A stretch of 64,000 nt of DNA from a virus (Duplodnaviria > Caudoviricetes): positions 1 to 64,000 of IMG/VR virus record IMGVR_UViG_3300034071_001431; one strand, written 5' to 3'. Numbering within the stretch: position 1 is the stretch's first letter; every line of letters begins with the position of its first letter. A program made the position numbers and the translations under genes. The notes under the pieces are model-generated. The model saw only the letters and a program-made list of their open reading frames with translations, had not been told where the DNA came from and searched no databases. This document shows positions 1 through 64,000 of the stretch, piece by piece.

Positions 1-254
1 CCGCCACCTTGTTCAGTTATAGTAACTGCTCCGTGTGCTCCAACTGCCTGCACTGCAATCTTACTACACTTAACAGGAAAGCGCATCTCTCTACTCTCAC
101 CAGCACGTAACAATGCACACTTGGTTGGATCAACGACCGGATTTTCACCAACTATAAAGTAAATTGATACAGACGAATATAATATCACAACTCCCTTTTT
201 AAGTACAGGGCTTTGTTGACTTATATTTGTAGCAGTTAGTGAGTATGATGCCAT
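1..254 (-). CDS. hypothetical protein (runs off window)
   Basis: ATG at 254 with AGGA SD and TATAAATA upstream; open frame MASYSLTATNISQQ... to the window edge. Confidence 0.7.
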   Translation of the reverse strand, partial: MASYSLTATNISQQSPVLKKGVVILYSSVSIYFIVGENPVVDPTKCALLRAGESREMRFPVKCSKIAVQAVGAHGAVTITEQGG

Positions 255-289
255 TGTTGTTTCCTAATACAATATTTATAGTCAAAATG

Positions 290-310
290 AAAGGCCCCGT
301 AGAGCCTTTT
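290..310. terminator. rho-independent terminator
   Basis: aaaggc-cccgtaga-gcctttt hairpin with A/T tails between genes. Confidence 0.55.
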
Positions 311-331
311 GTTAGTGTGAAAGAAATCTAA

Positions 332-553
332 TTAAATATTACGCACTGCATACTCTGAAATCTTATGTGCCAACATACCAGGGATTGTTAAGTATGGCCA
401 TTCTGCTTCAAACGGACAAGGTGTTTCTCCCCAAGAGCCAGTTGTAATAAACGTTTTGTAAACTGCTAAGTCTGCTTTCTTAGTTGGATCAAACTTACGT
501 TTAGCAAATGCTTGTTGCTGTGAATAAAGTGTATTAACCATTGTTATCTCCAT
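332..553 (-). CDS. hypothetical early protein
   Basis: ORF in a tightly packed early operon; CPFExEWPY motif; an internal GGAG-led start at 541 is also possible. Confidence 0.7.
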   Translation of the reverse strand: MEITMVNTLYSQQQAFAKRKFDPTKKADLAVYKTFITTGSWGETPCPFEAEWPYLTIPGMLAHKISEYAVRNI

Positions 554-554
554 T

Positions 555-728
555 TTAATATATTTCTTTGGTAATATAAAACTCAGTTGTTGGATATTTT
601 ACAATAAACTCATCGGTAGCAACAAACTGATTTAAACCATTCATATTAAAGAATTGTTTATGAAATGCTGTCTTATGTGTTTCTTTAATTGATACTGTTA
701 AATAAACACTTGTTGCTTTGCCTGCCAT
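555..728 (-). CDS. hypothetical early protein
   Basis: GAGGAG SD before ATG at 728 (MAGKATSVYLT). Confidence 0.7.
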   Translation of the reverse strand: MAGKATSVYLTVSIKETHKTAFHKQFFNMNGLNQFVATDEFIVKYPTTEFYITKEIY

Positions 729-729
729 G

Positions 730-939
730 TTATTGCTCCTCGTTATTATTACGTTCATGTAATATTACAATTGCCGCTGAAATAATTATTTCTAATGAGT
801 TGTCACTAAACTCTTGCTGTGTTAACCAAGCTATGCAATTGTCCATTGTCATCTGACCAGCTTCGGTATCGATTGCAATGTCTTCATTAAAGACTGCTTG
901 GTTGATGTTATTAGAAATAATTATATCGTCTATGTTCAT
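730..939 (-). CDS. hypothetical early protein
   Basis: TAATG coupling to the upstream gene. Confidence 0.65.
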   Translation of the reverse strand: MNIDDIIISNNINQAVFNEDIAIDTEAGQMTMDNCIAWLTQQEFSDNSLEIIISAAIVILHERNNNEEQ

Positions 940-1211
940 TATACTACCTCTAACATATTAGCAGGAACATTCCAAATACCTTGTGCAGTTGCAACTTGTA
1001 CATTCTTAATTGCAATCTTACGCACTGTACCTTTTACAGTTAAACCGTTACGTGAGCTAACCCATTGCACGTTGTCACCAACAGTTAAATTACGTTTAGC
1101 TTGTTTACCTAATTTTGCACGAGCATACTTGATAGCATCAACAATGCTGTTTAATTCGTCGTTAGTAAAAGTACCTTGTACTAAAGCATTTGCAATTTGA
1201 GTAGCGTTCAT
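939..1211 (-). CDS. hypothetical early protein, SH3/KOW-like C-terminus
   Basis: AAGGAG SD; LTVGDNVQW...KGTVRKI pattern. Confidence 0.7.
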   Translation of the reverse strand: MNATQIANALVQGTFTNDELNSIVDAIKYARAKLGKQAKRNLTVGDNVQWVSSRNGLTVKGTVRKIAIKNVQVATAQGIWNVPANMLEVV

Positions 1212-1243
1212 TTGTATCTCCTTGTTGTTAGTGTATGTAAAGC

Positions 1244-1272
1244 ATTATACAGCCATTTTACCAAAAAGTCAA
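1244..1272 (-). promoter_or_regulatory. sigma70 early promoter (repeated cassette)
   Basis: TTGACT-17-TATAAT; the identical 29-mer recurs at 39759-39787. Confidence 0.85.
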
Positions 1273-1276
1273 CCTC

Positions 1277-1480
1277 TTATTTTGTTGCTTCCACTTCAGC
1301 AATTGCTGTAGTTGTATACATTTTGATTAATTTATCAACTACCTTGTTATACTTTTCACCATCAATGTATGCATCAAAGCTGTCAATGTTAAACTTAGTT
1401 ACTAATTTACTTTCCAAATCAAATAATGCCTTACACACCATATCAGTAACTTGTGTTTCAATTAATTGTTGTTTGTTCAT
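1277..1480 (-). CDS. hypothetical early protein
   Basis: GGAG SD within a repeated leader; MNKQQLIETQ. Confidence 0.7.
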   Translation of the reverse strand: MNKQQLIETQVTDMVCKALFDLESKLVTKFNIDSFDAYIDGEKYNKVVDKLIKMYTTTAIAEVEATK

Positions 1481-1511
1481 TTGTTGCTCCGTTTTGTTAG
1501 TGTATGTAAGC

Positions 1512-1540
1512 ATTATACAGGCATTTTACCGAAATGTCAA
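1512..1540 (-). promoter_or_regulatory. sigma70 early promoter (repeated cassette)
   Basis: TTGACA-17-TATAAT. Confidence 0.85.
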
Positions 1541-1554
1541 GTGATATTTTCTGC

Positions 1555-1583
1555 TTGACTTTTGGCTAAAATCAGCGTATAAT
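1555..1583 (+). promoter_or_regulatory. sigma70 promoter, leaderless
   Basis: TTGACT-17-TATAAT, 6 nt before ATG 1590. Confidence 0.8.
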
Positions 1584-1589
1584 GATTGT

Positions 1590-1823
1590 ATGAATATTAC
1601 TTTAGTTAAAGAAAACTATCACTGGATTATGGAGTTGCACTCTGAAGGTTCGGTTGCGGAACGTACAGTGGATAACTGGGGTGCGGCGGTGGATTCAGTT
1701 ACTGAAGAATTAAAAGGGCGACAGGGCGTAAAGCGTATGTCGTATAATACTTGGCATTGGGATGGTAGACGTGAGAATGAAGCACGTGAGTACATCACAT
1801 ATTTTTATTTGAAGCATAATTAA
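1590..1823 (+). CDS. small Trp-rich paralog family protein
   Basis: first of an array of small ORFs ending in F-x-L-[RK]-[WYFH]. Confidence 0.65.
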   Translation: MNITLVKENYHWIMELHSEGSVAERTVDNWGAAVDSVTEELKGRQGVKRMSYNTWHWDGRRENEAREYITYFYLKHN

Positions 1824-2026
1824 TGCGATATACACGTGTTAAACTTTATAGGTTTTATGCAGTAGATTTTGATCTAACGCAATTAGACGAATACAAGTGG
1901 TGTGTTGACACATTTAAGTTACCAAGTGAGTTGCGTGAATGGTATGTAAATGCAACTTGGAATAAAATTGAATTTAACTTCCGTGACCCAGCGCATGCAC
2001 TAATGTTTTCATTGAGATGGGCATGA
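1823..2026 (+). CDS. small paralog family protein (..FSLRWA)
   Basis: WCVDTF...WY...FNFRDP..ALMFSLRW. Confidence 0.7.
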   Translation: MRYTRVKLYRFYAVDFDLTQLDEYKWCVDTFKLPSELREWYVNATWNKIEFNFRDPAHALMFSLRWA

Positions 2027-2197
2027 CAGAATATATCGAAGTATCACTTACTGGTGTTGGACTAAATCAACGCAGACTTATGCAGGCATGGTGGTTGGTG
2101 GTATGATGATGCTAAATGGATAGCAAGTGACCGCAAGTATTATTTTAGAGAAGAAAAAGACCGTATGCTATTTTTATTAAGGTTTGGAGCAAAATGA
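2023..2197 (+). pseudogene. frameshifted small paralog family member
   Basis: MTEYIEVSL...QAW in one frame, ...YYFREEKDRMLFLLRFGAK in another; frame break near 2087-2100. Confidence 0.55.
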
Positions 2198-3342
2198 TAG
2201 ATACAAATTCAAAAACGTATTGTCCATTGATTTTCCATGGTATCTATGTTGAACGAACTAGCAATGGAGCATATCATATTGCACCATGTAGTACATCAAA
2301 AAAATCACAGGTATTAACTCAGAAAATTGATTTTGTTAACAATCAATCCCTTAATTTATTGCGAGTTTCGGCAAATAATAATGTACGGGCACCTCACTGC
2401 CAAAGTTGCTGGGTAGTAGAAGATAATCACGGTGAAAGTAAACGTCAAGTTTACATAGATTTGTATAGAGAAAATCAAATTCCTCAGACACAATCTATTG
2501 TATTGTTTAGTCTTGACTATAATACATTACCAATATGTAATGCTAAATGTATTATTTGCAGTCCGACCTACTCAAGTGCGTGGATTCAAGATGCACAATT
2601 ATTAAATAATACAGAGTCAAGATTTACTAAATCTACTAATATTAGTGACATCAATAAAGAACAAAATCAGCTCGATGGGTTAGATTTAACTCAACTAAAA
2701 AGTGTTTATTTCAATGGTGGTGAACCATTATTAACAAATGATCATGTCACTATATTAACGCAATTACAGAACATCAATGAAGTAGCAGTATCATATAATA
2801 TAAATGGATCTTGCTACCCAACAGAAGATGTGCTACAATTATGGAGTAAAGCCAAAGAAGTTACTTTATCGTTAAGTATTGATGGTATTAACGAGCAGTT
2901 TGAATATATTAGAAATCCACTGATATGGAAACAGGTAAGTGATAATATTGCTAAATTAAATAACTGTTTGCCCAATCTTAAAATTAATATAGCATATACT
3001 GTTGGCCTTCATAATGTGTTTGGATTACGCGAATGTATCAATTGGTGTAATACTAATATAGATAAATTTGATGTTGCTACACAATTTCATGTGCATACCG
3101 CAAATGGCAAATTAGATATTAAATTTGCAGGTAGAGAATTAAGAAAATCATTCTTAAATGAATTGTCGCTAATTGATAATAATAAATTTTATTGGGTTAC
3201 TTCTCTTAAAAATTATGTTAGATCTACAGTAGACCCAAGCAATGACTGGATGGATTATCTATATAGTCTTGACAAAATTAGAAATACAAATTGGGAAACT
3301 ACATTTGTAGAATTATATGAGAACAGTTTAAATGATAGATGA
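2194..3342 (+). CDS. radical SAM protein (N-terminal SPASM/twitch-like Cys motifs)
   Basis: CNAKCIIC (CxxxCxxC), FNGGEPLL, SIDG, N-terminal CP..PC..CQSC. Confidence 0.85.
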   Translation: MIDTNSKTYCPLIFHGIYVERTSNGAYHIAPCSTSKKSQVLTQKIDFVNNQSLNLLRVSANNNVRAPHCQSCWVVEDNHGESKRQVYIDLYRENQIPQTQSIVLFSLDYNTLPICNAKCIICSPTYSSAWIQDAQLLNNTESRFTKSTNISDINKEQNQLDGLDLTQLKSVYFNGGEPLLTNDHVTILTQLQNINEVAVSYNINGSCYPTEDVLQLWSKAKEVTLSLSIDGINEQFEYIRNPLIWKQVSDNIAKLNNCLPNLKINIAYTVGLHNVFGLRECINWCNTNIDKFDVATQFHVHTANGKLDIKFAGRELRKSFLNELSLIDNNKFYWVTSLKNYVRSTVDPSNDWMDYLYSLDKIRNTNWETTFVELYENSLNDR

Positions 3343-4450
3343 TTTACATAATATATGGGGAGTGGCGCAGTACGCAACTCAACCGCAGTTTACCTGCTAC
3401 GAATCAGTGCAGGATAAATTAGACACATTTACTAAAGAACAATATCTTAAAGATCCAGTTGATACAATACAGCAAGTATTTGATATCTATCGTGCTATAA
3501 ACATTACGCCAATTGTCTATTACACAGAAGCTGGATTGATTACTGCTATTAAAGAGTTGTCTGAGACTGTAACTAATAGTGTTAAGAACAATGTTATTAA
3601 CTTGGGCAACAATCAGGGGCAAGGTATCAATAGATTTCTATTCCCAAACATGATGACTGCCGAACCAAAAGGACGTGGCAGTAACAGTCTTAAAGATCGC
3701 TTTCTAAGTGACGCAAAGTTAAAACGTGCAATCAATTTATGTTTTGAATATAGAGAAGGTAACAATTTAGTTAGCCCAACTGCATTACGTAGAGCATTAG
3801 AATTAGTTACAGGTGAGAATGTACAGAACTTTAAGTCGCTTAATGCACGTGCTATAGTAGAACACTTATGCCCTGTGCTTTGGGGCAATGTGTATGACTA
3901 CAGTGCGGGCTATGGCGGACGCATGCTGGGTATAACGACTAGTAACATGCGTTACAACTACCAATGTATCGACCCTAACACAGAAACAGTACAGCATCTA
4001 ACATACCTAAGTGAGCTAATAGAACAGGCAGTGGGTAACAAAGGATTGATTACACAATCAGTAAGCGAAGAATACGAGCCCGCTGATATTGATCTTGCGT
4101 TTAGTAGTCCGCCATACTTTAATTTAGAGAAGTACAGCGACGAGCCAACACAGTGCATGGTTAGGTATACTACGTTAGACGAATGGTTTGAGGGTTATGT
4201 TGCGCCCACTATGAAGAACATACACAAAGGCCTAAACAGTGATGGTGTGTTTGCTACTAACATTGCGGACTATAAGTCATATGGTAATAAAGAGTATGCT
4301 GTAGTTGAACGTTGGATTGCTACTGCTGAGAAGTTAGGCTTTAAACATTCAGGTACAATTAAGATGCTACTCAATACCCGCCCGGGCGTAGGGAACGATA
4401 AAATCGCAGGGCGTGAGAAGTGGGAAGGCGTTTACGTCTTTACAAAATGA
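3332..4450 (+). CDS. DNA amino-methyltransferase-like modification enzyme
   Basis: YDYSAGYGGR SAM-binding motif and SPPY catalytic motif. Confidence 0.8.
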   Translation: MIDDLHNIWGVAQYATQPQFTCYESVQDKLDTFTKEQYLKDPVDTIQQVFDIYRAINITPIVYYTEAGLITAIKELSETVTNSVKNNVINLGNNQGQGINRFLFPNMMTAEPKGRGSNSLKDRFLSDAKLKRAINLCFEYREGNNLVSPTALRRALELVTGENVQNFKSLNARAIVEHLCPVLWGNVYDYSAGYGGRMLGITTSNMRYNYQCIDPNTETVQHLTYLSELIEQAVGNKGLITQSVSEEYEPADIDLAFSSPPYFNLEKYSDEPTQCMVRYTTLDEWFEGYVAPTMKNIHKGLNSDGVFATNIADYKSYGNKEYAVVERWIATAEKLGFKHSGTIKMLLNTRPGVGNDKIAGREKWEGVYVFTK

Positions 4451-4611
4451 TTAAAATTGGCCATTTACCATACCAGGAGATTTACGATCGTGTGATGTGG
4501 CTTCAGCAGACTGTTGGCGATGATGGTTGGTTCACAGAAAATCGCGATTGCTACATTGCAATCAAAGATCCAAAAATTGAATTTCTGTTTATACTAAGGT
4601 GGGGAGCATGA
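4447..4611 (+). CDS. small paralog family protein (..FILRWGA)
   Basis: ATGA overlap; family C-terminal motif. Confidence 0.65.
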   Translation: MIKIGHLPYQEIYDRVMWLQQTVGDDGWFTENRDCYIAIKDPKIEFLFILRWGA

Positions 4612-4829
4612 GAGTATTGAATAAAGCAGTTTGGCCACACCAAGTTACACTCGACCCAACGTTCTTGCCGGACGAAGAATATGGTGTTTATGATGTACGT
4701 GAACGTTGGCTAAGAGAAAATATGTATGAGAACTATCCAAATCGGTGGCACATTGTTGGATATAAGCCCTTGACTTATTGCTTCAGTGACAGTAATGATT
4801 ACATGATGTTTTTATTGAGTTGCGCATGA
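4608..4829 (+). CDS. small paralog family protein
   Basis: ERWLREN...RW...YCFSDSNDYMMFLL. Confidence 0.65.
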   Translation: MRVLNKAVWPHQVTLDPTFLPDEEYGVYDVRERWLRENMYENYPNRWHIVGYKPLTYCFSDSNDYMMFLLSCA

Positions 4830-5062
4830 GTTTATTAGACGGAGCAAATGGTCGCAAGTTTATAGCAACGGGTCCTTTTGATGACGAAATGCCATACCAC
4901 TATATTGTTATTGCTGATATACAGTTTTGGGTAGATAATGAAGATGAAATATATCAATGGATGGAAGATAATTTACCACGTGGTAAAGCACACCATGCAG
5001 GTATGATGATTAGTTTAGATAGTGAAATTGATAGAACTGCTTTTTGTTTGAGGTGGGCATGA
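4826..5062 (+). CDS. small paralog family protein (..FCLRWA)
   Basis: family C-terminal motif. Confidence 0.7.
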   Translation: MSLLDGANGRKFIATGPFDDEMPYHYIVIADIQFWVDNEDEIYQWMEDNLPRGKAHHAGMMISLDSEIDRTAFCLRWA

Positions 5063-5244
5063 TTGAAATTAACCTAATTCACGATTTAGACGATATAAAT
5101 TATACCAAATATAAGGCAGCAAAAGAGTGGTGCGAAGAAGAACATAATCAAGCTGGTGTTAGTAATCCAGAATGGTGGCAGTTCAGAACACAAATTAATA
5201 TTACAGATAAATTACTTACATTGTTAGTAATGAGGTGGTCGTAA
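5059..5244 (+). CDS. small paralog family protein (..VMRWS)
   Basis: EWCEE...WW...MRWS. Confidence 0.65.
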   Translation: MIEINLIHDLDDINYTKYKAAKEWCEEEHNQAGVSNPEWWQFRTQINITDKLLTLLVMRWS

Positions 5245-5507
5245 TGGCAACAACAATTTCAATGACTGAAAAACAATGGGCAACACTAAAAGACAAGATT
5301 GTAGAAGATTACGGTCGAACTACAGTATTAATTAGCTGGCGATTAAGAGATACATTGGGCTTTACTATACGTGAGTACAGGGATTATTCACCTGGTCAGG
5401 CGCAAAAAGAATATCCATTTGAGAGTTGGACTACTATACGCTTAGACTTTTGGGATGAACAGTTACATACAATGTTTCTTTTGAAATACAGCGATTACTT
5501 ATTGTAA
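5244..5507 (+). CDS. small paralog family protein (..FLLKYS)
   Basis: LDFWDEQLHTMFLLKY. Confidence 0.7.
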   Translation: MATTISMTEKQWATLKDKIVEDYGRTTVLISWRLRDTLGFTIREYRDYSPGQAQKEYPFESWTTIRLDFWDEQLHTMFLLKYSDYLL

Positions 5508-5723
5508 CGTATGCGTTTCTAATACATCTGCATCCATACCAAGTATTTCAAATATTAATTTAATGTTTGGGTGGACTGCACCAATATCAGACTCTGGTAT
5601 CATAACAAACTTAGCAGTACCATCTGCTTTAACTGCAAACACATAAATGTCGGCATCATCTACTGGACTAATTTGGTCTACGTACTCTACACTTACTTCT
5701 TCTTCGGATTTTGCCATTATCAT
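5499..5723 (-). CDS. acidic hypothetical protein
   Basis: ORF following the 6354 gene. Confidence 0.6.
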   Translation of the reverse strand: MIMAKSEEEVSVEYVDQISPVDDADIYVFAVKADGTAKFVMIPESDIGAVHPNIKLIFEILGMDADVLETHTLQ

Positions 5724-6354
5724 GTGCCTTAAGATAAGTTATATTTTTTGCAATCTTCTTTAGTAATTTACGCATTACTAAATGATCACTTCCAAATGTA
5801 CGGCGGTAGTGTTCTAAATCTAAGCTCTCCATTGGTTCTATAGTATTTAACTTGTATTTTAAAATATAGAATCTAGCGGCTATGTTTGCGGCATACGCAT
5901 CTATTTCATCGGGCATGCCTAAATATTCTTGGTCATTTGTTGCATTACTGTGCTTACTAACATAACCTCTATTCATTATAAAGCGACGACTTCTATATTG
6001 ATGTTGATGTCTGTATTCATGTACCAACGATTCAACTAATTCAAGGGTAAGATCATCTGCTATCTTGCCTGTAATAAGCCATGGAGATTTTTTAGCCTGA
6101 TTAATTATAAGAGTTAGTTTGAATTGCTTACGTCGTTCTTCATCTAAGTTAGGGTCGTACTCTGCACCAAATGTAAAGTCACCCGGTGAAAGTATACTAT
6201 TATCGCCACAGTAGAAATCAACTTTAATTGAATGATGTTTATTAAGATGTTTGCCAAGTTGTCTGACAAAGTTGTGTGGAGTGATTCTTTTGTTAATCAA
6301 GCCTGCTACCCATTTTGAAATACTTACATACTCAACAATAGGATTTAATATCAT
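5668..6354 (-). CDS. zincin-like (HExxH) protein
   Basis: LVHEYRH and downstream EIDAYA. Confidence 0.6.
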   Translation of the reverse strand: MILNPIVEYVSISKWVAGLINKRITPHNFVRQLGKHLNKHHSIKVDFYCGDNSILSPGDFTFGAEYDPNLDEERRKQFKLTLIINQAKKSPWLITGKIADDLTLELVESLVHEYRHQHQYRSRRFIMNRGYVSKHSNATNDQEYLGMPDEIDAYAANIAARFYILKYKLNTIEPMESLDLEHYRRTFGSDHLVMRKLLKKIAKNITYLKAHDNGKIRRRSKCRVRRPN

Positions 6355-6356
6355 GG

Positions 6357-7931
6357 CTAACTACCGCCGAGTAAAGTTGATCCACCAGAAAGACTATTGT
6401 CACCGGCTGCGCTTGGCAATCCAGAAAATGGATTACTAGTCGGAGTAAATTGTAACGGAGCAATGCCATGAGCTTGCATGAGTAATTTATTTTTACCTTC
6501 AGCTAAACTTGCTTTAATTGCTTCGCCGTGTGCATCATCTGTTGCCATATTGTGCAATACATCTGTTACTCCCGACCCACTAGCGTCTGCGCCCAATGGA
6601 TGTAGTCCCATACCAAAGCTCTTAATACTTCCTAAACTAGCAGGAGTTGGTGTAGTTAAATCAACTCCTGCTTTAAGCATTAAACTAGAGGTTGTACTAA
6701 TCATTGCATGCACACCTGCTACTGCCGCTGTTATTGCACTTTCGCTACCCGATGCTAGGGCGGCGGCCATATCATTAATTTTTGGACCACCAGCTGCGGC
6801 TTGCGTGAAGTCTGTCATATTTGGAAGACCATGCGCACCGTTGCCTAATCCAGTCATACCATCTATATCGCCTTTTAAGTCACCCATCAGTCCGCCCAAA
6901 CTTGGTGCAAATGCATCTAATTTAGGAACGCTAGGGATAGTAATTCCATTTAACATACTTGCCGCAGCAGCTGGGCTATCAAATTTTGCACCCATATCAC
7001 CGAGCTTAGTAGCAACTCCTTTCAAGTCTGTAGACATACCAGCAACGTCAGCTGGATTAGATAATTTTTTAATATCAGTTAAATCTTTAAGACTTTGCAC
7101 ACCACCTACCCCAACTACTGGCGCAATATCTGACCCCATTGACCCAATTGATGCATATATGGTTTTTCCGGCCGGAGGAACAATGCCCATTTGATTGGTT
7201 ATTGTAGATATAATTTTAGGGTCGGTAATTGAATTCAGTACTTTATCAATAGATGAAGCATACACTGGATCGTGCATCTGGGTAATGTCAACTCCGGCTT
7301 TAGTTAATTCTGCATTTAGGCCCGATGCATTTCCTAATTTAAGACTTGATATTTTGTTAACTAGGCCGGCCGAAGAACCAAAATTATTCATATCTTTAAG
7401 ATCAAACGCAGGTCCTGCCGCAGTAAATGCTTTGGCGGCACTTGGTAGATCGCCTAGTACTTTATCTACTCCTTGTGTGGCCATTGAACTAATACTTGAT
7501 ATGCCGCTACCGTAATCGCCAAATGAAGTATTTGCTATAAAGCTAGTAGCTGATTTTATTTCCAATGCATCGGCAATATGGCCCTGTGCTTGCATTACTA
7601 CCTGACCAAATGCTGCTGGATTACCTGCTGGCAATAATTGTTTACTCTGTGTGTCTAGATTTGTTGCGGCCAATGCTAGATCTGCGGCAAGTGTGGGATT
7701 ATAACTAGGAGACAGAACATTACCATACAGGGCAGCTTTATCTTGCATCGCCGAGATTGCAGAAGTAACAGCTGGAGCAATTTGTAGTGCACCACCTTTA
7801 GCCAATCCGGCTATAGCAGTTAATGTCGCTGGCGTAAGTGCCCCAGCAGGTGTAGCTAGAGATGGTTTAAGATTTTCTAGTACTACACTACCTGCTTTAG
7901 CTGTTACCAGCGATATATCATGTTCTGCCAT
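6357..7931 (-). CDS. Ala/Gly/Ser-rich putative virion (baseplate/tail) protein
   Basis: 524 aa, low-complexity AGS composition; function inferred. Confidence 0.5.
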   Translation of the reverse strand: MAEHDISLVTAKAGSVVLENLKPSLATPAGALTPATLTAIAGLAKGGALQIAPAVTSAISAMQDKAALYGNVLSPSYNPTLAADLALAATNLDTQSKQLLPAGNPAAFGQVVMQAQGHIADALEIKSATSFIANTSFGDYGSGISSISSMATQGVDKVLGDLPSAAKAFTAAGPAFDLKDMNNFGSSAGLVNKISSLKLGNASGLNAELTKAGVDITQMHDPVYASSIDKVLNSITDPKIISTITNQMGIVPPAGKTIYASIGSMGSDIAPVVGVGGVQSLKDLTDIKKLSNPADVAGMSTDLKGVATKLGDMGAKFDSPAAAASMLNGITIPSVPKLDAFAPSLGGLMGDLKGDIDGMTGLGNGAHGLPNMTDFTQAAAGGPKINDMAAALASGSESAITAAVAGVHAMISTTSSLMLKAGVDLTTPTPASLGSIKSFGMGLHPLGADASGSGVTDVLHNMATDDAHGEAIKASLAEGKNKLLMQAHGIAPLQFTPTSNPFSGLPSAAGDNSLSGGSTLLGGS

Positions 7932-7939
7932 TCTAAATC

Positions 7940-8251
7940 CTAAGTTATAATGCCGCCGGCACCAATTGGCTCAATGCCTGTTGTTGTATGTATATAATGA
8001 TTTACTAATTCGTTACTTGTTTGTGCATGTAACATCACATGACGTTTATCAATGTGTATACTCTTATTTAACTCAGATGTAAACAGGCTTTGCATCAGGC
8101 CAATGCCTTGTGGGCTTGGAACCACTATCATTGGTTTAGATACAATAAATTCATCAGCAGTTTCTTCAACTACTTTAGCAATAACTTCATCGCCATTTAC
8201 TAATTTAAATGATACTAATGTATCTCGGTCATACTTATTAGTTACTAGCAC
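7940..8251 (-). CDS. Sm-like small beta-barrel protein
   Basis: FKLVNGDEVIAKV pattern, typical of T4-like phage Sm-like proteins. Confidence 0.55.
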   Translation of the reverse strand: MLVTNKYDRDTLVSFKLVNGDEVIAKVVEETADEFIVSKPMIVVPSPQGIGLMQSLFTSELNKSIHIDKRHVMLHAQTSNELVNHYIHTTTGIEPIGAGGIIT

Positions 8252-8501
8252 TTGTTTCCCCTAACATTTCGTTTAATTGTTCATCGGTTAATTTTTTTAA
8301 GCCTTGGAAGCCACCTTCAACAAATAGTTTGCCATCTCGATAAATTTGCGGCACTGTGCGATGACGTTGTTCCAACAACCATTCACGTGCTACATCATCT
8401 TCATCAATTTTAATTACTTCAAATGCAATCTTTTTTGTTGTTAATAAATTCTTAGCCTGCTCGCAAAACGGGCAATTATTTTTACTATATACTGTTAACA
8501 T
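8238..8501 (-). CDS. nrdC: glutaredoxin
   Basis: CPFC, TVPQI, GGF; adjacent to nrdB. Confidence 0.9.
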   Translation of the reverse strand: MLTVYSKNNCPFCEQAKNLLTTKKIAFEVIKIDEDDVAREWLLEQRHRTVPQIYRDGKLFVEGGFQGLKKLTDEQLNEMLGETSASN

Positions 8502-8518
8502 CTCGGCTCCTTTTATTA

Positions 8519-9619
8519 TTATAGTGATGGTAAATCGTTGTAGTTCATCTCATCCGACATAACTCCAATAACATAGTTAGTTGATTCAGATTCTTGTAAT
8601 GCTGTTTGTTTCTTGCTTGTATCTGTATGTTTATTAAACCACGGAATCGGTGTCGATTTAGGTGCAGGGCTAGTGTAACGTATACCAATTTGTTTCAAGG
8701 CATCTACGGCTGTATAATCAACAAATTCTTTAAGAATATTAGCGTTTAGACCAATAACCGGACCCATTTTGAACAAATAATCGGCCCATTCTTTCTCTTC
8801 GCGAATAACGTCTAAGTACATTTGATATACTTCAGCTTCACATTCTGCTTTAATTGCAGCAAAGCGTGGGTCTTCTTTAACTACTTGATTAATTAAAAAG
8901 GCAGTCCATTCTTTGTGTAACAACTCGTCTTGTAGGATTAAGCTAATGATATTACCGTTACCAATAAAGATACGATTTTCTACCATAGCCAAACTTGTAG
9001 CAAATGATACCATAAAGCGGAATGCTTCTAGACCATAGCTAGCATGTAAGGCCAGCCATACTGCTTTAATGTGATCTGTTTCACTAATTTTCATACCAAG
9101 TTCTTTTTGGCAATTAATTACATGTAATTTATCGTAATAGTTTCCAATTGTGCTAGCCATGCTAACAATCTCTTGTGTATCATGGATCGTGTTAAACACA
9201 TCCTTTGGTACGTTGTAAATGTTACGAATAATGTGACTGTAACTTTTACTATGAATGTTAGTTTCAAAAAATGACCAATTACTAATTAACGCTTCTAGCT
9301 CCGGTAGACTTACGACTGGGCCAAACACTTGATTAGGTGCGCGACCTTGTAAGCTATCTAATGCTGTTTGACGTAACAAGTTAGAAGTAAAAATGTGTTT
9401 TACTGCATCACTGGCACTCTTAAAATCATTGGCATCTTTACTTAAACTAATCTCCTCTGGTTGCCAAAAGAAACCACGAGCAGTAGCTTCAAAGTCTGCA
9501 ATCTTGTTATACTTAACTTCTTCGAAACGTTGTACTGTTACTGGTCCGGCTGGGTCAAGGAACATCTTACGTTGTAGATAGTTTGTTTGTTTTGCTAAAT
9601 TGTATTGTGCTAGTGACAT
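8519..9619 (-). CDS. nrdB: class I ribonucleotide reductase beta subunit
   Basis: FFWQPEEI, LDSLQ, ETNIHSKSY, LEAFRF, DELLH, C-terminal QE..Y. Confidence 0.95.
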   Translation of the reverse strand: MSLAQYNLAKQTNYLQRKMFLDPAGPVTVQRFEEVKYNKIADFEATARGFFWQPEEISLSKDANDFKSASDAVKHIFTSNLLRQTALDSLQGRAPNQVFGPVVSLPELEALISNWSFFETNIHSKSYSHIIRNIYNVPKDVFNTIHDTQEIVSMASTIGNYYDKLHVINCQKELGMKISETDHIKAVWLALHASYGLEAFRFMVSFATSLAMVENRIFIGNGNIISLILQDELLHKEWTAFLINQVVKEDPRFAAIKAECEAEVYQMYLDVIREEKEWADYLFKMGPVIGLNANILKEFVDYTAVDALKQIGIRYTSPAPKSTPIPWFNKHTDTSKKQTALQESESTNYVIGVMSDEMNYNDLPSL

Positions 9620-9620
9620 A

Positions 9621-10277
9621 TTATTTCTTCTTTAATTGTTCGAATAATTCGTGTAAAGGGTATCCTGCATTACGTTTAAGTTCCATTAATCCAATAGCAT
9701 GCCGAGTTCCTACATACTGCTCCTTAGATTCCGACAATACGAATACATATCGACTGTGATTGTGATCGCCGAGATATTTAGACAATTCATCCGATGACAT
9801 AACTGGGTTCAATACATATTGTGATGCTTGTGTATCATATACAGATATGTGATTTCCCTGATTAGCTATTCTTGTCCATAACTTTACTGCATCAGCAGAT
9901 AACATACTATCACTAGCAAAAACTAAATTTAAATTTGAAAGATCCTGTTTAATAAGCAGATACAAATCACTAGCATAAGGTGATACTTTAGATGCAATTG
10001 CTGGATTTTTCGAGGTCAATGTAACTTTACAAAAATTGCCATTTACTTCGGTGTCGACAATAATAGCGACACTAGCAGCATCTGCGGTTCCTATCCAATA
10101 TGTTAATTGGTTTTCAGATGTTAGTTTATAAACATTATTACCAAGTTGTTCTGGCTCTATTCCATCAGATAGTAGTTCTGTTAACATTTGATGTTGTGCT
10201 TCAAATGCATTATTAGCAGGAACAACCCACGGCATTTCTGTCAAAAATGTTCTATAAAAAATCTCGTAGTTGTCCAT
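9621..10277 (-). CDS. hypothetical protein inserted between nrdA and nrdB
   Basis: 218-aa ORF with TAATG coupling; FASDSMLSADAVKLW. Confidence 0.7.
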   Translation of the reverse strand: MDNYEIFYRTFLTEMPWVVPANNAFEAQHQMLTELLSDGIEPEQLGNNVYKLTSENQLTYWIGTADAASVAIIVDTEVNGNFCKVTLTSKNPAIASKVSPYASDLYLLIKQDLSNLNLVFASDSMLSADAVKLWTRIANQGNHISVYDTQASQYVLNPVMSSDELSKYLGDHNHSRYVFVLSESKEQYVGTRHAIGLMELKRNAGYPLHELFEQLKKK

Positions 10278-12595
10278 TATAATTTGCAGCTTTCGCAGCC
10301 CTCTTCATCATCATAATCTATCGGTGCCATAGTTGGCGCTACTTCTGCAACCATCTTACTACCTTGTTTATTAATCAAACTATAGTAAAATGTTTTTAAT
10401 CCCCATATATGTGCTTGCATTAAGTTCTTAGCAATTAATGTAGTTGGTACTTTTCTGTCCGCAAAGTGCGCTGGATTGTAAAAAGTATTTGTACTAATTG
10501 ATTGGTCAACATAAGCCGCAAGTACTGCCGCAGTTTTTAAGTATGCGCTACAATCTTTCTGTTCCCACATGAGTTGATATTTATTTTTCAATTTATGATA
10601 TTCTGGAACAACTTGTGTAAAGCTACCTGCCTTACTTTCTTTAACACTGATTAAACTCATCGGCATTTCAATACCGTTTGTACTGTTAATAACTACCGAA
10701 CTAGATTCAACTGGTGCAATTGCCATCAATGTAGCATTGCGTACACCATATTGTTTCATATTATTACGTAATGGTTCCCAATCTAGTTCGGGCGTAAAGT
10801 CTGCTAACTCATTAACTCCGTTAGCACGATTCTCCCACGGAAATGTACCTTGGCCGTAACGTGTTTTATCAGAGTCTAAACATGGGCCACGTTCTTTAGC
10901 AAGTTCAACTGTTGCTTCTGTTAAGTAGAATGCTTGATGTTCCATCCAGCTTTTAACTTCTTGCAATGCATCTTTTTCGCCGTACTGTAGACTGCGTTTA
11001 GCATGCCAATATGCTAAGTTAGTAATACCGATGCCAAGTGGTTGTAGTTCATCGTTGCTTAGTTTACTTTGTATCGACAAGAAATCTTGATAATCCAAAA
11101 TGTTACATAAGCTACGTTGTAAGATACGACAGGCGCGGCGCATATCTTCTGGATTGCGGAAAGCACCCCAATTTATACTACCAAGTGTACACAGGGCAAT
11201 GCGACCAGTTGGATCATCTAAGCGTTTGAATGGCTTAGTGGGTAGTAAAATCTCACAACACAGATTACTTTGATAAATGGTATGATATTCCGGATCAAAT
11301 GGTCCTTGCTTCATAACGTTATCAATAAACACTAGATAGATACGTCCTGTATCTGTACGTTCTTTTAATATGCCACCTTTAAACACTTCTTCGGCCGACA
11401 TTGTTTTCTTACGTAAGTTCTTTTGTTTTTCGTACTTAACATATAGTTCTTCAAATAGTTCCGTGTTGCTGTAAAATGCTTCGTATAAATCTGGCACTTC
11501 ATTTGGGTCAAAGAATGTAATGTTCTCTTTATTTTTAAATCGTCTCCAAAAGAACGCACTTAGTACAACACCATAGTCCATGTGGCGGACTCGTGTTTCA
11601 TCTGTACCTTGATTGTTTTTAAGTACAATTAAGTCGTCAAATTGATGATGCCAAATTGGATAGAATACAGTTGCACTTGCATTACGTATACCACCTTGAC
11701 TGCAACTACGTAAATCACCGAACCATTTCTTTAAGAATGGAATCATACCTGTGTGCTGTATTTCGCCGCCACGTATAGGCGAACCTAGACTACGTAGGCG
11801 CCCAATTTCTAGACCAATACCCGCACGTTTACTAGCATACTTGGCCATCATTTCACCAGATGCAAATATGCTATCTAAGTCATCGTCTGCTTTAATTAGT
11901 ACACATGAACTAAATTGTTTAGTTGGGGTACCGAGGCCGGCGAGAACAGGCGTTGCAAGGGTGAAAAGGCTGTCACTTGCGCATGTGTAGTATTCTTTAA
12001 TAAAACGCATACGTGCGCTGTTAGGTTCTTCTTTATGAAATACAGTTGCCGCTGCAATGATATATCGTATTTGTGGAGTTTCATATATCTGTTTAGTTGC
12101 ACGATTGCGTACAAGATATTTTTCAATTAATTGCTCAATGGCCGCATATGAATATGATTCATCTTTAGTATGGTCAATGAACGAATCCATTTTATCCCAT
12201 TCTTCTTCTGTATACCATTCAAGTAGTTCTGCTGTATACAATCCTGTCGCTACATTTGTCTTAACAATATCATACAAGCGAGGTGGCTCATAGTCGCCAT
12301 ACACATCTTTACGTAACATAGATAAGCGTTGCTTGCCTGCTACGTATTGATAGTTTGTATGTCCGATATCTGGATTGTGTTCTACGTCTATTAGATCTAC
12401 GATAGCACGGAGTGTAATTTCATCAATCTCTCGTGTACTAATGCCATCGTAAAAGTGTGGTTGTGCTTTGATTTCAATCATTGACTGACTTACATCTGCA
12501 ATCCCAGCACATACTTTTGTAATCTGGGCTTGCCATTTATCTACTGCTAACGGAGCGCGACTACCGCTACGTTTTATTACTTGAATGATACTCAA
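10277..12595 (-). CDS. nrdA: class Ia ribonucleotide reductase alpha subunit with ATP cone
   Basis: VIKRSG ATP cone, FSSCVL, SNLCCEI, GLKTFYY, C-terminal CESCKL. Confidence 0.97.
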   Translation of the reverse strand: MSIIQVIKRSGSRAPLAVDKWQAQITKVCAGIADVSQSMIEIKAQPHFYDGISTREIDEITLRAIVDLIDVEHNPDIGHTNYQYVAGKQRLSMLRKDVYGDYEPPRLYDIVKTNVATGLYTAELLEWYTEEEWDKMDSFIDHTKDESYSYAAIEQLIEKYLVRNRATKQIYETPQIRYIIAAATVFHKEEPNSARMRFIKEYYTCASDSLFTLATPVLAGLGTPTKQFSSCVLIKADDDLDSIFASGEMMAKYASKRAGIGLEIGRLRSLGSPIRGGEIQHTGMIPFLKKWFGDLRSCSQGGIRNASATVFYPIWHHQFDDLIVLKNNQGTDETRVRHMDYGVVLSAFFWRRFKNKENITFFDPNEVPDLYEAFYSNTELFEELYVKYEKQKNLRKKTMSAEEVFKGGILKERTDTGRIYLVFIDNVMKQGPFDPEYHTIYQSNLCCEILLPTKPFKRLDDPTGRIALCTLGSINWGAFRNPEDMRRACRILQRSLCNILDYQDFLSIQSKLSNDELQPLGIGITNLAYWHAKRSLQYGEKDALQEVKSWMEHQAFYLTEATVELAKERGPCLDSDKTRYGQGTFPWENRANGVNELADFTPELDWEPLRNNMKQYGVRNATLMAIAPVESSSVVINSTNGIEMPMSLISVKESKAGSFTQVVPEYHKLKNKYQLMWEQKDCSAYLKTAAVLAAYVDQSISTNTFYNPAHFADRKVPTTLIAKNLMQAHIWGLKTFYYSLINKQGSKMVAEVAPTMAPIDYDDEEGCESCKL

Positions 12596-12733
12596 TTTGA
12601 TGACCTCTTAATTTAGTACTGCTCTAAATTTGTATTGTTGAATGTTGTGTTGTATTTACTATTTTATTAACTGCGGTAAGATATTTATATACTCAGTATA
12701 GTATACATGTTATCACAATTTATTACAAGTATA

Positions 12734-13309
12734 TTAATTAAATATCGTTACATGAAATTTCATTTCTGCAACATTGCTTGGTCCAACTATATTAGTTGTT
12801 GTATAATACAGTACATTACCAGTAAATCCAAAAGTTACTCCGATATCAGCAGTTTCGGTATATTCATCATCTACTGAAGTTGTTGATCCGTAATTTGCAG
12901 CAGTTAATGTGCCTACTCGTCGTTTGGAATTCCTAGTAATAGCATACGACATTGTAGTAGGAGTATCTACTATTCCGATATTAGCAGTTGTGTTATTTGC
13001 TAAAGTAAGCGAATTAACTCCTGTAAGTAATTGTAAATTAGCAATATCAGAATGTATAGTAGTAACATCGGCTTCTATATTAGCAACATTACCTTGCAAT
13101 ACTGTGATAGCTGCCAATTCTGAGAATATAGATTGTGCAGTGAGAATTTCTGTACGACCGGTAGTAGGAGCACCTTCTGCTAATGTACCGTTACCAATGA
13201 ATAATCTACGTTCATCAATTGACCAGCCCAACTCAGCCGATGCTAATTGTGGCAAATCTTCTTGTAATCCTCTACGGATTTGTATTTTTGAAATTTGTAC
13301 TACAGCCAT
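12734..13309 (-). CDS. tail fiber / structural protein (Mtd-N/hyaluronidase-N-like start)
   Basis: IQIRRG...LASAELGW..D.RRLFIGNG; upstream TAAATA. Confidence 0.6.
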   Translation of the reverse strand: MAVVQISKIQIRRGLQEDLPQLASAELGWSIDERRLFIGNGTLAEGAPTTGRTEILTAQSIFSELAAITVLQGNVANIEADVTTIHSDIANLQLLTGVNSLTLANNTTANIGIVDTPTTMSYAITRNSKRRVGTLTAANYGSTTSVDDEYTETADIGVTFGFTGNVLYYTTTNIVGPSNVAEMKFHVTIFN

Positions 13310-13336
13310 GTTATTAACCTCATCTATATTTTATAT

Positions 13337-14020
13337 TTAGCTGAGATTATAATACTGCTCTACCCTTTTCAACCATTTTTCTGTCCACATATCCCATTCC
13401 TCGCCCTCAACTGTCCATGTCTGATACTGGAAGTCTTGACTGCACATTAGAATAACACCTTGTTTAATGTCAGTTCCGTGTGTTTCGTTGTGTGCTAGTC
13501 CATAAGCGCATAACTGGAGGAAATAGTCCTGAACCCACTCTGTTTTCTTCGGTTTATTGGTCTGTTTGTAGTCTAAAATAGCTGGTTTACCTTTATGTAC
13601 ACCACAAGCGTCAGTTGTACCAGCATACAGTCCAGATACATATAATGGTACTTCAATTCCCCATACCTCGTCTACATGTACTAAGCCCTGTTCTACAATT
13701 GTCTGCGCCATCTTATGACTTTGCATACTGTAGGGGTTAGTACCGGGCTCGCCCATATCGCGTCCATTACGCACATAGTCTTCCAACCATTTGTGCATAC
13801 GTGTTCCGCGATTGGCGGCTTCTGTAGTAATCTCTTGAGCTTTTTTCTCACCAACAGCTTTTCGCCAGTTATCAAGTGCCGCTTTACTTTCGGCGGACTT
13901 TGTTTTGTCGAGAATTGTTGTTACTGAAGGAACTTTACTGCCATCGGGCAAACTGTAAAGTCGTTTTCCATCCACGCTCTGGCGATTGATGGGTGTATAG
14001 TCGTATTTTTGTATAAGCAT
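13337..14020 (-). CDS. PD-(D/E)xK RecB-family exonuclease
   Basis: PSVTTIL, RGTRMH, AGTTD, LDYK, QLCAY. Confidence 0.85.
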   Translation of the reverse strand: MLIQKYDYTPINRQSVDGKRLYSLPDGSKVPSVTTILDKTKSAESKAALDNWRKAVGEKKAQEITTEAANRGTRMHKWLEDYVRNGRDMGEPGTNPYSMQSHKMAQTIVEQGLVHVDEVWGIEVPLYVSGLYAGTTDACGVHKGKPAILDYKQTNKPKKTEWVQDYFLQLCAYGLAHNETHGTDIKQGVILMCSQDFQYQTWTVEGEEWDMWTEKWLKRVEQYYNLS

Positions 14021-14737
14021 TTAATTATTGTATACTCTTAGAAATTCAGTTGCAACCTGTTTCTGCCACGACGGACCAGGATGCGAATCTCTAGCAGAAT
14101 CTGTGGGTATAAAAGAAGTGATATATGTATTGGCTTCTAATTCGTGCAATTTAAAATTGTAATTTTTACTTAATTGATTAACTAGAAGTTTATTTTTGGC
14201 AAAATTATTATAACTTTGCAGATTATCATATAAAAACAAAGTGTCTGTGGAAATTTTATCCCACGGACCATGCAGTTTAATAGCCGGGTGCCTCGGAGTT
14301 GGAGTATGATATGATTCGAATCTATTAGCCATTGTCCACAGGATAAAAACATGCTCGGGACTGAATAACGATACTACATTGGTTAAAATTCTAGCTATAG
14401 TGTCGTTGCTTGCTCCGGCAACACCTAAATTATATACATTATATTGTGGGAAAGAATTCTTAATTATAGATACCCATGAATCTTCTTCTCTGTTTCCTAT
14501 TCCCTCAGTGAAACTACAACCTAGACACAAAATATTTGGTAATGGACTTGCAAAATCAAATTCAGTAGTTCGATATCCGTAAGAATTGTATCTATAAATT
14601 ATACTAGTTTCGCTCCAGCCAGGTGGCATTGTATTTTTAAATGATTCCTCCGAATCACTGCCACTCCAATACGAATCCCCGGGTGGATTTTTTGTTTTTG
14701 GTATTATACCCTCGGCCCAATGATTTATACTATTCAT
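14021..14737 (-). CDS. SGNH/GDSL-like protein
   Basis: GCSFTEG, NLGVAGASND, DSHP. Confidence 0.7.
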   Translation of the reverse strand: MNSINHWAEGIIPKTKNPPGDSYWSGSDSEESFKNTMPPGWSETSIIYRYNSYGYRTTEFDFASPLPNILCLGCSFTEGIGNREEDSWVSIIKNSFPQYNVYNLGVAGASNDTIARILTNVVSLFSPEHVFILWTMANRFESYHTPTPRHPAIKLHGPWDKISTDTLFLYDNLQSYNNFAKNKLLVNQLSKNYNFKLHELEANTYITSFIPTDSARDSHPGPSWQKQVATEFLRVYNN

Positions 14738-15057
14738 ACAGTAAATGACTCACCGCAGCCACATTCGCCGGTAGCATTTGGATTAATAAATTCAAATCCC
14801 TCATTAAGCCCTTCACGTTTCCAATCCATTTTTAGGCCATTGACATAAACTAAATCTTTTGGTGTAGTAAAAATACTAACATCATGACACTTATATTCAA
14901 TATCGTTTACAGATAGTTGATCAACAAACTCAAGAACATAACTCATACCACTACAGCCAGCAGTTTTGACGCCAATTTTAATACCTAGCGTGTTTGCTCC
15001 ACGAGCAGTGATGCTTTTCTTAATTTTCTCTGCAGCCAATTCCGTTAAACTAATCAT
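14734..15057 (-). CDS. iscA: A-type Fe-S carrier IscA/HesB
   Basis: GCSGMSY, NPNATGECGCGESF. Confidence 0.93.
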   Translation of the reverse strand: MISLTELAAEKIKKSITARGANTLGIKIGVKTAGCSGMSYVLEFVDQLSVNDIEYKCHDVSIFTTPKDLVYVNGLKMDWKREGLNEGFEFINPNATGECGCGESFTV

Positions 15058-16367
15058 TTAAATATCATTCCTTTTTTTAGATTACAAAACTTAAAATTAA
15101 ACCATTCTTTGTAATAATTTTGATATAACTGCCAGGTTCGCTTTGGAAATTTTTCTTTTGATCTTAAAAGATAATTTGCCTTTAGTGGAAAGTCAATTGG
15201 AGTGCTATCGAAATTTGAAATACTCGGAGTACACGAATACAAATTCTTTTTTTTCATATATTTCAATATACGGATAACGTAATGACTAATTAATTCACAG
15301 CGTAATGTCCAACTCTGATTTACGTACCCAAATGCCATTGCTAAATTTGGAACTCCGGTAAACATTGTTCCTCTATAAAATATAGTATCATGTATATCGA
15401 TTGAGATACCATTTACTATTATATTAACTCCGCCTAATAATTTTATCTCGAGTCCAGTAGCAGTAATTACAATATCGCTGCTAATAATTTGGCCAGTTTC
15501 AAGTTTAATTCCATCTTTAACGTAGCTATCGATTATACTCGTTATTAACCGAATCTTGCCATTGTCTACACAATCAAAAAATTCATTATCTAAAGTTAGA
15601 CATAATCGTTGTTCCCAAGGATAATAGTTAGGTCTATCATACCTAGTTAATAAAGTAGATGCCTCTAATGGATTATTTCTGCAATAATTATAAAATTTAA
15701 GTCCTTGCCATAGCCGTTTAACCCGAGAACTTTTCTGTTGTCTAGGTGCGCTTACTATATAACCCGGACTGCGTTGAATTACAGTAACTGATTTTGCTTG
15801 CTTGGTTAGTTCAGGAGCCAATGTAACCATAGTTGCTCCACTGCCGATAATAGTAATATCTTTATCTTTATAGTCAAGTTCCTGCCAATGTTGTGGATGT
15901 ACTATTTGCCCTGCATATTGAGTTGTATCTTTGATTTCAGGAGTATGAGGATTTTTATAATTAAAATAGCCCGAACACATCATAATAAATTGACACGTAA
16001 TAGTTGGGCGATCCACTAATGTGATGTACCACTTATTATTTTTCCATTCGATTGTAGTTACATTGTGATTATATCGAATTTGTTGACTAATATTATTGTT
16101 ATCTGCTGTTTGTTTAATATAATTGTTAATATCACTGCCGTTAGGAAATTGAGTATTTCCTTTCCATGGATTAAAACTATATCCGTATGTATACATATCA
16201 CTATCGGATCTTACTCCAGGATATTTAAATAAATCCCAAGTGCCGCCAATATTATCACGGGCTTCTAAAATGATATAGGAATGGTCAGGGCAATCATGCT
16301 GTAAATAATACGCCGATTGGATACCTGCCATTCCAGCACCTACTATTACAACATCAAAGTGTTCCAT
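15054..16367 (-). CDS. flavin-containing monooxygenase (BVMO/EthA-like)
   Basis: GAGMAG, GGTWDLFKYPGVRSDSD, HPQHW, GSGAT, ATG motifs. Confidence 0.9.
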   Translation of the reverse strand: MEHFDVVIVGAGMAGIQSAYYLQHDCPDHSYIILEARDNIGGTWDLFKYPGVRSDSDMYTYGYSFNPWKGNTQFPNGSDINNYIKQTADNNNISQQIRYNHNVTTIEWKNNKWYITLVDRPTITCQFIMMCSGYFNYKNPHTPEIKDTTQYAGQIVHPQHWQELDYKDKDITIIGSGATMVTLAPELTKQAKSVTVIQRSPGYIVSAPRQQKSSRVKRLWQGLKFYNYCRNNPLEASTLLTRYDRPNYYPWEQRLCLTLDNEFFDCVDNGKIRLITSIIDSYVKDGIKLETGQIISSDIVITATGLEIKLLGGVNIIVNGISIDIHDTIFYRGTMFTGVPNLAMAFGYVNQSWTLRCELISHYVIRILKYMKKKNLYSCTPSISNFDSTPIDFPLKANYLLRSKEKFPKRTWQLYQNYYKEWFNFKFCNLKKGMIFK

Positions 16368-16371
16368 TTAA

Positions 16372-16524
16372 TTAATTGAATATCCGATCTAATACTGCTT
16401 GTTTTTGTTCGTTTGTAAAATTGTACCATTCTACTACTTCGTCTGTTGTTCTACCACAACCGCGGCAAACTCCATCAAATAATCCGCATGCGCCGACGCA
16501 CGGGCTTTCGATTTCCTCTTCCAT
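16372..16524 (-). CDS. DUF1289-like small Cys-rich Fe-S protein (missing from ORF track)
   Basis: MEEEIESPCVGACGLFDGVCRGCGRTTDEVVEW...: SPC..C..C.GC.RT..E...W. Confidence 0.8.
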   Translation of the reverse strand: MEEEIESPCVGACGLFDGVCRGCGRTTDEVVEWYNFTNEQKQAVLDRIFN

Positions 16525-16667
16525 TCTATTTCGACCCCTTGTTGATTGTTAATAAGATAGCTACATGCCTGTTGATGTTCGCATTGTTCAAATGTATTAT
16601 CCTCTTGATGTTTATCATGTAAACAACAATATTGTTGATATTCTGTATTGTGTAATGGGCAAGCCAT
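16434..16667 (-). CDS. small Cys/His-rich hypothetical protein
   Basis: AAGGA SD; MACPLH..YCCLHD..CEH..C; 3' end overlaps the DUF1289-like gene. Confidence 0.45.
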   Translation of the reverse strand: MACPLHNTEYQQYCCLHDKHQEDNTFEQCEHQQACSYLINNQQGVEIEWKRKSKARASAHADYLMEFAAVVVEQQTK

Positions 16668-16670
16668 TTC

Positions 16671-17056
16671 TTATCCTTGTTTATTCCTATAATCTGCAAT
16701 AGCCGCTTTAATAGCATCTTCTGCTAATACACTACAATGTATCTTAACTGGGGGTAATGCAAGTTCTTCTGCTATTGCTGAGTTTTTAATTGTGTATGCT
16801 TCATCTAATGTCATACCTTTAAGCAATTCTGTTACTAGGCTAGAACTAGCAATTGCCGACCCACATCCGTATGTTTTAAACTTTGCATCGATTATAATAC
16901 CATCTTCGACTTGAATTTGTAACTTCATGACGTCACCTGTCATCCGCAAGCTGGGGCACCGACGATTCCGGTCCCAACTTGCGCATTCTCCTTGTCTAAA
17001 GATCCTACATTTCTTGGATTTTCATAATGGTCCAAGACCGCTGCTGAATAGCTCAT
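16671..17056 (-). CDS. iscU: Fe-S scaffold IscU, interrupted by an 8-nt insert after Cys37
   Basis: MSYSAAVLDHYENPRNVG...GAPAC-[ggatgaca]-GDVMKLQ...GCGSAIASSS...LPPVKIHC; GGAGG SD. Confidence 0.9.
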
Positions 17057-17128
17057 ATAATACCTCCAATAGTATATTACAATACTACACTATTTATAGT
17101 ATAAAGTCAATGTATTTTGGTTATTTGG

Positions 17129-17521
17129 TTATTGTGCTATTGGTGCGCCGCGTGATTTGGCAGCGCGATTTGCCATGCTACTAACATCATCTACCGGTGC
17201 TTGGAATGTATTTTGGGTAGCGCCATCTGTGTTAGTTGTAGTTGAATCTTCGTCTTCGCCCGTTAATGGAGCAAGGATAACTTGGTCTTTGTTAAAACTT
17301 TTAATAAGATTTTTTACTGCTGGATTATTTTCGTTTGCATCAACCAAAGCATCGTAGCTGAATGTTTTGTCTGTGTTTAATACTAGATTAATAAGACTTT
17401 TAGTACTGATTGTTGCTGGTGTTGATTTGTCTTGTGAACGGTGACGTAATAACTCCAGAGCAGTAACTAAGTTAGACTCTGGAGCACTATTGTTTTCACC
17501 TGCGAATTCGCGTAAACGCAT
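17129..17521 (-). CDS. putative virion/internal head protein
   Basis: MRLREF N-terminus; late gene block. Confidence 0.55.
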   Translation of the reverse strand: MRLREFAGENNSAPESNLVTALELLRHRSQDKSTPATISTKSLINLVLNTDKTFSYDALVDANENNPAVKNLIKSFNKDQVILAPLTGEDEDSTTTNTDGATQNTFQAPVDDVSSMANRAAKSRGAPIAQ

Positions 17522-18213
17522 TAACGCAATTCTCTACCCAATGTTTCAGTTCCGCCTACAGCTGCATCAGTTGCTGCGAAGCCATCCGCACCACCTTCTT
17601 CTGCATCAAAGTCGCTTGCTGGAGGAGGAAGGCCGCCTAAATCAGGAGCGCCACCTAAGTCATCACCTGGCATAGCCATTGGTTGATCAACTGCTTCGCC
17701 ACTTAATACACGTACACCAGAGTCAACGCCTTCACGTGCTTGTTGTAAGTTTTGCATTAATTGGTCTAGTGTACCACCAACTGCCGCTTTAAATGCATCA
17801 GCTTGTTCTGAACCAATTTGGTCACGGATACTGTCAAGTAATTGTGGAAGTTGTTCGTTTTGCATTTTGCCAACTTTCTCAATTGTATCTTGTACACTAT
17901 CAACCATATCTTTAGCAGCTAATAATACTTCTGCATTGCCAACTTCACCTTCGTTAAGTTGTTGATGTTGTTCAGTAAGCCAAGTGTTTAAGCCTTCTTG
18001 TACAGTTAACAACTCCATGTAACGTGGATTTGTTTCTGCTCTGTGAAAATCCGCACTATGACGGATTTTGTTTAAGTTTAATGATATTGTTTCACCTAAG
18101 CGTTGTGCCTTAGAGATAGACAATGTATCATAATCAATAGCAAAGCCGAATCGACTTTCCAATACCTTGTTAAGTCTTTTTGCTGATGTTGATGACATTT
18201 CTGATAGTTTCAT
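17521..18213 (-). CDS. putative prohead core/scaffold-like protein
   Basis: MKLSEM start, helical body, acidic G/P-rich tail ending LGRELR. Confidence 0.55.
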   Translation of the reverse strand: MKLSEMSSTSAKRLNKVLESRFGFAIDYDTLSISKAQRLGETISLNLNKIRHSADFHRAETNPRYMELLTVQEGLNTWLTEQHQQLNEGEVGNAEVLLAAKDMVDSVQDTIEKVGKMQNEQLPQLLDSIRDQIGSEQADAFKAAVGGTLDQLMQNLQQAREGVDSGVRVLSGEAVDQPMAMPGDDLGGAPDLGGLPPPASDFDAEEGGADGFAATDAAVGGTETLGRELR

Positions 18214-18235
18214 GTTTAGTTCTTCCTGAATGCAA

Positions 18236-18727
18236 TTATTTAATATTATTTATCAAAACGATAGACTTCTTTAATTGTTTCTTCGATTCTTCAATTCGTA
18301 ACATAGTTTCAGTGTATTTATTAGAATATAATGTAATCTTCCAATCATCGTTGTTCTCTTGTGCTTGCTTATAACGATATCTGTACAGTATAGCATCAAA
18401 TTCAAGTATACCAATTAAGTTATCGTTGATACGTACTTCTTGAGCTAATTCGTATTTGTGCTTATGTAGCGCAATGCAGTAAAATATAGCATCTTTTCTA
18501 TTAAAGAAGTCAAATACTTGTTCGTTATCTTTAGTTATGCGCCAGTTTTTGTCTGTAATTTTTACTATTTTATACTTGCCAACTATTAATGTATCTGCGC
18601 CAAGTTGATAGCAGAATGGGAGCGGACCTTTACTGTGTTTAGCAAGTTCGGCCTCTGTAAATCGACGTATTTTTTCAATGTCAATTTCAGTCAATACGTT
18701 TTTTGTAATAGATTTTTCCGGCTTCAT
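18236..18727 (-). CDS. hypothetical protein
   Basis: 163-aa ORF in operon. Confidence 0.65.
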   Translation of the reverse strand: MKPEKSITKNVLTEIDIEKIRRFTEAELAKHSKGPLPFCYQLGADTLIVGKYKIVKITDKNWRITKDNEQVFDFFNRKDAIFYCIALHKHKYELAQEVRINDNLIGILEFDAILYRYRYKQAQENNDDWKITLYSNKYTETMLRIEESKKQLKKSIVLINNIK

Positions 18728-18896
18728 TTGTTCTTAACAGTACATCTTTGACTGTGAGTTGATTTGCGATCATTTGTTCGCGTTCGTCTAATTGACTTTT
18801 AGCAATACTAGTATCGCCTGTGAACTGTTCTAGTAGTTCATGTTCTTCGTTTGTGATTGTTAGTAATAGTTTGTTTGTGAGTTCAACAATTTTCAT
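18687..18896 (-). CDS. hypothetical protein
   Basis: TAAATA and AGGA SD upstream. Confidence 0.7.
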   Translation of the reverse strand: MKIVELTNKLLLTITNEEHELLEQFTGDTSIAKSQLDEREQMIANQLTVKDVLLRTNEAGKIYYKKRID

Positions 18897-18942
18897 GATG
18901 TTATCCTATAAAGTATTTATTACAGGATAACGTTAAGGAGTT

Positions 18943-19209
18943 TTATTTAAATAGTGAATGAGAGATAAAGCCAATAAGACCTGCTAGTACAACGCCCATC
19001 ATAGTTGTGAAGATGCTGATGGTTTGTTTGTCGCCACCCGATATTTTGTCGGTTAGGCTGTTTTTAATGTCAATCAGATGCAGCTCAAGTTTATCCATGC
19101 GCTGTTCTAAGTTGTTTAATTTAGTTTCCAAGCTACCGTACCTTACGGCGCATAGTTCGACATGTGCTTCTAAATTTTGCTTCTCGATTTCTGTAGGTTT
19201 ACTTGCCAT
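18943..19209 (-). CDS. coiled-coil protein with C-terminal transmembrane helix
   Basis: LEAHVELCAVRY, heptad repeats, terminal hydrophobic segment. Confidence 0.65.
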   Translation of the reverse strand: MASKPTEIEKQNLEAHVELCAVRYGSLETKLNNLEQRMDKLELHLIDIKNSLTDKISGGDKQTISIFTTMMGVVLAGLIGFISHSLFK

Positions 19210-19325
19210 TATCGCTCTCTTTTATATAGTAGCGATGCGTATTCGTTGAGCCTAGGTTATGCCTTAATATGTGCCATGATTATTGTTGTTGCATCTAACT
19301 AATATTTAGTTATATTGAGATATTG

Positions 19326-19748
19326 TTAAGTACGTGTTTTAAAGTAGATATTATTATTCACACCACTTGCGTAGAATAAGGGTAGCGGAGGTTTTGCTGT
19401 TTCGTCTAACCCAAGTATAATTGGTGTAATTTTAAAGTCATCTTTTAATGCGCCATACTTGTCGTGATTAAACGCATACACATCGTCGCGGTCAACTGCA
19501 AAGTCAAACGACCAAATGTTGTGTGTTCCTACATAGTTAACCCCAAACGCATACTCTGCAACATCAGCAGTTATAACAGACAGATAAGTAAATTCTAATA
19601 ACTGTGCTCGCAAACTTAGTAACTGATTTATTGTTTCCCAGTTACGCTGTTGATTGCGTTGCTTCTGTAATTCCGCTGATTGTGTTAGTACTTTAGTTTC
19701 GGTTATATCTATTAAGGTGTATGCTCGATACCGATATAATGCTTCCAT
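19326..19748 (-). CDS. hypothetical protein
   Basis: TLIDIT..RNQQRNWET; TATAAATA 5 nt before ATG. Confidence 0.7.
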   Translation of the reverse strand: MEALYRYRAYTLIDITETKVLTQSAELQKQRNQQRNWETINQLLSLRAQLLEFTYLSVITADVAEYAFGVNYVGTHNIWSFDFAVDRDDVYAFNHDKYGALKDDFKITPIILGLDETAKPPLPLFYASGVNNNIYFKTRT

Positions 19749-19766
19749 AGCAATATTTATAGTCAT

Positions 19767-19797
19767 AAAAAAAGCCACAAATTATTGTGGCCTTTTT
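19767..19797. terminator. rho-independent terminator
   Basis: aaaaaa-gccacaa-atta-ttgtggc-cttttt. Confidence 0.8.
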
Positions 19798-19820
19798 AGT
19801 TTACATTTTAATGTTTTATA

Positions 19821-20129
19821 TTAGAATGTGTAGTCTGCAACTGTAGTAGTTGCAACTGCTGCATTACAGATACCTTGTAATGAAGCTGTACCTGAAGTTG
19901 CTGTAACTTGTGTACCTGAGATAGCAACACGGAATGCATCTCCTGCTGGTGTACCTAAGATTTCAACAGTACCGATTGTTTCGATAGCACGTACTAGTTT
20001 TTCAAAGTCACTATCAACTGCTGAAGGACTTGTGTGTACTCCTGTTAAACCGATTGTGAACATTTGTAATGAACGACCTGTTGTTACTACTGGTAAAGCA
20101 CCACCGTTAACGCGAGCTGGTGTAGTCAT
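19821..20129 (-). CDS. small virion (head decoration-like) protein
   Basis: strong AGGAGA SD, late promoter, own terminator, T/A/G-rich. Confidence 0.55.
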   Translation of the reverse strand: MTTPARVNGGALPVVTTGRSLQMFTIGLTGVHTSPSAVDSDFEKLVRAIETIGTVEILGTPAGDAFRVAISGTQVTATSGTASLQGICNAAVATTTVADYTF

Positions 20130-20216
20130 AATATTTCTCCTAATTTTAAGTTTACGCTTTTATGCGCATACTTTTATTTATCATCTGTACAAAATTCTGT
20201 ATGATAATGTTTGTTT

Positions 20217-21473
20217 TTAGGCGCGGCGTAATGCGTTAGTTCTGCTGAATTCGAGCCTATCAACTAACTTAATTGCGCCGCCGTCGTGTCCTATTGCAAC
20301 AAATCCCTCTGGAGCAGTTACTTTATAACCGTCGTTAGTCTTTTGAAATGTGCCAATGCTGTCCACCTGTTGTAGTTTACGCATTAGTGCATGTTTAAGT
20401 TCGATAACTCGTTTGTACGTAGCAAGTATGATCAATAGGTTGTTGGCATTGTCTGCTACCCATTGTTCTTTTTCTTTAATCTTAACCAAGCGAGCCTGTG
20501 CCGCACGTCCAGCAATGCCACCTGTTAAATCTTCAATGCCTTTCATTAGTTCATCGTTGTAGTAATTAACAAACTTTTGTAAGAACTGCAATGGTTCGCC
20601 CACTTGTTCGCCTTGTCTAACCATTTGATTTATGAATGGCTTAATGCTACGTGCAAAGTCTTTATTGTTTAGTATAATGTCAAAGCGAGCTTGCCCGATC
20701 TTTTCCATTGTCGCTGTAGTAGCAGCAATTTGTTTTTGTATGCTTGCATTTTCGGTTGGAGTCAAACTTGCAACACCTGTAAAGTCTTTATACGTTGCGT
20801 CATCAAACCATACTGCCGATGTTTGATGCAAGCTACCTACGTTTACTCCGTAGTTTGCTGTCATTGTCTCTAGTGACGTGCCTTCGTAGCTAGTGTGGAA
20901 TATAATGCCAAGACTAGCTTTTGCAATACGTTTACCCAAGTTGCTATTAACTGGTACTGCATACGTAATTGTGTTTGGAGTGAATACATAGCAATCTTCA
21001 TCATTGATAGATACTGTGCTTACATCGCCTTCTGTAAACATCAAATCACCTTGTATAACACCACCGATGCCAAGTTTTGGGAGATGTTTTAATGCTGAAA
21101 GTAATTTAGTAGCAAGCTCTGGTTGTGCGCTGTACCATTTGTCAATGTCTGCTGCATTTTTACAACGTTTTGGCTCACCTTTAGCAAATACTGATTTAGT
21201 ACCAATAAAAAACTTACTATCACTCGGGTCAATACCACAGATAATTGCAGGAGCGCCATCCCATTTAACTGTAAGCTGTGTAGTTGTGCCAGTGCCTTCT
21301 GCTAACATAGCACGTAAACTTTCTACATAGTTTAATGCCGCTTGCGCACCCACATAGCCACTATTAAAGATTAAATCTTCTAAGTGTTCTATATGAATTG
21401 ATGGTGTTTTTATTCCAGTAGCTTCCACTAATTGCCAACTAGGACTTTTATTTTGTATTTCGTGCAGTTGCAT
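20217..21473 (-). CDS. ATP-dependent ligase-like nucleotidyltransferase (DUF6267-like)
   Basis: HIEHLED, TVKWDG (motif I), QGDL, EGFV (IV), KLVDR (V). Confidence 0.7.
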   Translation of the reverse strand: MQLHEIQNKSPSWQLVEATGIKTPSIHIEHLEDLIFNSGYVGAQAALNYVESLRAMLAEGTGTTTQLTVKWDGAPAIICGIDPSDSKFFIGTKSVFAKGEPKRCKNAADIDKWYSAQPELATKLLSALKHLPKLGIGGVIQGDLMFTEGDVSTVSINDEDCYVFTPNTITYAVPVNSNLGKRIAKASLGIIFHTSYEGTSLETMTANYGVNVGSLHQTSAVWFDDATYKDFTGVASLTPTENASIQKQIAATTATMEKIGQARFDIILNNKDFARSIKPFINQMVRQGEQVGEPLQFLQKFVNYYNDELMKGIEDLTGGIAGRAAQARLVKIKEKEQWVADNANNLLIILATYKRVIELKHALMRKLQQVDSIGTFQKTNDGYKVTAPEGFVAIGHDGGAIKLVDRLEFSRTNALRRA

Positions 21474-21510
21474 TTGTTCGTTTTCCTATGTTGCCCGATA
21501 AATTAGAGGA

Positions 21511-22158
21511 TTAAACTGTTGGTGTTGCTGGTGCGGTACTAGTTTTAGCGGCAAGTGCAGCATATCTAGGATCGGTTGGGCCGATACCACCTATTGTTGG
21601 TAATGCAGTTGGTTTAATCGGTTTAGCTACCTTGGCTGCCAGTGGCTTTGGCGCTTCAGCCGGTGCTAATGCACGTGCTGCCATAAAATTAGAAATTTCT
21701 TTAGTTATCCACTGTGTCATTACATTAAGTGATGTATTGGCAGGAGCGATGGTTGGTGCAACTCCTGTAAATTTAGTAAACCATTGCACTGCTTGCGCAG
21801 GCTGTGACTGAGTACCCGATAATTTAATATTTTGATCAACAGCAACCCATTTTTGTAATGCTCCAGACGCAACTTTTTTAGTTTGTTCTGCCTGTTGTCT
21901 TGATGTTTGTGATGCTTGGTATCCTGTTTTTGCCGCAGCGAACGCTTGTTGAAGTTTAGGTATTGCAGCTACTCCTTTACCTATTTTGTTAGCTGCAGTT
22001 GCAATTAAGCCAGCTTTAGTAAATTTTCCTTGTGCATTTCGTGCGCCTATTTTGGCACCACCTTTAAGTCCACTAGCAAAATTTTGCCCTAGATTTTTAA
22101 CTGAATCAACAAAGCCTTCATCTACAGTATTTTCTGTTAATATTTCATTAATCTTCAT
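21511..22158 (-). CDS. putative internal virion protein
   Basis: MKINEILTE start, Ala/Lys-rich. Confidence 0.55.
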   Translation of the reverse strand: MKINEILTENTVDEGFVDSVKNLGQNFASGLKGGAKIGARNAQGKFTKAGLIATAANKIGKGVAAIPKLQQAFAAAKTGYQASQTSRQQAEQTKKVASGALQKWVAVDQNIKLSGTQSQPAQAVQWFTKFTGVAPTIAPANTSLNVMTQWITKEISNFMAARALAPAEAPKPLAAKVAKPIKPTALPTIGGIGPTDPRYAALAAKTSTAPATPTV

Positions 22159-22173
22159 ATATGTTCTCTATTA

Positions 22174-22629
22174 TTATTTTAATAAACCGGCTGATTTAAT
22201 TACAGCATTTACTTCTGGCGAATCTGTTCCTGTTGTTGCTATTTTATTTTTAGCAAGGGTTCTTAAATATGCTGCATTCTGGGGAGCAACTATTGGTTCA
22301 CTGGCGGCGTTTGTTGATGCTTGTGGTACTCTGTCCATTGTTGCATCTGTGTCTTTTGGTAGTACTGCATAACTAGATGGTATGCCATGTGGAGCATTAT
22401 CAATTGTATTCGTTACTGCGCCTATTCCTTTAGCTACTGCGCCAAGTATTCCAGGAGTTGCTTTGCGTTGAGCAACATTCGCGGCGCCGCGTTGGGCCGA
22501 TGCATTAAATCTATCAACTGTTGCGCCCTTTACTCGTTGCATAATTCCGGGTTTTTTAACTTCAGGGGCGGTAGATTGTGCTATTAAATCGTCAATCTCT
22601 GCTTCGACCAATATTTCATTAATCTTCAT
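22174..22629 (-). CDS. putative internal virion protein
   Basis: MKINEILVE start, Ala-rich. Confidence 0.55.
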   Translation of the reverse strand: MKINEILVEAEIDDLIAQSTAPEVKKPGIMQRVKGATVDRFNASAQRGAANVAQRKATPGILGAVAKGIGAVTNTIDNAPHGIPSSYAVLPKDTDATMDRVPQASTNAASEPIVAPQNAAYLRTLAKNKIATTGTDSPEVNAVIKSAGLLK

Positions 22630-22867
22630 CTTTTAATTTCCGTATGCCACGTGCAAATTTTGCAGGGTCTTGTCCTTTAATTGCATTAAGCAGTCGTCGT
22701 TCTAATTCACCAGCTTGCTCTGCATCGTAGTTTTCACGTATGTGATTAATAAGGTTAATAGCACCGTTAATGATGTTATTAGCTCTGCTTTCAATCAGAT
22801 TTGCTTTATCCTTGTGCTGTAATAGCTCATCAAGCTCAGTAAGGATACTACGTGTGCGCTTTTGCAA
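22619..22867 (-). CDS. conserved hypothetical protein
   Basis: TAAATA, GGAG SD, TTG start; TRSILTEL...RRLLNAIK..DPAKF. Confidence 0.7.
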   Translation of the reverse strand: MQKRTRSILTELDELLQHKDKANLIESRANNIINGAINLINHIRENYDAEQAGELERRLLNAIKGQDPAKFARGIRKLKDED

Positions 22868-22949
22868 GATCTTGCTCCATTTGTATTATTTATGTGTAAT
22901 CAAATTTAATTTATTTCTTTAAGTATAGCATAAGATAAGTAAAATTACA

Positions 22950-23975
22950 ATGAATAAATCTTTCTGTGTAATGCCATTCTACGGTGCCGAATATAATCAA
23001 TCTGGTTTTACAACTCCTTGTTGTTTACTTCCGTCCCATACGAATATAGCACAATTACAAGAAGAAATCCTCGATGATAAGCGACCGGCGGCATGCCAAA
23101 AATGTTGGCATCTAGAAGATCAAGGTAATACCAGTGACCGACAATTAAAAAATGCTATGTTCGACTTCTATACTGATAAAGCTATACAGTTCGTTGAAGA
23201 AGACTGCCGCAATGGTAAATTTAGTCCGCGGATTATCAAATTATATACGTCAAATTTATGTAATAGTACGTGTGTTACATGCGGCCCAACCGCAAGCACT
23301 GCATGGGCAACATTAAAGAAAATCAAGACTTTTAAAATAACAAATCAGAGTATATTAGATTCGGTGGTATTAACTGATGCAACAATGATAACCTTTGTCG
23401 GCGGCGAGCCGTTGTATGAGAAAAAGAATTTTGAATTATTGGAAAAATTAATAGAAATCGGTAACACTGCTTGTTTTATATCAATGACCACAAACGGATC
23501 GGTTGAATTAACTCCGTATCAACTTAATATTTTAAAACAATTCAATAATGTAAATTTATGCCTGAGTATAGATGGCATCGGGCCAGTATTCGAATACATG
23601 CGGTATCCACTAAAATGGTCGACTCTATTAGATAATATAGAAATATACAAAAACTCAAACATAAATTTATCAGTTAGTTACACAATTAGTAATTTAAATA
23701 TATTATATTATAACGAAACTATTGAATGGTTTGAACAATTGGGATTACCGCACAATCATAACATGGTCGATTATCCATTACATTTTTCTGTTAATGCGTT
23801 GCCAGAAGAAACTAAAAAACAATTACCAGTTAGTTTGTTTCGGGCACATGAATCGTCGGATGATTTACAATTTGCAAAATGTTTAAATGAAATTAAGAAA
23901 CAAGATCAGTTAAAGAGTATTTCGATTGATGATTTCTTACCCGAATTTGTTAATATGATCAATCGAAATACTTAA
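22950..23975 (+). CDS. radical SAM protein
   Basis: FCVMPF, PCC, CQKC, CNSTCVTC, GGEPL, SIDG. Confidence 0.87.
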   Translation: MNKSFCVMPFYGAEYNQSGFTTPCCLLPSHTNIAQLQEEILDDKRPAACQKCWHLEDQGNTSDRQLKNAMFDFYTDKAIQFVEEDCRNGKFSPRIIKLYTSNLCNSTCVTCGPTASTAWATLKKIKTFKITNQSILDSVVLTDATMITFVGGEPLYEKKNFELLEKLIEIGNTACFISMTTNGSVELTPYQLNILKQFNNVNLCLSIDGIGPVFEYMRYPLKWSTLLDNIEIYKNSNINLSVSYTISNLNILYYNETIEWFEQLGLPHNHNMVDYPLHFSVNALPEETKKQLPVSLFRAHESSDDLQFAKCLNEIKKQDQLKSISIDDFLPEFVNMINRNT

Positions 23976-25023
23976 CTATCTCTGAAAAAATTGTGCGCCA
24001 ATTATTATTTCTAATAGAATCCCATTGGTTAGTAAATTCAATGATAGGATCAATCGGCATCACATTAGTTGGTAATATCGTCGAGACATATTGATTAGTA
24101 TATTTTTCATGTATTACTTTTCGTAATGCTAGCGGAGTTCGATCTAATCCCCAATCTCCCCAACACGGATGAATATTAATTTCAGTGGCATCGCCCACTC
24201 TATTAGTTGCAAGATTTGTATGCACCCATTGTTCTAATCTATCATAGTAAAAAATATTAAATGGATTGAGTGTATGGTTAATTCTAAATAATACATTAAC
24301 TGGTGCAGTGGCCTTAAGAGTTAATAAATTACGTTCGATATGATTCCATCTCAATGGCCAACGTATGTAGTTAAATTGTTCTTCTATACCATCGATGCTT
24401 GCTTCGAAATATACAAGTTTAAATTTACTCCATAGATCAAGCAATGCAGGAGTCGGTAGTATGCTAGCATTGGTTGTGTACCAAATATCAACTTGTTCTG
24501 GATAAGGTATTTTTTCTAATACTTGTATATGACTATCTGTTAATAAGGGCTCACCGCCAAAGAATTTAATTCTCCGCAACTTCGATAAATCTACTGTAGC
24601 TAAAATAGTATCTAAATATGATTGAGCGTCATAATCCGATTTAATATGAATAACTTTGTTTTTATCTGATTGTTTAGCCCATAGTGAACTATATTCTGGC
24701 CCGCAAATAACACATGCGGCATTGCAATTAAAATCAATATTAATATCCAGGGCCACAACAGCATTATCATCGGTATCAGGAATTATATCAAAACTAGATT
24801 GTCGAAAACTATTATATCCAGCTTGCTCTTGTTTTTGACAGACTGAGCATCCCGGTATCCATCCGGTTACAGAATCTAATTGCAACTTTCTAGTTTGTTC
24901 TAAATTTTCATTAAATGGTGTTTCGCCCCTGTACCAACAACAGGGCTTTACTACTAATTTCTTATTAAGATTAATCGAATAACCATTGGAAAGAAATCTG
25001 CAGAAATTATTTGATCCTGCCAT
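23959..25023 (-). CDS. radical SAM protein
   Basis: FC, PCC, CSVC, CNAACVIC, FGGEPLL, SIDG. Confidence 0.87.
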   Translation of the reverse strand: MAGSNNFCRFLSNGYSINLNKKLVVKPCCWYRGETPFNENLEQTRKLQLDSVTGWIPGCSVCQKQEQAGYNSFRQSSFDIIPDTDDNAVVALDINIDFNCNAACVICGPEYSSLWAKQSDKNKVIHIKSDYDAQSYLDTILATVDLSKLRRIKFFGGEPLLTDSHIQVLEKIPYPEQVDIWYTTNASILPTPALLDLWSKFKLVYFEASIDGIEEQFNYIRWPLRWNHIERNLLTLKATAPVNVLFRINHTLNPFNIFYYDRLEQWVHTNLATNRVGDATEINIHPCWGDWGLDRTPLALRKVIHEKYTNQYVSTILPTNVMPIDPIIEFTNQWDSIRNNNWRTIFSEIVKYFD

Positions 25024-25025
25024 TA

Positions 25026-26432
25026 TTAACTGCTATTCTTTAAACTGGCAAGCATACCTTTAAGTTTGCTACTATCCACTGTTGCATTGATTTTTGGATG
25101 GTCTATAATTTCACCAGTTTCTTTATTAACTGTTGAGTTTGGCTTAATATTGTTTAATACATTGTTGATATTACGACTTGCACCATTGCCGTCACCTGCC
25201 ATATCTTCACCAGGGTCAGTAATACGCATTGTTTCAATATTATACTCTAAGTCTACTTTATGTCCTACGCCAGTTGAACTACGTGACTTCATACATTGTA
25301 ATTGATAACGACCACGTTCTTTCATAGCGCGACTTGTAAAGATACCAAACACGTTATCTGCTGTATTAATCTTACTAATACCACCTGCAATGTGACTATG
25401 ATCAAACTCAATTTCTTCAACTGCACTACGATTTAACTGTGATGCTGTTACAAGTAATACGTTAAGCTCTTTTGCTAAGTTACGCAATTCTTCTGCAACA
25501 TACTTGTCTTTAATAAACTGATCATTTGGGTTAACTTTAATCGATACTGGCATTACTAAGTCTAAGTAATCCACCATAACAAAGTCAATCTTAATACCTG
25601 TTTGTATCTGCACTTCTTTTAAGTAACTGCGTATGTCGTTTACATTGCTTTGCGCTGGAAAGCCCTTAACACGATATTGTCCAGATTTCTTACCCACCAT
25701 CTTAACTTTAAGTTCTGTTGTATCAATATCTTTTCTAATGTCTTTTGTACTCATACCAGTAAGCATAGCATCTGTACGCAGACTACATAGTTCTTCACTA
25801 AGCTCAAGTGTTACATACACACCACTAAGTCCCATTTGCAACCAACTAAGCGCAATGTTCATCATAACCAATGATTTACCTGAACCAGATCCGCCTGCAA
25901 AGATGTTAAGTTCACCGCGACTAAAGCCGCCGTACAATATCTTATCCATTTGTGGCCACCCTGTGCTTACTTGTCCACCACTGTTAAAGTATTTGTCAAT
26001 ACGAGCACGTGGATCTTCGAAGTATTCTGTGCCCATGTCTTTAGTTAAACTTATTTGTACAGCGTCTTTAATAAGTTTTTCTACAGGGTCATACTCGCCC
26101 TTCTCTAACATATCTGCCGCCGCTAGAATTGCACGTTCAAGTTCGTTACGTTTAGTAAAGCCCTCGAACTCTGTCATAAACCAGCTATAGTGGTCTTCGG
26201 TTAAGTCGGGCACGTGTTTAAGTGTGACTGTAGTTACTGCCTGCACTTGTTCAATAGTAGGTAGTGTTCTATATTCGTCACTGTGTTGTTTAATAAATTT
26301 AGCCGCCTCACGCAAACTTCTATCAAAGTTTTCGGGATTGTAGATGTTTTGCACTCGCACATAACTTTGCGGGTCTTGTAACATCATTTCAAGAAATAGT
26401 TTTTGCAGATCAGTCGAATATTCTTTGCTCAT
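25026..26432 (-). CDS. DnaB-like replicative helicase (T4 gp41-like)
   Basis: GGSGSGKS, VTLELSE, VDYLDL, TASQLNR, MKSR. Confidence 0.93.
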   Translation of the reverse strand: MSKEYSTDLQKLFLEMMLQDPQSYVRVQNIYNPENFDRSLREAAKFIKQHSDEYRTLPTIEQVQAVTTVTLKHVPDLTEDHYSWFMTEFEGFTKRNELERAILAAADMLEKGEYDPVEKLIKDAVQISLTKDMGTEYFEDPRARIDKYFNSGGQVSTGWPQMDKILYGGFSRGELNIFAGGSGSGKSLVMMNIALSWLQMGLSGVYVTLELSEELCSLRTDAMLTGMSTKDIRKDIDTTELKVKMVGKKSGQYRVKGFPAQSNVNDIRSYLKEVQIQTGIKIDFVMVDYLDLVMPVSIKVNPNDQFIKDKYVAEELRNLAKELNVLLVTASQLNRSAVEEIEFDHSHIAGGISKINTADNVFGIFTSRAMKERGRYQLQCMKSRSSTGVGHKVDLEYNIETMRITDPGEDMAGDGNGASRNINNVLNNIKPNSTVNKETGEIIDHPKINATVDSSKLKGMLASLKNSS

Positions 26433-26435
26433 ATG

Positions 26436-27470
26436 TTAATTATATAGCCTTTTTCTTAATAGCTCAATTTTTAATTTGCTCGTTTCTTTAGCATCAATGA
26501 TAGATTTTAATGTAAAGAGTTTGCCGTACTTAGCTACCGCATCGCTAATATCTTTGCAGTCAGCATCTTCTTGCCATACAGGAAAGCTAACACTCCACCC
26601 ATACTTTATCGCCGCATCAACAAGTTTAGCACCACTCTTGTCCGCATCAGCAACAACAATAACCTCACGACCTAATGCATCAATAATGTCTGCTTGTTGT
26701 TCTGCAACTTCATTGCCTAATACTGCTACTCCATCAACTGCCATAGCATCAAATGGGCCTTCGCAAACGATAACAAACTTCCAATCACGTTGTTGATTGT
26801 TAGTGTTAAATACAACGTTGGGTTCATAGTGGCTGTAATACTTTGGTTTAACACCATCAGTAAACGCACGGCTTGTATAACCAATAGTTTTATCTTCCCA
26901 AATAATTGGAATAATTACACGTTGATGTAGACTATGCTCTGTACTATCAGTCCAAAAGAAATCATATTTTTGCATATCAATTCTGCGACTAGCGGCATAT
27001 CCAACAGCTGATTGCAATAGCGGTGGTACATTATTAAAATCATTTAATAGATGAAATGTAGTTAACTGTTGAAAACTTATAGCATCTTTGGGTAGCTCGC
27101 GTACTTTGAACTCAATCTTCTCTTCGGGTTCAATTTTAACTTGCTCTGGCGCAACTAAGTCTTTAATGCGGATTGCTTCGATTACTAAGCGTTTAACATC
27201 ACCATCATTTGCACCGAGCCAACTAAGTAGTTTACGAAATTTAAATGTTAAATGTCTACCGGGTTGATAGCTAGCTTTGAAGTTACAATTGAAGCAATGG
27301 TAGCTGACTGAACCATCGGCATTTGCTGTTAGTCCAGCACGACCTCTTGTGTCTGCACCTTCGCCATTGTGAATACAACATGCACCGTTAAAACTCGTCC
27401 AGCCGCTCGGCGTTGTTTTGCGCTTTGCGGGTAGAATTGTTTTAACGTAATCGGAGATAAGATTCAGCAT
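26436..27470 (-). CDS. DNA primase (T4 gp61-like)
   Basis: Zn finger CC..H/HCFNC, TOPRIM EGPFD and DAD. Confidence 0.9.
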   Translation of the reverse strand: MLNLISDYVKTILPAKRKTTPSGWTSFNGACCIHNGEGADTRGRAGLTANADGSVSYHCFNCNFKASYQPGRHLTFKFRKLLSWLGANDGDVKRLVIEAIRIKDLVAPEQVKIEPEEKIEFKVRELPKDAISFQQLTTFHLLNDFNNVPPLLQSAVGYAASRRIDMQKYDFFWTDSTEHSLHQRVIIPIIWEDKTIGYTSRAFTDGVKPKYYSHYEPNVVFNTNNQQRDWKFVIVCEGPFDAMAVDGVAVLGNEVAEQQADIIDALGREVIVVADADKSGAKLVDAAIKYGWSVSFPVWQEDADCKDISDAVAKYGKLFTLKSIIDAKETSKLKIELLRKRLYN

Positions 27471-27477
27471 ATACTAT

Positions 27478-27506
27478 ATTATATGCTAAATCCATTTTGA
27501 TGTCAA
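27478..27506 (-). promoter_or_regulatory. sigma70 promoter, leaderless
   Basis: TTGACA-17-TATAAT, 7 nt before primase ATG. Confidence 0.85.
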
Positions 27507-27515
27507 GAGATTTGA

Positions 27516-27953
27516 TTAATAAACGTTTGAGATAACTTGCATTTGTCCAGCTGCACCCCAATTGTCGTCGGTGTATGCAGGTAGTGTTAAGTTACCCACT
27601 GCTGTTCCACTATAGCTTACAGTATAATTGTAGTATTCTTGTGTTAGGTTTGCGATGTTTGCTTGGTCCAACGTAACCGTACCAACCGCAGTAGTTACAT
27701 TCGAAATATTAGCAGTAGTTGACCATACTGTTGCATTACCATCAGTTAGCGCAAATGTAAAATCTCTACTTGTAATATTAGCAGGCTTTTGGTCATTGTT
27801 TCTAAATTGAATTGTGATAATATTGTCAATATTTTTATAAACTTTCACTGGTCTGCTATACACGATTCTATTCCTTGTTTTAATTGTGGGATCATCATCT
27901 AGAACCTGAACCTCTATAATATTTTCATATAAATAACTTGTGATGAGTTGCAC
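27516..27953 (-). CDS. beta-rich structural protein (BppU-N/Ig-like)
   Basis: TATAAATA upstream; VYKNIDN...NNDQKP; T/N-rich strands. Confidence 0.5.
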   Translation of the reverse strand: MQLITSYLYENIIEVQVLDDDPTIKTRNRIVYSRPVKVYKNIDNIITIQFRNNDQKPANITSRDFTFALTDGNATVWSTTANISNVTTAVGTVTLDQANIANLTQEYYNYTVSYSGTAVGNLTLPAYTDDNWGAAGQMQVISNVY

Positions 27954-27991
27954 TGTGTTTTATCCCTTATCACATATTTATACGGAATCAC

Positions 27992-28366
27992 ATGGAAGAC
28001 AGTCACAAGATTTTACTCGATCAATATCCCTTCTTATCGTTCATAACGTATGGTGGAAATGATTATATTGGCATTGTTCAAAATGCAGATGAATTCATCA
28101 CCACTATATATGACTTCGCTGCATTACGTACTATAGAGCAGAAAACAGTGTTTTTAGCAATGGCAGATCAGTGGTGGTGGGAGAGTAATAGACTTATACC
28201 TATTAACGTATTTTTAAAGCAGGATTGGGTAGAGTTCAGAGTTTGTTTAAAAACATTCAACAGCAAAGATGTCGTAATACAACATGGGCCGTACGTAAGT
28301 TTAAGAGAGATTGCAGCAAAGCGTAGTAAGCGCAGAAGTATTACGTTAGTTAGACGTATCCAGTAA
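27992..28366 (+). CDS. conserved hypothetical phage protein
   Basis: YPFLS..YIGIVQN..WWWESNRLIPINVFL. Confidence 0.7.
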   Translation: MEDSHKILLDQYPFLSFITYGGNDYIGIVQNADEFITTIYDFAALRTIEQKTVFLAMADQWWWESNRLIPINVFLKQDWVEFRVCLKTFNSKDVVIQHGPYVSLREIAAKRSKRRSITLVRRIQ

Positions 28367-28927
28367 GTTCATATTAACAACAACCAAGTTGGCATACGCA
28401 AGGCTGTGACTTTTTTTAAAGTAATAAGTATCATCAGCGGGTTTATCCCAAATAGTTTCAGCAACTTCTTTCCAAGTTTTACCAACCAAGTGTCGCTTTG
28501 CAGGACGTATAATAGCAAGAAACATAGCTAGACGCGGAATAGTGTTTACTGCTTCGGGCATTTGTAGCAGTAAGTCATAATGTGCATTTACATGCATCAA
28601 TTGCGCACAGAAGTCTGGGTCGTATAGTTTAGCCCAATCCGGTTCACGCATAAGCTCAATTAAATGTTCTTCGTCACGTACTTGCTTATATAAGTTTACA
28701 TTAAGAAAGTCCAGCTTAACATAACCTCTATCTTCAGCAACATCATAATCTAAACTTGCTTGCGCTGTGAATGGGTCTTGTGGGATGTCAGTTGCATACA
28801 CACCAGTATTATGCTTAACCATCTTACCATCACGCAGAATACTTGCCTGTGTTACATTAAGCAAGCTGATAACTTGCTCTCTATCAGCAAAATCAATGTC
28901 AATGTCACTTTTAAACTTAATGGTCAT
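28346..28927 (-). CDS. miniature DNA polymerase III alpha (DnaE) catalytic-core fragment
   Basis: DIDIDF, HNTGVY, KLDFL, AIIRP, FKKSHSLAYA in 193 aa. Confidence 0.8.
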   Translation of the reverse strand: MTIKFKSDIDIDFADREQVISLLNVTQASILRDGKMVKHNTGVYATDIPQDPFTAQASLDYDVAEDRGYVKLDFLNVNLYKQVRDEEHLIELMREPDWAKLYDPDFCAQLMHVNAHYDLLLQMPEAVNTIPRLAMFLAIIRPAKRHLVGKTWKEVAETIWDKPADDTYYFKKSHSLAYANLVVVNMNLLDTSN

Positions 28928-29667
28928 AGCCCAGCATCTTTCAATATTTGTTTAGTCCATTCAGTATCAGCCAAGTAATCCTTAAACTTACGTTGCCAAT
29001 ACTCCGGGTCAATCATTGTGATTATTTGTGTAATTTGCTCTTCGCCCAATGTATCCAAGAATGCAATGCCCGAATCGCAGTTAAACACAATCCAAGGACT
29101 AATACGCCCATTTGCAATATGATGACAAACACGGTTTGCGTTAGCCAATCTAAAATAGTCTGTAAACCCGTTTGGAAATAATTCCGTATTTTCATCCACA
29201 TAATTCTGCATCTCCGTTAATGCTCGTTCGAGTGCATCTTGTACTGCTTCTTTGCGCATGTATTGATGCAAGTATTCTAAGTATATTACTTCATGTGTCC
29301 AATGGTCAATCTTCTTGTTCTGTTTAATTACATATTCAATAAATGCTTTTGGGTTTACTGCACGTATACCAATAATATGTCTGCCGAACTTAACAAACGC
29401 TGTGTAGTATGGACTTGTAACAAAGTCAGCATAGCTCTTTAGTTTAGCCGAGCCTTGTGTTAGTTCAAAGAAACGTAAGTATGCTTGTAACCCAAACTGG
29501 ACTCCGACTTCTTTTTCCTGTTGCCAACGACGTTTGGGCTCACACAGATGCGCAGCCAAAGTACTTTCCTTACGAAATTCCTTTGAACAATATTTACAAG
29601 TATATGTTGGCGTGGCTTCTATGTTAGTTTTACCTTCATTCCAAGCTGATACTATTTCATCAATCAT
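28924..29667 (-). CDS. C2H2-like Zn finger protein
   Basis: YTCKYCSKEF...LAAHLC; GRISPW. Confidence 0.65.
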   Translation of the reverse strand: MIDEIVSAWNEGKTNIEATPTYTCKYCSKEFRKESTLAAHLCEPKRRWQQEKEVGVQFGLQAYLRFFELTQGSAKLKSYADFVTSPYYTAFVKFGRHIIGIRAVNPKAFIEYVIKQNKKIDHWTHEVIYLEYLHQYMRKEAVQDALERALTEMQNYVDENTELFPNGFTDYFRLANANRVCHHIANGRISPWIVFNCDSGIAFLDTLGEEQITQIITMIDPEYWQRKFKDYLADTEWTKQILKDAGL

Positions 29668-30377
29668 AAACAATTTTCATTAATATAATTATACAGGAAA
29701 TCATTTAACATTGTATACCCATCATTACCATAATGGCCCCACTCTGGGTTTACATTAATAGCACGTTCATCTTTAGATAGTTGAGCTCCGTTGACATACA
29801 TCCATTTGTTAGACATAAAATTTTCAATATCAATTATTCGTTTATCTTTTCGAATAATATCCATTTTCTTCATATCAAATAAATTTAATTCAATTGTGGT
29901 TTTAATTATATGTTCGCAGGTATTAAAAATACAATATTTAATTTTTAAAGAACGCAACCAGGTAGTTAACAAAATAATATCAATTAATAATTTTTCAATA
30001 TGTGCAGGGTGAGAGTCATATACTGCTTTATCATCTATATATTTTTTTAATGCCGTTTCAATTTTGTTATATTCAGTGGCTAGCGGCCGAGTTGGTTGTA
30101 TTCCGCTTACCGAATAACTGACCCACGATCCTTCTTCGTTCCCAAGATTTACTGCCCATGCTGCTTCGGCACGGCTATGGAATGTTAACATAATAATAAC
30201 AAAATCTGTCTGCGGATTATTTAGAATATATTCAAATGTAGTACGTAATATTCTATCATTTGATGAGCCATCTTGTCCAAAGTTAATCACAGTTTTGGCC
30301 TGCAATCTATCTGCTAGATCTTTATAATTTTTCCAGGTACGGGCATAACTACATCCATTGATCAATAAATGGTTCAT
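29664..30377 (-). CDS. SGNH-like protein
   Basis: INGCSY, NFGQDGSSNDRILR, GHY. Confidence 0.65.
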   Translation of the reverse strand: MNHLLINGCSYARTWKNYKDLADRLQAKTVINFGQDGSSNDRILRTTFEYILNNPQTDFVIIMLTFHSRAEAAWAVNLGNEEGSWVSYSVSGIQPTRPLATEYNKIETALKKYIDDKAVYDSHPAHIEKLLIDIILLTTWLRSLKIKYCIFNTCEHIIKTTIELNLFDMKKMDIIRKDKRIIDIENFMSNKWMYVNGAQLSKDERAINVNPEWGHYGNDGYTMLNDFLYNYINENCL

Positions 30378-30838
30378 TCTAGCTCTTTCTTAATGGTCTT
30401 ATCATCCATGCCCATTTTCTGTCCGAGCAGTTTAAGACTTTTAGTATCATTGACGGCAACAAGTACATCAATCTCGTCTTCTTTAAGATTGGGATATAGT
30501 TTAGCGAGGAACTTTGATGCTTTGCTATTGCCTTCTTTCTTCTTAGTACCTTGCCAATAATGACTTTGTCTACCCATGCCCGGGCTTACAGTTGTACACA
30601 TTAACCATTGTAACTTTGGATGTTTGTTTAAGTCAAAGAAGTTTTTGTTTACCCGTTCGTTTACTGCCATTACATAATATGCTTGTAAATCACTTGAACC
30701 TGTAACACTTGCACCATAACGTAACATCAAGTATGTGCTAAACTTCTTCAAATCTTCTGCTGTAAAGTTATCGTAGTAAGCACGATCTTTGCGATCATAT
30801 GCTGCCATTTCATCATTGATTTGTAAACTTGAACTCAC
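30374..30838 (-). CDS. putative clamp-loader small subunit (gp62-like)
   Basis: HPKLQWL, YPNLKEDEI; replication context. Confidence 0.5.
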   Translation of the reverse strand: MSSSLQINDEMAAYDRKDRAYYDNFTAEDLKKFSTYLMLRYGASVTGSSDLQAYYVMAVNERVNKNFFDLNKHPKLQWLMCTTVSPGMGRQSHYWQGTKKKEGNSKASKFLAKLYPNLKEDEIDVLVAVNDTKSLKLLGQKMGMDDKTIKKELE

Positions 30839-31074
30839 TTGCCGCCTCTTAGTTTGTTTGCCATGTAATTCACTGTGTTCTCTAAGAATTGTAACTTTGT
30901 TTTTAAACTTGCAATAAATTCATCTTGTTGATGTACTTTACGATACAGTTCTTCAAATGCCGCTTGCGATTCTTTCATGCGCTTTTCATGCGAAAGTAGG
31001 TTAGGGCGTGGTGGCGCATTTGGGTCTACTGCACGTTTCTTCTTTACTTTAAATTGTTTAGCGTTAAATGCCAT
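30835..31074 (-). CDS. small coiled-coil protein
   Basis: PRPNLLSH followed by heptads. Confidence 0.65.
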   Translation of the reverse strand: MAFNAKQFKVKKKRAVDPNAPPRPNLLSHEKRMKESQAAFEELYRKVHQQDEFIASLKTKLQFLENTVNYMANKLRGGK

Positions 31075-31333
31075 CTTTATATTCCTTGCTTAACTTATAT
31101 ATCATTATAACATGATCAAGGGCGGCTTGTAAAGCAATATTTGTTTTAGCTGTCTGGCGAATCTTTTCCCACATGGAACGTTCCATCATTTCTTCATGAT
31201 GTTTAAGTATTTGACGCTTGTTATCTGACGCGGAATAAGTGATTTCAGCAGTTGGCACAAATGATGCTGATAAGTCCATGCCTTCGTACATCATATCATC
31301 TGTTATTACACTAGGATTAAGTTTAGTTGTCAT
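31064..31333 (-). CDS. hypothetical protein
   Basis: WEKIRQTAKTNIALQAALD. Confidence 0.65.
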   Translation of the reverse strand: MTTKLNPSVITDDMMYEGMDLSASFVPTAEITYSASDNKRQILKHHEEMMERSMWEKIRQTAKTNIALQAALDHVIMIYKLSKEYKDGI

Positions 31334-31334
31334 A

Positions 31335-31505
31335 TTATCCATTCCAATGTCGCAATACACCTGCAATAATAGTAAAGTTAGTTAGCAGGTATGTTATTAC
31401 AATTATAGTGCGTATCAGTGCAACTCTATCTGCTTCTCTATCTGTTGTTCCGGCTTTTTCACCGAGTGCTTTAGCCCATAGCCGCCATGCTCTCTTATGT
31501 ATCAT
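31335..31505 (-). CDS. small membrane protein (missing from ORF track)
   Basis: MIHKRAWRLWAKALGEKAG..EADRVALIRT + TM segment + RHW. Confidence 0.75.
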   Translation of the reverse strand: MIHKRAWRLWAKALGEKAGTTDREADRVALIRTIIVITYLLTNFTIIAGVLRHWNG

Positions 31506-31506
31506 A

Positions 31507-32007
31507 TTACCAGATCTTTGAGTAGTCTACAATTTCACTTTGTCTCGAAATGTCCTTAACAAAGTATGCGCATAGTGGCTTATCACCTGATTCAATTGGC
31601 ACTGCAAGCATTTGCCCTGGTTTAAGTTTTGGGAAGTACCATTTAACATCCTGGTAGATATCTACAATTTCAATTGGGAAGAACTCTGGCTTAAAGCTCG
31701 ATATCGGATTGAATCCAAATACACTAAAGCCTCTATCATTGATACTTGTTAATGGTATTACTTCTAAATCTCCGATGTCTGATTCGCCAATTAGTACTTG
31801 CCAATCAACTGGCATCTTTACCATATTGCCGCCGATGTTTAATACAAGTGCAGGACTGTTAAATGATTCTAAAAAGATAAGTGGGATAAAGAAGTAGTCT
31901 GGATTCTTTGGATCACTATTGTCTAATATTGCAAAACGTAAATCCTCAACTTCGTCGGGGATTTCGTTCATTTCGTACGCTTGATTCTCTAATGTTAGTA
32001 TATGCAT
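31507..32007 (-). CDS. conserved hypothetical beta-rich protein
   Basis: FFIPLIFLESFNSPA...KWYFPKLK. Confidence 0.7.
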   Translation of the reverse strand: MHILTLENQAYEMNEIPDEVEDLRFAILDNSDPKNPDYFFIPLIFLESFNSPALVLNIGGNMVKMPVDWQVLIGESDIGDLEVIPLTSINDRGFSVFGFNPISSFKPEFFPIEIVDIYQDVKWYFPKLKPGQMLAVPIESGDKPLCAYFVKDISRQSEIVDYSKIW

Positions 32008-32738
32008 TACTTTCCTCGTTTTAATATTACACCGCGTTCTAATATACCGCGGATATCTTCTTTTACTATGTTAAATCCCATCGCTAAGAGGAAAATTACA
32101 CCTGGCCCATTTTTACCAATCCAGCAATCATTGTATCGCAGAGTGTCATCAAATACAACAATGCAATCGTCGGCTAACCAAGGATACAAATAATGCAATT
32201 GTTTAAAATGTTCGAGTTGACATTCACTATTTGTTAACGTAAATCCAAACGCTTTATATTGCGCTCGCATTTCCTGCATCATTGAATTATATGTTATCGG
32301 GAATGTTACTTCGGCTTGAAATTCCGGTGGTAGATTCTCAAATTTACAAAAATCAGGTGGCCAATCAACTCCTTTAATTATATCATATACCGATTTGTTC
32401 CATAACTCAGAATCTATAGTATCATCTGTTCTATTATTATTCCACAGATAATCAAAGTTGTCGAGATACATAATTGATATTTTTTTGTTAATTTGCGGAT
32501 ACATATCCCGACACCAGTCGGAACCAATTGCGGTGTGCCATTTAATAGACGAATGTGATATTTTTGTTTGTGCATTGTTTAAAATGTCAACCGAGTGTAA
32601 CTCAATGTTATACTTTGCGGCAAGTTCTGCAAAGTATAACGTACTACCTTCACCACGATCACTGCCTATTTCAACTATCACACTGCCAGAATCAATGTTT
32701 GTAATACATTCGTGTGTTTTTTTAAATAAAGAACCCAT
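32007..32738 (-). CDS. class I SAM methyltransferase-like protein
   Basis: VEIGSDRGEGS, MYLD, VFDDT, GK. Confidence 0.7.
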   Translation of the reverse strand: MGSLFKKTHECITNIDSGSVIVEIGSDRGEGSTLYFAELAAKYNIELHSVDILNNAQTKISHSSIKWHTAIGSDWCRDMYPQINKKISIMYLDNFDYLWNNNRTDDTIDSELWNKSVYDIIKGVDWPPDFCKFENLPPEFQAEVTFPITYNSMMQEMRAQYKAFGFTLTNSECQLEHFKQLHYLYPWLADDCIVVFDDTLRYNDCWIGKNGPGVIFLLAMGFNIVKEDIRGILERGVILKRGK

Positions 32739-33420
32739 TATTTCCACTCCGTTTTTCTAAAATTAGTATGTGCATATATTCTCTTTAATTATTTTTCAAA
32801 TACCATATAAATTCCGCCTTTTTTAAAGGATGCACATTCTATTAGATCCTCGGACCGAAATTTTTTAATTAGCCTATATCCCAAAATATCTAATGCTTTT
32901 TCATAATAAAAGTCATTTATTGTTATGCTTAATCCACAATGTTTTTTATGTGCCCAGCGCCATCCTGTAATATTAATAAGCTCTTCTTTGATGGCCACAG
33001 GGCAATTCATATCCCATGTTTCTAACAATATATATTTTGGAGAAATGTTATTAACTATATCTTCGACTATTGCCAATGGCGCATGCGAATGATATAAAAA
33101 ACCAAACAAAACTACAGTATCATAATGTGTATTAGTCCGGCTTAGGAACAAATGTGCATCTTCTTCGTAGATTGTAATATTACCTAAAAACTTTTCTCTA
33201 AGTACATTGCATAAACCGCTATCATATTCAACTACAGAAATATTATTAGTATATTGCAAAAATTGCTCAGTAAATCGACCGTCAAGTGGACCAATTTCTA
33301 AAATTTTTCCTGTAATGAATTCAGTTAACTGTTCAACAATAGTTTTGCAAATAATAGTTTTGCAAATAATTTCATCGGAATTGTTGCTTTTCATTTGTTA
33401 TTTCCACTCCGTTTTTTCTA
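32738..33420. repeat. direct repeat of the uvsW 3' end flanking an inserted gene
   Basis: ttatttccactccgttttt(t)cta at 32738-32759 and 33398-33420. Confidence 0.85.
32789..33394 (-). CDS. class I SAM methyltransferase
   Basis: ILEIGPLDG, GFLYH, LLET. Confidence 0.8.
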   Translation of the reverse strand: MKSNNSDEIICKTIICKTIVEQLTEFITGKILEIGPLDGRFTEQFLQYTNNISVVEYDSGLCNVLREKFLGNITIYEEDAHLFLSRTNTHYDTVVLFGFLYHSHAPLAIVEDIVNNISPKYILLETWDMNCPVAIKEELINITGWRWAHKKHCGLSITINDFYYEKALDILGYRLIKKFRSEDLIECASFKKGGIYMVFEK

Positions 33421-34855
33421 CCGCATAAGGATAGTTTGCTTCTGTATAGAATTTCTTTCTGACTGTGAGGTGACGTTTAGCAAACTTACAAGTTGATGTT
33501 ACGTCCCAGATTTGGACAAAATCTTTGTCTTCCGCTTTGCGAATGCCACGCCCGATACTTTGGATGACCCTAACAAAACTCTTACCAGGCTCAATAAGCA
33601 CAAGGTTAAAAACACGAGGAATATTGATACCGACAGCAGCAACCCCATAAGTGGCAACAGCAACAAAGTTGTCACTGGTCGCAAATTCATCATAACTTTC
33701 TTTTCTATCATTTGCTTTTGTTCCTCCCGATACAAACACAGCATCTTTAACTAACTCAACTAATGCTTTGCCTGGAGCGATACGATCAACTAAGACAAGT
33801 GTGTTGCCAGTCAATCGAATACGCTCTATCATTTTACTTATGTAATCAATACGTGCGTCGGTCTCTAATAGATATTTTAACTCGCTTTGATAATCCTTGT
33901 ATTCAACGTGATCGATTAGCTGTACAACGTTCACGTGACAGTTAGCAAGCACACCCTGGTCTTGTAATTCACTTGCGCTTAACCGCCCAATGACGTCGCC
34001 TAATGAACACTTTAATGCCATAAATTCGTACATTTCTTTAGGTATTGTGCCCGTTAATCCCCACCGAATCGGAATGTGTGCCATTACACTAGTAAGTAAA
34101 GTTTTAAGTGCATCTGCTTTAGCCATGTGTACTTCGTCAACCATTACACAAACAACACCTTCCAAAAATTCCATAATGGTAATGTCGGCTTCGTGTGCTT
34201 TGGTATTTTTAAGTAGGATGTTTAGACTTTGCCAGGTACAAATAGTATGAGTGTGTCCAAACTCTTTTCTATCACCAAAGTAAACACCAACGTCTAAGCC
34301 CAAGTTAATGTAGTCTGCTTCTGTTTGTGTTACTAATGATTTGTTTGGTACAATTACTACAGTGCGACCATATTGCTCACAGCTATAGCTTAGTGCCGCA
34401 GTAATTAATGTCTTACCTGCGCCTGTTGCAATTTCTTGTAAGCATTGTGGGTTCTCAAGGAACTTGTTAATAATCTCAATTTGATAATCCCGTAGTACAA
34501 CTGGCTGACCCGCTATTGGATGTTTTGCTGGCCATACTTTATGTGCAAACGTTTGCTCTGTCACTTGTGTAAATGCAAACTGTGTTTGATAGTCACGTAA
34601 ATCTTCTAGCTCAATATCATAACCACGCTCATCAATGTAGGCCAACATGTCGGCCAGCAAGTTAGTGTACGTGCTACCACCCAATTGGAAATATGCTACC
34701 TTGCCATCCCATCGACCAAGACGTACACTTGGTAGATAACGTGCGCCCGGGATTTCATACTTAAACTTATTGGCTAGATATTTGCGCTCTGTAAGTTCAA
34801 GTCCTTCTAACTTACAGTTCACTTCATCTTTAATTATAATTTTACATGTTGCCAT
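33398..34855 (-). CDS. uvsW: SF2 DNA helicase UvsW-like
   Basis: LRDYQ, ATGAGKT, VDEVH, GLTGT, QSIGRGIR. Confidence 0.92.
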   Translation of the reverse strand: MATCKIIIKDEVNCKLEGLELTERKYLANKFKYEIPGARYLPSVRLGRWDGKVAYFQLGGSTYTNLLADMLAYIDERGYDIELEDLRDYQTQFAFTQVTEQTFAHKVWPAKHPIAGQPVVLRDYQIEIINKFLENPQCLQEIATGAGKTLITAALSYSCEQYGRTVVIVPNKSLVTQTEADYINLGLDVGVYFGDRKEFGHTHTICTWQSLNILLKNTKAHEADITIMEFLEGVVCVMVDEVHMAKADALKTLLTSVMAHIPIRWGLTGTIPKEMYEFMALKCSLGDVIGRLSASELQDQGVLANCHVNVVQLIDHVEYKDYQSELKYLLETDARIDYISKMIERIRLTGNTLVLVDRIAPGKALVELVKDAVFVSGGTKANDRKESYDEFATSDNFVAVATYGVAAVGINIPRVFNLVLIEPGKSFVRVIQSIGRGIRKAEDKDFVQIWDVTSTCKFAKRHLTVRKKFYTEANYPYAVEKTEWK

Positions 34856-36887
34856 TAATTTTCCTAATGTTTGCAAATACAAATTTGTATTGCGGGCTTA
34901 AATAATCAATATTATTATCATTTGTTAACTGATTAATAATAGGATGATTTGCTATGCGTAATAAGCCTTGTTGACTATTACTAACTAGTTTACATGCTAT
35001 TGTTATTGATGTCAATTCTATTTCTAATATTACTTGCTCATTATCTGCTATACCTAATTTGATTGCATCTACGTCTGCTATCTCTATTATAGGGTCGGCA
35101 TTTGATTTAATAACTTCATTCATTGTTGTCTTTTGTCTAATCCCACATTGCAATACAAATTTGTAATTTGAGTTTTGTATTCTCTGCTCGGGCAACTTTA
35201 ATGTTGATAACAAAAATGATGGTGCTAAGTCAATTTGATGTGTTTGTTGAGTAGTTGTATTAATATCAACTCTTCCAATATCGTTAAGTTGATTAATCTG
35301 AGTGGTTGTTAATTCAAATGCTGTATCGGAATTGATACTAAGATTATGTCGAAATAATTCCCACCATACTATAGCCAATAAAGGTGTTTGGTAATTTAAT
35401 CCAATGGTATTGCGCAATATATAATAAACTTCAGGAATACGTTTATCAAACATTGCAATCAGATCAGTATAAAACTTAACAGTATCAATTTCTTTATTTT
35501 TAATTTCTGGCAACAAATTTAGTTTTGCTAAAAGTAACTCATATATTTCATTAGTGGATTTTGTATAAGACTTGGTAAGCACAGGGCTGCTTAATTGTAG
35601 CATACCATTTTCGGCATGAAATGCATTCACACATTCGTATCGTTCCAGGAACGTTGGAGTAGGCAATATATAGTCTGCTAGTTTTGCGCTTGCTGTCATA
35701 AAACTATCTAACACAATCACCAGTGGAACTTTTTCTAGTTGTGATTTAAATCTTGTTGCATTAGGCACTCGGTTGACTGGATTTGAATTATCGATTATAA
35801 CACATCCAAAATTTAAATTATCTGTTACCAATGAACCAGAAATAATTCCGTTATGCTGCGGTTTATTAGTTGTAGGAGTTTTCAAATTAGGAAGATAATG
35901 GTCCATGTATGTTAATACAGAATTCATCGACTCCATTGCATTTGGTTTTTGGTAATTACCGGTTAACATATATAACAATATAATTAGGTAATTATTAGCA
36001 AACGGAAACATACTATGGCAAATACCATTACCCGAATCAACTGCAACCGATTCGCTATCTTTTATTGTATTAACTATAGTAGTTAATTGGTGATGTGATA
36101 TATTGCATATAGATAAACAGTCAGCTAAGTTTACTTTAGCAAAATGTTGATTTACTTTATCAAACTTACTAGTATGCGTCGCTATAAATTCAGTGTTAAT
36201 TGCCTTGTCTATTATTAATTTCTTAATAATAGCAGTTAATAACCAGGCGTCTGTGCCGGGCGCAATCTTAGCATGTATATCTGCTATATTGGCTGTTTCA
36301 GTAGTGACCGGGTCTATTACAATAAGTGTCCGTGCAGTATTGTTTTTAATATCATTAAGTATTTTTCTAGCTCGTGGATAATGTTGTGTTACCCAGGGAT
36401 TTTGTCCAATAACAATAAGTGTCTGTGCTTTTTGTTTATTTGGCACGACGCCCGCTTTAAAAAATAATTTTTGAGTTACATAAGTGTATGCTTTCTCAAA
36501 TGATAAAACATTAGTTGCATACTGCACCCCTAACTTTGCCATTAGTTCATAATTATATAGCGTAGTTGCATTATACGATGGACTAAGCGGTGCCATGTAC
36601 AAAATACTATTTAAATGTGGCTTAATATCAATTGCTATTTCATCAATGGCTTGCTCCCACGTGATAGGGATAAATTCATCATTTACTTTTTTCAATGGAC
36701 TAGTAATACGGTCAGGACTAGATTGGAATTCGATTAATTGTTGGGATTTTTCACAGATATAACCTTGACTAACTGGATCATTGAAGTCAGGTGCAACTTT
36801 AATAATACGATTATTTTCAACTGTTACGTTAATGCCACATTCAGCAAGACACAGATGACAAAATGATTTTTTAATTTCAATTGACAC
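34842..36887 (-). CDS. molybdopterin oxidoreductase (DMSO-reductase family)
   Basis: CHLCLAECG..GYICEK Fe4S4 motif, WEQAID, VIDP, PGTD, ADYILPT..FLER. Confidence 0.82.
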   Translation of the reverse strand: MSIEIKKSFCHLCLAECGINVTVENNRIIKVAPDFNDPVSQGYICEKSQQLIEFQSSPDRITSPLKKVNDEFIPITWEQAIDEIAIDIKPHLNSILYMAPLSPSYNATTLYNYELMAKLGVQYATNVLSFEKAYTYVTQKLFFKAGVVPNKQKAQTLIVIGQNPWVTQHYPRARKILNDIKNNTARTLIVIDPVTTETANIADIHAKIAPGTDAWLLTAIIKKLIIDKAINTEFIATHTSKFDKVNQHFAKVNLADCLSICNISHHQLTTIVNTIKDSESVAVDSGNGICHSMFPFANNYLIILLYMLTGNYQKPNAMESMNSVLTYMDHYLPNLKTPTTNKPQHNGIISGSLVTDNLNFGCVIIDNSNPVNRVPNATRFKSQLEKVPLVIVLDSFMTASAKLADYILPTPTFLERYECVNAFHAENGMLQLSSPVLTKSYTKSTNEIYELLLAKLNLLPEIKNKEIDTVKFYTDLIAMFDKRIPEVYYILRNTIGLNYQTPLLAIVWWELFRHNLSINSDTAFELTTTQINQLNDIGRVDINTTTQQTHQIDLAPSFLLSTLKLPEQRIQNSNYKFVLQCGIRQKTTMNEVIKSNADPIIEIADVDAIKLGIADNEQVILEIELTSITIACKLVSNSQQGLLRIANHPIINQLTNDNNIDYLSPQYKFVFANIRKINGNM

Positions 36888-38011
36888 TACTCATTTTCTC
36901 TTAATTTAGTAGTCGTGCAGTACGCAATCTTTTCTGCTCTGTTAAGCCAGTCCATGCGTTTACCACCATACATCATTTCAACCATCGAAATAAGTAGAGG
37001 CACTGGATAATCCCATGTTGGTGGAATCTTGTTTGCATATACTACTTTAACATGATCTATATTGTAATCGCAAGTCTTTGTTTTACCACTATAGTTAAAA
37101 CGGACAACTTCATCATCTTTGAACATACTCAAGTCTATATTAACAGATGTCATTGCTGGGTCATATATGCATATTGGATAACGATTGGTTACTTCTGCAT
37201 ACGCAAATAACATTGATAACGCATCTTCCATCATTGGTAAATGTATATCACGTTTAGAACCAAATATATCTAATAGTGTAGGACGTATTAGCATATCATC
37301 ATATGTGTATCCAAGCACACCAGAATTGTCAATTAGTGCAACTACGTTATCAAACCCAAAGCCACCTAACTTAGCATTAATGTATTCGATTAAACTATCA
37401 GAAGCGTTAGTAATTTCAAAACATGTTTCGTTGCGTATCAATTTGATTTCGTATGGTATTGCTTCACACTCTATAATCAAATTAAACAAGTTTTGTACAA
37501 GTGGGTCAATTTCAAATTGATTTAATTCGCCCCAAGTAACTGCCCAATTTACATTACATTCAGTAATTGCCAAATACCAAACCTTTTCTTCTTGGTCGTA
37601 CTTCATACTACCTTGACTTATATTCCTTGCTTCTTGTATTGCTTTAATCATCGGTAGGTCATATGGAAAGCGTACACCAATACGTTCATCATCTAACCAA
37701 ATTTGTTTGGATCTGTTTATAATGCGCACTGGCTTGCGATAACGTGGATTTTCAATAGGCGTTATATCAATGCTATGTTTAGCAAATTGCTTGCGATATT
37801 TAAGCACAAGACGTACAGCAAGGTCTGCTTGCTTGTCTGTTAGCGCACCGCCCCAATAAGTATGTGCGCTCATGCTCTCTACTATTGTAGTGTCGTAACG
37901 TGCAAGACTTATAGTAGGAACAGCAAAGGGATTACTAATTGTAGATGTATTGGGGTCGTGTCCCCCAAGTAATTCTAAATAGTCTTCAACGAATGTGTAT
38001 GCAATTGTCAT
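36887..38011 (-). CDS. conserved hypothetical protein
   Basis: VEDYLE, LTDKQ..LA.RLVLKYRKQ; leaderless promoter. Confidence 0.7.
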   Translation of the reverse strand: MTIAYTFVEDYLELLGGHDPNTSTISNPFAVPTISLARYDTTIVESMSAHTYWGGALTDKQADLAVRLVLKYRKQFAKHSIDITPIENPRYRKPVRIINRSKQIWLDDERIGVRFPYDLPMIKAIQEARNISQGSMKYDQEEKVWYLAITECNVNWAVTWGELNQFEIDPLVQNLFNLIIECEAIPYEIKLIRNETCFEITNASDSLIEYINAKLGGFGFDNVVALIDNSGVLGYTYDDMLIRPTLLDIFGSKRDIHLPMMEDALSMLFAYAEVTNRYPICIYDPAMTSVNIDLSMFKDDEVVRFNYSGKTKTCDYNIDHVKVVYANKIPPTWDYPVPLLISMVEMMYGGKRMDWLNRAEKIAYCTTTKLRENE

Positions 38012-38017
38012 ACTATT

Positions 38018-38046
38018 AGTATACGCGATTGTTTTAAGTAAATCAA
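38018..38046 (-). promoter_or_regulatory. sigma70 promoter, leaderless
   Basis: TTGATT-17-TATACT, 6 nt before ATG. Confidence 0.7.
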
Positions 38047-38049
38047 CCT

Positions 38050-38086
38050 AAAAAAAAAAGCTCAACGTAATTAAACATTGAGCTTT
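38050..38086 (-). terminator. rho-independent terminator
   Basis: gctcaa...ttgagc stem with a long U tail on the minus strand. Confidence 0.7.
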
Positions 38087-38127
38087 GAGGTCACTGTGTC
38101 AGGAGCATACATGCGACACAGTGAAAG

Positions 38128-38235
38128 CTATATTATAAATATTGCAAGCAAAAACCACCAAGCTGACCAACCGCACCAACCTACCAAGTACGCTGTACCT
38201 GCAAGTATCAATAGTGCGGCTGTGTTCCTGTCCAT
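38128..38235 (-). CDS. 35-aa membrane peptide
   Basis: MDRNTAALLILAGTAYLVGWCGWSAWWFLLAIFII. Confidence 0.5.
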   Translation of the reverse strand: MDRNTAALLILAGTAYLVGWCGWSAWWFLLAIFII

Positions 38236-38236
38236 C

Positions 38237-39259
38237 TTAGTTAGCTTTCATACAAGTTGTTGAAGCAAGTGCCTGCCATTTAAGTGGAAAGCTCTTACGT
38301 AGCTCTGCTACTTTAATTGCCATACGCAAACTCATTTCACGCATTTTGTTTTTGTTTACGTTCAAGAAGTCAATAATCTCATCTTGTGCGCATTGTTCAA
38401 AATCGTAGTCTGCAAACAATACACCAGTATCAGCAATTTGTTTAATACGCAAAATCTTATCACGCATTGTGTCAAGTGTCAAATCTAAGTAGTGACAACG
38501 TGATTGCAATGCTTCTAAGTGATCTTTCATCTTTTGGCTACGTACTTGATCAAATTTCAAGTTTGTAATAAAGATTACACTACCGTGAAATGTAAAGCTA
38601 TTAGGAATGCCTTCATTTTTTAATGCACGGCTTTCAGCTAACCAGCTAATCTTACGATTTTTACCACTGTCCAATGCACCTTTAAGCAAGTTCAAGCACA
38701 CATCATCAAACAAGATGCTATCACAGTCATCAAATACAATTACGCAGTTGCTATCACTAAACTCATACAATGTTTTGTACAAGCCAATAGCTGTTGCACT
38801 ACCTTTAACAATAGTACTTTTTACGCGACGTCCGCTAATTTGATCAAATAGTGCAGAACGTTCAAGTTCTTTTTCTACTGTAAAAGATTTACCAACACCC
38901 GGAGGGCCACTTACAATCATTGCACGGATATCACCGTTCAATGTTGCTTTAGTCATTTCATCTAAGATTTCAAAACGTTCTGCAATTTCAGAAATACGTT
39001 GTTCATCTGTTACAGTTGAAACAACTGCACGTTCTGCTTTGTTTACAACACCTGTGTATTCATCAGCGTGTACAAACTCAAAGTCTGTAACGTTATCTAC
39101 TAACACACGTACCTTATCTTTACCAAACTGTCCTGTACCATCAACAGTAATAAAACCACCTTTAGCACCAACAGTATAATGTTTTACTAACGGAAATACT
39201 TCATTTTCCACTTTAGCGTTTCTGTAAGTACCACTTTTAATTTTAACAAAACCAGTCAT
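38237..39259 (-). CDS. AAA+ ATPase
   Basis: GPPGVGKS, VFDDCD, FITN, SR. Confidence 0.85.
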   Translation of the reverse strand: MTGFVKIKSGTYRNAKVENEVFPLVKHYTVGAKGGFITVDGTGQFGKDKVRVLVDNVTDFEFVHADEYTGVVNKAERAVVSTVTDEQRISEIAERFEILDEMTKATLNGDIRAMIVSGPPGVGKSFTVEKELERSALFDQISGRRVKSTIVKGSATAIGLYKTLYEFSDSNCVIVFDDCDSILFDDVCLNLLKGALDSGKNRKISWLAESRALKNEGIPNSFTFHGSVIFITNLKFDQVRSQKMKDHLEALQSRCHYLDLTLDTMRDKILRIKQIADTGVLFADYDFEQCAQDEIIDFLNVNKNKMREMSLRMAIKVAELRKSFPLKWQALASTTCMKAN

Positions 39260-39305
39260 TTAATGCTCCTTAAATTGTCTTTTGTTGTTTTCTTATTGTG
39301 TAGCT

Positions 39306-39334
39306 ATTATACAGGCAATTTTCGTTTTTGTCAA
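39306..39334 (-). promoter_or_regulatory. sigma70 early promoter
   Basis: TTGACA-17-TATAAT. Confidence 0.85.
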
Positions 39335-39339
39335 CCTCT

Positions 39340-39726
39340 TTATGCTAACTCCTTTAATGCTACATCAAATAGTGTAGCGTAACTGTAAGGTAAACCAAGT
39401 GTAAAACACACGTACTCACCGCCATACATTTTATCTGATTCAGTAAGACCTAAGCCTTCAACAATCCACTTAATAGATTGTTCACGTGAGTTGCTAATTG
39501 ACTCCACTGAAGCAATGTGCTTTTCAAAACTAGCAATTGCTAATTGTTCGCGAGCTTGTTCTTCTTTGTCAGTAACGTCAAGTTCCACAAGCAAGCCATC
39601 CCATATTGACTGTTTAGTTTCATCGTTGCTGTTGACCCACTTAGCCCAAAAGTATTCGCCCGGGCGTGAACCACGTGCATCTTTGTGCAAATCGCTAACT
39701 ACGTTCTCATCAAATGTGTATGTCAT
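39340..39726 (-). CDS. hypothetical early protein
   Basis: SDLHKDARGSRP...GLPY. Confidence 0.7.
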   Translation of the reverse strand: MTYTFDENVVSDLHKDARGSRPGEYFWAKWVNSNDETKQSIWDGLLVELDVTDKEEQAREQLAIASFEKHIASVESISNSREQSIKWIVEGLGLTESDKMYGGEYVCFTLGLPYSYATLFDVALKELA

Positions 39727-39758
39727 CTTGTGCTCCGTTGCTTTAGTGTATAAGTGCT

Positions 39759-39787
39759 ATTATACAGCCATTTTACCAAAAAGTCAA
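39759..39787 (-). promoter_or_regulatory. sigma70 early promoter (repeated cassette)
   Basis: identical to 1244-1272. Confidence 0.85.
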
Positions 39788-39791
39788 GTGA

Positions 39792-40079
39792 TTAAACGTT
39801 AAGTTCGCGGAAGTCGGAGTATGGGATTGTGTAGTTGTTAGCACGAATAATTGTAACTAACTCTTTTGCCGCTGAGTTCAATAAACGTGCGCGGCCGCGA
39901 ATATTTGCTCCGCTAAGTTCACCGTCACAAGTTAAGTTCTCTGGGCTTAGGTCATTGTCTAAACTATCAAACAGATTTTGACAATCACGTTCTGATAAGT
40001 TATTAACATCATAAGTTGGGTTGTTAAAAATAGAGGCCCAAGCATTTTTTTGTTCGATATACTGTGCTAAGTTTTTCAT
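39792..40079 (-). CDS. hypothetical early protein
   Basis: LSPENLTCDGE motif; AAGGAG SD. Confidence 0.7.
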   Translation of the reverse strand: MKNLAQYIEQKNAWASIFNNPTYDVNNLSERDCQNLFDSLDNDLSPENLTCDGELSGANIRGRARLLNSAAKELVTIIRANNYTIPYSDFRELNV

Positions 40080-40093
40080 TTTGTTTCTCCTTA

Positions 40094-40210
40094 TTAGTGA
40101 GCAACAACTACAAATTTATCAGGATCTAGACCGCGTTCAAAACAAAAATCTAACGCATCATCAAAATCTGTAAATTTATATTCTTGAGTTCCAACTGTGA
40201 TATAAAACAT
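40094..40210 (-). CDS. 38-aa early protein
   Basis: AAGGAG SD behind a repeated promoter; MFYITVGTQEYKFTDFDDALDFC. Confidence 0.65.
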   Translation of the reverse strand: MFYITVGTQEYKFTDFDDALDFCFERGLDPDKFVVVAH

Positions 40211-40242
40211 TTGTTGCTCCTTGTTGTTAGTGTATGTATAGC

Positions 40243-40271
40243 ATTATACGCTCAAAATAATATTTTGTCAA
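40243..40271 (-). promoter_or_regulatory. sigma70 early promoter (repeated cassette)
   Basis: TTGACA-17-TATAAT; leader matches 1212-1249 and 1481-1517. Confidence 0.85.
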
Positions 40272-40295
40272 TCGAAATCTAACTTAAATAGTAGT

Positions 40296-40790
40296 ATGAA
40301 TTTCGAATTAATTAAAACTCAATTAACTGAATGGTTAGTGTCATTCGTTGAAAAACCAAACCCTGCATTAAACAATTGGCCGCCTTGTCCGTATGCAAGA
40401 CAAGCTCGCATAAACAATAAAATACTTATAATCGAAAGTAGCATAGAAGATTTAACTAAAGCAGTCAACAAAAGTGTAACTATGTTTGAGCAATATGATG
40501 TTGTGGTGATATGCTTTGACCACACCCTACTCTCTGGTGAAAATTGCCAACAGTTAGCACTAGAATTGAATAATACCATTATGCAAAATGATTATGTTCT
40601 ATTAGAAGATCACCCAGATATTAAAGAATATGTTGCAGGCGTTAATATGAACTTCGGGCAGTGCGGATTATTTGTAATTTCTCCATTGAGCAAATTAACT
40701 GCGGCGTCTGATCAAATTCGTTCTAAGGGATATTACGATACGTGGAGTCAATCAGAGTTAGACGAAGTAGTGACATGGCGCCATAAGTAA
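40296..40790 (+). CDS. DUF1415-like protein
   Basis: EWLVSFVE..PCPYA..EDHP..GYY. Confidence 0.55.
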   Translation: MNFELIKTQLTEWLVSFVEKPNPALNNWPPCPYARQARINNKILIIESSIEDLTKAVNKSVTMFEQYDVVVICFDHTLLSGENCQQLALELNNTIMQNDYVLLEDHPDIKEYVAGVNMNFGQCGLFVISPLSKLTAASDQIRSKGYYDTWSQSELDEVVTWRHK

Positions 40791-40794
40791 TTTA

Positions 40795-41223
40795 ATGAAA
40801 TACGCAAGAATAAATCTGGCAGAAACTAATTATACAACATCAACTAACTGGCAGTATATCCGCAACCCCGATATATCAGAATTAAATCTCATTTATCACA
40901 AGTACTGCGAATATAAAAAGTTCAGTAGCGTTATGCCAATTTTTGATCAACAATATTTAGATAGTAACTCCGACATAATCGGATATCATAATCAAGGCCA
41001 ATTAATAGCATTCAGTTTAGTTAAAAAATATGATGCTAACAATGCTGAAAGTTTACAGTTTGCATGGGACTATGAGAATCCTAAATTGCGATTAGGAATA
41101 GAAAGTTTAAAGAATGAGTGCGCTATATACAAAGCATTAGGATTTACTTACTTGTATGTAGGCGGAGCAGATGAATATAAACAAACTATCTCCGGGTTTG
41201 AATTATTAGGAAAATTAGAATGA
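40795..41223 (+). CDS. GNAT / arginyl-tRNA-protein transferase C-terminal-like protein
   Basis: YCEYKKF, LIAFS, WDY..PKLRLG..SL..E, YLYVG. Confidence 0.55.
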   Translation: MKYARINLAETNYTTSTNWQYIRNPDISELNLIYHKYCEYKKFSSVMPIFDQQYLDSNSDIIGYHNQGQLIAFSLVKKYDANNAESLQFAWDYENPKLRLGIESLKNECAIYKALGFTYLYVGGADEYKQTISGFELLGKLE

Positions 41224-42386
41224 CATATTCAGTTTATCAACATTGGGATCCACTAGAGGTGTGTGCTGTTGGCAAGAGTTATAGTCCAGAATTTTATGCA
41301 TATATTGAAAATCCTAAAATACGAGAAGTATTTGAACGCATTGCTAGAGAGACCGAAGAGGATTATCAGAAATTAATCACTCTATTAGAATCGTTTAATG
41401 TTGAAATAGTTCGCCCCAACGTAAGTGATAATTATTTAGATTACTTAGATCCATTAACTAATAAGATTGCAGCACCACCAATGGAACCAAGAGATTATAG
41501 TATAATGCTCGGTGAAGAATTTTATTTTAGCTTACCAGCATCAGGACAGGAATTGTGGGATCTGCTCAAAGGTGACAGTTGGCCAACAGACTTACCTAGT
41601 CAACACGACTTTGCATTATTAGATGATAATATTAAACTCGAGTTAACACAATTTCATGCAGATATATATTCATTATACCCAACTAAATCACACAATATTA
41701 ATATGTGGAATGAATTATACAATGCAGTGCAACCTCAATTAATTTCCGCTACTAAAGAAGAACATCTGAGAGGAATCAATGCCGCCGAATGTACTCGGAT
41801 AGGAAGAGATATCTATGTAGGAACTAATTATTACGGGCAAGATACAACTAAAAAAATTGCGTGGCTTAATAAGAATAAACCAGAGTATAGATGGCACAGC
41901 GTCGATTCTGGTGGGCACTCGGATGCAACATTTTGTCCAGTAAAACCTGGGTTGATTATTAGTTTGTATGATATTCCTACGTATAAAGATACATTTCCGG
42001 GCTGGGAAGTAGTATATTTGCCCGGGCAAAGTTGGAAGGAAGTAAGGACATTCATTGAGCTTAAAGAAAAAAATAAAGGCAAGTGGTGGGTTCCCGGCGA
42101 AGAACTCAATGATGAGTTCACTGACTATGTAGAAGAATGGCTGGGACATTGGGTTGGGTTTGTAGAAGAAACTGTATTCGATGTAAACATGTTAGTTATC
42201 GATGAACAAAATGTAGTATGCAATAATTATAACAAAGATGTATTTGATGCATTTGAAAGACACGGAATTACCCCGCACATTGTAAATTTCCGTCATAGAT
42301 ATTTTTGGGACGGTGGGTTACATTGTATTACAAGTGATATAAGCCGGCGTGGCACGATGCAAGACTATTTTCCAGAGAGAGGTTAA
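41220..42386 (+). CDS. amidinotransferase (glycine/inosamine-phosphate type)
   Basis: WDPLEV, PRD, GHSD, GGLHCIT catalytic Cys. Confidence 0.85.
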   Translation: MTYSVYQHWDPLEVCAVGKSYSPEFYAYIENPKIREVFERIARETEEDYQKLITLLESFNVEIVRPNVSDNYLDYLDPLTNKIAAPPMEPRDYSIMLGEEFYFSLPASGQELWDLLKGDSWPTDLPSQHDFALLDDNIKLELTQFHADIYSLYPTKSHNINMWNELYNAVQPQLISATKEEHLRGINAAECTRIGRDIYVGTNYYGQDTTKKIAWLNKNKPEYRWHSVDSGGHSDATFCPVKPGLIISLYDIPTYKDTFPGWEVVYLPGQSWKEVRTFIELKEKNKGKWWVPGEELNDEFTDYVEEWLGHWVGFVEETVFDVNMLVIDEQNVVCNNYNKDVFDAFERHGITPHIVNFRHRYFWDGGLHCITSDISRRGTMQDYFPERG

Positions 42387-42387
42387 G

Positions 42388-42717
42388 ATGGACATTTATC
42401 ATATATGGGCAGACAAAGAAGGCGACATCAGTGATTTAGACTGGGTCAATAATATGAAGGGATTTTTACAACATTTAGTCGACGAGGATAAATTAGTCAG
42501 CTATCGTATTACACGTTGTAAGATGGGTTTCCGCAGTATGGATATTCCAGAGTGGCATATTATGATGGAATTTAAAGATATGGCACAGTTAGATAATGCG
42601 TTTAAACGTGTTGCTCCGTTAGAAGGTGAGTTAGAATCTAAACATAGAAGTTTCAATCAATTCGTTAAGGGCAACATCCAACACGCATTATATCGTGACT
42701 GGCCGGATAATCTATAA
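42388..42717 (+). CDS. dimeric alpha-beta barrel protein (DUF6614-like)
   Basis: YRITRCKMGF..PEWHIMMEF...LYRDWPD. Confidence 0.6.
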   Translation: MDIYHIWADKEGDISDLDWVNNMKGFLQHLVDEDKLVSYRITRCKMGFRSMDIPEWHIMMEFKDMAQLDNAFKRVAPLEGELESKHRSFNQFVKGNIQHALYRDWPDNL

Positions 42718-43458
42718 TTTTTTTGAAGTCTGTATAAATCGTATAATGTTTCCAAAAATATCAAACTTATAGTTGCCCCATGCATTATCATATTCAGCTG
42801 GTCGAGCATGATGGTTATTATGCAGGTGAGCACCAAGTAAAAATATTCCAGCCCATTGATTGTTGGTACTAGTATTATCCTGTGCATTATCTGCAGGACC
42901 CCACTTGTGGCATGCTACGTTTACTAAAAAATTAATCCATAGAGTCGATAATACGTTGACTGCATAATACCAAAGTAATAATGGTGATGCTAATGCTAAT
43001 ATTACAAATACTGCAACTTGAATTTTAAAATAGTGACGATGTTGTTGCACCAACCATGTATCTTTAAATAAATCTTTAACTATACGTGCTGTAAAGTCTA
43101 CGGTATTATGTTGATAAAAAATAGTGCCCCATAGATTAGTATGCGGATTGTGTGGATCTTTGTCTGTATCAGAATATCTATGATGTAATCTGTGTACTCC
43201 AGCAAACGCTACAATACTACCTTCGCCCGCCAGTGTATGTAATACTATTAATACCCGTTGATAGAACTTTGATGTAGCAAAACTGTTATGGCTCCATAGC
43301 CTGTGGGCGCCAACTTCACTTCCTATTCCTTTAGTTACAACACACAGAATAAAAATAATTATTGGAGCTTCCCACCCAATAGTTAAGTAAAAGGGCATGG
43401 TTAGCGCCAATATTGCGCTGACTATAATTAATAGCAAATGTTTAGTTTTATATGACAT
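42712..43458 (-). CDS. membrane fatty-acid desaturase (delta9-like)
   Basis: HRLWSH, HRLHH, DPHNP, HNNHH. Confidence 0.9.
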   Translation of the reverse strand: MSYKTKHLLLIIVSAILALTMPFYLTIGWEAPIIIFILCVVTKGIGSEVGAHRLWSHNSFATSKFYQRVLIVLHTLAGEGSIVAFAGVHRLHHRYSDTDKDPHNPHTNLWGTIFYQHNTVDFTARIVKDLFKDTWLVQQHRHYFKIQVAVFVILALASPLLLWYYAVNVLSTLWINFLVNVACHKWGPADNAQDNTSTNNQWAGIFLLGAHLHNNHHARPAEYDNAWGNYKFDIFGNIIRFIQTSKKL

Positions 43459-43497
43459 ATAACTAATTATCTGTGATTGGTATTGTGTGAAATATTT

Positions 43498-43656
43498 TTA
43501 CTCGCAGTCAGTACACTCAATTAAGCGTCGAACTATTTCGGCTTCGGTCTTGGTATCAGTTGGTACAAGGGTTAGTGTTTCTCTTTGGTACGCAGATAGT
43601 TGATGTTTAGCAAGTGCCAATACATCATTTGCTAATTGTGCTGTTGTCGTTGACAT
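43498..43656 (-). CDS. hypothetical protein
   Basis: AAGGGA SD, TAAATA upstream. Confidence 0.5.
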   Translation of the reverse strand: MSTTTAQLANDVLALAKHQLSAYQRETLTLVPTDTKTEAEIVRRLIECTDCE

Positions 43657-43714
43657 TGTGTGTCCCTTAGTTAATTTACATGGCAATTTTGTCACCATGT
43701 AAATATTTAGTTGA

Positions 43715-44200
43715 TTATGTAATTAATGCCGCAAGTATAGCGGGGTCAATATCATCAAAGGTGCCACGCTCATTTTCGCTTACAAACTTTGAACTGTGCT
43801 GATACACTTGCTCATTTGGTTCGGGTAGTTGTTCAGTAAGCGCAATCATAAGACGATATGCTTCCCATGCTTCTTTAACACCATCACTTGTAACGTCTGC
43901 TTCTGTTGGGTATAAGTCCATCCAAATGTAATCACGCGGCACTGAGCTTGCACTAATACCGTTAGCACGTGGCTCGAGTACTTTACCGGACTTCCAAAGT
44001 TCAAGTCCAATGCGTTCACATTCTGCTGGGTCTAATCCCATTAAGTAATCACGTCTATGGGTATATTCAGTAATTACATTTTTAACGTGTTCTTCCGTAA
44101 TCATATGTGTACGTGCAATGATGCACATAACATCTTCAAGTTTAACTGTACCGTTAACTAAATCTTTAAGACACCGACCAAAACTAAAACCTATTTTCAT
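43715..44200 (-). CDS. hypothetical protein
   Basis: MKIGFSFGRC...; promoter TTGACA-17-TATACT at 44224-44252. Confidence 0.7.
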   Translation of the reverse strand: MKIGFSFGRCLKDLVNGTVKLEDVMCIIARTHMITEEHVKNVITEYTHRRDYLMGLDPAECERIGLELWKSGKVLEPRANGISASSVPRDYIWMDLYPTEADVTSDGVKEAWEAYRLMIALTEQLPEPNEQVYQHSSKFVSENERGTFDDIDPAILAALIT

Positions 44201-44255
44201 ACAGAACCTTTCACTAAAAACATAGTATAACTGAAATTAGTGAAGGTGTCAAGCG

Positions 44256-44765
44256 TTATCTTACAGCGACTTTGTCTCCACTGTAAAACGTGTGTCCGCC
44301 AATGCGATCTATTTTAGCAAGACCCCACTTTGGGCGCACTTTAGCATTATGAAAGTACAATGCTTCAGAGCCAAGTGATTCTAATCTAAGTCCGTCAAGT
44401 AATACCTTACGTGCAATTTCTTGACTGTCCTGCCATGCTTTAGAATATACTCGGCGACCTTTTGCTAACGGGTCACACACCCATGAGAATTGACATATAG
44501 TCTTATCTGCTACTTGAGTTTTTTGATTTACAACCCCGCATATGGTTGATGGGAAATTACCATTATTTGCTCTATTGATTGTTACTTGAGCTACTGCTAC
44601 TTTGCCGTCAAAACTTTCGCTTCCGGCTTCATGGTAAATGTTTTGTGCTAAACAAGTTAATTGTTTTTGTGTTGCAACTGATATTGCTTCTTCTGCGTTG
44701 GCAGTAATTATAACTAATGACATAATGGCCATGAATGCTATTTTTGAGTAGATGAAACTGCTCAT
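44256..44765 (-). CDS. cell wall hydrolase (SleB/Hydrolase_2)
   Basis: signal peptide, CLAQNIYHEA, VAQVTINR, CQFSW, IGGHTFY. Confidence 0.9.
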   Translation of the reverse strand: MSSFIYSKIAFMAIMSLVIITANAEEAISVATQKQLTCLAQNIYHEAGSESFDGKVAVAQVTINRANNGNFPSTICGVVNQKTQVADKTICQFSWVCDPLAKGRRVYSKAWQDSQEIARKVLLDGLRLESLGSEALYFHNAKVRPKWGLAKIDRIGGHTFYSGDKVAVR

Positions 44766-44815
44766 AGTAGATACCTCCTATTAAGTTATTGCGTGTAATT
44801 CTTACAGACGTGTTA

Positions 44816-45031
44816 TTAAGTTGATGACTTTCTTTGAAATGTTAAAAATTTGCAAGTAGCTGGTTGTTCTTGAATCATCAGTAGATCATAATCACTACAT
44901 CTGGGTTCTACAACTTCTAAACTTGCTGTGTGTCTGTGGCACGTAGTACTTATCTTACACTTTCTTCCTGCACAATAATAACTTAGTGCCGGCGTTGCTT
45001 CTTGCAATGTGGTTTCCTGTGGCTTTCGCAT
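44816..45031 (-). CDS. small Cys-rich protein
   Basis: GGAGG SD; C-x3-C-x4-CHR. Confidence 0.6.
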   Translation of the reverse strand: MRKPQETTLQEATPALSYYCAGRKCKISTTCHRHTASLEVVEPRCSDYDLLMIQEQPATCKFLTFQRKSST

Positions 45032-45112
45032 AAGAATCCTCCTTGTGTATTATATATAGTCCATGTATTCCCATGGTTTACTATATACTTTACTTTATGC
45101 AGGATAGGATAA

Positions 45113-45934
45113 CTACCACAAATTTAAAATACCCGGCATACGTTTAAGTAGATCGAGTCTATAATGATCCCATATATTATACAATTCTTCACTATCGTAA
45201 TCATTTATTAATACCTTTAAATCCGATAATGCACCAATGTCTGCAATATAAGGCTTATACTTAGCTGGCATAGTTTCATCAGTGTGATGATATGCCAGCA
45301 CCGATAGTCCGGATAATTCTAAATAAGTCGATATTAATCGTTCATTTAAAAATGTAAACATAGGCAATGATTTATCATGCGCATACAAAGCAGAACCCGG
45401 AGCAAATACTTGTTTATGGAATTCAGCATCACTTGCTGCTTCGGTAAATATTCGGCGACTAAATGCCATATAACCATCCCAAAACTCCCTATTTCCTACC
45501 ACATAAGTAGCAAAAACGGTGTGTCTTCTGTCTATTACTAACTCTCGTACGTTAATGTCTTTGTAACCACTTTTAGCCATAAACGAATCTGCTATTTGAC
45601 TTAGATTCGGATGGTAGATATCTCCTTGTTCCCATGGATTTGCAAATAGTGCTTCATTTACTAGAAAAGGATTAAACAAATAAACATCGTATCCGGGATT
45701 TGCTGTAATATAATCTGTTGTTTGCTTTCCGGTCAGGAACATCTTTTCTTTATATCGCCAGCTAACAAATCCCCAATGGTCCAAATCCTGTGCGACAATA
45801 TTTTCATGTTCCTTATCCCATACATACCATTCACACAATTCCGGGCGAAGGTTTGATGTATTGTCATATGCAGTGAATCCTGGATCTAATAATGGTATTT
45901 GGGCAGGATCGTAATATATTTGAAATATTTTCAT
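45113..45934 (-). CDS. putative glycosyltransferase-like protein
   Basis: KIFQIYY, WGFVSWR, FLNERL; sugar-modification context. Confidence 0.5.
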   Translation of the reverse strand: MKIFQIYYDPAQIPLLDPGFTAYDNTSNLRPELCEWYVWDKEHENIVAQDLDHWGFVSWRYKEKMFLTGKQTTDYITANPGYDVYLFNPFLVNEALFANPWEQGDIYHPNLSQIADSFMAKSGYKDINVRELVIDRRHTVFATYVVGNREFWDGYMAFSRRIFTEAASDAEFHKQVFAPGSALYAHDKSLPMFTFLNERLISTYLELSGLSVLAYHHTDETMPAKYKPYIADIGALSDLKVLINDYDSEELYNIWDHYRLDLLKRMPGILNLW

Positions 45935-46470
45935 TATTTCTTAATTCCCCAAAAATATAAATCTTGTGATGCTGGATTTACGGAATAGTTATGACTTGCA
46001 AATATGTCCGATGCATTAATAATATTATTGAAATCATCTTCGATTAGATTTTTATAATATTCCCAACCTTTTCCAATAGTCAAAGGACTATCTAGAGGAG
46101 AGGTACGAGTGGTACCGTGCTCTGCTCTACCAGTGGTAGCACAGGTCATTACAATTAGTCCGCCTGATTTACATAGTCTAATCATATTTAGAAATGTTTC
46201 GGCCCAATGCGGATTATGCTCAAAACATTCGCATGATATAACAGTATCAAATGTTTCCACGGGTGCATCATACACGTGCCCTTCACATACAATATCGACA
46301 TCTCGACCGGCGCCCACATCTATGCCTGTATAATCGCAGTTATCAAAGAATTGGCGTACTGAACCATTTATATTTAAACTACCAATTTCTAATACCTTAC
46401 TATTAGTAAACTGTTTAGGAAATACTGCACGTATGCTACTTACAAAATATAATTGTTGTGGGTGTGACAT
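45934..46470 (-). CDS. SAM methyltransferase (type 11)
   Basis: VLEIGSLNING, FDTVISCECFEH. Confidence 0.85.
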   Translation of the reverse strand: MSHPQQLYFVSSIRAVFPKQFTNSKVLEIGSLNINGSVRQFFDNCDYTGIDVGAGRDVDIVCEGHVYDAPVETFDTVISCECFEHNPHWAETFLNMIRLCKSGGLIVMTCATTGRAEHGTTRTSPLDSPLTIGKGWEYYKNLIEDDFNNIINASDIFASHNYSVNPASQDLYFWGIKK

Positions 46471-47213
46471 TAGTCCATTACTTCCATTCCGTTTGGTGCG
46501 ATGTTACCTCGAAGGCCAACTGTATCAAGTTCGACTAGTTTACTAGGTGGAACGAACTTAGCCATACTATGTTCGATATCAATATATTTTCCTTTGTTAA
46601 ATGTCGCAAACATATTTTGAAGAATATTTTGAAATAGTTGAATAGTGTCCACATACAAACTCGGAGTAAACGACCACAGGCGAGTTTGTAACATTGTTGA
46701 TACTCCGGTGTCTGCGGTTGCAATCCAACTTGGTTGTGCTTTCTTAAACACATATTTGTCTACAGTTGTTTCGTTATCAAACTTAGTAATGTCAAACTTA
46801 TCAGTGACTTGATAACGTCCGCTAAGTTTAAATATACGAGATGAATTTGCAATAATATCCATTATCTCTGCATTGGTTGACATGTATGATAATGCTTTGT
46901 ACATACCAATGCACTCCATTGAATTCTTACCAATATCGTAATTAGTAATATTATTATGGAAATGCTGTATGTCTTTATCATCACTGTTATCAATGTAATA
47001 ATCAACAAGGTCAATCAACTCATTCAGTTCATTGCTCTCGTCTTGTGCAATTGCAGTAGTACTATTGTCGATTAAGATAACAGTACAGCCCGGTATATAT
47101 TGCTTTGCGCTTTTAACAGTATCTAACGTTTGTTGTATGCGTTGTTTAGCATCATAAATGCCATAGTTAGTATGTACTGCTGATGTTACTAAGACGGTAG
47201 GTTTAGTTAGCAT
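46470..47213 (-). CDS. putative glycosyltransferase-like protein
   Basis: VTSA, R..QTL.T, FKLSGRY, DIEH. Confidence 0.5.
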   Translation of the reverse strand: MLTKPTVLVTSAVHTNYGIYDAKQRIQQTLDTVKSAKQYIPGCTVILIDNSTTAIAQDESNELNELIDLVDYYIDNSDDKDIQHFHNNITNYDIGKNSMECIGMYKALSYMSTNAEIMDIIANSSRIFKLSGRYQVTDKFDITKFDNETTVDKYVFKKAQPSWIATADTGVSTMLQTRLWSFTPSLYVDTIQLFQNILQNMFATFNKGKYIDIEHSMAKFVPPSKLVELDTVGLRGNIAPNGMEVMD

Positions 47214-48235
47214 CTCAACCATCTCTCATTAGCTAATGTCCATTGTACTACTTCGCCGATACGATCCGATAATGCAACTTTCGGTTCCCATCCAAGTGTA
47301 CGCATATAGTCGCCGCTCAATGCATAACGTAAATCATGCCCCGGACGTGAACTATGGAAGTCTACCATTTCATATTTTAATTCTTTACCTTGTGCTGTTG
47401 CAATTAGTTTAGCAAGTGCTAAATTATCAATTTCTTCTTTACCAACTAAATTAAATTTAGGACATTTTGCATCGCCAAAATCACGTGCTAGTTTACTTGG
47501 GTCTAAGTTTAACAAGAAGTGCATGGCATCAGCTACATCCGCGGCATGAATATAATGTCTACTTCCTGGTATTGTACGTGTGCTATCACTGTGAATAGTA
47601 ATAGAGTCACCATCGTTTACTTTACGTATACACATAGGAATAAACTTCTCAGGATGCTGTCTTTCACCAAACACATTCATAGTATGGGTAATGTAAATTG
47701 GCAGGCCATATGTATTTTCAAATGCAACTGCTAGCTCTTCGCCGCCGGCTTTACTTGCTGAATATGGATTAGTTGAATTATATCTATCACGTTCTTTATA
47801 ATTAACTCCTGCTGGTGCCGGACCAAATACTTCATCAGTTGAGAAATAGATAAAGCGTTCTAAGTTAGGCAATGTACGTGCAAATTGCAATGCGTGACCT
47901 GTACCGACTACGTTATCCATTACAAATTCCATTGGATAATCAATACTGCGATCTACATGCGAACCTGCCGCCAAGTGTAATACAAAGTTTGCATCACCAA
48001 TCTCACGTGCTACCATTGGATTAATTTCTGCACGTAAATCATGAAATACAATCTTAACACGTTTACGTGTTTCTAACGGAAAGTCTTCCATCATATCAGC
48101 TAATCGGTTTAAGTTACCCGAAAAGTCTAAACGATCTAAGCTGACAATGTTCCAGTCGGTATTTTTAAGTAAGTTTTCGATAACATGATGTGCGATGAAT
48201 CCAGCACCACCTGTTACCAGCACGGTTTTTGACAT
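47207..48235 (-). CDS. rfbB: dTDP-glucose 4,6-dehydratase-like NAD-dependent enzyme
   Basis: TGGAGFIA, HLAAGSHVDRS, STDEVFG, YSASK, RPGHDLRY. Confidence 0.9.
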   Translation of the reverse strand: MSKTVLVTGGAGFIAHHVIENLLKNTDWNIVSLDRLDFSGNLNRLADMMEDFPLETRKRVKIVFHDLRAEINPMVAREIGDANFVLHLAAGSHVDRSIDYPMEFVMDNVVGTGHALQFARTLPNLERFIYFSTDEVFGPAPAGVNYKERDRYNSTNPYSASKAGGEELAVAFENTYGLPIYITHTMNVFGERQHPEKFIPMCIRKVNDGDSITIHSDSTRTIPGSRHYIHAADVADAMHFLLNLDPSKLARDFGDAKCPKFNLVGKEEIDNLALAKLIATAQGKELKYEMVDFHSSRPGHDLRYALSGDYMRTLGWEPKVALSDRIGEVVQWTLANERWLRC

Positions 48236-48269
48236 TGAATGTTTCCTTGTTAATTGATACAATATTTAT

Positions 48270-48425
48270 TTACGCTGGTTGTGATACTTTGCCTTCTACG
48301 TATTCACGAATGAACTTAACTGCTTTACGACTTGTATCGAATACAAACTCTTTTGCATCATCTTCTGTATTTAAAATTACAATAAAACCATTTGCTACTT
48401 TTCTAATCTCGATTGATTCAAACAT
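48270..48425 (-). CDS. 51-aa hypothetical protein
   Basis: GGAG SD; MFESIEIRKVANGFIV. Confidence 0.65.
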   Translation of the reverse strand: MFESIEIRKVANGFIVILNTEDDAKEFVFDTSRKAVKFIREYVEGKVSQPA

Positions 48426-48515
48426 AGTGTTACTCCGGTTATAATATATTAGTTTAACACTATTTTACAACGTTAGTCAAGAGAATAGGCAAGAAATCTG
48501 CCTATTTTGAGTGAA

Positions 48516-48725
48516 TTACTTAGCTGGTTGTTGCTGACGTGCTTGTCCACCGTTAGCTGGTGTTGAGCGCAATTCAGAGAACTTTTTGTTCTTAGATTCC
48601 ATGTATGATTGCTGAGCACTTACCATTGCATTCAGATAAATCTTACGTTCTGTTTTGTCTAAGATTGTTGCTAATGTTAATTTAACCATCTTACCTAATT
48701 TGAAACTTGCATTTGTTTTAGCCAT
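48516..48725 (-). CDS. basic hypothetical protein
   Basis: AAGGAG SD; downstream hairpin at 48484-48506. Confidence 0.7.
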   Translation of the reverse strand: MAKTNASFKLGKMVKLTLATILDKTERKIYLNAMVSAQQSYMESKNKKFSELRSTPANGGQARQQQPAK

Positions 48726-48737
48726 GTGTATTACTCC

Positions 48738-48977
48738 TTATCGTGATTCAACTTTGAGATTTAGTACAAAATTTTCTACTAACAGTTTAGTGATTGTTGC
48801 TACTATAATTGCTTCGCCGTCTTCAGTTGAAGCGTGTTGCTTATATAGTTCAAATGCTTGACTGCCCACCAGTTGATATATACGGTCTTTATCAAGTGGT
48901 AAGTTTTCCCAATCAATTGCATCGGTTGTTTCTACTTCTTTTGCTAGTTCAATAATTTGTTCAAGTGTGTAGTTCAT
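48738..48977 (-). CDS. hypothetical protein (leaderless)
   Basis: TTGACT-17-TATACT at 48984-49012, 6 nt before ATG; KLLVENFVLNL. Confidence 0.7.
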   Translation of the reverse strand: MNYTLEQIIELAKEVETTDAIDWENLPLDKDRIYQLVGSQAFELYKQHASTEDGEAIIVATITKLLVENFVLNLKVESR

Positions 48978-49053
48978 ATAATTAGTATATAGCCTCCAGA
49001 AACTAAAGTCAACAAAAATATTCATCAGAATAGAATAATTAGTAAATATAGAT

Positions 49054-49854
49054 ATGTATAAATTATTCAAACTACCAAATCTTTCTAATTATCAACAAAC
49101 TCTACTAGTACAAGCAATTTTATATAGTAGCGTAGCACTGGTGCTGTTATTTGCATTTGATTGGCTACTACTGCTAAAAGGATTACTTGTTGGTTGGGTG
49201 TTTTTTTGTTTTGCTATTTCTATTAGCTTACACAAATATGCAAGTCATCGTTCGTTTGAACCGCGCAACCGCCTTATCAAACTAATTTTATTATGGTTAG
49301 GTAACCAAGCAACCTTAGGAAGTAGCATAGGATTTGCAGCAGGGCACAGACAACATCATATATCAAGCGACACCGACGCAGACCCATTTAGACTAACTGA
49401 TTCATTTATGCATAATTTAAAACTATGGTTCTATTATTTTCCAACTGGTACTATTAGTCCACGACTAATTAAAGATTTGTCTGGTGATAAGGATTATAAG
49501 TTTTTTCACACCCATTATTGGAAAATTTGGGCAGTACTACCTGTTAGCATGTTTTGCCTACTAGGTCCTGTATATTTTGTTTATTTCTTTGCACTTCCGG
49601 TAGTATATGGTTTCTTAGGAATGAGTTATGTTACTGTAGTTGCACACTCAACAACATGGCGCAAATGGTTTAATGGAACTGCTGATTTTGATACAAACGA
49701 TCAAAGTTGGGATGGTAAATTCTTTACTGTGCTATTTGCTGGCGAAGGATATCACCACACACATCATGCAAATCCCAGCGAATACAGTTATAGTATCCCC
49801 GGGAAGCAATTTGATTTTTCAGGCTTTGTAATTAAATATATTAAGAAAGACTAA
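49054..49854 (+). CDS. membrane fatty-acid desaturase
   Basis: HKYASH, HRQHH, GEGYHHTHH. Confidence 0.88.
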   Translation: MYKLFKLPNLSNYQQTLLVQAILYSSVALVLLFAFDWLLLLKGLLVGWVFFCFAISISLHKYASHRSFEPRNRLIKLILLWLGNQATLGSSIGFAAGHRQHHISSDTDADPFRLTDSFMHNLKLWFYYFPTGTISPRLIKDLSGDKDYKFFHTHYWKIWAVLPVSMFCLLGPVYFVYFFALPVVYGFLGMSYVTVVAHSTTWRKWFNGTADFDTNDQSWDGKFFTVLFAGEGYHHTHHANPSEYSYSIPGKQFDFSGFVIKYIKKD

Positions 49855-50675
49855 GTGTAAAACTTCTGTTCGTATTCTTCTTCTTCAGCCTTTGGCACAT
49901 GCCCAATTAGTTTAATCATCCAAAAACCAAAGTCCCAATCTCTTGCAGTAAACTTATTTCTACATGCTGCAGGACGGGCATGATGGTTATTATGATTACC
50001 ATCACCTGGCACAAATACTGATGCTAGTTGACTGTTAAATGTTAAATCATCACTATCAAAGTTAGTATATCCAATTAATTTATGCAACCATGTTTTATGT
50101 GCTAATACAGTAATGTAACTAATTGCAGTAAAGCCGTAGATAACAGGAATAAAGTAAAAATAGCATAATAATTTAATATCAATTAATGCCAATACCACAA
50201 TGTACGCTATTACAATTTTAAAATAGTACTTGTGGAAAAACTTATGCAACGGGTCAACAGTTAAGTCCTTTACTGTACGTGGGCTTATGTGGTATGTTGG
50301 AAAATAATAGAACCAAAGTTTAATTGACCTCCATGCACTTTCGTTAATATTCGGACTATGCGGGTCTTCGGGCTTGTCAGAAAATTTGTGATGTTTACGA
50401 TGAGTTGCGGCCCAACTAATATTACTACCAAGACTTAATATAGTACTACAAAATAGCATAAAGCCTTTAATAGCATCATTCTTTGTTTCAAAACTTCTAT
50501 GACTACTATATTTGTGCAACCCACAACTTGCACCAAGTAAAAATATCAACCAAGAAAATATTAGACTAGGAACTAGCCAGTGCCAATCGAACTGCCATAG
50601 CAGTGTGTAAACAAACCCTCCATATGCAAATGCTTGTAAAAGTTTTGCTTTGGCATCTAAACTAAGTTTAATCAT
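49851..50675 (-). CDS. membrane fatty-acid desaturase
   Basis: HKYSSH, HRKHH, DPHSP, HNNHH. Confidence 0.88.
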   Translation of the reverse strand: MIKLSLDAKAKLLQAFAYGGFVYTLLWQFDWHWLVPSLIFSWLIFLLGASCGLHKYSSHRSFETKNDAIKGFMLFCSTILSLGSNISWAATHRKHHKFSDKPEDPHSPNINESAWRSIKLWFYYFPTYHISPRTVKDLTVDPLHKFFHKYYFKIVIAYIVVLALIDIKLLCYFYFIPVIYGFTAISYITVLAHKTWLHKLIGYTNFDSDDLTFNSQLASVFVPGDGNHNNHHARPAACRNKFTARDWDFGFWMIKLIGHVPKAEEEEYEQKFYT

Positions 50676-50719
50676 ACTATCCCCTATGCTGTTATTTATA
50701 ATACAGGTTGTGTGGCCAT

Positions 50720-50745
50720 AAAAAAAGGCACCGAAGTGCCTTTTT
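50720..50745. terminator. bidirectional rho-independent terminator
   Basis: aaaaaaggcac-cgaa-gtgcctttttt (UUCG loop on the minus strand). Confidence 0.88.
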
Positions 50746-50756
50746 ATTAGTTCAAA

Positions 50757-51341
50757 TTAGAACTTAACCAAATAACCTAGGTTGTAACCAATAAACTCGC
50801 TAGCGCCATAACTACGATCCACGCCCAATGTCAAAGTTTGATTTTTTGCTAAAGTATAATCTGCACCTAAACGCACAGTATCAGTCTGTTCATTATATGA
50901 ATTATTAAAGCTATCACGGAAACGGTATCCAGCTCTAACTACAAATCCATTTGCCAAATCTAATTTAGCACCAGGTTCTATGCTGTAATAAGAATAGTCA
51001 CTGTTAGTGGTAAATTTATAACCCAAACCGCCACGAGTATATAATGAAATACCGTTAGTTAAACCATAAGCGTAAGTAACTCCAGATTCTAATCTAGTGC
51101 TGCTTACTCCGTCATTATTGTTTAATTTTTCTGTACGAAATTGCTCACCTAAATCGATAGTTAAATTATCAGATAACTTGCGACCAACTGTAAAGTTTAC
51201 ACCTTGACGATTTGTATCTTGGCTGTCGCTGGCTACGGTATCACGGAATGTATATTGTAAATGTACAAAGTTTTTGTTATCTTCTGCAAATGCTTGTGTT
51301 GCTGATACTGCTAATAATAATGCTAATAAAATTTTACTCAT
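50757..51341 (-). CDS. outer-membrane beta-barrel (porin-like)
   Basis: signal peptide ending AFA, amphipathic strands, C-terminal YLVKF beta-signal. Confidence 0.8.
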   Translation of the reverse strand: MSKILLALLLAVSATQAFAEDNKNFVHLQYTFRDTVASDSQDTNRQGVNFTVGRKLSDNLTIDLGEQFRTEKLNNNDGVSSTRLESGVTYAYGLTNGISLYTRGGLGYKFTTNSDYSYYSIEPGAKLDLANGFVVRAGYRFRDSFNNSYNEQTDTVRLGADYTLAKNQTLTLGVDRSYGASEFIGYNLGYLVKF

Positions 51342-51450
51342 TGATAATACTCCTTAATTGATACACTATGACTTATAGTATTTGTATAGTGTATATGTAT
51401 TTATCAGTGGTGTCAACCTTTTTGTTGTTTTTTGATACTAGGTGTTGTTT

Positions 51451-51669
51451 TTATGCAACATCAATTAACTTTGCTTGTGTAACTCGCATCATTAATTCAG
51501 TTGTACCTACCTTAATGTGAATTGGACCATTGAATGTTGCTTGCCGAAGAATAGTTAGCGTTGAGCCAACTTTAATACCGAGTGCATTAATTCGACGAGA
51601 AAGTTCCTCGTCGAATGATAATGCTAATACCTTAACGCTTGCACCAACTTCTGCTTGGTCTAATGTCAT
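51451..51669 (-). CDS. feoA: FeoA family protein
   Basis: RRINALGIKVG..LRQATFNGPI. Confidence 0.85.
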   Translation of the reverse strand: MTLDQAEVGASVKVLALSFDEELSRRINALGIKVGSTLTILRQATFNGPIHIKVGTTELMMRVTQAKLIDVA

Positions 51670-52562
51670 ACATCAACATATTTCAATGCAAAGCCAGTTG
51701 CTTGCGTTTCGTATCCAATGTAACCGCGTGGATTACAAACAATACGTGTTTCACCAATGACATAATCATACGGGTCATGTGTATGACCGTGTACCCATAG
51801 CTTAATCTGTGGACGATACGCTATGAAGTCGCCAAGCTCTGTATAGAACCCACCGTTCATAATCCTATCCCCACGGAATCTATCATGACAGCTTTGCATG
51901 CTTGGTGCGTGATGACCTACAACTACGTATTTCTTAGTAGGATCATTTGCAGTAACATGATTAACATAATCAATTGCTTGCTTGTGATCATTCATTGCAT
52001 CAGTTGGGGTAAACTTGCTTGCTTCTTCCTTAAACTTGTATCCAATAACAGTACGTACAGCATTAAAGTCAATACCATCGTCATACAATGGCACTTTACG
52101 TTGCACCATGTTGTTACCGTTATCAATGCACCTAAAGTCATTCATAGCATTTTTAATACCTGCTAGTGTAAGTGGGTCACCGCCGTTCATATCAGTCCAA
52201 ATAGTAGCACCAATAAATGTAATGTCACCAAGTTCCAATGTTTCTTTTTCAAGTATATGAATGTTTTCGAACTCTGCTAACGCACGTTTAAGAATGCCGT
52301 TTGTGTACTTAACATCACCATCATAGTGTTCGTGATTGCCCACTACGTAAATTACTTTAGGGAACGCTTTGCTTACTTGCGCAAAGAATTCCATATAACG
52401 ATCAGCACGTTTACGATTGCTGTACATGTTCTTGTCTGCTAGTTCAATGTCACGAGCAACACAAATATCGCCAGCTAAGATTAGCACGTCAGCATTTTGG
52501 TCATTGGTTAATTCAATGCTACCAAACTCCAAATGTATATCTGATGCTATTGCTAAACGCAT
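51666..52562 (-). CDS. metallophosphoesterase
   Basis: SDIH, AGDI, GNHE, HH, HGHTH. Confidence 0.9.
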   Translation of the reverse strand: MRLAIASDIHLEFGSIELTNDQNADVLILAGDICVARDIELADKNMYSNRKRADRYMEFFAQVSKAFPKVIYVVGNHEHYDGDVKYTNGILKRALAEFENIHILEKETLELGDITFIGATIWTDMNGGDPLTLAGIKNAMNDFRCIDNGNNMVQRKVPLYDDGIDFNAVRTVIGYKFKEEASKFTPTDAMNDHKQAIDYVNHVTANDPTKKYVVVGHHAPSMQSCHDRFRGDRIMNGGFYTELGDFIAYRPQIKLWVHGHTHDPYDYVIGETRIVCNPRGYIGYETQATGFALKYVDV

Positions 52563-52585
52563 TGCGTTCTCCTTATTAATGTATT

Positions 52586-52614
52586 ATTATACTATGAAAC
52601 GACTGGTTTGTCAA
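52586..52614 (-). promoter_or_regulatory. sigma70 promoter
   Basis: TTGACA-17-TATAAT. Confidence 0.8.
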
Positions 52615-52760
52615 TCGTTTATTTGAATTGTTTCTTTGATGACTTCGTATCCGTTGAGCTTGCTATCGGATACTGTCTTGTCTGCTTTTGCTTCGTTTGT
52701 GTACTTAAATGTGTTTGTTACTACACCATCTTCTTTAATTGTTACTACGTACAATATCAT
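52611..52760 (-). CDS. 49-aa hypothetical protein
   Basis: GGGGA SD and TAAATA upstream; MILYVVTIKEDG. Confidence 0.5.
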   Translation of the reverse strand: MILYVVTIKEDGVVTNTFKYTNEAKADKTVSDSKLNGYEVIKETIQIND

Positions 52761-52806
52761 AAAACTGTCCCCCAATGTATTATTTAACATTAGAGGACAG
52801 ATTATT

Positions 52807-53277
52807 TTATGCCGCTAATACGTGATGTAACCGGTCGGCTGCGTAACTTGCAGCCCATGCGTTTGGTTTAACCATTGGAATAACATTGCAGGTACCGCGA
52901 ATGTAACCAATTGCTTGTGTTACAACACAGCTTGAACCGTGTATTTCATTCGGGTTAATATCAAGATGGACAGCAACATCTCGCCCTTCTAATACTTCGT
53001 GTAGTTTTAAGTACAGTTCAGAAATTTTGTATACTTCGTTCATTAAACGCATACTTGGGCGGTTGCGTTTTTGATCGTAATCTACTTCAGTTGAGCTTTC
53101 ACCAAAGATTTTACAACCGTGTTTACCATCAATGTGAACTACAATCGCCATTGTGTATTCAGCATGCCATACACCATTCTTACGAAAGCGTGTACTATCG
53201 CCACCAATGTAGATTTTAGTTTCATCACTTTGTGCATTGATAAAATCACGTACTTCATCGAAATTCAGTTTTTTCAT
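52807..53277 (-). CDS. RNase H-like YkuK/DUF458 protein
   Basis: IYIGGDS, RLMNEV, VHLDIN, KP.AWAASYAAD. Confidence 0.85.
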   Translation of the reverse strand: MKKLNFDEVRDFINAQSDETKIYIGGDSTRFRKNGVWHAEYTMAIVVHIDGKHGCKIFGESSTEVDYDQKRNRPSMRLMNEVYKISELYLKLHEVLEGRDVAVHLDINPNEIHGSSCVVTQAIGYIRGTCNVIPMVKPNAWAASYAADRLHHVLAA

Positions 53278-53287
53278 ATCCTACCCT

Positions 53288-54052
53288 TTATTCTTTTGTT
53301 ATTTTAGCTAATTTAAAAAATTCTAATAATTTTAGTACACCCCAACCAAGATCAACTTCCCACCATTTCATTGATAATTTAGGAGATGAAGGTCTAGCAT
53401 GATGATTTGCATGTAACTCTTCCCCTCCTTGAAAAATTGCCAATGGCCACATATTAAGAGCGCGGCAACGAGGGTCATACCCTTCATTAACATATCCTAT
53501 GCCGCGATGGGTTGCATACAGCGATAACACCGTACCTATAAATGCGTGATATAATATAAAAATTGCAGGAATAATGCCCGCAATACCAAACAATACAAAT
53601 ATAATACTCAGTGAAATTCTATTTCCAAGATATGGCCAACGTCGACATATATTAATATCTACCCAATTAGTGGGATCGGTTACGTCATCTGCATATTTTT
53701 TGATATCAGCAGGGCTAGTAAAAGTAGACGGGCCACCATAATCGGTTAATTGTTTTATTGAATAAAAGTACGGACTGTGTGGGTCATCTTTTGTATCGGC
53801 ATATTGGTGATGTTTTCTGTGTCTAGTTACACTACGTTTCATCCAGCCCGGTGATATCATTTGCCATGTCGTTAACCATAATATAAGACTAGTTAATTGA
53901 ACGATAACCGGATGTAGCACTGCCATTTGATGGGCTTGTACTCTATGCATGTATATTGAGTAAGTTAATCCTTGCAATTGAATTATAATAAATGCCAATA
54001 CAACCGCTCCGTGCCAGCCCGATGTGCCAACTACTCCGAAAATATATGTCAT
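53288..54052 (-). CDS. membrane fatty-acid desaturase (DesA-like)
   Basis: YMHRVQAH, HRKHH, DPHSP, GEELHANHH, WWEVDLG. Confidence 0.9.
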   Translation of the reverse strand: MTYIFGVVGTSGWHGAVVLAFIIIQLQGLTYSIYMHRVQAHQMAVLHPVIVQLTSLILWLTTWQMISPGWMKRSVTRHRKHHQYADTKDDPHSPYFYSIKQLTDYGGPSTFTSPADIKKYADDVTDPTNWVDINICRRWPYLGNRISLSIIFVLFGIAGIIPAIFILYHAFIGTVLSLYATHRGIGYVNEGYDPRCRALNMWPLAIFQGGEELHANHHARPSSPKLSMKWWEVDLGWGVLKLLEFFKLAKITKE

Positions 54053-54084
54053 ATATTACCCTTTATTGTATTTACTATTAGTAT

Positions 54085-54160
54085 TGGTGCAACCTGTAGG
54101 AATCGAACCTACTTCAACGGTTCTTCAAACCGCCGCTATGACCACATCAGCTAAAGTTGC
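54085..54160 (-). tRNA. tRNA-Phe(GAA)
   Basis: cloverleaf, GCGGT-TTGAAGA-ACCGT, encoded CCA. Confidence 0.88.
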
Positions 54161-54161
54161 T

Positions 54162-54353
54162 TTAATCTATTACTAGGTTTTGTTCGAGTACTTGCTTGAC
54201 TTTGTGTGCCTCTGCAATAAGCTCAGCAATCTTTTCATCAATGTTAGCATACGTTACGTCACGTACATCAATGCTAACAGTAAACTTAGTATCTAAACAA
54301 AGTTCCTTGTTAGCATTTTTGGATATTTTACCCGAAGGTGATAACTTAATCAT
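54162..54353 (-). CDS. hypothetical protein
   Basis: AAGGAG SD. Confidence 0.6.
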   Translation of the reverse strand: MIKLSPSGKISKNANKELCLDTKFTVSIDVRDVTYANIDEKIAELIAEAHKVKQVLEQNLVID

Positions 54354-54364
54354 ATACTACTCCT

Positions 54365-54853
54365 TTACATATTGCTTTTAGTTAAGTGATGTCTATAATC
54401 ATCACGCCAATTGTGTTGCTCGTCTGGGTTATGTGTTAACCCTAACAGCTTCATTAGTTTGTGTTTAACACGTAGGTTAGGACTACGAAACTTTTCAGTA
54501 TCTCTAAAGCCCATCATAACACCAATCTCTACTACTGCACCGCTACGACATAAACCTGCATGACAGTGAACAACAATGTTTATATGCTCAGCTAACGCAC
54601 GTTGTAGCAACTGTAAAATTGCTTCTGCTTGCGCATCGCTAATCAATGGCTCTTCACCGTACTCTGCAACATCGGTATCTTCTGCATCTAAAAACTTAAA
54701 CTGATGCACTTCTTTAAATGCATGCTTTGGTGTTGGAAAAAGAGTAATAGGGTCAACGATTTGAATAAGCATAGAGTTAGCGCCAGCATCAAAGTGCTCG
54801 CCTACTTGTATGTCTTTCATACTAACGTTTTCAATCCATGGTTTAATCATCAT
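54365..54853 (-). CDS. Cys-dependent protein tyrosine/dual-specificity phosphatase
   Basis: VHCHAGLCRS (HCx5R). Confidence 0.85.
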   Translation of the reverse strand: MMIKPWIENVSMKDIQVGEHFDAGANSMLIQIVDPITLFPTPKHAFKEVHQFKFLDAEDTDVAEYGEEPLISDAQAEAILQLLQRALAEHINIVVHCHAGLCRSGAVVEIGVMMGFRDTEKFRSPNLRVKHKLMKLLGLTHNPDEQHNWRDDYRHHLTKSNM

Positions 54854-55220
54854 ATTCATCCTTATAATACTCGGGGTGTTTAGCTCTTACAATAAGATGT
54901 GTGCCCATTGCACTTCCACTGCTAAACTGTGCTCCTACCTTAAACTTTCTTCCGTTAAGTGTAAATGGTATTAATACACTATCGCCATTCCACCAACTAC
55001 GCTGTATACTAATATATCCATCTGCACCTAACTGCTCGCGCAACTTAGCAAACTCTGGGTGGTCAGCCGAACTCGTAGTCGAACATTCGCCCTTACCTTG
55101 TATAATTAAAATAAGTTCTTCTGCTGTGGGTACACGACCATTGCGTGTATACGTGTTCCACTCATCACGAATAGTTACACTTGTTAAGTATTCTGGGTCG
55201 ATTGTAAAGTCCACTACCAT
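54843..55220 (-). CDS. hypothetical protein
   Basis: DHPEF..LR..L...GYI...WWNGD. Confidence 0.65.
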   Translation of the reverse strand: MVVDFTIDPEYLTSVTIRDEWNTYTRNGRVPTAEELILIIQGKGECSTTSSADHPEFAKLREQLGADGYISIQRSWWNGDSVLIPFTLNGRKFKVGAQFSSGSAMGTHLIVRAKHPEYYKDEYDD

Positions 55221-55474
55221 ACCTCACTTTTTAATATCTGTAGCATTACTTCTTGCTGTTCTTCTTCGGTTAGCTTTGCTAACTCAGGGCGATCTCTATG
55301 CTTATACCAAATCATATTACCATCAACAGTTAGTGTAACTATAGTATGTGCCTTGTAGACAAGTTGTCCGGGTAGTTGTGTACCGCGATATACCACATAC
55401 TGCCCGACGGTTCTACTACTGAACGCACGGTTCATATCTGCACCAAGTGGCCCCATGTCGCAATAGTATGTCAT
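55214..55474 (-). CDS. hypothetical protein
   Basis: operon ORF, ATGA coupling. Confidence 0.6.
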   Translation of the reverse strand: MTYYCDMGPLGADMNRAFSSRTVGQYVVYRGTQLPGQLVYKAHTIVTLTVDGNMIWYKHRDRPELAKLTEEEQQEVMLQILKSEVW

Positions 55475-55653
55475 CGTTTCTTTCTAATGTTTCTATTGTA
55501 CACTTCACCGTTTGGAAGTTTACCATCTATTACGCCAGCAACTCCCATCTTTCCTACAATGATAAGTTCTTCTGGCTTAATAGTTTGTAGTGCTTCTTTA
55601 TCTTTAATCCATTGCGGTTTTAATTTAGAAGTCATATACTTTTGGTTTTCCAT
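55471..55653 (-). CDS. hypothetical protein
   Basis: GVAGVIDGKLPNGEVY. Confidence 0.6.
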   Translation of the reverse strand: MENQKYMTSKLKPQWIKDKEALQTIKPEELIIVGKMGVAGVIDGKLPNGEVYNRNIRKKR

Positions 55654-55987
55654 CTGTGTGTAAATAATGCCACAACACTTTCTTATCGAAGTCTGCTCGT
55701 ATAGTCGGGTCACTGCACCATTTTTTAACTATGTCAGCATTACCATAACTATTGTGTGGTGCATGATGTACAATCCATTTGGCAATATTTGCCATTGATG
55801 GACTGTTTGCATGATCTGCTTTAAATGCCGCAGTAAACAGATCACCCTCGAGCATAGCAGTTAAAAAACTACCCGGCTCCATACCATGTACAAAGTATCG
55901 TACCAATGCTTCGTGGGCAGGTTTCGGAATACTATACGTTGTCTGCCAGTCATTGTATTCTAACCAATCTAATTCACTGTGTGCCAT
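55625..55987 (-). CDS. hypothetical protein
   Basis: YFVHGMEPGSFLTA..AD. Confidence 0.65.
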   Translation of the reverse strand: MAHSELDWLEYNDWQTTYSIPKPAHEALVRYFVHGMEPGSFLTAMLEGDLFTAAFKADHANSPSMANIAKWIVHHAPHNSYGNADIVKKWCSDPTIRADFDKKVLWHYLHTDGKPKVYDF

Positions 55988-55988
55988 G

Positions 55989-56387
55989 TTACTGCTCTCT
56001 TTTAAAAGAAACTTCCTCTGAATAGTAACCGTTGCTTGAACCATACCATCTGATGTCAACGTACCCTTTGCGAGTTGCTAATTTATAAAATGTCCATGTG
56101 TGTGACCCGTATTCATCTTCTTCTACTTCACCTGCAGATTTAATCAAGTCAAATAAGTTTTGTGCTTCTTCTGCCATTAAGATTTCTTCGCCAACTAAGT
56201 CAGCTAAGTCACCAACGATAGATTCGATTGATACTGATTCACAACAAGATTGTTCGTGATACAAAGTGTATACTTCGCCGTCTGTAGTCACAAACTTCAT
56301 TTCATCGTTGTATTCGTTGACTACTACGCTTGTCAACACTTTACCTTTTAATTCGTTAAATTCTACTTCTTTATAGTTGTAAGACAT
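55989..56387 (-). CDS. hypothetical protein
   Basis: GGAGG SD; HEQSCCE, WTFY, SNGYYSE; promoter at 56414-56442. Confidence 0.7.
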   Translation of the reverse strand: MSYNYKEVEFNELKGKVLTSVVVNEYNDEMKFVTTDGEVYTLYHEQSCCESVSIESIVGDLADLVGEEILMAEEAQNLFDLIKSAGEVEEDEYGSHTWTFYKLATRKGYVDIRWYGSSNGYYSEEVSFKREQ

Positions 56388-56450
56388 AATAGCCTCCTTT
56401 TTTAATTAAGTGTATTATACATTCATATTGTTGTTTTGTCAATCGAAATT

Positions 56451-56524
56451 TGGAGCGGCTAGCGAGAATCGAACTCGCGATTAAACTTTGGCAAAGTTTT
56501 AGGTTTCCATTACATCATAGCCGC
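56451..56524 (-). tRNA. tRNA-Gly(GCC)
   Basis: cloverleaf with CCA. Confidence 0.9.
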
Positions 56525-56533
56525 ATTTTAATC

Positions 56534-56597
56534 TTACTGCTCAGTAACATTTGAACTGATTTAGCCGGTTTTGACGGCAAATGTTACTGAGCAGTAA
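56534..56597. repeat. 20-bp perfect inverted repeat
   Basis: ttactgctcagtaacatttg ... caaatgttactgagcagtaa. Confidence 0.9.
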
Positions 56598-56606
56598 CAT
56601 TTTATT

Positions 56607-56684
56607 TGGTGCGCCCGGAGGAAATCGAATCCCCAACCTCATGCTTCGTAGGCATGTGCTCTAATCCAATTGAGCTACGGTCGC
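56607..56684 (-). tRNA. tRNA-Arg(ACG)
   Basis: CATGC-CTACGAA-GCATG. Confidence 0.9.
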
Positions 56685-56763
56685 ATTAAAACTACTATGC
56701 TAGTATTTTAGAAGTATTATAAGGATAGTTGCCTAAAATACTACTATACTAGCTTTTATGATT

Positions 56764-56833
56764 TGGAGCCCCCGAACGGTATCGAACCGCTTCTTTCGGC
56801 TTCGAAGGCCAAAGTCCGTCCATCGGCGGGGGC
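56764..56833 (-). tRNA. tRNA-Arg(TCG), truncated D-arm
   Basis: 70 nt; TTGGC-CTTCGAA-GCCGA; normal T-arm and CCA. Confidence 0.75.
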
Positions 56834-56839
56834 ATTGTT

Positions 56840-56916
56840 TGGTAGAGATGGTAGGATTTGAACCTACGGTAGCTTGCGTATGAAGCAAGTGCATTAGGCC
56901 ACTATGCTACATCTCT
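56840..56916 (-). tRNA. tRNA(CAT): Ile2 or elongator Met
   Basis: CTTGC-TTCATAC-GCAAG. Confidence 0.85.
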
Positions 56917-56926
56917 ATATCGAAAG

Positions 56927-57003
56927 TGGAGTATGTGACAGGAGTCGAACCTGCATAATACGGGGTTGCAATCCGCAGCTTATCCATTCAGCTACACACA
57001 TAC
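56927..57003 (-). tRNA. tRNA-Cys(GCA)
   Basis: anticodon loop TTGCAAC, U73 discriminator. Confidence 0.85.
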
Positions 57004-57009
57004 ATTGTT

Positions 57010-57085
57010 TGGCACCCCCTGATGGACTCGAACCACCGAATGACAGGATCAAAACCTGTTGCCTTACCAGCTTGGCGAAGAGGGT
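57010..57085 (-). tRNA. tRNA-Gln(TTG)
   Basis: ACAGG-TTTTGAT-CCTGT. Confidence 0.9.
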
Positions 57086-57098
57086 ATAAGTGATATTT

Positions 57099-57233
57099 TT
57101 AGAATGAGTTGGGAGTTATCCTCCCCGGATGTCCGTAATCCTAAGTTCGAGGTTGCAACTCCTTAGGGGTCACTAGTAAATTCTAGCTATAGCAGGGTGC
57201 GCATTGTTAAGTGGCGAGCCCGGACAATTCTTT
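57099..57233 (-). ncRNA. candidate structured RNA
   Basis: nested stems agaat/attct, tgtccg/cggaca, cctaag/cttagg, gggag/ctccc. Confidence 0.45.
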
Positions 57234-57236
57234 GTT

Positions 57237-57311
57237 TGGTCCGGCGTGAGGGAATCGAACCCCCAACTAGGGAGTAGAAATCCCCTGTTATGTCCATTTA
57301 ACTAACACCGG
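57237..57311 (-). tRNA. tRNA-Arg(TCT)
   Basis: GGGGA-TTTCTAC-TCCCT. Confidence 0.9.
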
Positions 57312-57317
57312 AATTAC

Positions 57318-57407
57318 TGGCGGAGAGTCAGGGAGTCGAACCCTGTCAACCGTATAAAGGGTTGTACACCTTAGCAGGGTGGTGCCTTACCGTCCGGCCC
57401 ACTCTCC
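57318..57407 (-). tRNA. tRNA-Ser(GCT)
   Basis: long variable arm, G73. Confidence 0.9.
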
Positions 57408-57417
57408 AAATGCTATA

Positions 57418-57828
57418 TTACATTGTTACTTTAGGTTTTGCTTGTTTTTTATTATTTTTAAGTATGCCATATACAGCACCGCATAACCATTGCCCTTGTG
57501 CATCATACATCTTGTCACCGCTAATGTCCCAAAAGTATGTATTGGATTCACCGCTTGGATAAGCATTAATTAATGTGCCACGTTGCTTTAATAAGCATTC
57601 TTCAACATCAATAGCAGATACAAATACAAGGTCGGTGTTTACATATTGCATATTGACAAATATACCTGTACTTTTTTTAGTACCTTTTTTGTATTCTTTA
57701 ACCTTTACTGATTCAACATCAGCAATTAAACGTACTCCATCACCCGAATCAGTTACCACTGCCCAATTTTCAGCGTGTGCTGTGATTGTAAACAAAAGTG
57801 CTAACGATAATACTACAGTGCGTAACAT
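57418..57828 (-). CDS. secreted/periplasmic protein
   Basis: signal peptide ending AHA, two Cys. Confidence 0.7.
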   Translation of the reverse strand: MLRTVVLSLALLFTITAHAENWAVVTDSGDGVRLIADVESVKVKEYKKGTKKSTGIFVNMQYVNTDLVFVSAIDVEECLLKQRGTLINAYPSGESNTYFWDISGDKMYDAQGQWLCGAVYGILKNNKKQAKPKVTM

Positions 57829-57846
57829 ATTATTCCTTAATAAAAT

Positions 57847-57936
57847 TGGCGGAAGCGGTGAGATTCGAACTCACGGAGCATTTCTGCTCGGCAGTTTTCA
57901 AGACTGCAGCCATAAACCAGACTCGACCACACTTCC
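57847..57936 (-). tRNA. tRNA-Ser(TGA)
   Basis: long variable arm. Confidence 0.92.
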
Positions 57937-57959
57937 ATTTAAAATTTATTATAGCAAGT

Positions 57960-58070
57960 CACCGCCTTATTCGTCAACCGAAGTTGTGATCTTTTCCTTG
58001 CCTGACAGCTTTTTCAACTAGGGTTTTTCAATACTACCTGGATGCTGTTTACCCCAAACACGTAGCGGTA
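57960..58070 (-). ncRNA. candidate structured RNA
   Basis: accgc/gcggt closing stem, caac-UUCG-gttg hairpin, cagc/gctg. Confidence 0.35.
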
Positions 58071-58081
58071 CAAAGATTCTT

Positions 58082-58156
58082 TGGTGCATCGAGAAGGTAA
58101 CGATCCTTCCGCCTATCGCTTATCAAGCGAGTGCTCTACCTCTGAGCTACCGATGC
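58082..58156 (-). tRNA. tRNA-Ile(GAT)
   Basis: anticodon loop TTGATAA; atypical T-loop ATCGTTA. Confidence 0.88.
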
Positions 58157-58166
58157 ATATAAAAGG

Positions 58167-58305
58167 TTTTTGAGCGCCTAGCTATCTGTACCGGACAGCC
58201 TTGCTAGATTGTCTCGAATCGGAGAGATCAACATATTTCGCGCAATTCCATAATCCATTGATGCGGACGCTACTTAGGACTCAATCCAACCGTCTATCTC
58301 AAAAC
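58167..58305 (-). ncRNA. candidate structured RNA (tRNA-Asn trailer)
   Basis: ttttgag/ctcaaaa closing stem, ctagc/gctag and ctgt/acag hairpin. Confidence 0.4.
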
Positions 58306-58380
58306 TGGCTCCGAAGGGTGGGATCGAACCACCGACCAAAAGATTAACAGTCTTCTGCGCTACCGCTACGCTACTTCGGA
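58306..58380 (-). tRNA. tRNA-Asn(GTT)
   Basis: cloverleaf, G73. Confidence 0.92.
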
Positions 58381-58387
58381 ATTGACT

Positions 58388-58464
58388 TGGTGGAAGATAA
58401 AGGGATCGAACCTTTGACCTTGGCCTTGTAAGGGCCCTGCTCGTACCAGCTGAGCTAATCTTCC
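58388..58464 (-). tRNA. tRNA-Val(TAC)
   Basis: cloverleaf. Confidence 0.92.
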
Positions 58465-58471
58465 TATAATA

Positions 58472-58547
58472 TGGTGGAGGTGACAAGGATCGAACTTGCT
58501 ACATCCTGCTTGCAAAGCAGGCGCTCTCCCAAATGAGCTACACCCCC
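58472..58547 (-). tRNA. tRNA-Ala(TGC)
   Basis: cloverleaf, G3:U70. Confidence 0.93.
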
Positions 58548-58624
58548 GTATTTCTTTTCTATAATATATAATGTTCATCTACTTTGTTAGTAGTGGACTG
58601 TACCGCGCAGTCACTTTCTATAAT

Positions 58625-58836
58625 GTTACACGATAGTAATAAGTGTTTTGCTACTTCGCACTACCAAAGCCCAAAACTGAGTAGTTACCCTGTCCAACTG
58701 TTTCCTTATGGGTGCAACAGTAAATAACCTACGCATTTCTCAAGTCGCTCACGTAATAAGCCTTGCAGTAGAGCGTATGCACTGTGCTAGTATGGTCATT
58801 AGCAATATACCCACTTTGATAAAGTAAAAGTGTAAC
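58625..58836 (-). ncRNA. candidate ~210-nt structured RNA
   Basis: gttacac/gtgtaac closing stem, several internal hairpins, no ORF. Confidence 0.45.
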
Positions 58837-58844
58837 CTGGTGTT

Positions 58845-58918
58845 TGGAGCGGGATATCAGAATCGAACTGATGACAGAAGTTTGGAAAACTCCAGTTTTG
58901 CCATTAAACTAATCCCGC
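58845..58918 (-). tRNA. tRNA-Gly(TCC)
   Basis: cloverleaf. Confidence 0.92.
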
Positions 58919-58922
58919 ATGT

Positions 58923-59007
58923 TGGTGCGAATGGTCGGACTTGAACCGACATGCCCTGCGGCGAGGGATTTTAAGTCCCTTGTGTATACCAATTTCACCA
59001 CACTCGC
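58923..59007 (-). tRNA. tRNA-Leu(TAA)
   Basis: AGGGA-CTTAAAA-TCCCT, variable arm. Confidence 0.92.
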
Positions 59008-59015
59008 TTTACTAC

Positions 59016-59100
59016 TGGTGCGGCTGGTCAGACTCGAACTGACACGTCTTTCGACACGAGCTTCTAAGACTCGCATGGCTACCAATTACATCACAACCGC
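59016..59100 (-). tRNA. tRNA-Leu(TAG)
   Basis: anticodon loop CTTAGAA, variable arm. Confidence 0.9.
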
Positions 59101-59538
59101 TTTTTTCTTTCTGCCACCCTTACGATTAAGAGCAATTTTTCTTTTGTGCTCTTCAGTTAGGGTCTTACCTTTATTTGCTTTGCCGCCAGCAGATTTATTA
59201 CCTTTAGCGTTTAATCTACAAGCTTCTTCGTAACCATATTTGGCAACTGTTCTGTCCCAAATTGAATTGCCAGGGCCTTGATCTAATCTATTTTCTTGTG
59301 CTGTACCCCAATATAAATGATTAGGATTACTACACTTTTCGTTATTACAAGCATGACAGATATGTATCTTGTGCCCGCTCGGAATAGTTGTGTTTAGTAT
59401 ATGAGCCATTAAACCTTTACAATAACTAGACAATCCACCTTTTATAGGTCCGCCTCGTTCTATACAGGGTTCTGTTAAAACTAAGTGCTGCTGTCTTGCT
59501 TCTTTAGGCTGTGTAATGTATTCTTCTATTAATAACAT
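59086..59538 (-). mobile_element. free-standing HNH (His-Cys) homing endonuclease with NUMOD3
   Basis: HICHACNNEKCSNPNHLYWGT..EN; KGKTLTEEHKRKI. Confidence 0.8.
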
Positions 59539-59590
59539 TTCGTATCTCCTTATGTTTATTTAGCTAAACACAGTGAAAAACGTTAATTAA

Positions 59591-59617
59591 TGTGTATACC
59601 AATTCCACCAAAGAGGC
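59591..59617 (-). pseudogene. 5' fragment of a tRNA-Leu
   Basis: GCCTCTTTGGTGGAATTGGTATACACA matches the Leu(TAA) D-arm; no 3' half seen. Confidence 0.7.
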
Positions 59618-59630
59618 ATTATTGTATTTT

Positions 59631-59706
<76 letters not shown>

Positions 59707-59715
59707 GATAAGATT

Positions 59716-59883
59716 TTATTTAACTAAGCGTGATTCCAATATAGCAATCCTGTTACGGAGTTTTGCTTTATCTTTACCTTTGCTAGCTTTATCCAACAAT
59801 GTATTTAGTTGGGTTAAATTCAAGGGACCTAATTTAGGTTTGCCTGTGCGTGTTTTCATTGAATCTGCTTTTTTAATTGCCAT
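59716..59883 (-). CDS. small basic protein
   Basis: AGGGG SD; KTRTGKPKLGPLN. Confidence 0.65.
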   Translation of the reverse strand: MAIKKADSMKTRTGKPKLGPLNLTQLNTLLDKASKGKDKAKLRNRIAILESRLVK

Positions 59884-59901
59884 GTTATTCCCCTGTGTAT
59901 T

Positions 59902-59976
59902 TGGTTGCGGAGGACGGATTCGAACCGCCGATCTAAAGGTTATGAGCCTTCCGGGTTGCCACTTCCCCACCCCGCG
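59902..59976 (-). tRNA. initiator-type tRNA-fMet(CAT)
   Basis: C1:A72 mismatch, CTCATAA loop. Confidence 0.88.
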
Positions 59977-60152
59977 ATAAAAGTTCTGCGGCCAGTACAG
60001 GCCTGTTATCATGTGCAGAATCATGGCTAATTTCAAAGATGGAGTTTCACCATAGGCATTAACTACCCTTCGGACGGTTTGCTATTCTCTCCTAACCTCG
60101 AATACATAATGTAATAGCTTTCTTCCATGTACTTATTTGTTACTATCTATAC

Positions 60153-60181
60153 AGTGTAGCAGTTTTGATATGTGTTGTCAA
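60153..60181 (-). promoter_or_regulatory. internal sigma70 promoter
   Basis: TTGACA-17-TACACT. Confidence 0.6.
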
Positions 60182-60202
60182 CTACTACTACTTAAATTAA
60201 AT

Positions 60203-60382
60203 GCTCTGACGGGTGTGCGCGGTAGACTCCAGCATCACTTAATGGACTACATGCCTTTCGCCGCTGGCCACACCCCGCTCTCGGATTGCCACCGCTAGTT
60301 TGGTAAGACTAGAACCACCCTTGGCTATCACACCACTTCTCATCGTGCGGGTCACAATATCCATTGATTAGATGGAACGTCC
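60203..60382 (-). ncRNA. candidate GC-rich structured RNA abutting the tRNA-Trp CCA
   Basis: hairpins tccat/atgga, ctagt/actag, gggtgtg/cacaccc enclosing ccagc/gctgg and gcgg/ccgc. Confidence 0.55.
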
Positions 60383-60456
60383 TGGCTCCGGTGGAGGGAA
60401 TCGAACCCCCACTAGTGGTTTTGGAGACCACCGCACTGCCATTATACTACACCGGA
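60383..60456 (-). tRNA. tRNA-Trp(CCA)
   Basis: GTGGT-CTCCAAA-ACCAC. Confidence 0.92.
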
Positions 60457-60470
60457 ATATACTTAAAACT

Positions 60471-60548
60471 TGGCGACACTTACGGAATTCGAATCCGTGA
60501 TCTCTACCGTGACAGGGTAGCGCATTAAGCCAGCTATGCTAAAGTGCC
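60471..60548 (-). tRNA. tRNA-Asp(GTC)
   Basis: CTACC-CTGTCAC-GGTAG. Confidence 0.92.
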
Positions 60549-60606
60549 AAAGAACTTCCGAGCCGACTGCAAGCAGTATTCTACGGACGGAAGCCATATT
60601 AAAAGT

Positions 60607-60681
60607 TGGGTTGACTAACCGGGTTCGAACCGGTGATGAAGGAATCACAATCCTTAGTATTACCACTATACTATAGTCAAC
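60607..60681 (-). tRNA. tRNA-His(GTG)
   Basis: G-1:C73, loop TTGTGAT. Confidence 0.92.
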
Positions 60682-60767
60682 ATTGAAACCATACAGAAAC
60701 ACACTGTGGGCGTTGCTATGCAGCATACTAAATCTAGTCTAGTTGCGAACAATGTGTTTTCTTATGG

Positions 60768-60843
60768 TGGTAGGAGAGATGGGGTACGATCCCACAACCT
60801 CGAAATTAAAAGTTTCTTGCTCTGCCAGTTGAGCTACTCTCCC
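60768..60843 (-). tRNA. tRNA-Lys(TTT)
   Basis: loop CTTTTAA; atypical T-loop ATCGTAC; followed by a second CCA. Confidence 0.88.
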
Positions 60844-60864
60844 ATATATGTATAAAGATGTTTA

Positions 60865-60925
60865 ACGTGCCTATCCTTAATCATACATGGGATTAAAGAC
60901 GACACTAAAGTTTACCTCGCTTCAT
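60865..60925 (-). other. micro-ORF MKRGKL(TAG) fused to a hairpin
   Basis: TAGGAG SD, ATG 60925, stop 60905-60907; stem GTGTC/GGCAC and tctttaatc/gattaagga. Confidence 0.5.
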
Positions 60926-60955
60926 GTGTTGCTCCTATTAAATTTACTACAAAAC

Positions 60956-61041
60956 TGGTGGGCAAGGATGGAATCGAACCAACTCAACCAGGGGTAACAG
61001 ATTTACAGTCTGCTGCGCCTCTCCAACTGCGCCGCTTGCCC
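60956..61041 (-). tRNA. tRNA-Tyr(GTA)
   Basis: loop CTGTAAA, variable arm. Confidence 0.9.
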
Positions 61042-61049
61042 ATTGTAAT

Positions 61050-61134
61050 ACCATATTGAAGCATACTATAATTCTAAGTTTAACGGCCAGAGTTAACTTG
61101 GCATTAGAAACGGTACAATATGCTTCAATATGGT
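61050..61134. repeat. 16-bp inverted repeat including the tRNA-Glu ACCA end
   Basis: accatattgaagcata ... tatgcttcaatatggt. Confidence 0.85.
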
Positions 61135-61205
61135 ATCGCGTAGCGGAATCGAACCGCTCCTAGTTGGATGAAAACCAACTGTTCTAACCGATAAACTAAC
61201 GCGAT
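61131..61205 (-). tRNA. tRNA-Glu(TTC)
   Basis: GTTGG-TTTTCAT-CCAAC. Confidence 0.88.
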
Positions 61206-61221
61206 ATTGTAAAACTATAAA

Positions 61222-61234
61222 TTGTTAAAGAGCG
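61222..61234 (-). promoter_or_regulatory. boxA antitermination element
   Basis: CGCTCTTTAACAA vs rrn boxA TGCTCTTTAACA, between the promoter and the first tRNA. Confidence 0.75.
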
Positions 61235-61256
61235 TATTACTTAACTTCAAGTAGCT

Positions 61257-61284
61257 ATTATACACTCTTTAATTTATTTGTCAA
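61257..61284 (-). promoter_or_regulatory. sigma70 promoter of the tRNA operon
   Basis: TTGACA-16-TATAAT. Confidence 0.8.
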
Positions 61285-61376
61285 TCTTTATTTTTGTCTT
61301 GCGTAAGATGGAAAGCCGAAGCCTCCAACATCAGTATCATGTTCGTTCATGATCGTTTCTCCTTTAGCATTTTATC

Positions 61377-61675
61377 CGCCTGCAATTAAGTATAAATCAG
61401 CGGTTATAACTTTAATTCCTGTAAGTACTACAGGGCGGGATAGTTATGTTTCCCTACTGCGCTCTAGATTGGGGGCTTCCTTGGATACTACGCCAGTACG
61501 CTATCCTCGTTCTCGTAGGGATTAAACCCCTTCCTGCCACACCTCAGTCCACAGGACTATACTTGCCTGTGTTCAAGTTAAATTGTTCCGCAAGCTCCAT
61601 TGTACGCTTCCCTATCCTAAGCCGGACACAGGCGTCTTGCGCTTCTAATGAGGTCGCAACCCTCTCTAGGCGGTT
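61377..61675 (-). ncRNA. candidate ~300-nt structured RNA (tRNA-Pro trailer)
   Basis: ccgcct/aggcgg closing stem, gcctgtgt/acacaggc, ggata/tatcc, cctgt/acagg; GC-rich; no minus-strand ORF in track. Confidence 0.55.
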
Positions 61676-61678
61676 TTC

Positions 61679-61756
61679 TGGTCTCTCGTGTAGGATTCGA
61701 ACCTACGTTCTTCTTGCTCCCAAAGCAAGTGCCATACCAGACTAGGCGAACGAGAG
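61679..61756 (-). tRNA. tRNA-Pro(TGG)
   Basis: CTTGC-TTTGGGA-GCAAG. Confidence 0.92.
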
Positions 61757-61966
61757 TTAAACGCACTCATATGAATGCGTATAATAAAGTACACTAATTG
61801 CTCTCTTAAGACATAATCCACATTGCGTGGGACCTAGTTGCCGATTAATGTACTTTATTATAACAAGTATTTTCTGTTCACAAAAGAACATGCCATCCAC
61901 TTGTCCGCCCATTTGCCTTTTTAACGTGTGTGCCGCGATCTCGTTTCGCATAACACGTACTGCTTA

Positions 61967-62095
61967 CTACTTAGAAAGTTTCTTTAAAAGATTAACATTT
62001 TCTGTTAATAGTTGGGTTACCCTTTCTAATTTTTGTTCTAATACCACTATCCTTTGTTCTGGAGTCGGCTTTTGAACAGTTTCTTTTTTATCCAT
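61967..62095 (-). CDS. 42-aa coiled-coil protein
   Basis: AAGGAG SD; MDKKETVQKPTPEQRIVVLEQKLERV. Confidence 0.6.
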   Translation of the reverse strand: MDKKETVQKPTPEQRIVVLEQKLERVTQLLTENVNLLKKLSK

Positions 62096-62113
62096 CTCCG
62101 GCTCCTTAAAAGC

Positions 62114-62147
62114 AAAAAACCCTAGTCTTTCGAGCTAGGGTTTAAGT
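62114..62147 (-). terminator. attenuator terminator
   Basis: AAACCCUAG-CUCGAAAGA-CUAGGGUUUUUU; 5' arm is complementary to the end of the leader ORF. Confidence 0.85.
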
Positions 62148-62177
62148 AAAAATTCATTTCTGATATAAAAATAAACG

Positions 62178-62303
62178 TTAACTTAAACCCTCATTATGCG
62201 GTGTGCGATCATTACTGCCTAATGTCTCAATCGCTGACCAATAAGACATCGTGGCAAGTATCTGCACTGGTGATTTCTTAAATTGATTACACGTTTTAAA
62301 CAT
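62178..62303 (-). CDS. putative attenuator leader peptide (41 aa, all 20 amino acids)
   Basis: MFKTCNQFKKSPVQILATMSYWSAIETLGSNDRTPHNEGLS; AAGGA SD; between promoter and terminator. Confidence 0.7.
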   Translation of the reverse strand: MFKTCNQFKKSPVQILATMSYWSAIETLGSNDRTPHNEGLS

Positions 62304-62344
62304 TTTGCTTTCGCTTCCTTTAATTAATTTCTTATTAAGCTGCT

Positions 62345-62373
62345 ATTATATATTCTATTTATACTCTTGTCAA
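62345..62373 (-). promoter_or_regulatory. consensus sigma70 promoter with embedded TATAAATA late promoter
   Basis: TTGACA-agagTATAAATAgaata-TATAAT. Confidence 0.88.
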
Positions 62374-62397
62374 GTACTTTATCTATTTATTTATCAT

Positions 62398-63132
62398 TTA
62401 TTTTTGAACCGGTGTTATATCCGGTGATTTTTTGAATCTTTGTCTAGTTTTACCGTGCATTGTATAAACACTATTGTCCGGTACATCATCTAATACCAAA
62501 CTACCAATGTATACTATAGCATTATTACCTACAGTGAGCAAGTCTTTTTTTCTACTCGGTATTAATGTACTTCTAACTCCAATGCGAACATTGTTGCCAA
62601 CTTTAACATGTGCTAAAATACTTGCGGCGCCGATAATACTATTGCGCCCTACAGTTGTATCAACTAATCTTGTGTCCCAATCAATTACACTGTAATCACC
62701 TATTACTACATCTGATCCGATACTAGCATTAGACAAAATCATAATACCTTTGCCCAATGTTAAATTACGTTTACTATGAAACCAATGCACATCTTTTGAT
62801 ATTAAGTTTACTACTGTTACACCTGCCTTGTCGAGTAACTCTAACCGTTGACGTCTAAGTGTATCTGCATCAAATTCTTGCCCTAGTGCTTGTTTACCAT
62901 CCCACCAGTTTGCCGGAAAGAAATTGTATTTTGCCCATTTATTGTTAGGTACAAGTAATTCTTCTTCTGACCCTATTACAGGAATACCGCAAATCTCAGT
63001 GGTATTACCCCAATAGTGCTTATCTAGTATTCCGATAATTTTATATCCGCTATGTTTAGCAGTTTCTATTATATCGGCTAGGTTTTGTCTACTACCAACC
63101 AATACTAATTTCTTTTTAAACAAGTTAAACAT
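62398..63132 (-). CDS. sugar O/N-acetyltransferase (NeuD/PglD-like, hexapeptide repeats)
   Basis: GYKIIGILD..GIPVIG domain plus LbetaH repeats (IGSDVVIGDYSVI, VGNNVRIG). Confidence 0.8.
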   Translation of the reverse strand: MFNLFKKKLVLVGSRQNLADIIETAKHSGYKIIGILDKHYWGNTTEICGIPVIGSEEELLVPNNKWAKYNFFPANWWDGKQALGQEFDADTLRRQRLELLDKAGVTVVNLISKDVHWFHSKRNLTLGKGIMILSNASIGSDVVIGDYSVIDWDTRLVDTTVGRNSIIGAASILAHVKVGNNVRIGVRSTLIPSRKKDLLTVGNNAIVYIGSLVLDDVPDNSVYTMHGKTRQRFKKSPDITPVQK

Positions 63133-63319
63133 CGTTGATTACATCAATTCCTGCTGTATCACCTAATTCACTTACTGCTTCTACTGCGGCTTTTTTCTTT
63201 GGTGCGCCCCAGAAGTTAGTTGTTGCTGTTTCGCTTTGTACACCGCGGGCAATTTGTTTGATTTCCCCACCTGTAGCTAAGAACTCTTGCATTGCTTGTT
63301 GGTATTCTTCGTTTGTCAT
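63125..63319 (-). CDS. small hypothetical protein
   Basis: EFLATGGEIKQI. Confidence 0.65.
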   Translation of the reverse strand: MTNEEYQQAMQEFLATGGEIKQIARGVQSETATTNFWGAPKKKAAVEAVSELGDTAGIDVINDV

Positions 63320-63351
63320 ATTGTTCCTTAAGTTTTAATTAGTATAGCAAA

Positions 63352-64000
63352 TTAATTGTCAGCCGTCAACTGATTTTTTATTATATAGTTGTAGAGATAA
63401 TCAGCCCAACGTTCGTGCCCTTCTTCTCGCGGATGCCAACGTTTAAATAACAACGGGTTTACATTCATTAAGTCTCGACGTTCGTTAATCATGTTATACC
63501 ATGTCTCACCAACTTCTGTTTTAAACTTATTAGTTATTAATTCGTTGCGTTCTAAAAATTTTGCAATTGACCAAACTCCCGAACCCTGCATATAACAAGG
63601 ATTTAACGGAATATCAAATAATAAATCAATCCAATGTTTAGGAGTCTGCGTTGGGTGCGATATTATAGAATTAGTAAACGCAGGGCCAGCAATACACCTA
63701 ACTGTAGGATTTTGTTTCAACACCTGATCAATTCTTTGGTAGTGCCAAGTTTCGACATCTTGCAATACATCCATTATTGATTGATTAGCAGTGTCGGCAA
63801 ATGATGTTTTATACTGAGTGATCACTCGAGTTTCGTATTCACCGTCAAGTTCCCTACCATGATCACTAAATCCCAACACTGCTATAATCTTTTTAGTCTG
63901 CGGAACTAGTTGCGGCACTAACTTTTCAAATTCACCAATGACCCAATCCCAACTGCCCCCAGGTAAGGCTATCTGTACCCAATTGGCTCCTAACTTTTGT
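63352..64000 (-). CDS. SGNH-like protein (5' truncated by window)
   Basis: frame open to the edge (LGANWVQIALPGGS); C-terminal WHPREEGHERWADYL. Confidence 0.6.
   Translation of the reverse strand, partial: QKLGANWVQIALPGGSWDWVIGEFEKLVPQLVPQTKKIIAVLGFSDHGRELDGEYETRVITQYKTSFADTANQSIMDVLQDVETWHYQRIDQVLKQNPTVRCIAGPAFTNSIISHPTQTPKHWIDLLFDIPLNPCYMQGSGVWSIAKFLERNELITNKFKTEVGETWYNMINERRDLMNVNPLLFKRWHPREEGHERWADYLYNYIIKNQLTADN

What the first reader, a model, noticed from the sequence alone, without database searches (positions are those of the whole stretch)
62114..62373. Candidate all-20-amino-acid translation-sensing attenuator upstream of the phage tRNA region
Seen: a consensus promoter (TTGACA-17-TATAAT, with TATAAATA inside) precedes a 41-codon ORF (62303-62178, MFKTCNQFKKSPVQILATMSYWSAIETLGSNDRTPHNEGLS). 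It contains every one of the 20 amino acids, with C, W, H, Y, D, R and V once each, and samples split codon boxes (ATA+ATT, CTT+TTA, TCN+AGT). Its last codons, AGGGUUUAAGU (62191-62181), are perfectly complementary over 11 nt to ACUUAAACCCU (62147-62137). That segment overlaps the 5' arm of an intrinsic terminator (CCCUAG..CUAGGG-UUUUUU). Established: this mutually exclusive pairing is the logic of trp/his attenuators. Inference: a ribosome that finishes the leader masks the antiterminator and transcription stops. A stall at any codon, for example from tRNA cleavage by host anticodon nucleases or from starvation, would free it and allow read-through into tRNA-Pro, a large structured RNA and the tRNA array. 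That would be a general tRNA-depletion sensor rather than a single-amino-acid one. Caveat: internal promoters at 61284 and 60181 could express many tRNAs independently.
Basis: partly seen in the sequence, partly recalled or inferred. Interest (0 to 1): 0.92.

Follow-up and report, generated by a model that had tools for sequence, protein, structure and literature searches.

The report
Pan-amino-acid leader gating phage tRNAs
An uncultured freshwater phage puts a tiny 41-codon test gene that uses all 20 amino acids, wired to a switchable transcription stop, in front of its tRNA genes, so it probably makes more tRNA when ribosomes translate slowly.

Summary
A 12/12 sigma-70 promoter, a 41-codon ORF with all 20 amino acids, an 11-nt pairing that overlaps an intrinsic terminator, then tRNA-Pro and 24 more tRNAs lie at the stated coordinates.

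The element is conserved. It was found in 47 further viral or metagenome loci. All 37 loci with at least 700 nt of downstream sequence carry same-strand tRNAs. Of 27 distinct peptides, 23 keep all 20 amino acids and 4 lack only Cys. Cys sits in five different alignment columns and His in two. The ORFs use 22-25 of 25 decoder classes. Windows of 43 codons in this phage's own genes reach 24 or more classes in 0.03% of cases. All ORF indels are multiples of three. Both helices show some compensatory change.

An unrelated public huge-phage record (LR756504.1) has six tRNA blocks. Each lies behind a small ORF plus terminator, and each ORF's composition matches its block.

Best reading: a ribosome-mediated attenuator that senses overall decoding. 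No expression or mutational test of the switch was possible. Equilibrium folding shows the switch in only 12 of 26 relatives.

Earlier notes of this scan describe codon-matched versions on other DNA. Seven literature searches found no published account.

The parts
62345..62373 (-). Sigma-70-type promoter: TTGACA (62373-62368), 17-nt spacer, TATAAT (62350-62345)
   Evidence: 12 of 12 matches. The TTGACA box is present in all 24 loci scored, and the promoter scores 11-12 of 12 in each (alignment).
62304..62338 (-). AU-rich 5' UTR (transcription start not mapped) with AAGGAA (62320-62315) and a GCGAAAGC mini-hairpin (62314-62307) between it and the ATG
   Evidence: Read; conserved. The 12-13 nt spacing to the ATG is long unless the GNRA mini-hairpin shortens it (inference).
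62178..62303 (-). Leader ORF: 41 codons plus TAA, all 20 amino acids, 23 of 25 decoder classes
   Evidence: Homologues of 41-49 aa were found in 47 other loci. All ORF indels are multiples of 3.
62217..62255 (-). Hairpin inside the ORF (codons 17-29), nearly invariant at the nucleotide level across the family
   Evidence: -13.7 kcal/mol, 0 of 200 shuffles as good; consensus helix; core codons hardly vary, including at synonymous sites. A role as pause or synchronisation hairpin is inference.
62137..62191 (-). Antiterminator hairpin: 5' arm (62191-62181) is the last 11 nt of the ORF before the stop; 3' arm (62147-62137) shares CCCU with the terminator
   Evidence: -20.0 kcal/mol, z = -5.8; 95.7% of cells paired over 21 sequences; pairs 36/80 (UA to AU) and 38/78 (GC/GU/AU) covary.
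62114..62140 (-). Intrinsic terminator: CCCUAG, bulge, UC-GAAA-GA, CUAGGG, then U6
   Evidence: -10.2 kcal/mol; 100% of cells paired; pairs 88/106 and 90/104 covary while loops differ between relatives. Present in 46 of 46 loci not truncated there.
61967..62095 (-). 42-aa ORF with an AAGGAG site 6 nt before its ATG; the first product of read-through
   Evidence: Present in some relatives and replaced by a hairpin module in others. No Pfam family; only a weak PHROG hit (E = 0.0076).
61760..61910 (-). Conserved structured RNA directly upstream of tRNA-Pro
   Evidence: 30 predicted pairs, 11 with compensatory double changes in 12 sequences. No Rfam match.
61679..61756 (-). tRNA-Pro (UGG), the first tRNA after the terminator
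   Evidence: First tRNA in 30 of 37 informative loci. No promoter of 10/12 or better lies between the terminator and the first tRNA in 24 of 24 loci.
61257..61284 (-). Internal 12/12 promoter (TTGACA-16-TATAAT) ahead of tRNA-Glu; it limits what the switch controls in this window

Best explanation
This is a ribosome-mediated (leader-peptide) transcription attenuator at the head of a phage tRNA array. Its leader is a near-minimal pangram: it uses all 20 amino acids and 23 of 25 tRNA decoder classes.

Proposed mechanism:
- Host RNA polymerase starts at the consensus promoter, and a ribosome loads on the 41-codon ORF.
- If the ribosome keeps pace and reaches the last roughly 7 codons or the stop, it covers the 5' arm of the antiterminator. 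That arm is the last 11 nt of the ORF. CCCUAG is then free to pair with CUAGGG, and transcription ends at the U6 tract about 60 nt after the stop.
- If the ribosome lags anywhere in the first roughly 34 codons, or never loads, the -20 kcal/mol antiterminator forms first. Possible causes are shortage or cleavage of any tRNA, or general slowing of translation. The antiterminator sequesters CCCU, and the polymerase reads on into a 42-aa ORF, a structured RNA, tRNA-Pro and the array.
- Accumulating phage tRNAs would speed decoding and close the loop as negative feedback.

Shown: the sequence features, their conservation, the composition statistics, some covariation and the thermodynamic switch in silico.
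Inferred: translation of the ORF, the kinetic coupling, the signal that is sensed and the feedback.
For: (1) The architecture is conserved in 47 further loci. The promoter scores 11-12/12 in 24 of 24 loci scored, and no promoter of 10/12 or better lies in the 340 nt between terminator and first tRNA in 24 of 24. A terminator is present in 46 of 46 loci not truncated. Same-strand tRNAs lie downstream in 37 of 37 loci with at least 700 nt of sequence.

(2) The frame is maintained. All six indel classes I read inside the ORF are multiples of 3, while the flanks carry 1-, 2- and 4-nt indels. N-terminal changes are mostly nonsynonymous, so amino-acid identity there matters little but an open frame does.

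(3) The pangram is retained. 23 of 27 distinct peptides have all 20 amino acids and 4 lack only Cys. Cys occupies 5 alignment columns, His 2, AGR 3, GGR 4 and ATA 4. The 31 distinct ORFs cover 22-25 of 25 decoder classes, and six cover 25 of 25. In the phage's own genes, 24 or more classes occur in 0.03% of 43-codon windows, and 25 classes in 0 of 29,978. Shuffling codons within columns gives a mean of 17.05 all-20 ORFs against 27 of 31 observed, and 0 of 3000 shuffles reach the observed value. Redrawing the variable columns from genome codon usage gives P(all 20) of 3.6-7.8% per sequence.

(4) RNA structure. The antiterminator is 95.7% paired with 2 covarying pairs (12 cells), and slid registers pair 25-65%. 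The terminator is 100% paired with 2 covarying pairs. The overlap is rebuilt with different sequence in three 3'-end designs.

(5) Modelling. In the window P(terminator) is 0.17 with no ribosome, 0.06-0.15 with a ribosome at codon 10 or 25, and 1.00 with a ribosome at the stop. It is at least 0.85 with a ribosome at the stop in 25 of 26 relatives. In 6 of 6 nascent transcripts cut before the terminator's 3' arm, CCC is already paired in the antiterminator.

(6) Independent phage. In LR756504.1, six tRNA blocks each follow a small ORF, a hairpin and a T-run 48-54 nt after the stop. Leader composition matches the block (Leu/Ser/Cys; Thr/Asn/Arg/Ile/Met; Glu/Ala/Ile/Val/Gly; Asp/Tyr/Gln; Lys; His/Phe). 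The highest enrichment falls on the cognate block in 6 of 6 rows.
Against: - There are no expression, 3'-end or ribosome data. RNA-library contigs of relatives bridge the terminator but also extend upstream of the promoter, so they decide nothing.
- At equilibrium 14 of 26 relatives, most of them of the commonest 3'-end design, favour the terminator even without a ribosome. There the switch rests on co-transcriptional order alone.
- In the 48-49-aa design the 5' arm lies about 20 nt before the stop. P(terminator) with a ribosome at the stop falls to 0.51 in one case.
- Each amino acid occurs only 1-5 times and never in runs, unlike classical attenuators. Sensitivity to a single tRNA may be low.
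- The AAGGAA site lies 12-13 nt from the ATG.
- The match to the tRNA roster is not strict. Two records with Cys-less leaders do encode tRNA-Cys, and they lack tRNA-Phe and tRNA-Val although their leaders contain F and V.
- The ORF core is conserved at the nucleotide level, with about as many synonymous as nonsynonymous variants. This model does not explain that.
- A 12/12 internal promoter at 61284 drives the rest of the array independently.
- Relatives share ancestry, so the counts are not independent events.
Confidence: 0.58

Rival explanations
1. The ORF is an ordinary small-protein gene with its own strong promoter and terminator. The peptide, a single helix, does something in trans. The hairpin after the stop only stabilises the 3' end. 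The tRNAs are made from leaky read-through or from promoters that the sigma-70 scan cannot see. The 20-amino-acid content is a by-product.
For: - 20 of 41 residues are invariant in the first 8 sequences aligned.
- AlphaFold gives one helix over residues 12-30, with block pLDDT of 78-83 there.
- Most relatives favour the terminator at equilibrium (14 of 26).
- Leader peptides and attenuator RNAs with trans functions are in print (peTrpL/rnTrpL; abstracts listed).
Against: - The core is conserved at synonymous sites as much as at replacement sites, and the N-terminal half changes mostly by replacement. That is not the pattern of a protein under purifying selection.
- The peptide matches no Pfam or PHROG family. 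Mean pLDDT is 67 and pTM 0.32.
- This reading does not explain the position at the head of tRNA arrays (37 of 37).
- It does not explain why the terminator's 5' arm is always shared with the upstream hairpin.
- It does not explain 22-25 of 25 decoder classes, or the codon-matched leaders of LR756504.1.
Confidence: 0.14
2. The terminator is a constitutive partial stop, a fixed damper. It lets a set fraction of transcripts from a very strong promoter continue into the tRNAs, with no sensing of translation.
For: - The terminator hairpin is modest (-10.2 kcal/mol, U6).
- In 14 of 26 relatives equilibrium folding predicts the terminator whatever the ribosome does.
- RNA-library contigs that bridge the terminator exist (weak).
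Against: - A damper needs no ORF. Yet the frame, the start and the stop position relative to the 5' arm are kept through indels and three different 3'-end designs.
- The antiterminator covaries.
- Composition is far from random and is kept by compensation between columns.
Confidence: 0.13
3. The main product is the terminated leader transcript of about 225 nt, acting as a structured small RNA. Its invariant core hairpin is the functional part. The ORF is secondary, or serves only to control the RNA's fate.
For: - The core 62255-62217 is nearly invariant at the nucleotide level and folds at -13.7 kcal/mol, with 0 of 200 shuffles as good.
- The 246-nt leader region folds with z = -3.84.
Against: - No Rfam family matches.
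- The core shows almost no variation, so there is no covariation to prove a structure.
- A pure RNA would not need frame-preserving indels or a pangram codon set.
- No target was sought or found.
Confidence: 0.1

Closest known systems
Leader-peptide attenuators of amino-acid operons (trp, his, leu, pheA; multivalent thr and ilvGMEDA) - features recalled from textbook knowledge; only pheL and trpL papers were seen as listings
   Same: Both have a promoter-proximal short ORF, an intrinsic terminator before the regulated genes, and an antiterminator that shares bases with the terminator's 5' arm. In both, ribosome position decides which helix forms.
   Different: - The regulated genes are tRNAs and RNAs, not biosynthetic enzymes.
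- There are no runs of regulatory codons; every amino acid is used 1-5 times.
- No clear 1:2 anti-antiterminator was found, so an untranslated leader would read through rather than terminate.
- The element is phage-encoded.
Ribosome-stalling attenuators that sense translation inhibitors in general (bmrB-bmrCD, PMC4191407; toiL uORF, PMC12121999; msrD leader, PMC10314930) - search listing and abstract starts only
   Same: The leader ORF reports general trouble in translation rather than one amino acid. Stalling raises expression of the downstream genes.
   Different: Those elements respond to drugs bound to the ribosome and control resistance or toxin genes. toiL acts through translation and Rho. 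None has a pan-amino-acid leader or controls tRNA genes.
Long tRNA array (trn operon) of Anabaena sp. PCC 7120, induced under translational stress (PMC8421152, passages read; PMC10272220, abstract start)
   Same: An accessory tRNA array whose expression rises when translation is impaired.
   Different: Control there works through direct repeats at the promoter and a repressor. 'attenuat', 'leader' and 'terminator' occur 0 times in the main text. The array is bacterial, not phage.
Codon-matched leader ORFs before tRNA blocks of huge phages: seen here in LR756504.1 and described in this scan's earlier AI notes on other genomes; seven literature searches found no published account
   Same: Both have a small ORF, a hairpin spanning the ORF end, and a terminator about 50 nt after the stop, directly upstream of tRNAs. 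The terminator sequence is 83.6% identical over about 60 nt. Leader composition mirrors the tRNAs behind it.
   Different: In those phages each block is sorted by amino acid, and its leader is rich in just those residues, often in runs. Here one mixed array covering all 20 amino acids sits behind one leader that uses all 20, once or a few times each.
Phage tRNAs as a counter to tRNA-targeting defences (PMC10264068; PMC11464382; PMC11555353) - abstract starts; a 'find' on PMC10264068 returned 0 hits for attenuat, leader, terminator and promoter
   Same: These papers give a reason why a phage would want to sense tRNA loss and respond with its own tRNAs.
   Different: They concern what phage tRNAs do and their anticodon loops, not how their transcription is regulated.

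Membership tests
Ribosome-mediated (leader-peptide) transcription attenuator | Short ORF with start and ribosome-binding site close behind a promoter | tested here: met
   12/12 promoter and ATG at 62303. AAGGAA lies 12-13 nt upstream with a GNRA mini-hairpin in between. The ORF and its frame are conserved in 47 other loci.
Ribosome-mediated (leader-peptide) transcription attenuator | Intrinsic terminator between the leader ORF and the regulated genes | tested here: met
   62140-62114 folds at -10.2 kcal/mol and ends in U6. Present in 46 of 46 untruncated loci. 100% paired with 2 covarying pairs.
Ribosome-mediated (leader-peptide) transcription attenuator | Alternative antiterminator helix that is mutually exclusive with the terminator | tested here: met
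   For the window: an 11-bp outer helix shares CCCU with the terminator, folds at -20.0 kcal/mol, and P(antiterminator) is 0.83. Across relatives the result is mixed: the antiterminator is favoured at equilibrium in 12 of 26, but forms first in 6 of 6 nascent transcripts.
Ribosome-mediated (leader-peptide) transcription attenuator | Ribosome position in the leader decides between the two helices | tested here: inconclusive
   Modelling only, with a mask from -15 to +14 nt around the A site. P(terminator) is 0.06-0.48 for A-site codons 1-34 and 1.00 from codon 35 to the stop. No experiment was done.
Ribosome-mediated (leader-peptide) transcription attenuator | Regulatory codons: clustered codons for the amino acid(s) that are sensed | tested here: not met
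   There are no runs. Seven amino acids occur once, and the most frequent (Ser) occurs five times. The equivalent feature here is completeness: 20 of 20 amino acids and 23 of 25 decoder classes.
Ribosome-mediated (leader-peptide) transcription attenuator | Read-through responds to charged-tRNA supply in vivo or in vitro | not testable with these tools
   No cultured relative was found. Metatranscriptome contigs are uninformative.
T-box riboswitch (direct sensing of uncharged tRNA) | Match to the T-box covariance model (specifier loop, T-box sequence) | tested here: not met
   Rfam scan of 53000-64000 at E up to 1 gave 25 tRNA matches and 6 sub-threshold plastid-family matches on the + strand over tRNA genes. 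Nothing matched at 61760-62345.
Codon-matched leader attenuators of phage tRNA blocks (unpublished class: LR756504.1 here, and the scan's earlier notes) | Small ORF plus hairpin plus terminator directly upstream of a same-strand tRNA block | tested here: met
   Window. Family: 37 of 37 loci. LR756504.1: 6 of 6 leaders with a T-run 48-54 nt after the stop.
Codon-matched leader attenuators of phage tRNA blocks (unpublished class: LR756504.1 here, and the scan's earlier notes) | Amino-acid set of the leader mirrors the tRNA roster behind it | tested here: met
   In the window's genome the 26 tRNAs cover all 20 amino acids and the leader uses all 20. The match is imperfect in relatives. Two records with Cys-less leaders carry tRNA-Cys, and they lack tRNA-Phe and tRNA-Val although the leader has F and V. 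A third record is too short to judge.

The most novel reading that the evidence does not exclude
The leader is a selected pangram. It is the shortest practical ORF that makes a ribosome consult nearly every tRNA species the phage encodes (22-25 of 25 decoder classes). One RNA switch thereby integrates the state of the whole decoding apparatus, and raises transcription of the phage's replacement tRNA set when any tRNA is depleted or cleaved by a host defence. Together with the block-specific, codon-matched leaders of huge phages such as LR756504.1, this would be a general and so far undescribed way in which large phages regulate their tRNA genes by feedback.
Probability: 0.5. Interest if true: 0.92.

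Novelty: new variant of a known kind. Interest (0 to 1): 0.85.

Why it matters
How phages regulate their tRNA genes is essentially unknown. Why they carry large arrays is being reinterpreted as a counter to host enzymes that cut tRNA (abstracts).

A leader that samples all amino acids and gates the array would give phages a built-in gauge of translation capacity with negative feedback. It would also extend the classical trp/his attenuation logic from sensing one amino acid to make its enzymes to sensing all decoding to make tRNAs.

It is directly testable. The promoter and terminator are of the ordinary bacterial type, so a 260-nt fragment fused to a reporter should work in a laboratory strain or in a reconstituted transcription-translation system.

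It also offers a compact, natural sensor of translation stress for synthetic biology. And it suggests that small ORFs ahead of tRNA blocks in metagenomic phage genomes should be annotated as regulatory leaders.

Tried and rejected
- Cultured relatives. blastn of 61600-62700 against 50,697 phage records hit only tRNA-Pro in 2 records. tblastn of the neighbouring 244-aa hexapeptide transferase gave nothing. The ribonucleotide reductase is at most 59% identical to Xanthomonas phages. tblastn of the peptide gave one chance-level hit (E = 9). A scan of genome contigs gave 0 relatives among 55 pattern matches.
- Known families for the peptide. PHROGs returned 0 and Pfam 0. phmmer against 1.84 billion representatives gave its own cluster plus 5 long proteins, four of them ankyrin-repeat and one with HEAT-repeat matches, at 29-32% identity summed over 3-7 stretches. 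I reject these as repeat artefacts; BLASTP against one of them found no alignment.
- Known RNA families. Rfam gave nothing over the leader or the structured RNA. I considered a T-box and a reduced RNase P-like RNA for 61760-61910. The RNase P idea was a resemblance recalled from memory only, and no model matched.
- Strict roster matching. I predicted that phages with Cys-less leaders would lack tRNA-Cys. This failed in 2 of 2 informative records. The third record is an 11.9-kb fragment, and the fourth (L052) is not held.
- RNA evidence. 11 runs held small shares (0.05-0.18) of the sampled words. Four were laid, all as contigs. In X2 one 2,033-letter contig, and in X1 one 502-letter contig, lie on both sides of the terminator of a relative, with 95 other letters between. 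Their loose ends run on upstream of the promoter, and DNA can be present in such libraries. So neither transcription from this promoter nor read-through is shown. The uncovered stretch 62151-62208 reflects sequence divergence and is no finding.
- AlphaFold on 8 aligned peptides gave one helix with mean pLDDT 67. This decides nothing between the readings.
- A predicted pairing of the ribosome-binding region with the Asp-Arg-Thr-Pro codons rests on one covarying pair. I left it as a note.
- The four acetyltransferase-linked loci L002-L005 carry no tRNAs and no leader, so that gene is not part of the element.
- The precedent of a hairpin-shortened spacer in phage T4 is recalled from memory, not from a call.
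- No supplementary files were requested.
Full report
WHAT IS THERE. All features lie on the minus strand.
- A TTGACA-17-TATAAT promoter (62373-62345, 12 of 12 matches) comes first.
- An AU-rich untranslated region follows, with AAGGAA and a GCGAAAGC mini-hairpin.
- Next is a 41-codon ORF (62303-62178).
- Its last 11 nt (62191-62181) pair perfectly with 62147-62137, forming a 55-nt hairpin of -20.0 kcal/mol.
- The 3' arm of that hairpin shares CCCU with an intrinsic terminator (62140-62114, -10.2 kcal/mol, U6).
- After the terminator come a 42-aa ORF with an AAGGAG site, a structured RNA and tRNA-Pro (61756-61679). Then 24 more tRNAs follow, all on the same strand.
- The peptide has all 20 amino acids, seven of them once. 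Its codons fall in 23 of the 25 decoder classes that the phage's tRNA set defines.

CHANCE. In this genome's ORFs of at least 120 aa, 116 of 30,214 windows of 41 residues (0.38%) hold all 20 amino acids. Two of 334 mechanical ORFs of 35-55 aa do. At least 23 decoder classes are reached in 0.245% of 41-codon windows. A single such ORF noticed after the fact is not compelling by itself. The question is whether relatives keep the property.

ORIGIN AND RELATIVES. The window is the first 64 kb of a 114-kb IMG/VR virus record that CheckV puts at 33% complete. No near relative is in the cultured-phage collection or in bacterial genomes.

The peptide has 7 protein clusters of 41-49 aa in the large protein collection. 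An alignment of these found 26 viral-contig loci and 21 metagenome loci; some of these are the same contig under two names. With the window that makes 48 loci, 31 distinct ORF sequences and 27 distinct peptides.

CONTEXT IS CONSERVED.
- All 37 loci with at least 700 nt after the ORF have a same-strand tRNA 182-997 nt after the stop. The first tRNA is tRNA-Pro in 30 of them.
- The leader promoter scores 11-12 of 12 in 24 of 24 loci scored. No promoter of 10/12 or better lies in the 340 nt between the terminator and the first tRNA in any of the 24.
- In L016 the next consensus promoter follows only after four tightly packed tRNAs.

So the first tRNAs appear to depend on reading through this terminator, unless the phage uses promoters that the scan does not model.

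THE ORF LOOKS TRANSLATED, BUT ITS PEPTIDE SEQUENCE IS ONLY PARTLY CONSTRAINED. The six indel classes I read inside the ORF are all multiples of three. The untranslated flanks carry 1-, 2- and 4-nt indels. N-terminal codons 3-17 change mostly by replacement. Codons 18-38 hardly change at all, and about as often at synonymous as at replacement sites. That core forms a -13.7 kcal/mol hairpin. The constraint there is therefore on nucleotides. I suggest a pause or synchronisation hairpin, but this is inference.

THE PANGRAM IS KEPT BY COMPENSATION.
- 23 of 27 distinct peptides have all 20 amino acids. The other 4 lack only Cys.
- The rare residues are supplied from different places in different lineages. 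Cys occurs in five alignment columns and His in two. The AGR, GGR and ATA codon classes occur in three to four columns each.
- The 31 distinct ORFs cover 22-25 of 25 classes (mean 23.84), and six cover all 25. In the phage's own genes, 43-codon windows reach 24 or more classes in 0.03% of cases and never reach 25 (0 of 29,978).
- Shuffling codons within alignment columns lowers the number of all-20 ORFs from 27 of 31 to a mean of 17.05. It lowers ORFs with 24 or more classes from 21 to 11.68. None of 3000 shuffles reaches the observed values.
- With the invariant columns fixed and the others redrawn from genome codon usage, all 20 amino acids appear in 3.6-7.8% of draws.

Relatives are not independent, so these are not true probabilities. 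The direction and size of the effect are nonetheless clear.

RNA SWITCH. Over 21 distinct 3' regions the antiterminator register is 95.7% paired, against 25-65% for slid registers. Two of its pairs show double changes: UA to AU, and GC/GU/AU. The terminator is 100% paired with two covarying pairs and quite different loops. Three 3'-end designs rebuild the overlap with different sequence.

I modelled a ribosome as 30 unpaired nucleotides around the A site.
- The window's RNA has P(terminator) 0.17 when free and 0.06-0.15 with a ribosome at codon 10 or 25.
- It has P(terminator) 1.00 from codon 35 to the stop.
- With a ribosome at the stop, 25 of 26 relatives have P(terminator) of at least 0.85.
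- Without a ribosome only 12 of 26 favour the antiterminator at equilibrium.
- In 6 of 6 nascent transcripts cut before the terminator's 3' arm, including three relatives that favour the terminator at equilibrium, CCC is already held by the antiterminator.

AN INDEPENDENT PHAGE SHOWS THE SAME LOGIC. A blastn search with a relative's leader region hit only the terminator part (83.6% identity) in the unannotated 636-kb record LR756504.1. There a 29-codon ORF with a run made only of Ile, Leu, Ser and Cys precedes a hairpin, a terminator and a Leu-Leu-Ser-Cys-Ser tRNA block.

I then examined four more stretches of that record that hold tRNAs. Together with the first they give six blocks, each behind a small ORF with a T-run 48-54 nt after its stop. 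The leaders are enriched for the amino acids of their own block: Leu/Ser/Cys; Thr/Asn/Arg/Ile/Met; Glu/Ala/Ile/Val/Gly; Asp/Tyr/Gln; Lys; His/Phe. In a 6-by-6 enrichment table, each leader's highest value falls on its own block in 6 of 6 rows.

Two further tRNA places in that record (near 281 kb and 461 kb) and several single tRNAs were not examined.

This makes the sensing interpretation much more likely. It also explains the window's case: a mixed array that covers all 20 amino acids sits behind a leader that uses all 20.

EVIDENCE AGAINST, AND LIMITS.
- Nothing here shows transcription, termination or translation. The metatranscriptome contigs are uninformative.
- The commonest 3'-end design relies on kinetics, not equilibrium.
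- There are no codon runs.
- The ribosome-binding site is distant from the start codon.
- The roster match is loose in relatives.
- The nucleotide-level conservation of the core is unexplained.
- A 12/12 promoter at 61284 serves the rest of the array in this window.

COMPARISON WITH WHAT IS KNOWN. The wiring is that of leader-peptide attenuators. The defining clustered regulatory codons are absent and the targets are tRNA genes, so I file it as a new variant and not as a member of the trp/his group. General translation-sensing leaders (bmrB, toiL, msrD leader) are functional analogues (listings and abstract starts only). The Anabaena tRNA array is induced by translational stress, but through promoter repeats (passages read).

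Seven searches found no paper on attenuation of phage tRNA genes. A 'find' in PMC10264068 returned no mention of leader, attenuation, terminator or promoter.

Earlier AI notes of this scan report codon-matched leaders before tRNA blocks in other giant phages. I did not check their DNA. I did test the same claim on LR756504.1.

VERDICT. This is most likely a ribosome-mediated attenuator with a pan-amino-acid leader that tunes tRNA-array transcription to decoding capacity (confidence 0.58). Interest is 0.85, and I class it as a new variant of a known kind.

Noticed in passing
window 61760-61910 (-): A conserved structured RNA lies directly upstream of tRNA-Pro. It has a long closing helix, a 3' hairpin and a variable inserted domain. 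11 of 30 predicted pairs show compensatory double changes in 12 sequences. It has no Rfam match.
   Followed up: partly
LR756504.1 (loci L059-L063): This public 636-kb uncultured phage record has no annotation. Six of its tRNA blocks each lie behind a small ORF, a hairpin and a terminator, and each ORF is rich in the amino acids of its block. Blocks near 281 kb and 461 kb were not examined.
   Followed up: partly
window 61967-62095 (-): A 42-aa ORF with a strong AAGGAG site lies right after the terminator. It is present in some relatives (for example L009, L023-L025). Others carry a GNRA-capped hairpin module at the same place.
   Followed up: partly
L016 3406-3490; L001 5378-5460: A tRNA-like element with a 7-bp acceptor-like stem and a T-arm lies between the structured RNA and tRNA-Pro in several relatives. 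ARAGORN calls it an 83-nt tRNA-Met(CAT) in L001 but not in L016. It is absent from the window.
   Followed up: no
L016 2857-2957: Two tandem 12/12 consensus promoters lie 72 nt apart. The second is the leader promoter.
   Followed up: no
window 62398-63132 (-) and L001, L009, L010, L020-L025: In most relatives tRNA-Met and tRNA-Arg(TCT) lie about 330-350 nt upstream of the leader. In the window's closest relative L001 a 244-aa hexapeptide-repeat transferase gene is inserted between them and the leader. The window has the same gene upstream of its leader, but no tRNA was found upstream within the window.
   Followed up: partly
window 62315-62320 with 62199-62212 (-): RNAalifold pairs the ribosome-binding region (GG...GCGA) with the Asp-Arg-Thr-Pro codons (UCGC...CC), which could mask the start region. 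Only one pair shows any double change.
   Followed up: no
LR756504.1, L060 1604-1679 and L062 1466-1541 (reverse-complement coordinates of the script): ARAGORN reports tRNA-like genes with a two-base 'anticodon' (tt). Similar sequences recur near other blocks and give look-alike spurious ORFs.
   Followed up: no
records behind L023 and L025 (loci L055, L056): These arrays of 24-26 tRNAs lack tRNA-Phe and tRNA-Val in the sequence held. The window's genome and the record behind L012 carry both.
   Followed up: no
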